From Schmidtea nova (Eukaryota): DNA of 64,000 nucleotides. The position numbers were made by a program, and so were the translations under genes. Shown here in pieces: positions 1 to 64,000 of the stretch (positions are counted from its first letter, which is position 1; each line of letters begins with the position of its first letter). The notes beneath the pieces were generated by a model. That model ran no database searches, was not told the origin of the DNA, and worked only from the letters and a program-made list of their open reading frames with translations. Where the stretch lies: assembly GCA_044892505.1 (NCBI GenBank), contig CM097884.1, forward strand, positions 72,230,001-72,294,000, given 5' to 3'.

Positions 1-142
1 TACTTCCGGATTATAGTATTGTCTTGCTTGCATATATGGTCTCTGTGTATAACTGTTCTTCGTTCTGGCGGCATCTCTGTAACTTCTTACATTTCCTGAT
101 TTTGGTCTACTTCTTTCTATGACCATAATTTCCTCCGTCATC

Positions 143-604
143 TCATGGGCCTCGTGTAACATTGTGATTTTCTCTTTTATTTGGTCTATTCCTTTGATCT
201 GATTTAGACATACTTCCCTTTTTAACTCTCACATTTGAGCATTTTATTAAGAGTTTCTCCTTCAGATCTTCTTTAGTCCAATCTCGTTCAAAGACTTTAT
301 CCACGATCTTGTCTACTATCTCGAAGTACCTTTCGGGTTCTTCGTTTGTCTGCTTGTATACCAGTGCTGCTTTGATATCTTGTAATACTGTTGTTTCCGT
401 TTTAAATGCCGTCCTCATTCTCTCTTTGTAGCATTTGATCTTTGGGTCGATGCTTTTATATTTATTTCTGAGGTCATCATTTAATAGAGAAGTTACTATT
501 ATTTCTTGTTTGACACCTGTAAATTTCGCAAACTGAAAAAACGTTTCGCATTCTCCAATAAATTTGTCAACATCATCTCCTTTTCTGAACTTTGTCGGTA
601 TCAA
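143..604 (-). mobile_element. Gypsy-type Gag (capsid-like) remnant running towards the left window edge
   Basis: ORF IPTKFRKGDDVDKFIGECETFF... resembles the N-terminus of an LTR-retrotransposon Gag. A TGTAATGAG-started LTR-like segment lies upstream (about 630-910). The 5' part is duplicated at 20280-20387. Confidence 0.55.
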
Positions 605-916
605 TTGTGAAAGAAAGAATTATGAAGACGTAGTTGCCCGGTTACCCGCAACGAAGCTGTCGGTCGTATCATAAGTTTTCTTTTAATTCAATTTTATTTA
701 ACTATAATGAATTGTTTAATTATTTAAATTTTCTTCACTTTCAGTTATTATTTAAACAAACCTTTTTAATCCAATCATCAAAATAAAATTTCAATAAATT
801 TCATTTAATTTTTTCAAAATAGAAATTTAAATTTCCGAATAGCTATTTTAATCAATGGACTGCATGTCACAATAACCTTTAGATTTTAAGCTTTAGAATT
901 ACTCATTACAGTAGTT

Positions 917-985
<69 letters not shown>

Positions 986-2384
986 ATATATATATATATA
1001 TTATCCACTCCTGCTACTCGTGATAATATTTCTGCTAAAGATTCCTCCTTCATTAAATTCGGTTTATCAATTTTTATCTTTTTTTACACTTTGAGTTTCA
1101 ATTGGATTGTAGTTTATAGTCTTATTTATAAGTATGTCATGAGATTTCAAATGATTAATCAATGCAGATTTTGTGGATCCTTTACATCCCATACTTCGAC
1201 CACATTTATTACACATGGCAACTGGTGACTGGTCTTCTTTCCGTAAAAAATAAGTCCATACATATGATCATTTCGACATGGCTAGCTAAACAAAATAATA
1301 ACTTATAACTTTTAAGTACAAAAATTCAATACTTTGAATTCAATACTTTTGTATTAAAGTAACTGTAAATAGGATAATAAATCCGTATAAACTAATTATT
1401 ACGGCAAATGTTTTTTTTCAAAAATGTAAGATTCATGATTTATAACTTGCATAACTCTAACTCTCCGTGGAGATACAGACGAGTCAGTATTCTCTTGATA
1501 AATGACAAAATTTTAGATATGTTTATATTACTTCATATCTCACACAACCCACGTGCAATTTTTTTTCCAATATTTTGTATATAGCTTCTTGTTTATCGGC
1601 TCAAGTATTTGTGAAAGCTAAATTATAAAGAATAATAGAAATCCGATTCCATCGTTGACATAACAATGTGTTATAAGTGCTTTTTGTCATAAAATCATAA
1701 AGATAAGCAGAAGACTTAAAAATGGCAGCATTAAAAAATAAGCTTGTCTCTAATTAGCAAAATAAACATACTAATTCAATGTAAAATTTTTTGGCATTTA
1801 ATAGCCGTAATTATTTATTTAATGTTTTATTTTAATTTATATATTTAATATATATTTTGGTTACATTATGAATATTACATAATTAATAAATAATTAAATA
1901 AGCTTTTGGTGATAAATTTTATTAGGTGAAAATTTTAGATTATAAAAAAATTCTTATAAATGAAATTATTAATAATTCAAAAATAAAATAAAATTTATCA
2001 AATTAAACAAATTATTTTAAATTAGAAATTAATACTCAAATTTACACTAAATAATATTAAAATTAGAAAAATATTAAAAATCTTATAATATAAATATGAG
2101 AGAATACTTTACGAATACTTTTTAAAGTATTAGAATAACGAATACTTAAAACCAGGCGAATATATATAAAGTTCGAATATTCGGATTGGAGGCTTTACTA
2201 ACCATGCTTACTTTTTTACACAATTCTTTGAGTAAATAACTAACATCATACACACACACACCAAAAATATTAAAGTTTAAATTTGTATCGGCATCAACTA
2301 AAACATGTTTAAAAAATAATAAGTAGCAAAAAATAATAATAATAATATGAAAATCAAGTAGTTGTAGACAAAAACACAAAAGAA
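497..2384. repeat. Copy 1 of an inverted segmental duplication (partner 17866-20387)
   Basis: Near-identical reverse-complement match. The ORF track shows the same peptides on opposite strands (980+ vs 19187-, 2146- vs 17673+, 143- vs 20280+). Confidence 0.95.
920..1000. repeat. (TA)n microsatellite
   Basis: Direct sequence, with one TGTG interruption. Confidence 0.98.
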
Positions 2385-3162
2385 AATAATCAAAGAATTT
2401 AAAAGAGTAAAATTTATTAAAACTTCAAAAATACAAGATGGAGACTGAAATTCATTATGGTGCTCTAAAATAATCAATTAATTGAAAAAAAGAAATATTT
2501 TAAAATGAAACAAAGACTAATTAAGAAAACGAATAAAGTGAGAAAAAAATGAAATCAATTTATTTGTTTAAATAGAATGAAAACTGTTGGGTTATTTTAT
2601 TTAAACACTAGATAGGTTCAAACTCTTACTCACCGTGTCCTTACGTACTATGAGTCGGACTATTGACTTAAATATCGTCTTTTTAGATCACCTGAAAAAA
2701 TAGTGAGCAGGAACTCTTAATATTAACACATAATGACCCTTATCCATACTGATGTGAAGGTTGTACTGATCGAGTGAAGAATCAAAATATGTGGATTTAA
2801 GAAAGGAGATATTCAAAAATATCATTTTTCAACCATTGTCTAAATAAATAATAAATATTTCATTCCCATTTGTGTTTGTATTCATTGATTTGTAATTAAT
2901 TATTTTATTAGTTTTTGCTTATTGTAAAATAAGTCGCATGCAATACAAATGCAATACTCGTGTATAACCTATGCATAACATGAATAATATACTGACATAT
3001 ATCTGGTAATGCTTCCACTTTAGCGCTGTTTGGTTATAGCGCTCTTTTAATTTGATGAAAAAATATTTTCCAATTAAAATATGTATTTTAATCCGTTATT
3101 ATTTTATTTCCTAATAAAAATTTTATTATATCTTTATTATTATAGTTAAATATGTAAATTAA

Positions 3163-3913
3163 CCGCTTAATACACAGTTCCGTGACATACGGGCAACGCT
3201 TACTTGCAGAATTGGACAGCTCCGTGAACGTCACGGTCGTAGCAATTTTATATGTATTAAAATATTAAAGCTCCGTATAAGTCACGGTTTATATTGAAAT
3301 ATTACTGTCCAAATATTTCAACTATAATAACACCATGGGAGGCGTCGATAGATTAGATCAACATTTACATGATTACCAGATACCTAAAAAACGGCGGAAA
3401 AAATATTACAAAAAAATATTTATGCATTTGTTTGATTTTGTCATTTTTAACTCTTTTGTTCTGTACAAAACGAATGGTGGAACGATGGACAATTTGGAGT
3501 TTAGAACAAAATTGATTGAAGAAATGATTGAAAAATATCACTCAAGCACAAACATCAAAAAGGCAGGACGACAAAGACTTATGGGAGCATTACGACTAAC
3601 GGAAAGACATTTTCCGGATTTTATTCCTCCGACCGAAAAAAGGCTGTACCTTACAAAAATTATGCGGTATGTTGCACAAGAAAAGACAGCACGGGCAAAA
3701 AAATTAGAAAATAGACAAGGTATTGGTGCGCTGATTGCAACGTTGGACTCTGCGTAGTCACTTGTTTTAAAACTTATCATACGCAATTAAAATATTAAAA
3801 AAATATATTTTTTCTTTTATATGTGAGATAAAATAGGCATAAATAATAATTATTTGTAAAAAAATTAAATGTTTTTTTAACCTAAATTAATAAAATAAAT
3901 GTGCATTAAGGGG
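3163..3913 (+). mobile_element. Internally deleted piggyBac element carrying the transposase C-terminus (ORF 3335-3757)
   Basis: TTAA at 3159-3162 and 3914-3917. 13-bp TIRs CCGCTTAATACAC / GTGCATTAAGGGG (11/13 match). ORF has MGGVD(R)LDQ and the ..KKIFMHLFDFVIFNSFVLY motif typical of piggyBac DDD transposases. Confidence 0.88.
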
Positions 3914-3918
3914 TTAAC

Positions 3919-4890
3919 TTGTGTTTAAATAATTGATTATATGGCACTTTTAAAAATATTTTAATTAAATAAATTTATGACGGAATTAAAGACTTTTAAA
4001 GCCGATTTGGATTTAACTGGCGACCACGCATAAAATAAGAATATCAATGCAGTTTCAAAATCAACAAAGTCGTTAATGGAATACTTACCAAAATCATGCC
4101 AAGATATGATCACACTGAACATAAGCTAATATGATGGATGTGGATGAAAAGAATCAGAAGAAGGGATCAGGGATATAGAAGAATGGCTGTTGACAAATGG
4201 ACAGCGATTGACAAGCACTTTCGACATATTATTAGTGGTAGAAGCTAAGGCATTGTGTCAAAACGTCAGAGAAACAGAAACCACAGTTGTGAAAGCAAAA
4301 CTTGGTTCTTAAATACGTTCACAATTACGAAATCAATAACTGTCAAAATCAGAGAATTGGCAGTTCTGGAACAGGAAGATGACGAACGTTTTGCAGCTTT
4401 TGAGATACGACTAAGAAAAGCTTTAGCTAAAGTTATAAATTCAGGATGATCAAAACAAGATATTGCTCAAGATCTCATCACAAATAAAGCACGCGATATC
4501 AAAGAATACCGTGCATAGAAGAAGAAGATTCCACCGAGAACAGCGGGATTTCAGAATGGCTCACAGCAATTTGACAGATAGATTCAATATCCCTGAGAAA
4601 TATACTACATTGAGAGAAGACGGGAAAACATCAGCGACTCCATGGGTTTCATTTCTTTGGTGGAGTCAAGACAATAAATTATGAAAGAAGAAATGAACGA
4701 CGAAGAGACGAGGCAAAAGAAGAGATGTGTGAGACGAAAGATAGAAGAAGTTGGAGCAAAATAATGTTGAATAATACAGAAGTAGATATGTTATGGGACT
4801 CTGGGTGGTCAGTAACAGTCATGAGCAAGAATTTGTTGGAGAAAATCGGCAAACTAGACCTTAAACGGAGTACAATATTATTACGCCGGA
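3919..4890 (+). mobile_element. Decayed Gypsy 5' fragment (LTR end, PBS, gag, protease)
   Basis: PBS-like TGGCGACCACG at 4018-4028. Gag-like EQEDDERFAAFEIRLRK. Aspartic protease motif LWDSGWSVTVMS. Multiple stops and frameshifts. Confidence 0.6.
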
Positions 4891-5178
4891 TGTTTTCAAC
4901 TGTTATGGATTTTATTTTGAAGCAAATCTATGACGCGCCAGGATTAATTATTCACATAGGATCACAGAGTTTAAATGATGTAGCTATTGTGATGATATAC
5001 TTTAATCTATGATTATACCAGGCTCTTTGACCTCACTGTGGGGGTGACATTCGTTATATTTTACGAATAAACGCGAGCTTTGCTCACAACTCATTGAGTC
5101 TGTTAATAAATAATTGTACGCACTTTGTCTTGTATCTTCTTTTCATAGGAATTTTTAATATGTATTTTTAAAAAAATA

Positions 5179-5202
5179 CTAATAATAATTAATAATAGTT
5201 TA

Positions 5203-5256
<54 letters not shown>

Positions 5257-5340
5257 AATAAAAATAATTATAAAAATAAAAATAATAAAAATAACAATAA
5301 TACTTATAAATAATAATACTTATAAAATAAAATAATAAGT
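5179..5340. repeat. (AAT)n-rich low-complexity tract
   Basis: Direct sequence. Confidence 0.9.
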
Positions 5341-5342
5341 AA

Positions 5343-5477
5343 CAAGTGTGTATAAAGGCTGAGCCGCAATATTGTGCACTTATTTAAAGAAATTTTGATC
5401 TATAGTCATCCATTATGGGAATTATTGATATTAATAATAAAAAAGATCAAAGGTGAAATAAAAAGATAATTATGATA
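5343..5477. mobile_element. Half copy of the palindromic foldback family (loop plus right arm, diverged)
   Basis: CAAGTGTGTATAAAGGCTG...TTTTGATCTATAGTCAT...AAAGATCAAAGGTGAAA..GATAATTATGATA matches 23174-23304. Confidence 0.8.
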
Positions 5478-5793
5478 AAAAATAATAGTCATAAAAAATA
5501 GAATAGTAATAATACTTATGAAAATAATAGTAAAATATAATATTAAATAAAATAATAATAAAAAAATAAATAAATAATAAAACTTTTTTTTTAAAAATGG
5601 CGGACACTTCTTTCAAAATTTAATTTTAAATATAACGCTTAAAATTTATTTATTTACTTTGGTTAATGATAATTGGCTTATATAACAAAAAATTATATAC
5701 TCAAAAGACACTAATATTTACTTCCTTATTAATTTATAAGGAAATTGAATTCAGCCAAATAATTTACGTAATCTGCCATATATATATATTCAC

Positions 5794-7094
5794 ATGGAAA
5801 TCATTATTTTGTCATTCCAATTCACAATGAATAAAGATAAGAAGCCAACTTTGACCGAATTTGCTAGCGGATTATATAAATCGAATAATATCTTTTCAAA
5901 ATCAACAATTTTTGATTTTGCCGAACGACTGAATAGCCGCTATACGATATTTTTCTTATCAATTGCCATCGCAGTCGTTGCACCAAACAATTATATCGAT
6001 ACAAGAATAACTTGCTTTTCAATAACGACTCCCAATCAAAAAGCCTCATTTAATGAACTGTTCGAAAGTTACTGTTACACAAACGGAACAATTGTTCTAC
6101 TACCGGAAGACAAAACTCCAAGTACAAACACTGAATGGAATGAAATGAATAATCAACGGAAAATAAGTAAGTAAAATTTACTAATTTTTTCAAAGTATTA
6201 TTATTATTATTATTTCTTTTTCTAGATTATTATCAATGGTTTCCGTTGATTTTACTTTTTCAACTCGCTCTATTCAAATTGCCTAGTAGAATTTGGAATT
6301 ATTTCTCATTCGTTCAATCAAACTGCAATTTTGATAAATTAATTGAAAACGCTAACCAAATTAAACAAAAAACCGCTTTGTCTGATTATAGAAAATCCAT
6401 AAATAATATTGCCATGGAGATTGATCAAATAATTCACGATTCAAAAAATCGATTAAGTCAGGCTAATTGGTTTTCCCAATTCAAGAAACGCGTTTCAAGC
6501 ATTTTCTCATTGTCTAGTAGAAAATTATGTTTGCTTTACGCATTAGTGAAAATCTTATTTGCTGTCAACGTCATTGGTCAAATAATTGTCATGTCTATTT
6601 TAATGTTCAATTCTAATTTGTTTCCATCATTTCCATTCTTTAACCGACCTGGCGAAGTGGATTTGATTTTCCCAAGGAATGTCATGTGTCATTTAGCAGA
6701 CATTATCGGAACTCGGGACACGAATAGTTATACAGGTCAGTGTATTCTCCATTTGAATATGTTCAATCAATTTGTATACATCCTCATTCATTATTGGTTC
6801 TTGATCCTATCAATGATCCAATTGTTGTCGATTCCCTACTTTATTCAAAAAACATTTACATTCAGATCACAATTCGATTTGATTAAACATTTGTTAAGAA
6901 TATCAAAATCCTACAGCAAGGACGATAAAAGAATTGTTAAAGATTTCACCAGACTTCATCTCGGTTGCGATGGAATATTTGTAATAAGAAAATTGAATGA
7001 CAATGTCAACCATTGGATAGCCAGTGATATTGTGACTGTAATGTTCAATAATTACAGAAATGCGATTATTTCAATTACATTAGAAAATTCATAA
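5794..7094 (+). CDS. inx: Innexin (gap-junction protein), 2 exons: 5794-6166 and 6226-7094, about 413 aa (alternative ATG at 5827)
   Basis: A 59-bp GTAAGT...CTAAT...TAG intron joins RKI-N-YYQWFP in frame. Innexin motifs: DFAERLN..YT, two EL1 Cys (ITCF, SYCY), YYQWxP, FKLPSRIW, FPRNVMC, QCILHLNMFN. Confidence 0.95.
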
Positions 7095-7839
7095 AGAAAT
7101 ATTGGAAGACCTTGACAATTTAAATATGAATTTATAAATGCTTTGGTGTAGTTCAAATTGTGCCTCTACCAAGGTTTTGATTCAGATTTATTGCAAGGAT
7201 CAAGTTCAATAAAACATTAAATATAATTACCTTAACTTAATAGCATAATATTAATTAATTTTAGTATTTAATTATTAACTAATTCATTCTAATTATAATA
7301 ATAATAACATAAATATGTAGTATAAAAGGATGAAATGCTAATAGAATGTAGTTTCTTGTTTTCGTGCTCATGGAAATGATGACGTAAAAAATCTTTTAAA
7401 TATTTTAGATAAATAATTACATGAACACAAAATTAAGCGTTACACTTATTGGCTAACCATGCTTACATTTTTACACAATTCTTTGAGTAAATAACTAACA
7501 TCATACACACACATACACCACAGGAAGTATAGTTTAACCCCTTCACTGCGGATGACGAGTATATAAATAAAATTCATTAATATAATAGCTTAAATTTTAG
7601 ACGTAATTAAAAATTTATTTTATTAAAAATAGAATATTTAAAATTTTAAATAAATTTAATTATATAAAAAGAAAAGTTTCAAAACGTTTGTTTTAATGTA
7701 TCAAAAATTTAAATGATTTAAAAATGGTGTAAATAGCAGTACCATTTCCAGGAAAAAAAAACTACTCAAAAACTTTAACTGAAAAAACCTTAACTTAACA
7801 ACATGACACAAATTTTGAAGAACACTCTCGTAGAGAGTC

Positions 7840-8260
7840 AGTAGGTGAGCACCTCGATGCAAAATCTTTGAATTCTCAGAGTTACGGCTTCACTCTCAAC
7901 ATCATTTGAAGCTTTGCTCGGCCCACCAAGTTATATTTTTTATTATTTTTGGACACCGGTCATACTAGGAGGTTCATGTACGATTATTGGTCAAATACAT
8001 GATGTTCAATCAACAGATTCTCAGTATTATTTAAACTTTAAATACATGTACTAAAATTATTTTTTTTGAATGAATTGTTTTTTGTTTTCTCTTGATCTTC
8101 CGAGCTGTAATCTCACTGTGACATTCCCAGAATGTTACAGTGCATGTAGTCAGTGTGTGCTAAAGTGTACGGAGTGGATTCTATTGCACTGTCCGAATCC
8201 ATGCTGTCATACCTACCCAAAGTTCGGCCTTATACTCTTCGCAGATGAGAGAATGGCTGA
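7840..8260. repeat. Copy 1 of an unassigned decayed dispersed repeat (inverted partner at about 49530-49985)
   Basis: 8128-8205 aligns at roughly 70% identity with the reverse complement of about 49557-49634, with further scattered shared blocks over about 400 bp. Confidence 0.65.
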
Positions 8261-9470
8261 ATGAAGATCCGCAAGATTTTTATACTAATGTAATTTTTCC
8301 TTAAATATCAATTTTATTTGATTTTTTTGTTATTATTTTTAAAATAAATTTTCTCTCTAAATAGTAGAAACAAATTCTATACATACTGCATAAAAATGAA
8401 CGATATCTGTGGAGTAAGAATTGACGGTGGAAATATGTCTTCACGAGTGCTAATAAGTATTTTGAGACTGAAAAGAGTAAATTCATCATAGATGGTTAAG
8501 AATCTACCTCGTTAATTCATAAAGAACTCAATTTTTTCTTGCATCAAATGCGTGTTGATGTGATTGTATGTACACCATATCATTTTTTAAAAGGAAATCC
8601 GCCTACGATAATCTAATGAATTATTGTCAGATTTTACAAAATATTTAGTACAAGAAAGAACAAATTAATTCAAAACATTTATTTCAAACTTAAAACTTAC
8701 ACGAAAACATCATATAAAAACTTTCAATAAACGATAAGATATCATTTACTATATATTTTAATCTCTTTTAAATGCTACTTTAATTTCAAATGTAATTTAC
8801 TGTCATCTAAATCCGAAAAAAAATAAAATACATATAATCGCTGGAATACAAATTTGATTATATGCAGTGTTTTATCGTTTCCTTAATCCTGTACTCTAAA
8901 ATTATTATATTATGATAGTTTTTTTTGTTGAAACCCCTATTTAATGAATAAGAATAACTTTTGGAGTTCTAAAACTTTAATTAAGAAATTGTGGTACTAT
9001 TTATAGTACCCGGTGTGCCGACACCAGCACATTCAGCAATAGCTTCTTGGGAAATAACAAGCAATGATATCATCTGAGGACCCAGTCAATCAAACATAAT
9101 CAATCACACATGCAGGCATTATACAATATAAAATAAGGGTTAAGGAAATCAAATATCCCATTATAATTACATCACACCCTAAAAGTTGAATTCCGCAGTT
9201 TTTTCAATTATCTGAAAATTATTATATCAAGATGAATGGCGAATTTATTTTACAGGATCTCAAACTTTGGGCTAAATTTTTTAAGTTTGTTTAAATGTTC
9301 CTCCAGAGTGGCAAAAAAATGAACGTTTTCGACCTAAAATGTTTTAGTGTTACCATTTATTGATTTAATCAGAACTGATCACTACCTACTGTTTTAGTTT
9401 GCCGATCAGCCACATCCTACCTTAGTAAATAGTTAGTGGCCCTCTAGCTCACCCCCTCCCCCTACAAAAA

Positions 9471-10400
9471 GTGATCTAGAGGGTCACTATGTTTTCGACC
9501 TCGGGATTTTTGAATAGGAAATTTTTGGTCGATCTTTTGTACAGTGATCTGAAAGGTCACTATGTTTTGGGCTCGGATCTTTTCTATAGGAAATTTTCGG
9601 TCTATGTTTCACACAAGGAATTTAGGTCGTGATATTTTGTATAGGATTTTCTATTCTGAGATTTTTCTCACAAAAAAGTATGCTGAGTCTTTGAACACAG
9701 ATTTTTGTTCTGGTATATTTGAATAGGATTTTTGGTCTGGTATTTTTGAACAAGAATTTTTGGTCTCAGTATTTTGTATAGGGAATTTTGGTCCTGATAT
9801 TTTGAATAGGATTTTCTACTATCAGATTTTTCTAGGGCAAAAAGGGACTCTGGGTTTTTGAATAGGAATTTTGGTCTGATATTTTTGAAAATGATTTTTG
9901 GTCTCAGTATTTTGTATTAGATTTTCAGGTCTGGTATTTTTGAATACCATTTTTTTTGTCTCAATATTTTGAACAGAACTTTTTGGTCTCAGTATTTTCT
10001 ATATTGATCTTTGATCTGGTATTTTTTTAAACATTGATTTTTTTAACTCCCACAATTTCTTCGGACAAAAAGAGACTGATAATTTAAAACTGAAATATAG
10101 ATTTTAATGGTAAATTAAAATCACATGTAANNNNNNNNNNNNNNNNNNNNNNNNNNNNNNNNNNNNNNNNNNNNNNNNNNNNNNNNNNNNNNNNNNNNNN
10201 NNNNNNNNNNNNNNNNNNNNNNNNNNNNNNNNNNNNNNNNNNNNNNNNNNNNNNNNNNNNNNNNNNNNNNNNNNNNNNNNNNNNNNNNNNNNNNNNNNNN
10301 NNNNNNNNNNTTAGATAATTTAAAACTGAAAAAGGATTTTTCATCTCCCGCAATTTATTCACGCCAAAAAGGGACTCTGGTAATTTGAACTGAAATTTTA
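9471..10400. repeat. Degenerate minisatellite, unit about 21-22 bp (consensus near ATTTTTGAATAGGAATTTTTGGTCTG), spanning the gap at 10131-10310
   Basis: More than 20 diverged units, preceded by two GTGATCT...GGTCACTATGTTTT units. AAAAGGGACTCTGG occurs on both sides of the gap. Confidence 0.85.
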
Positions 10401-10626
10401 GATACAGATTAAAGAAAAAAGGGTAATAAACAGATTGTTAAATTAAAATTGGCAATAAAACATGGATATTTTTACAAAGACAAAAAAAGTGATATAATTT
10501 TTCAAAGTTAATGAAAATAGGGTAAAAATAATGCAATTTGAAAGTTTTAATGACATAATATTTAAAATTTAATACAAAAGGGTAAAAAATAAGACAATTT
10601 GAGAGTTAAAATGATATAAAATAATG

Positions 10627-11206
10627 TCATAAATATCCTTGCAGTAAAGGTAATGATGTAATGAATAATTCTTCTTGAAAGAAATGATCATTAACAGTTT
10701 TAATGTCATAATTTAATAATATCCTAAATTGTTCAAGACTATTGTCATTCCTGAATTTTGGTAATTTTAAACGATAATGATCATTTTCACTTATAATTGG
10801 TGTTTTATCCAATCCAAAACTTTTTGCATGTTCAATATCTGGGTTGTAATTTTCAGTAAAACATGCGGTTAAACAAACAATGACTATTCATATTTTTTAA
10901 AAAATACATCAGTATCTGAACTAGGTTGAGAATTTACAACTTGGAATACACTATTTACTTTACCGATTCTCAAATAAGTGATTTCTTGAATTCCAATTTT
11001 AGTTTCAATTTGAATAAAAGAATTACTATAATACGGGAACAAATTATACACAAAAGTAAAATCAATCAAAGCAACTTCCCAATCGTCATTACTATTTAAA
11101 TAAATCGGATTTTGAAATTCTACATAAAAATTACTAGCTTCATTATTAGGATAAATAAGACCACTAGCATTACTAGGTGAAATCATATCAAACGGTTTTC
11201 TTTCAT
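10627..11206 (-). pseudogene. Polinton/Maverick minor capsid (penton, PX-type) protein, frameshifted and truncated
   Basis: F(D)MISPSNASGLIYPNNEASNFYVEFQNPIYLNSNDDWEVALIDFTF matches the Polinton FxxxLPSN...PxN...F...L...WEVxL N-terminal motif. It lies directly downstream of the Polinton integrase. Confidence 0.75.
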
Positions 11207-11211
11207 AATAC

Positions 11212-11649
11212 TTATTTGATCAATTGGTTTTCAGATATCCAAGTGGGTTTTCATATTCATGTCATTGAACATAGTATTGTTTATATTTGCCAAACATTGT
11301 GATTTTTAAATCTTTTGAATTCTGAAAACTGATGGGGATGGAATAACTTGTAACTCTTGTTCATAGAATTTCCCACTGATTTCATTATTTTCAGAATCGG
11401 TAATAAAATACATGACTGGGTTCTGATTTGTATTGATTTTCGAGATTTGATAAACTTCATCACTCCAATTATTGTCAAAATTCTTGATAAAGGGGGATCC
11501 ATTGATTTTACTGATTTTAACATGATCAGCGATCTTGAATTTTGAAATTTTCTTTATTGATTTTTTTTGTTCAGATAACCAACTATTTATATTATTTGTA
11601 GAATAAATATCAATGGGTCGCTTTCCATGTATTCCTTTATGTGGAGAAT
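11212..11649 (-). pseudogene. Polinton integrase, 3' part with a C-terminal chromodomain-like tail
   Basis: Hand translation: SPHKGIHGKRP...KFKIADHVKISK...FIKNFDNNWSDEVYQI...GKFYEQELQ...FRIQKI*KS...YYVQ*HEYE/KPTWISENQLIK*. Two stops and a frameshift. Confidence 0.85.
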
Positions 11650-11787
11650 TGTTGGAACATTAATTAATTATTCAACACAATTATTTTAAAAACAATATTT
11701 TAAACAATTTGATTTGTTTAAATATGATGTGTTAGAGAAAATAAAAACTTTTAAATTAAACAGCGTGCTTCTTTTATGAATCTTATA
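11650..11787 (+). repeat. 5' LTR (138 bp, TG...TA)
   Basis: Identical by eye to 15679-15816. Contains AATAAA and the gag ATG at 11776. Confidence 0.97.
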
Positions 11788-12711
11788 AATGGTGTCAGCA
11801 ACTCCCAAGTTGACCATGTTTCGGTCAAAATTCCAGCAATTTTTCAGAACCAGAGTCTGTGGTTCAAACAAGTGGAGGCTAGTTTCAAGATATCAAGAAT
11901 TACAGAAGAAACTACAAAATATTTTTATTTAATTTCAAATCTTCCAACAACAATGCTATCAAAATACGAACATCTATTGGACTCAGAAACCGAGCTTCCG
12001 TACTCAACTCTGAAAGAAGCAATCCTAGCAGAATTTGAGCTATCAAGAAAAATATCGATAACAGAATTGATGAGAGAAGAAAGCCTTGGAGATCGATCTC
12101 CATCAGAAGCACTTCAGCACATTACGGGGCAAATACAAAGAATAGATACAGCCATGGATCCATTCAACAGTCCTATATCTCGGGAATTGTTCATGCGACT
12201 ATTACCAAGCTCTGTTCAGGACATCCTATTATCGATGCCAACGACGGACCTTCAAAAATTAGCAGTCACAGCAGACAGAATAATGTTATCAAAGCGGCAA
12301 TCAGTAAAGACAGTTGAACACGAAAATTGCAATACTCAAGAGTTAGGAGATAAGACGAGAACAATTATGGAACTACAGGAAGAAATCAATGTAATACGTC
12401 AACAATTGAGGAATAAAAGCACCAGTAAGTTATGTTTTTATCATAGTAAATTTGGGCATAGGGCGAGGAAATGTCAGCCGCCATGTGATTGGAATGCAAA
12501 TCAGAACGACAACTATCGATCAGAAAAATACATCAGAGAGAAATATCAAAATCTTGAACCCTCAAACATATCCTCAATGAACAACAACAATTTCAACAAC
12601 AACAACAAATTCAACAACAACAACCAATTCAACAACAACAACAAATTCAACAACAACAACACTTTTAACAACAACAGAGAGAACCAGGGAAACGAGAGAA
12701 GGTTTCATTGA
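11776..12711 (+). CDS. gag: Gag (311 aa) with a C-terminal CFYH...C..PC knuckle and Asn-rich repeats
   Basis: VSVKIPAIF...LWFKQVEASF N-terminal motif and CFYHSKFGHRARKCQPPC. Confidence 0.92.
   Translation: MNLINGVSNSQVDHVSVKIPAIFQNQSLWFKQVEASFKISRITEETTKYFYLISNLPTTMLSKYEHLLDSETELPYSTLKEAILAEFELSRKISITELMREESLGDRSPSEALQHITGQIQRIDTAMDPFNSPISRELFMRLLPSSVQDILLSMPTTDLQKLAVTADRIMLSKRQSVKTVEHENCNTQELGDKTRTIMELQEEINVIRQQLRNKSTSKLCFYHSKFGHRARKCQPPCDWNANQNDNYRSEKYIREKYQNLEPSNISSMNNNNFNNNNKFNNNNQFNNNNKFNNNNTFNNNRENQGNERRFH
11790..11798 (+). promoter_or_regulatory. Primer binding site TGGTGTCAG (tRNA-Leu-like)
   Basis: Lies 2 nt after the LTR. Complementary to the ...CUGACACCA 3' end I recall for eukaryotic tRNA-Leu(CAA/CAG). 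Confidence 0.75.
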
Positions 12712-12754
12712 ACCCGAACAGTGAAACCTACAAAATCATATCCTCTTTCTCGGG
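12687..12754 (+). promoter_or_regulatory. Programmed -1 ribosomal frameshift signal (slippery heptamer plus predicted H-type pseudoknot)
   Basis: G GGA AAC in the gag frame at 12687-12693, then a 6-nt spacer. Stem 1 pairs 12700-12710 with 12719-12729. Loop CCCGA (12713-12717) is complementary to TCGGG (12750-12754). pol is in the -1 frame. Confidence 0.8.
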
Positions 12755-15668
12755 ACAAAGCAACTCACAAATATTCGAAATACCAGCAATCATAAATGGA
12801 GAACAAGTTAATTTTCTCATAGATACAGGCGCTGATCTCAGTATCCTTCCCGCAAACCGTTTCAAGCCTGATAGAAATGGAGAACATCGATCTTTAGTAT
12901 CCGCCAACAATTCATCAATCACATACCACGGGCAGAAAACAATTGAATTTACTATTGAAGGATTCAGAACTAAATTTATATGGTCTTTTGCTATAGCCGG
13001 CATATCTCGTCCAATCTTGGGTGCAGATTTCCTGGCCCGTCACAAAATCGATGTTAGTTGTTATTCCAGATCAATATGTTGCCCTAGCAGTAACGAAAGG
13101 GCAGAAGCGCGGAAAAGACTATGCGATAAGATTTGTGCTACAATCAACAATCAAACTACATTAACCACGAAACTACAAATTATCACCAACGGTTCCCCTG
13201 TAGCCCAAAGACAAAGACCACTTTTTGGAGAAAAATTAGTTGCAACAAAGAAAGAATTTGACAGACTCTTAAATGAAGGTGTAATTCGGGCAAGCAAGAG
13301 TGACTGGGCATCTCCATTAGTAGTAATTAAGAAGCCGGATGGGTCATGGCGGCCTTGTGGAGACTACAGAATGTTAAATGAAATAACCCAGCCTGACAGA
13401 TATCCACTTCCGAGGATTCAAGACTTACTGAACAAGATCAACAACCCTCATATATTCACTAAGTTAGATCTGGAAAAGGCATATCATCAAATTCCGATTT
13501 GTGACGAAGACATTTCAAAGACAGCAGTCATAACACCGTTTAGATTGTTCGAATATACAAAGATGCCTTTTGGACTTAGAAACGCCTCTTAAACGTTTCA
13601 GAGACACATGGACAACGTACTCCGAGAACATCAAGAACATTCCTTATCCTATATTGATGATGTTTTGATATTCTCCAAGACTGAAGCAGAGCATAAAGCA
13701 CACGTGTCGAGTGTGATGGCCAGTCTTCAAGCAGCTGGTCTCATAGTCAACCAGAGCAAATGCGAATTCCAAACCGAAAAGGTAAATTTTTTGGGTTTCG
13801 AATTAACAAAACAGGGAATCAAACCATCGAAGGAACGCACCTTAGCAATTAGCAATTTAAAGAAGCCAACCAATAGTCAAGATTTACGACGTTTTATTGG
13901 TGGCATCGGCTATTATCACTGGCTAATTCCAAGACTGTCAGATACACTGAGTCCACTGCATGACTTGTTACAAAAATCGGCCGATAAAAAGGAAGATCTC
14001 TTATGGCAAGACTGCCATACACAGGCCTTCATGAATGCCAAAAATTCCGTACGCGAAATCAGCAACGTCTCATACCCTAACCCATCCAAGCCATTCCTAT
14101 TATGCACTGACGCATCGTCTAAAGCAATTGGAGCAAGTCTAAGTCAAATCAACGAAGAAAATAAATCATTTCCTATTGCCTTCTTTTCCAGGAAATTAAA
14201 TTTAACCGAACAGAAATATTCTACTTTCGACAGGGAGTTATTGGCAATATTCTTATCTATAAAACATTTTAAGCATTTCTTAGACGGTTCTCATTTTACA
14301 GTCATGACGGACCACAAACCTTTACTACGAGCTAGACATATGAAAGATCCATCGCCAAGACAATGGCGAATAATCGAATACCTTGATCAATTTGATTTCA
14401 CCATCGAATTCATAAAAGGGGAAGACAATGTAGTTGCCGATCTCTTGTCCAGACAATGCAGTAATCAAGACCTACAAGTATCAACTGTGGAGATTAATTT
14501 CGTTGAATTCACTAAAGAAAGTTTAAAAGAAGAACAAAGGAAAGATCAGACCTTATCTACACTGAAAAATGCAAGTCTTCAGTTATGTAGTACTATAGAT
14601 GACATCCTCATTGACAACTCTACGGGGGAGACCAGAATAGTACTGCCAAAAATATTCCGATATCAAGAATTTCTAAGAATTCATAACATATCTCATCCAG
14701 CATCCAAACCAACGATAGAATTGATCAAAGCGAGATATGTGTGGCCACAGATGAAAAGTGACATCAGAGAGTGGTGTAGACAATGTCAAAGATGTCAAGG
14801 TGCAAAGGTAACAAGACACACACATGCTCCGTTAGGTACCATAGAAACCAAAGGAAGGTTTATCACAGTTCATCTAGATATAGTGGGTCCTCTGCCGAGC
14901 GTCAACAACAAAAGATATATCATGACTATGATAGACCGAGGAACGTCATGGGTTGAAGCAATTCCTATATATGATATCACAACAGATATGATAGTAAGAA
15001 CGTTTGAAAGAGAGTGGATCAGTCGTTTTGGTGTTCCAGAAATTGTTATAACAGATCAAGGAGCACAGTTTGAATCAGAAAAATTCTCCAATTTCTGTAA
15101 GGTAATGGGAATCGAAAGGAAGCGAACAACAGCATATCACCCTCAATCCAATGGGAAGATAGAAAGATGGCACAGAGCCATGAAAAACTCGATAAGAGCA
15201 GCATCAGAAAACTCATCCAAGACGTGGGCCCATGATCTCCCCAAGATTCTACTCAGTTTAAGAAACTGCACGAAGTCTAATGCGTCTCCATCGGCAGCGC
15301 AACTCACATTTGGTTGTCGAGCCAGATTACCCGGAGATTTTGTTATTAGTGAACCAATATTAACCAATATCGAAGACAATTTAGCATCGATTCAAGAGGA
15401 AATCGACTCACAACTAAGTAACAAAAAAACAAGCCAACCAAAACAATATAGTTTTGTAAGCAAACTATTTGTTAATTGCAAAAAAGTGTGGCTTCGAGCT
15501 GAATTTAGGAAGTCATTAGAAGATCCGTACACTGGACCATACGACGTTATAGAAAGATCCGATGACAATAAAACGTTAAAAATCAAAATTGGAGACCAAA
15601 TAAAGAATGTTAGCATCGACCGTCTTAAGCCATGGATTGGAGCTGATGAATTTGCTCCGCAATCTTAA
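12687..15668 (+). CDS. pol: Pol (protease, RT, RNase H, integrase) with one in-frame TAA at 13590-13592
   Basis: LIDTGAD; DLEKAYHQI, MPFGLRNA, YIDD; TDAS, RELLAI, TDHKPL, ADLLSR; HHCC, DIVG / TDQG / NGKIERWH; GPY motif. Confidence 0.95.
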
Positions 15669-15675
15669 GGGGGAG
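15667..15675 (+). promoter_or_regulatory. Polypurine tract AAGGGGGAG
   Basis: Overlaps the pol stop codon and ends 3 nt before the 3' LTR. Confidence 0.85.
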
Positions 15676-15678
15676 TTG

Positions 15679-15816
15679 TGTTGGAACATTAATTAATTAT
15701 TCAACACAATTATTTTAAAAACAATATTTTAAACAATTTGATTTGTTTAAATATGATGTGTTAGAGAAAATAAAAACTTTTAAATTAAACAGCGTGCTTC
15801 TTTTATGAATCTTATA
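15679..15816 (+). repeat. 3' LTR (138 bp)
   Basis: Identical to the 5' LTR and followed by the TSD AGAAT. Confidence 0.97.
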
Positions 15817-16470
15817 AGAATAATTATAACTATAAATCAATTTAGCCAAAACATTTATCCAAGATTTTTTTTCTTTTCAAAACAAAGTATTTTTAAATTT
15901 ATCATTCAGAGTCCGATTGAATCTTTCAACAACAACTGCCTTAAATTGCGAAAATACTTAGTAATGATTAATACCATTGATAATTTTTTTAACTTTATCA
16001 TTATAAAATTCTTTACCTAGAATAAAATTTAAATTAAATTAAAATCTTACCCAAATCAGTTTGTAAATTTCGAGGTTGTCCATCTGCAAATAAAGTTTTT
16101 ATAGCTTCAGCCATTTAATTTGCAGATTTAGTTTTTATTTGGAATTGTATGTGCATAGCGACTAAACACATCAATACAGGTCAAAATATATTTGTATTCA
16201 TTATTTATTTTAGAAAAAGGTATCATTTCCATTAAATCCATTTGCAATAAATCATCAACACCAATTGTTTTATAACTACGTGTATGAAATCTTTTCAACA
16301 TTGGTTTATTTAAACTATATGCCAATTGATCAGATAACCATTTTTGAGTATCTTTCTTTGAATTACTTACTCTTTTTAAAATTTTGTTTCCCGCAGCAAA
16401 CCCATTGGGATCTTTTAGGCTTGTCCAAATCTTTTTCAATTGATTTTTGGTTACCTTTTTGATTAATATT
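15817..16470 (-). pseudogene. Polinton integrase, 5' part (rve core)
   Basis: KWLSDQLAYSLNKP...LQMDLMEM...YKYILTCIDVFSRYA...LQTDLGK...VVERFNRTL. The frame continues across the Gypsy TSD as YSYNY|SPHKG. Confidence 0.9.
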
Positions 16471-16471
16471 T

Positions 16472-17230
16472 ACTTGGAAAAGAATGACAATGGCAATTAC
16501 CAATCCAAATTTAGTGGCACCCATGCTAATATCAAAAAATGGTGTATTCGCTAAAATCTTTTGAGAAGCATTATAAAGTAACAAGTGCAAAGAAACTACA
16601 GTGAAAATTGAGAATTATGAGAAATGTACAAATGAATTACCAGTAAGTGTTGGCAGGAAATTACTATTCATGGAACCGATAGCTTGAATAATTCTGAAGA
16701 ACAAGTCAACCGAAAACTTTACAATGTAGTCGTTTATTAGCTCCATTATATCGTCTAGTACAAAATTCATGGGTAGCATATCCAGGTTATCGATGAGTTA
16801 AAGCTCCAGATAAATTGGAATTAATAAATTCAGAGTACTTGGTAAATTTCACATCGATGAATAAAATGGCACAAATTTGTTATTTCCATCGAAAAAGGAA
16901 CTTGTGATTTTGGAAATGATTGATATGATTTTGCCAAATGGAGAAGGAAAGGTTAATTGCGAATATTTCTTTACACCTGACTACTTTAAACGAGCTACGT
17001 ATAAAACGATGGAAAAGATTTGGGGTAAATTTATGATTTTAGGAAAAACATGTCCAGATTTAATTGACATGTAATTGCAGTAACAATAAAGGTAATAATA
17101 TCACAAACATTGCATGCTCATAGAATATATGAAATTTCCTGATGGTCATTGAAAAATGATTATTGGTTTTATTCCATTTTGGCTAGATTCTTCATTACAA
17201 ATCATCAATACAAAGAAATGGGAAGTGAAA
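16472..17230 (+). pseudogene. Decayed chuvirus-like / gB-like class III viral glycoprotein (C-terminal half)
   Basis: Hand translation: MAITNPNLVAPML..GVFAKIF*EAL*SNKCKETTVKIENYEKCTNELPVSVGRKLLFMEPIA*IIL...CSRLLAPLYRL..W...LFPSKK...EKIWGKFMILG...LHAHRIYEIS*WSL. Motif order and spacing match the chuviral G consensus as I recall it. Confidence 0.75.
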
Positions 17231-17564
17231 GAGGACAATTGAAAAATGATCAAAAAAGTGAAGAATCACTATGCGATTACGAGGATAAAAATAATGACCA
17301 TAACAATAATAGCAATAGTGGAAGATCAGAACAGAAATCGTTTCGAAGAGGCATAAAAAAGTAGAAAAGAACCCGAATCCAGATTCTTGCTTGAACTAAT
17401 GCCAAAACATAACTGAAATCGATACTTTTTCTAAATGGTACACACTGAAATTTATGCCAACATCTTCTCTATATCTAAGTGAGAAGTTGAGAGAAATGAA
17501 ACCAGTTGATGAGATCAAAGTCGAATTAGAAAAGATTGAACCATGAAGCGCAGAAATTGAAAGA

Positions 17565-17830
17565 AATAATGTGCTTGGTTTGCCATGTAATTATGCATTT
17601 ATCACAATAGAGTTGGGAGGAAAATAGCCTCGAATATACATACAATTTAATAAAGGAAAAATTGAAGCGTTATTGGGTTCAGGCTCAAGTCACAGCATAG
17701 TATCGAAGAATTTCTTGACGAGACAAGAAAAAAAAGCCAACAATGAAAATTATTCAATGACGCATAATGTATTGAATATCGTTGGAAAAATAGAAGTTAA
17801 ACTGAAAATAGGAAATCAGGAAGTAACTCA
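17565..17830 (+). pseudogene. Gag zinc-knuckle and retropepsin remnant
   Basis: CLVCHVIMHLSQ*S fits CX2CX4HX4(C, mutated). It is followed by KIEALLGSGSSHSIVSKNFL, a DSG motif mutated to GSG. Confidence 0.55.
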
Positions 17831-18373
17831 TTGGGTATCGCGTATGAGAAAAAGCCTGTCAAATATTCTTTTGTGTTTTTGTCTACAACTACTTGATTTT
17901 CATATTATTATTATTATTTTTTGCTACTTATTATTTTTTAAACATGTTTTAGTTGATGCCGATACAAATTTAAACTTTAATATTTTTGGTGTGTGTGTAT
18001 GATGTTAGTTATTTACTCAAAGAATTGTGTAAAAAAGTAAGCATGGTTAGTAAAGCCTCCAATCCGAATATTCGAACTTTATATATATTCGCCTGGTTTT
18101 AAGTATTCGTTATTCTAATACTTTAAAAAGTATTCGTAAAGTATTCTCTCATATTTATATTATAAGATTTTTAATATTTTTCTAATTTTAATATTATTTA
18201 GTGTAAATTTGAGTATTAATTTCTAATTTAAAATAATTTGTTTAATTTGATAAATTTTATTTTATTTTTGAATTATTAATAATTTCATTTATAAGAATTT
18301 TTTTATAATCTAAAATTTTCATCTAATAAAATTTATCACCAAAAGCTTATTTAATTATTTATTAATTATTTAA

Positions 18374-18534
18374 TATCATAATTATCTTTTTTCACCTTTG
18401 ATCTTTTTTTATTATTATTATCAATAATTCTCATAATGACTATAGATCAAAATTTTTTTTTATAAACAATAACACTTATTGTTTATAAAAAAAAATTTTG
18501 ATCTATAGTCATTATGAGAATTATTGATAATAAT
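18374..18534. mobile_element. Foldback family copy with collapsed centre, inserted relative to duplication copy 1
   Basis: Palindrome ...GACTATAGATCAAAA...TTTTGATCTATAGTC... flanked by direct repeats AATTATTTAA(TAT) at 18364 and 18535. Only a single copy of this motif exists at the empty site 1872-1884. Confidence 0.85.
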
Positions 18535-19413
18535 AATTATTTAATATTCATAATTTAACCAAAATATATATTAAATATATAAATTAAAATAAAACATTAT
18601 AAAAATTACGGCTATTAAATGCCAAAAAATTTTACAATGAATTAGTATGTTTATTTTGCTAATTAGAGACAAGCTTATTTTTTAATGCTGCCATTTTTAA
18701 GTCTTCTGCTTATCTTTATGATTTTATGACAAAAAGCACTTATAACACATTGTTATGTCAACGATGGAATCGGATTTCTATTATTCTTTATAATTTAGCT
18801 TTCACAAATACTTGAGCCGATAAACAAGAAGCTATATACAAAATATTGGGAAAAGAATTGCACGTGGGTTGTGTGAGATATGAAGTAATATAAACATATC
18901 TAAAATTTTGTCATTTATCAAGAGAATACTGACTCGTCTGTATCTCCACGGAGAGTTAGAGTTATGCAAGTTATAAATCATGAATCTTACATTTTTGGAA
19001 AAAACATTTGCCGTAATAATTAGTTTATACGGATTTATTATCCTATTTACAGTTACTTTAATACAAAAGTATTGAATTCAAAGTATTGAATTTTTGTACT
19101 TAAAAGTTATAAGTTATTATTTTGTTTAGCTAGCCATGTCGAAATGATCATATGTATGGACTTATTTTTTACGGAAAGAAGACCAGTCACCAGTTGCCAT
19201 GTGTAATAAATGTGGTCGAAGTATGGGATGTAAAGGATCCACAAAATCTGCATTGATTAATCATTTGAAATCTCATGACATACTTATAAATAAGACTATA
19301 AACTACAATCCAATTGAAACTCAAAGTGTAAAAAAAGATAAAAATTGATAAACCGAATTTAATGAAGGAGGAATCTTTAGCAGAAATATTATCACGAGTA
19401 GCAGGAGTGGATA

Positions 19414-19476
<63 letters not shown>
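19414..19476. repeat. (TA)n microsatellite
   Basis: Direct sequence. Confidence 0.97.
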
Positions 19477-19478
<2 letters not shown>

Positions 19479-19744
19479 AGTAAGTGTGGACGGGGGAACA
19501 AAGACATATGACGTCATCGCGTGTGTGCATCCAATCAAAATCAAGTGACCCCCCCCCCGCCCCGGGGGGTACTTTTTTTTTTTTTGCGAAACGATGAGTC
19601 ATCAAAAAAAAATATTTTTTTTTCCAAAATTTTTAAAAATTCAAATTTTTTTTTAAAAAATTTCAAAATTTTCAAAAACTTTTAAATTTTCAAAATATAT
19701 ATATATATAAAAAAAATATGTTTCCCCTCGTCCACACTTCCTCC
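19477..19744. mobile_element. MITE-like element with about 25-bp TIRs and TA flanks
   Basis: GGAGTAAGTGTGGACGGGGGAACA (19477-19500) versus TGTTTCCCCTCGTCCACACTTCCTCC (19719-19744), with TA on both sides. Confidence 0.75.
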
Positions 19745-22533
19745 TACTCTCCCGTTTTTTCTCACGTACTTTTCGACATTTTATATGGATCTGATCAGGT
19801 TTTCAGTGTAACAATGTATAGGCAGAATTTAATTTTCTACAAGATGGCTTTATTCAAAATTTAAATTGTTGCGTATTGTGTTGTGCACACGTGTTTTAAA
19901 TTAAATTTGTATATTTCACCTAGATAAAGTAACTTTATTGAATTTTTGTTGTGAATTTTTTTATGTCAACTACTGTAATGAGTAATTCTAAAGCTTAAAA
20001 TCTAAAGGTTATTGTGACATGCAGTCCATTGATTAAAATAGCTATTCGGAAATTTAAATTTCTATTTTGAAAAAATTAAATGAAATTTATTGAAATTTTA
20101 TTTTGATGATTGGATTAAAAAGGTTTGTTTAAATAATAACTGAAAGTGAAGAAAATTTAAATAATTAAACAATTCATTATAGTTAAATAAAATTGAATTA
20201 AAAGAAAACTTATGATACGACCGACAGCTTCGTTGCGGGTAACCGGGCAACTACGTCTTCATAATTCTTTCTTGCACAATTGATACCGACAAAGTTCAGA
20301 AAAGGAGATGATGTTGACAAATTTATTGGAGAATGCGAAACGTTTTTTCAGTTTGCGAATTTTACAGGTGTCAAACAAGAAATAATATTCCAGTTTCGTT
20401 TGCTCATTTGTTATTGGTTTTTCTTTAGTTTTTGTTTTCAACTGCAAGAATTTTTAGAAGTTTTTCATATTGCTTGCAAAGTACTAGCTAAGAAACTGAA
20501 TTCAGAGCGATTTTGTTTGGTAGGTAATCTGATGACCACACGATTTGTGACATATCTCAGTAATAACCCTATGGGTATTATAAATTTAAAAAAATCAAAT
20601 CTGAAAATTATAAAGGTTCTCTTCATAAATTCTTTCAAAATTAATGGTATAACGGAGAATAGTTTGGTTTTTTAATTTTTTTTAATCTTACTCAATATTC
20701 AAAAGGTTGCCGTGATTATTTATACACCTCTTCCATCGCACAGGAAACATTTCAAGTTCTGTATAGAATACTTCAGTTTTCTTCATTAAATATTTTATAT
20801 CATTTTCACGTAGAATCATTCACTTTTATTCCCTTCATCTACTGTAAAGCAGTTTCATAGATAAAATTCATATTTACATACAAACGAGCACAATAAACTT
20901 TTAAAACCTCTCAGAACTAACAAAGTTCTTTTACTAAACAAATGTTTTTAAAACAAATTTCTTTTGTTTTTACAAGAAATTGAATATTATCCGCCATATA
21001 ACGAAGAATTATAACGAAACACCGCAGCTTTTCTACTTTTATTACAAATTTGTTTTTATCTATATATTTACCATTTTGTATAAAGAACCTGACCGATAGT
21101 ATAGAGAGGTTATAATGTACATACTTATTTGCATATTTGTTGATAATAAGTCCTTAAATACAACCACATATTATAAACTTCCTTAATTTTTATTATTTTT
21201 AATAATTAAGAGCCAATTAAAAACCTAATATAAATTTACTGGAAATAAGATTTCGGAGTCTGTAGGTACCCCGTCTTACTTTATACTTCCCGGTTCAACT
21301 TATTGCATAACTCCAGGATATTGCGGATATAAGGAATACTAACCGAATTATATCATAATGGCATTAATTCTATTCATTATATCTTGGAAATTGTGGATAC
21401 CTTATTATATTCTAGAATACAAAGATCTTCACGGGCACAAAAGAAATTCCTATGGGTTCGTAAGGGGTGGGGAGATTGAAAAATGTAACGAGGAGAGGAA
21501 GTTTTATCAAATATAATGTCACATATTTATTTAGTTTATTCGTAAAAAATCTTTCCGATTTCGCCATTGAAGAATAAAAATTAATATTAATATAAAATAT
21601 ATAAGGAATAATAATGTGGCAACAAATAATCAATTTTCTTCTATTATTGTTATTGCTAAAGACAACATTAAAAGTATTTGTCATTGATTATTTAATCTAT
21701 TATTTGTTGAAAATGTAAGTGTAATATGCATTTTTCAGTTCTAAACAGAATAAAAGAACAATATAATAACTACTCTTAACTACAGAATGGACAAAATGAA
21801 TGTTTTCAGTAGTCATTTGAAATATTTATTATAAAAATATGACGTCACAATGGTGACGGGTGTTGAGAAAATTCAGGACAAAATAAAATTTGGCCGTGCT
21901 TGAAATACAAAATAAAACTTGAAATTTCAATGATGACAATAAAATATTATAATGGAATTTCTGAAATCTACCGAATCAGCATAATCAAAGCCATGTAAAA
22001 TGGAAAAAACTAGTTTTGATTTGGAAGATTTCTTGGGATATTCAAAATAATTTTTCGAAAATAAATAGAAATTTTTTATTTAATAATAATTATTATAATA
22101 AATCTTAGTTAAAATGATTTTTTAACTTATTTTTATTGTAAAAAAATCCCAAAACATGTTAAAAAATCATAATTTCCTAGAAATTATTTAAAAATTAAAT
22201 AAAAATAGAATTGTAGACCAAAGATAATCTTTCAAAGCTTCTATAGTGATCTCATATTAAAATAAAGATAAAAGCTTTAAAATATATCTTTATAAATAAA
22301 ATTACCTGATAGCCATTTTAAAAGTGGTTAAATAATCTTTCACTGTGTATTCGAAAAATATTTATTTTTTCATCTTGAATTTAAATTTTTTGTTAAATAT
22401 TAAAAAAAATGTTGATCGATAGTCTGAAAAGAAATAGAGAAAAAAGAAATTGAAAATGACAATAGAAAATATATTTTTTGCAGTGTTGCAATTTATTATT
22501 CGATATGTGATTGTTTTTCAATTATGACTTCAG

Positions 22534-35400: not shown

Positions 35401-38400
35401 TCTTTTAATAGAGCTAAAGAGTCACTAATAAAAATTCAAACACTGGCATACATTAAACCAGATCTTCGGATTAAACCTTAACTCCCGAATCTTTAGAATT
35501 CCATTCACAAAAACTGAACGCGACACAACAGAAGTACTCAACTTTCGACCGCGAACTCTTAGCAGTTTACCTTTCCATTAAACATTTTTCACATATTTTG
35601 GAAGGACGAAACTTTACTATATTCACACACCATAAACCCTTGGTACATGCCATAACTATGAGAGACCCATCCCCTCGACAACAGAGAAAAATTTCATATA
35701 TTTCTGAATACAGTTGCACGATAACATATATAGCTGGCAGAGAAAACGTTGTTGCAAATATAATTATTTTAATCAATTATTATAAATTATTTTATAATTA
35801 ATTACAATAATTACAATTTTCTACAATAACTTCCTATGGACTATACTATTAAGCATACCACCCAACACATTTTCATTTTCAGACTATAGATCAAAGGTTT
35901 GTATAATTCAATGCGAACACTAAGCACTTAATTTTACTTGAAAAGCACATTGTTTTTTTTTGTTTATTTCCTTTTAAATAATTCGCAAAAATTAGATTAA
36001 AAAAAGTCATTCATGTAATTTAAACTAATAAAGGAAAATTTTTTACTTTTGGCTCTTAATTTCTTTAATTTGGCTAACAAATAAAACATTTTTCTTAACA
36101 GTTTTTCACGTATTTTTTCCATATTATCCCTGTCATTAATTATATTTTCAAGTTCTTTTTGTTTTCTAAATACTAAATATAAAATTAAATATATATTTTG
36201 ATTTTCTTTTTCCACTTACATTCATCACCATCTTCAATAGTAATTTGACATTTGTTCCCAGAATTTGGATGATTTCGAGAAAGGGAATTTCTTCAAATAA
36301 TAAGATTTAAAACAAACAATTAAAAACAGAACAAATTCTCAAAATATATAATAGAATACAAAAGATATTTAGTTCTAATGAGTATTAGTAGTACCCTTAC
36401 ATATAGCCTTTAATATTCCTACAAAATGTTGTATTCACCATGTGTTTTAATATGAGAGAAGAAAAATTCAAAAAAGTGGATTAGCGTTAAGGTAAAGCAA
36501 CGACACGGAATTTTATATGTTGCTGCGGTATTAACATGTTTTTTTCTATGATTTATGTTTGTGTGTGATTATGTTTTTTTTCTATCTCTTTTTCTACGAC
36601 ATAATATATGGCCATTTTCAGTAAAACAGCAATGAAATAGGTACATATAGGTGTGTATTTTTCTATATTATAAGTTTTTTGATTATTATAGGCCACCCAA
36701 TCGAGTGAAACACGATGAAGCATGTTTATTGTGTGTATGTGAATGTATGTATTTACTCACCAATGTATTTTTTCTGCCTTCTTTTAACATAAGAATGTAA
36801 TAAATGTCCGGTTTTTTCACTATAGTTTTAATTTTATTATTTTAATGGAACAATAAATATTGACTCAAAGTGGATTTAGCGTTAAGGTAAAGCAATAATG
36901 ACGCGGAATTTTATATGTTGCTGCGGTATTAACATGTTTTTTCTATGATTTGTGTTTGTGTGTGATTATGTTTTTTTTCTATCTCTTTTTCTATGACATA
37001 ATAAATGGCCATTTTCAGTAAAACAGCAATGAATTACGTACATGTAGGTGTGTATTTTTCTATATTATAAGCTTTTTGATTATTATAGGCCACCCGATCG
37101 AGTGAAACACGATGTAGCATGTTTATTGTGTGTATGTGAATGTATGTATTTATTCACCAATGTATTTTTCTGCCTTCTTTTAACATAAGAATGTAATAAA
37201 TGTCCGGTTTTTTCACTGTAGTTTTAATTTTATTTTTTTAATAGAACAATAAATATTGACTCACTAGACCATAACAACGAATTCCTTGTGTTTAGGCTTA
37301 TTGACTTTATTATAGTATTCGAAATGTAATGGATTAAATCCCGGCGCAAATATTTGAGCAAGAGATATTTAATAAATTATTTATTTATCATATAAAATGC
37401 TTTACTAATTATAAATAATAAACATGAAAATATATTACTGATCATCATCCATTCCAAAATGATTAGAGATATCAAATTTATCTGAAATATAATTATCAGA
37501 GATTTTTTGTTATTATAGACATAACAAAATATTACCTAAAGCAATTTTGGCATCGAGCAAAAATATTTCAGATTTAATTGCCTAAAATAAATTAAAAAGA
37601 AAATTTATAATTTTGATTTTTCAAATCAATTTTTTTTATATTCTCATTAGTTGATATGCTCATTATATATTTGTCAAAGAGAGTGTTAATAGGTTTTCAA
37701 TATGAAATACAAATACAGTTATCGAAAATAAATAATTTTACAATATATTTCGATAGATGAGTTGTCATCAAGCAATAAACAAATTCCATAAAGAAAGGTC
37801 ATATGGAAGGTCATAATGTGGCTCCTTTCAACAACTTAACACATAAAGCATTAGTCAAAACAATCTTGTTGCACGTTACAATGTGACATTGATAATGCAA
37901 CAAATGGGTGGATGTCCGCAAACAGTGAGCGTCGAAAAATCGAAACTATGATTAACCGAACATCCCAGTGGGTTCAAGGGCTACCGATAGAAGATTTAAT
38001 GGCCATTTGAATTCCTTAATATAATTTCTTATTCTATTTACTTCTATTATATCTAAGTGAAAATCATTATTAGAGTTCTGCGATTGATTTTAGTAAACGT
38101 CAATTGAACAGTGATCCACCTAGGCTAATTTCGTCAGTACAGCTCATGGGCCGGATTGATTTCAAATGGTATGGAGATCGAAAAGAAATTATTTAGTTAT
38201 AATAATCATACGGTCGATAAATTGGTAAATTTAGTAAAATGAGTTTGAGTGACAGAGTTTAAATCGAAAAAAATTTATAATGATAATAAATATAGCACAC
38301 AAAAAAATCAAATTAAAAATCAAAACAATATAAATTAAAATCGCTATAATTATATTCACAATTTCAAATATTAGATAAAAAATTATTATAGGAATGAAAT

Positions 38401-41400
38401 CATCATAATGAAATAATGCACATATAAGTTAAAATTTAAATAGAATACCCGGCATGGTTAATTTGGCATGATCACCAACATGCTATAAAATCATGAAGCA
38501 TACATCAAAACGTATTTCTTGAACTACTGATGACTTCGGGAAACCACTGATGTGATAAAAATTCTCGAAACTGATGATTTTTTCATGCGAGAGCTTTCTG
38601 GATGGTAGTTGAAATATTCTCTTGATAGAATGAAAAATTCTGAGTTAGTGGTTAAAATTCTTTTTCGTAATTTTTTTGTGCAAGGTTCCGCTGAAGTAAA
38701 ACTTTACACCAGTCGGTTGTATGAAATTCTAACGATTATGATTTTGATGATAGTATATATAGGAGGTTTTTTGTATAGTTTTCATTGATGCATTAAAACA
38801 GGGATTGCCAACCCGTGGCCCACCTTGAACATTTTTCTGGCCCGCGAGATTCATCACACTTTTACAAAATATATTTATTTTATAATGTCCGGGGTAATTT
38901 AAACATTTTAATTATATCAATAAACAAACATTTTTATTCTATTGTCGGTTATATGAAGTATGACTGCAAAGAAAAGAAGAATAGTAGACAAAACAGTAGC
39001 ATTATTATTATATTATCTATGTTTACATGTAAGAATAATAATAAACACAATAATAATAACTCATTATGTTTTAATTTTCACTGCAAAAAAATGTTTAAAG
39101 TGTATTTAAATCTAATCTGGTGATATATAATTTTATACACGGCCCGCGGAGTTATGATGCATTTCCAATGTGGCCCGCAAGATCATATGGGTTGGCCACC
39201 CATGCATTAAAACAAATTTTTCTAGAAGGAATTTTCGATTTTTCAAAAATTAAACAACATCTTTTTGACTGCACATTACAGACCTTTTTGAATATTGGGG
39301 TTAATATAGATGATTGTAGAGGCCAAACATATGATAACGCAAGTTATATGTCTGGGAAATATGCTGATGTACAGGCTCGTATAGTGTATATAAATAAGGC
39401 AGCGACTTACATTTTCTGCATGGCACTCGTTAATCTTATCTGGTATTGCTGCTGCAGAGTCCTGTGTTGATGCAATTTTTTTCTTTGGACTTGTACAAAG
39501 ACTATACGTATTTTTTCTGCCTCAACATACAAATGGGCAGCTGTTGAAATTGTTGTAAAAAACAGGCACAAGAAAAAGACACAGTGGCACTGTTTCCAAA
39601 ACGTTTGGGTGATACGAGGTGGTTTGCTCGTGCGGATGCACTGCATAGTTTGTTTAATTACTACAAAACTTACCAATCATTTTTGAAAGAATTTGGCAAT
39701 GACAAGGAACAAAAATCTGAAAAAATGGATAAATTAGAAATAGCATTTCTAACTGGAACACCATTTTTAACCGTGTAAACGAAACCAATAATTTGCTTCA
39801 ATCCGACACTATTGATCTTTGTACCGCAATTGCACTTCTGAAATCACTTGTAAAATTTCTAAATTCTCAAAGAAACAACTTTTACTATTTTTGTCAATCT
39901 GCATAAAAACTATGCAAAGAATGATTTGAAGATAAACGTGTCCATCGGCCAAAACGAAGAGCTGATGACAACAATGCAGCAGTTGTTGTTTTAACAGGAA
40001 AAGAGAAATTGAAACTTGAAACTTTCTATGTTATATTGGATGCAATTTTAACAGATATAAATAGCAGAATTCAAACATGCTCGGAAGTTGATAAAAGGTG
40101 CCAATTATTCTATGCTGACGAGAACATTACCACAATTTCAGATTCTATTAGAAAATTTGTAAGATTTTTATTCTGATGACCTCACTGATGAATTATATGA
40201 TGAATGGACTCAATGGCAAGCTCTTCTACGTCAACTTCCATCAGCGCAAAGAACACCTACCCCTCTACAAATGCTGGAAATATTGAAAAACTTTAACATG
40301 CAGACAGGATTTCCGAATATATACATTGAGTTACGAATTTTTTCACTCTGCCAGTGTCTAATTGTAGCGATGAAGGATTTTTTAGTCATTTGAAACGAAT
40401 ATAAATGCGTTGAGGTCGACGATTGGGCAACAAAGATTATCTGATCTAACACTTATGAATATTTTATGTGAAATTGTTCACCAGCTAGATTTCCAAGATA
40501 TTGTTGACAGGTTTTCAACACTAAAGGCTCGCCGCAAAGATTTTTAAATAAATTGTCTATCATACTATTAAATTCATGCAGCAGGAGGTGAGATAAAAAA
40601 ATTTCCGGAATGTATTATATTAAAAAAATGATTATATTAGGTATCAATGAACCATAAAACTATCAATTATTTATCTTATTAATATTAACATAAATAATTA
40701 TTACAATATCTAAAAATTTGAACAAAGGGGCCTACTTAAGAAAATTAGTACCGGCCTCCAAATTGGTAATCCGGCCCTATATATATATATATATATATGT
40801 GTGTGGTTGTTTATTATAAATTACGTATGTAATCGCATGTACAGAATACAATAAAAAAATATTTAAAATAACTCTCAAAATTTTTGTAGACAGTGAATCT
40901 GTATATGTTTTTAAGATTATTTTATTCAAAGTTTCATAAGTTAGAAGTTCAAAATAATTTTTTAAATTGCTAGACATTACTTTAATATTGGAAATGTCAA
41001 TGCGCGTCTTGCGTGACTTATAATGCTCAATAATATTACTGTTTCCGCTCATTTTGGTATGCTTTCGAACTCATTTACAGAATAAACGGACAGTCTCTTC
41101 AATGTGCGTGACATTAAAAGTAAAAATATATCGAAGATCAAAACATAGACTAAGTAGCGTCAAGGATTTATTATTGAACATGCCACGAACTTTACAAGAC
41201 TTAAAAATTATTTTAACATTAATAGCTACAATAATTAATAAATTTTAAAAAACTCTAATGTATCTAATTCATGTTGCTTTTATTTATTTCATTACATTTA
41301 TTATTATTACTCAGCACAATGCATTTGTAAACCATTCTTCATACGCATTACAACATTATCTATATTAATCAAAGGAACAATATCAGTAACTTAAACGAAC

Positions 41401-44400
41401 CAATGCCAGGTGAAACTTGGTTATCTATCTAATTCAAACTAATAACATACTTATCAACAGTTTCACATAATTCGTTGCAAAAATTATTTTAAATATCCGT
41501 TAATATGTAGTCATTTAAGTAATTTATCAATACTATTTAAAGATTGACAATAAATTGACAGTTATGTCTAAGAACGATAAATCAATTCCTTGATCATATT
41601 TCGTTTATATTTGAAATCACAAAATCTTCCTTGTGATGTATATATGACCTGCTGTTTTCGAATGCATTTAATGTATTTTTCAACATGCTGGATTGGCCCG
41701 ATTGTATTTTAAATGTAATGTTATATAGGATCTTTATAAGATGGGTTATTTAGAGATCTAGCATATCACAAGTGTTTTGTTTTTTAATTTTATATTTTTT
41801 ATTTATATAACTTTATTGAGTTTTCATTTAAATACTGTATTCGTAAAATTTGATTTTCAACAAAATGGCTTGATTAGAAATTTAAAATTTAATATTTTTA
41901 CGCGACAAGTATTTTGTTGTATATTGTGCTTTTTTAATCTAATTAATTCTATCTATACATTGTTATATTAAAAACCAAATAAAGTTATTTTAATTTTTCA
42001 AAAAGATGGCTTCATTATAAATAAACTGTAATCTGTGCTGCACTTTCTATTGGGCTGACAACCAAAAGGTTGGAAAATTCTAATGTAATATCAGGGAAAC
42101 CCTAAAGAATAATTAATTAGAATTAAAAGTTAAATGAAATTAAGAGGAAATACAAGGACATAAAGAATAATGAAAAGAAAAAGAAATAACACGAGTTGAA
42201 ATAATTAAACAATAAGAAAACAGACTAAACGAAAAGAGCGAGATAAAATATGACCAGCGATAGAACGAAAATAGAAATTAATGAGGGATTTAAAAATTTA
42301 ATCTAAAATAATGAATAAAGAGGGTGAATAAAAATAAATTAATTAAATTCGCCTGAAAAATATAATCCACCGCTATTGGTTGAATAAAACGATTAAAATA
42401 TCGTATTTTGAGTGGGCGGATCGTCGATTATTGGTCGGTTAGTTCACAACTCAAACTCAGTTCATTACATATTATTACTAAAACTGTGGTAGAGTTAACA
42501 AGAGCTCCCTATCGTGTTGGGTCATAGTTCTAAGAGTCAAATTGAGTCCTAAACTGATAGTAAAATACCAAATAATGAGTGTTTAAGAGAAATAATCTAA
42601 CTCCAATGCATTATTAAGAGTGATAAGGGGAAATCTGAGATTCCCGCTGAATCTTTTATGGTAATCAAATAAACTGGCGTAAAATCAGATAAAACCAGTA
42701 ACATATATTTTGCGTATGGTGAAGTAATGTATCATACTCAAGTCAGAGTAGACAAAAGTCAAATCGTCATGAAATCTAAAAGATAGTAATAAAGCGAATA
42801 AAATGTTAATTAGTAAATACATTTTGACAACCAGAAAAATAGATAAATTTGATGATTATCAGCATAATAGTGATACCACAAGTCAATTCGCATGAATAAT
42901 TACACGACATTTGGTGTGAGAATACATCTGAGTAGATAGTATACCAAACTCGTTCAATATATAAATAGAAATAACTTACTTGTGAAACTGCAGGTGATCG
43001 CTTAACACTATAATCATACGAGAGAAAAAAATATGAGAAGCGACAAGACGTCTGAAATAAAATCCAATGTGGGTTGAACTTATCATTCTTGTCATTCTGT
43101 CCCAGATATTCATGAGGATTCCACCAATTGAAAAGGAAACAACAGAAGGTGTCTTAACCAGATTGGGTTGAAAGAAATGTATGTGTCCTACTGAGCAAGA
43201 ATTTCAGAGTAAAGAAATTAGGATCATATGATTTGGAAGGCCTGAGTGACCTATGAGGTTTCAAGTTAACTATACCGGGATGCCAAACTACTTCCTCTCT
43301 AGACTAATCAATTTCAAGGTGCATCATGGATCTAATATGAAGGAACGGTACTGGAAGCTGAATTCCGAATGATCGTTAAAGGTAGGGTAAATGTAGAAGT
43401 CAAATGTGTGTAATATTTTTAGGATTATCTTTCATTTATTAATATTTATAATTAATAACCAAAAATTTAAAATACACTCAATAAGAAAACTTGATAAAGG
43501 TTGTTCTGAAATATCGTGTAACTTATAAAAGTTTTTTATATATAATATTACAAAAATAAATATTGTTAGAGTTAGTCTAACAAGCACGAAAGAAAATAAA
43601 AAAACACAAAAAATTCATTCGATTAGAAAAACTATAAAAAAGGAAACAAATTCATTATTCTTGTTAGTTGGTCGAAGGCAATTTTTTAGAGAGATCCAAA
43701 AAGGTTAGTAAGAGGAGAGCATATCAAAACGGAGAACATCATCCACATCAAATCAATTATTGCGTACTATTTGAAGACTTACCTTTAACGCAAGAAAAGT
43801 ACAAAAAACTTTTGTGTTGAACTGAAATAAGTTATTGTGTTGGGTAACTTTAATTAATTTAAAAAAATAGAACGAGTCAGAAATTTATAGACTTAAAAAA
43901 TAAACCCAACAATATGAAAATTATTGAATGAGTGTTAAATATGGGCTACGATGAATAATTATGCAGGAAGAAATATTCTTTTTAAAGTAACAGAAAAATC
44001 GGAAAACGCTAAAAGATCTCAGAATTAATAAATAATTCAAAGAAGTCTGTTCGTTCTAACCGAAACATTAAACTGAAAATATTCCTTGACTAACTAATGG
44101 GATGTGATATTATTTGACAATAATATATTGTTTAAATATTGACAATAAGCGTGTAATATTTAACGTTACATTTTTAAAAGAAAATTTTATATTTTTGTCT
44201 GTATTTAGCGCTTCACTATAAATTCGTTGTAGATATTGTTACCTTCCATGTTCTTAGAGAAGCATGGCATTAATTTCTTAGTTTATGTGCATTAATGAAT
44301 TCAACTCTACATTTACATTTACCATATAAAATTTATAAAAATGTAATACATAATTACCATCGGAGTTTCATAAATTTTTATTTTAAACATTCTTTCTTGA

Positions 44401-47400
44401 ATTCCTCGAACCTATAAAATATAAAATTTAACCAAATATTTGTTACTAATTATATATACATCGAAATTACTTTAAATTAGGTTGAATTATTATTATTCAG
44501 TATTCAATTTAAGGTAAATATTGACAGATTGCATATGGGAGACGCTAGTTCGTATCATAAACACTTGTATGTAAAAAACGGAAATATTATAATTGTTAGA
44601 TCTCATTCTAATAAATATTTTCAATCATTTATTAAAAAATTAAAAATACGTGAGACTTAGGACTGCTTATAAGAAAAAATTGTCATCATGGATCTATTTT
44701 TCAAGCTGAAAACAATTCCCGGTTTACTACAAAGTTATGATCCGTATGGCAGCTGCGTAATAAATACATTGTTTATCAACCGTCCTTGCGCTAAACACAG
44801 TTTTAGTTGGGACAACCACACATTAAGTACCCTTGTCACCTGCCTTGTTCACTTCCGTTGACAATGACTCTACTGTTACCTTTACGTCTTATTCATTTTT
44901 TACCGACTTGAACATTTTAAGGCGGCAATGAACCAACAATTTCAAAAATCCCTTAACATTTGGTATATAATCATCATTGAGTACCGCATCAAACCAGTTA
45001 TACACAGAAGTAAAATCTATCTTAAGCACAACAAATTTCAAATTCCAACAAATGTTCATCTCATCCTTTCAATACGATTTCTAATTCGGTGACATTTATA
45101 CGAGTCACATCGTCTGATTTACGTAGCCATGTAGCATCTACAACACACACTGTTCCAATTTCCATAACTACTCCGATCGCGAGACTGTTTGAATCACATC
45201 ATAAAATTCCTGAATTAGTTTTCATGGCGTTCTACTCTCTTCCCACAGGATCTAGTTTCTGCACTCTATCTGCGATATCTCTCATTACAGCTGATGTAAT
45301 TGAATCTACTTTTTCATCCCATTCTTTGCCACCTTATAATTGTTTTTACAAATTAACAAGCCATTCTCAACCAGCGCGCTACAAAAGTGTACAATAATTC
45401 AAGAAAACAGATGTTGTTTGGTGACCTTCGGCTTAATATCTTAAACTTGATTGTCTCGGCTCCATATCCGTTTTCAATGTTTTCAACACATTTTAATCGA
45501 AGAACTCAAGCACCATCAAAACACTCTGGATTCTTCGCCTTCAATCCAAACTTACGCAAAAATCCAAACTTACGTGTTTGACTGATGATTCAGCCGAAAT
45601 CAAACTCGTATCAACAAGCATATCATCTAAGTAAGAATCCGTAGCTTTGCTGATGTCTGTGTCTAATGACAAAATATATCTCAACACAGACATCATGTTC
45701 TTTGATACAACGTTAGAGCAAAAACCAAATCTTGTAAAAGCAAACTGTTTACACTTGAAATGAGTCACTTGGAAGGCCCGCAAAGCTGCGTAAAGTCGTA
45801 TTTGTACATAGGCTGATTTTAAAACAACTATAGCAGCATCTTTTCCCCATCTCCATCATTTTTTTCAATTTATGCTGACAAGTATATGCCTGCGTATTGT
45901 GACTTGAGACATATATGCTGATATCAATGGTTCAGCACTAGTATCATCTTCGGTTTATTTTGTTGAATTTTAGCCATCAGAAGAACCACAACCTTGATTT
46001 TATTGTTAAAGAGCTGCAACCATCCGTTTTTCAAAAAACTTCTACAGCCTCTTTAAATTCATCTTTAGCTATGTAGAAAATTTTATATTGTTCTATCAAA
46101 TTCATCAGTGCTTCTGAGGCGTTCTTGACGCCATTTCACTTTACAGCCCATTTCTTAACATAAAACCGAGCCAAAATATCTTTATTTTCGACATAATTAA
46201 TGGAATTCGGCCTATTTCTAGACAGCATCACTCTATGTTCCTTCGTTTGGATATCCGTGTCAATAAATCGGAAAACAATAAATTTCTTGTTACATATATT
46301 TATTCGCAAACTTAACCTTGGTTCGTTGCACAATCACACCTTTCAGGAGAGATATTGCATTCAAACTCAACAGAACTTCACATATAAGAGAAACCTTTTT
46401 ATTAATAAACACATTTAATTTAATTTCCTAGCCCATGACTTTTATCGATATAAATCTTTCACAGCAAGTTAACTTAGTACCGCCAACCACTAAAAATGTC
46501 TTTTGATACCAAAACTGCAGTATCCTTCCATAAGTTGATACAATAGCAGGATTTAATTATACTGTAACCAAATAACTATTTTTTTAACCAGTAGTTACCC
46601 ATCGCAAGCAACGTTGGTAATGTAACTGTTGAGAGAAATAATCCTTGTAGTGACATTTATTTGTAAAGGAAAACTGTTGAACTTAGCCGAGTCACCTGTA
46701 AAAAATGTCGGGACGATCTGGGGTGAATGTTGTGTACGTGAGTGTATATTTAAGATAATTTAAATAACGAATAACAAATAACGCAGTACTTAAATTTACA
46801 ATATTTATTTTAAATCGAAAAAAATAACTTATAGAACAACAGTACTCACGAATTTAATTAAGGTAATTTCAGTTTTTTTTTCTTTTTCAATCAATTTCTT
46901 TCAGAATTTTATTAGGATAATTTCAGTTCTTTTTCAGTCAATTTCATTCAGAATTTAATTAAGGTAATTTCGGTTTCTTATCAATCGATTTATTTCTCTA
47001 GGTCTTTCTTCATGCATTTTTTAAGTTTTCTTGCCTTGAATAAATTTTCACACTTTTCTTTAAAATTTTATTTTCGTTTTTAATTTTATATTTCTTTTCC
47101 TATAGTTTTACTTTCAATTGGCTTTGTCAATATTTTCAATTGGCTTTGTCAATATTTTCAATGATTTTTTTATTTCTGTATTTTTATCATTTCCATAGGA
47201 ATAGATTTTTTTGAATTCTAATTTTGAATTTTTATTTTCTATTTCATACTCCTTAATTAAATAGTATTAAACAGAAAATAAATAAGGATAAAACATAATA
47301 CACCTATAAAGATTAACAAAATAAAAGTAAAAATTGAACCTTTACACTCCCAAGAAGTGAGCGCTGTTAACTGAACTATAATAGAACTGTCGATAGAAGA

Positions 47401-50400
47401 GATGTGCTCATTTCAATGTTCGATCCTTTTCTCTGACATTAATGTTTTAACTTTCTATTGATTATTTTTACTTCTTTTTTAAACGAGAAACTATGAAAAA
47501 TATTTGATTAGAATACATTTGTTTAATCGAACATCAATTTAATATGCCGATGATCAAACAATTTTCCACAGTCCCTTTGCTATCCATTCATCAACCCTTA
47601 ATTTTATAATAATTACCGTAGAATTTTTAGCAATAAAGTCCTTTTATCTACTTTATTTATTCGGGGGACTTATGACGTAAAAAAAATAAAGATGGGTGGA
47701 ATATAAATTTATTATACATAATCTTAATCTTGGATAAATTGTTTTCAGTTTAGAAATGTAGCCGACTTACATTAATAAAAGATATGGGCATCACAAAAAA
47801 TAAAATCGATTGATCGCATTAACTATTAGTTTGGTTATAAATCATGGCCTACGTTGCAGATTATTGATAAAACAATTTATGTAATCGGAGAATAATGAAC
47901 CGGTAAGCTTAAATTGTAGTTTGATATATTTATTGATTTTCTTCTTTTTTGTTTGTTGACTCTATCGATCTATATATGTTATCAGGATGGATACTACACT
48001 TTTATTCCCCTCAATCAATGGATAAAATTTTCTGGTTCTTCAATTATTAATTAGTTTTTAATTTTTGTAATAGTTATTTTTGTGTTCAGTTTTTAGTTGT
48101 TTTGTCTTTTGGTAAACTTTCGTATAATGATTGAATTTTTATTTCTACATTTATATCGTAAATTTTTAAGCTACCAATAGCCATTTACTGTCATTATGTC
48201 ATTTGCTATTTTAGTTTTTTATAGCTTTAATTTGCTTTAATTTTTTAATATATTGAACAAGTCATGGCATTTTCTCATGCTCATTTCGTGACTTCGTCCT
48301 AATGTTCGTTTTCATTCTACCAGCCAGCACCAGTTACAATTTAATTTATTCAGTGGAGAGATGCGAACATGTAAATTTTGTTTTATATTGTAAGAATTAT
48401 GATGGTAACTATTACGCGGTAATTTGAGATTTGTAAAAAAACCTAAGAATTGTAATTTATTATCATGTTCTGTCAAATGATTCCAGATTAAACTGATTTA
48501 GGAGGAACTCTGTTGGTGCTATAGGCCACTTGTTTCCGGGCGGTTAAAAGTGCTTGGACCGAAGAATGGGTTAGAGTCTTCAAACAATTGCCTTATTAAA
48601 TTATATAGAATGGGGAGGGAAAACGAATGATTGAAAGATGATTATTTAGATAAGTTGGGGAATAAATAAATGTGGATTTAAGATAGAATAAAGTAATTGA
48701 AAGCTGGGAATTAATAATGCAAAAGGACCGTAAAGTAAATATGCGGTAAGTCCTATCGGCAGCAGGAACCCGAAAAAGAGGACATAAGGAGGAGTAGTTA
48801 TGGCATAGAAGCTTACCTGCTCACTAGATTCTCGCCGCTATGTACAGGTCCAACATAGTGCCACGGAGTAACTATGGGTACACGACTGAGTCAGTTAACA
48901 TTTATGATTGGGTGCGAGTTGTAGTAATCCCTATAAACCAACAAAATTTCGTAACAGCCAATACCACCCAACAGTTTTATTGATCTTTTATATTTTCAGC
49001 TTTTCAGAACCTTGAACACTCCCAACGGTAAATTCTTCAAAATCAAAAATGGAATTTCATTTTCTGGTCAGTGGATATTTGTATTTTTTATTGAAAATAT
49101 ATGCGAGTAGTTATTCTAAGATATTTTTATTTCATTTTATTAAAAGGATTTTTATAATTTATTGTAACTTGTGTAATATAATGTTCTTTTCTGGGGTCTT
49201 TATACAATTCATGGGTTCTATCAAATTCTGCTTCATCAATTTATTTCAATGTTTTCAAAAATTAATTCATAACTTTCCTACACAACTTCATCGAAAATTG
49301 TAAATATACTTGAATTATTCCAATTTGCATTGATCTAAACTTTCACAAAATGTATCATATTCATCCCTTCTAATTTCATTTTTATGAAAAATGTATTTAG
49401 AAAATGTTCATAATATTTAGAGAAGAATTGTATTTAAAAAGAAAAAAAATTAAATTCTTTTAAGGGAACAAATTTTAATATAAAACCATTATATTTATCC
49501 GGCTATTCTCTCACATCTACGTGAGTATGAAGATAGGTTTATATATCCCGATAACTGCATTGGGTTGGACAGTTCGGGAGAATCCACTCCAAACTAATGA
49601 ACTCACACTGACTCCCTGCATCGTAACAAGCTGGATATCACGGCGAGTTAGCGACTCAGATGTCAAGAAAATTAAAACAAAAAGATAAAAATTCATTTTT
49701 GGCCACTACAATCATTTTAGTTACCGATCGAAAATACATTGACCTCTTTTCAAAATCTTCATTTTGCCATGAAAACAATAATAGATAGACAATAGAACAA
49801 AGACAACTGTAGCATGGACCGATGTCAAATAAAATTAAAAAGAATGAGCAAAACATCAAACTGACATACCTTATATGTACAGAATGATGCTAAAGATTTC
49901 AGGAGCGATAGGCCTCACATGTTCTGTTTCCCAACTGTGAAGAGTTTCCTTACTTTGAAGATAAGTATTTTCAAAATTTCCAGAAAGAACCTCGATTCTT
50001 CATAAAAATTCCTCAAATTCCCAAAAGAATGTTGAAAATAATGAAAATGGCATTTCTATTTATACCATTTTCAGAGCATTTAATTTAATTGATGCAGTAA
50101 AACAAATGTTTCTTGAATGTTCTTTCTGTTTAATTTAAAAAGAAATATTTTATTTTTACTAAAATAGATTTATATTCATACATAAAATTTTTTCATTACT
50201 TTAATAAATTTTATTTTTATCAAAATTTTATATTTTACATAAATATTTAACTACTTTAATTTTAATTTTTGCAATATACTTTTACATTTTTATATTCATT
50301 AAAATTATTCATTAAAATTAAGATAATTAATTAGAAAATTTTTGAACTTTTATATTTACTTAATTTTTAAACCAGTTAACTGAGTTTGAACAATATACTC

Positions 50401-64000: not shown

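Follow-up and report, generated by a model that had tools for sequence, protein, structure and literature searches.

A decayed env-protease fragment in Schmidtea nova and the gB-type enveloped Ty3/gypsy family from which it very probably derives

Positions 16471-17864 of the window (the whole stretch of 64,000 bases of Schmidtea nova DNA that was analysed) are very probably a dead internal fragment of a Ty3/gypsy LTR retrotransposon, of a family that encodes Gag, Env and Pol as one polyprotein; the assignment of the element itself to this enveloped gag-env-pol family is firmer still and can be regarded as nearly certain. The window copy encodes nothing and matters little in itself. The family itself is well preserved and has been spreading recently, an example of the gB-type enveloped retrotransposons in a planarian, an animal group with stem cells and RNAi.

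The window fragment and its decay

With an unbroken 17-kb copy of the element as blastn query, 16471-17864 is the single match in the window, and slightly exceeds the 16472-17830 delimited by an earlier, sequence-only reading of this DNA. LTR, gag, reverse transcriptase (RT) and integrase of the env-bearing element are absent from the 64-kb window, and the fragment likewise has no primer site, polypurine tract or target duplication. The parts of the fragment are as follows.

16471..17864, + strand: whole remnant, polyprotein residues ~1443-1927 (blastn against the unbroken copy, 83.3% over 1,460 columns)
16471..17047, + strand: C-terminal ~200 residues of the Env ectodomain, with stops and frameshifts (PF24664; tblastn, residues 1447-1656)
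17048..17100, + strand: Env transmembrane helix (residues 1651-1669), interrupted by a frameshift (hydropathy scan and alignment)
17101..17622, + strand: membrane-proximal region and Env-protease linker (alignment), containing an off-frame pseudo-knuckle at 17572-17598
17623..17864, + strand: N-terminal ~80 residues of the aspartic protease, with ALLGSGS at 17667-17687 and without the catalytic Asp

Six-frame translation shows a cysteine-patterned region at 16472-17200, broken by stops and frameshifts, and ALLGSGS at 17667. Read in the + frame of 16472 with X at stops, the fragment exceeds the curated cut-off of Pfam PF24664 (Monjiviricetes_fusion, E 4e-12), and its Env part aligns with residues 1443-1738 of an unbroken genomic copy, which bears out the glycoprotein half with a transmembrane region that the sequence-only reading had proposed. 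The protease remnant of that reading likewise holds, as ALLGSGS falls in the aspartic-protease domain of the unbroken copy; the protease frame alone gives a weak gag-asp_proteas match (E 0.077). Furthermore, the alignment to an unbroken LTR copy is continuous, in keeping with the earlier description of the region as the remnant of an env-bearing LTR element. Relative to the compared copy (G000:C3:70153019-70170059, 17,041 bases), the decay that had been noted comprises 8 stops in frame and 13 indels, and 176 of 1,392 aligned bases are substituted. Since the substitutions number 46, 46 and 83 at the three codon positions, the pattern would fit a history in which the copy first diverged to some extent under selection and then decayed neutrally for a long time.

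Anatomy of the unbroken copies

A DNA search of the genome (1.25 Gb; GC 29%) with 16472-17860 found, apart from the window itself, 41 matches distributed over 39 places (best 40 of 1,015 candidates); 31 of these places cover nearly all 1,389 bases at 83-84% identity. In a PF24664 search of the genome, 29 of the 68 scored places (best 68 of 3,412) lie, as counted by eye, in unbroken frames of at least 3,380 aa. As the best candidates were scored, both searches favour long, linked copies, and solo env pieces may exist beside them. The family is young and abundant, with many unbroken copies.

Elements of the family measure 15.7-17.3 kb, with LTRs of 0.8-0.9 kb and an ORF1 of 3,393-3,402 aa, and form three subfamilies whose ORF1 products are 74-82% identical. 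The compared copy has 811-base LTRs (99.9% identical) with TG...CA ends and a polypurine tract. Clean LTR pairs were found in five of the eight regions examined (99.6-100% identical); of these five, four show clear 4-bp target duplications and the fifth lies in an AT microsatellite. A complement to the primer site is present at the 3' end of a tRNA-Trp(CCA) gene in the same genome. The tRNA-Trp(CCA) gene matching this site lies in a tandem array with a period of ~282 bases (G000:C3:128,022,754-128,069,411; L069-L072); the 21-base pattern used here has 1,984 exact matches, every one on the + strand, and each of the first 100 matches listed lies within this array.

ORF1 of the compared copy is one polyprotein of 3,402 codons, arranged as follows.

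Residues 99-178: Retrotrans_gag (Pfam)
Residues 289-424: four CCHC knuckles
Near residues 965-1050: Bcl-2-like domain
Residues 1088-1106: hydrophobic helix, putative signal
Residues 1089-1738: Env (PF24664, E 7e-86)
Residues 1651-1669: Env transmembrane helix
Residues 1848-1941: protease
After the protease: RT, then RNase H, then integrase (Pfam)
Residues 3007-3025: hydrophobic stretch, putative second signal
Residues 3355-3373: transmembrane helix of the C-terminal protein

The order protease-RT-RNase H-integrase in the unbroken copy is that of Ty3/gypsy elements (Metaviridae), and the TG...CA LTRs, tRNA primer site, polypurine tract and short target duplications agree with the same group. 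The best RT match is Ty3 RT (E 1.5e-85), followed by an 'enzymatic polyprotein' (E 6e-54) and by retroviral RTs at E 1e-27 or weaker; this comparison was made against the PDB, which has few retrotransposon RTs. Membership of BEL/Pao was considered and rejected, as neither a Pao peptidase nor a DUF5641-type match was obtained in Pfam and gypsy-type RNase H models matched instead; the element is Ty3/gypsy, not BEL/Pao, the group of the mosquito elements that the sequence-only reading had cited. The Bcl-2-like domain matches Pfam Bcl-2 under the curated cut-off (E 3e-4 and 7e-4) and Bax at E 0.004, ranked behind two designed helical-repeat proteins; the top three Atlas matches are Bcl-2-like (0.85-0.90). 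Ubiquitin-like and dUTPase-like motifs, which characterise Burro, were suggestive by eye here and had no Pfam or PDB match. Apart from ORF1, an ORF2 of 515 codons (L017:4549-6093) is kept in all three subfamilies, being shorter in some copies, and has a weak RNase_T match of the DEDD exonuclease type (E 1.4e-4, under the cut-off).

The envelope protein: relatives, fold and selection

A search of 1.84 billion representative sequences with Env gave 1,444 matches at E 0.001. The best relatives are polyproteins with Env before the protease (37-44% identity), and many stand-alone glycoproteins of ~650 aa match at 22-28%. A sequence search of the PDB with Env returned nothing significant, and the likeness to herpesvirus gB emerged from the fold search only. 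The AlphaFold model (110-sequence alignment, pLDDT 91) matches herpesvirus gB in all 36 PDB rows among the Foldseek matches listed (best E 1e-13), with whole-model TM-scores of only 0.39-0.48, and its best match in a viral library is a chu-related G (E 2e-36, TM 0.76). The predicted fold of Env is that of a gB-like, class III fusogen, and the profile and fold matches together uphold the chuvirus-G-like, class III character assigned to env by the sequence-only reading. Identity is ~16-25% to the G of Chuviridae/Jingchuvirales and 10% to gB, with which Env has PF24664 and the fold in common. Unlike both of these, Env here belongs to a retroelement polyprotein, and the examined elements carry neither a nucleoprotein gene nor an RNA polymerase gene.

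Between subfamilies, the dN/dS of the ectodomain is 0.033 and 0.057; the Gag capsid, protease and RT lie near these values (0.016-0.08), and the Bcl-2-like domain stands at 0.44 (one usable pair). All these values are rough because synonymous distances are near saturation. By these comparisons, Env is under strong purifying selection between subfamilies. Such selection shows that env is useful to the element, and by itself is compatible with more than one manner of use; the strength of the constraint argues for env being needed in spread.

Among distant env-bearing polyproteins, six (P0012, P0013, P0014, P0015, P0018 and P0023) have at least two aspartic-protease domains after Env. Another env-bearing Ty3/gypsy polyprotein, P0016 (HBK71150.1), is labelled as a protein of a Flavobacteriaceae MAG and is likely to be animal DNA in a bacterial bin.

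A putative route of spread

It is rather probable that the unbroken copies spread from cell to cell as enveloped particles. The steps proposed here draw on the predicted topology and on what is established about class III fusogens and about how Ty3/gypsy elements replicate. The element RNA would be translated into one polyprotein chain threaded through the ER membrane, in which the helix at 1088-1106 may serve as an internal signal sequence, with signal peptidase freeing the N-terminus of Env on the lumenal side. Transfer would halt at the helix of 1651-1669, so that protease, RT, RNase H and integrase stay cytoplasmic, attached to the tail of Env until Pol is released by the protease. Gag, presumably held at the same membrane via the Bcl-2-like domain and the signal helix, would gather round the RNA and leave by budding together with Env, whose trimers would bring about fusion with an adjacent cell. 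tRNA-Trp would prime reverse transcription, and integration would make the 4-bp target duplications. The second signal, after the integrase, would yield a further type I membrane protein. A single polyprotein would imply equal amounts of Gag, Env and Pol unless splicing or other control intervenes.

The strongest competitor, which is nonetheless judged somewhat improbable, is that Env is kept for an intracellular job (membrane anchoring of assembly, a superinfection block or fusion of neighbouring cells) and that no infectious particle leaves the cell. It gains from the fusion of Env to Gag and Pol at equal amounts, a departure from retroviruses, and from the account of the flatworm elements by Chary and Hayashi (2026; PMC13524379), in which the transmission route of such elements is called unknown. 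Nevertheless, the whole ectodomain, its cysteines and the transmembrane helix are under strong constraint, which fits a working fusogen best, and spread as enveloped particles remains the preferred reading.

A predicted second membrane protein after the integrase

The protein that follows the integrase is predicted to be of type I, with a signal near residue 3007, an ectodomain of ~310 aa carrying 7-9 N-glycosylation sites, and a transmembrane helix near 3355. All three subfamilies retain it in frame, with 59-61% identity, and the dN/dS of its ectodomain (0.18) indicates weaker constraint than on Env. A hydrophobic signal, a long tail and a later hydrophobic helix also occur past the integrase in the distant env-bearing polyproteins P0014, P0016 and P0024, most clearly in P0016; a profile of the post-integrase protein had no significant match to these three tails. 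Homologues were likewise not found among proteins of 218-700 aa, in the PDB or in Pfam. Its structural model, from a six-sequence alignment, reaches a pLDDT of 35. Atlas matches, all below 0.9, lead towards fibronectin type III (FN3), with the ten best named matches all in one family or clan, and an FN3 motif pattern, loosened after the sequences had been seen, fits five of the six sequences; the ectodomain possibly contains fibronectin type III repeats.

No description of a post-integrase membrane protein was found in the full-text literature, a scope that excludes the original Burro description (Grohme et al., 2018) and Repbase, and fibronectin, Bcl, exonuclease and polyprotein go unmentioned in the main text, as distinct from the figures and external sequence files, of PMC13524379. 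The protein may thus be a new feature. It is a concrete candidate for the attachment partner of a gB-type fusogen. Herpesvirus gB is triggered by gD/gH-gL. How gB-only elements enter cells without the partner glycoproteins of herpesviruses is left open in the text of PMC13524379. By analogy, and with considerable doubt, the elements could be pictured as two-glycoprotein endogenous viruses, in which the second protein would bind a receptor and trigger the gB-fold fusogen while the Bcl-2-like domain would keep the producing cell alive.

Relation to known systems

The enveloped gag-env-pol layout is already published for planarians and other flatworms, and the family is a further member of this group; hence, apart from the predicted post-integrase membrane protein, the locus is ordinary. 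As described by Chary and Hayashi (2026; PMC13524379), GAG-ENV-POL elements with a gB-type env occur in flatworms, nematodes and bryozoans, and Schmidtea mediterranea has six errantivirus families, one of which (Smed_errantivirus_1) has 45 intact copies. Ty3/gypsy pol, gB-type env, the GAG-ENV-POL order and many intact copies are shared between the present family and Smed_errantivirus_1 and its flatworm relatives (PMC13524379). Env lies between gag and pol in the family, and its gB-like ectodomain is flanked by signal and transmembrane helices, both being features of the gB-type errantiviruses. Over Env domains I-II, Smed_errantivirus_1 and the compared copy agree in 197 of 251 residues (~78%) without gaps, as counted by eye (PMC13524379), and because of this high identity the family's Env is suggested to have cysteine bridges of type C1a, as in the Smed elements. 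The differences are those of genome (a 774-Mb assembly in PMC13524379 against 1.25 Gb here) and of the parts described: for the six Smed elements the published account reports no LTR or primer site, while the present family has LTRs, a tRNA-Trp primer site and 4-bp duplications.

Burro/GYPSM1 of Schmidtea mediterranea shares with the family a single polyprotein with an N-terminal Gag, CCHC knuckles, a BCL2-like domain and, in frame between BCL2 and protease, an env that matches mononegavirus fusion proteins (Arkhipova and Yushenova, 2019; PMC6431247). However, Burro exceeds 30 kb with an ORF1 of 4,873 aa, against 15.7-17.3 kb and ~3,400 aa here, and has MATH/TRAF, BIR and ankyrin motifs, for which neither ORF1 nor ORF2 of the family has a Pfam match at E 0.05; furthermore, its env has been likened to gypsy Env, whereas the Env fold of the family is predicted to be gB-like (PMC6431247 for Burro). 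Control of Burro by piRNA is known in planarians (PMC8532177).

A chuviral glycoprotein inside an LTR element is also a feature of certain mosquito BEL/Pao elements. Such elements reportedly go by the name of Anakin. They share with the family the same Pfam glycoprotein family, but have a BEL/Pao pol and an insect host (Dezordi, 2020; PMC7642597, as cited in PMC13524379), in contrast to the Ty3/gypsy pol and the env in frame between gag and pol found here. The sequence-only reading was right in considering the host not to be insect-like.

Junctions and neighbours of the fragment

Unrelated mobile elements are densely packed in the window, and the fragment is bounded by two neighbours that are not part of it.

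15818..16475, - strand: integrase remnant of an abundant Polinton-like repeat, left neighbour (rve, E 0.0045, weak)
17863..20387, strand not assigned: inverted near-identical duplicate of window 497-2387, right neighbour (self-match 98.5-99.5%)

At 16250-16475 the left repeat is 92% identical to many copies; its Polinton label was assigned by eye from the gene array. The edge of the right duplicate cuts the protease of the fragment. Each junction was searched for, and neither was seen again at the 39 other places scored in its search; the simplest account would be that both ends of the window copy were lost through local rearrangement. Capture and carriage of the fragment by the Polinton-like element is highly improbable: the fragment does abut the Polinton-like integrase, with an overlap of ~5 bases, but no match at the 39 other scored places runs across this junction, and the fragment itself is riddled with stops and frameshifts.

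The duplicate shared by 497-2387 and 17863-20387 holds a BED-finger-like remnant and a gag piece (labels by eye). At 11650-15817, a young Ty3/gypsy element that lacks env, whose two 139-base LTRs are identical and whose pol has a single stop, is inserted in the Polinton-like integrase and separates it into halves at 11306-11659 and 15818-16475 (- strand). This adjacent element was considered as the owner of env and rejected, its RT being 37% identical and on a separate branch. The window also contains an innexin gene at 5749-7094 (PF00876, E 7e-38), with a short intron probably separating its two adjoining open frames, and, at 24487-25326 on the - strand, an intronless protein kinase frame of 279 aa (Pkinase, E 6.5e-24).

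Linkage and gene order

The ectodomain is joined to the protease in 38 of the 39 other places (best 40 of 1,015 candidates), and a Bcl-2-like domain upstream and a protease downstream accompany PF24664 in 20 of 20 fetched loci, which supports the constant linkage of env with pol that the sequence-only reading had in view. A stand-alone chuvirus glycoprotein insertion lying beside the protease by chance, for which the crowding of the window and the chuviral G proteins as nearest named structural relatives might speak, retains almost no probability given these loci, the single continuous alignment across env, linker and protease, and the closer sequence kinship to retroelement polyproteins than to stand-alone glycoproteins.

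The same negligible standing applies to an env-gag-pro layout, with env upstream of a Gag knuckle, as the sequence-only reading had it from a CX2CX4H-like string between transmembrane helix and protease, and as has a parallel in the ENV-GAG-POL elements described from two mites (PMC13524379). The string (CLVCHVIMH, 17572-17598) is one base off the frame of the element and lacks the last Cys; its frame has no Pfam match, and in the unbroken copy the corresponding off-frame reading yields no knuckle and is broken by stops. The true CCHC knuckles lie ~3 kb upstream of the part held by the window. As Gag precedes Env in the polyprotein of the unbroken copies, in the same frame as env and pol, the order is gag-env-pol.

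Near the best-matching decayed copy, at L065:846-3258 (- strand), two open frames were noted by eye, one zinc-finger-like with Cys/His and one gag-like, which are possibly part of a Burro-type element.
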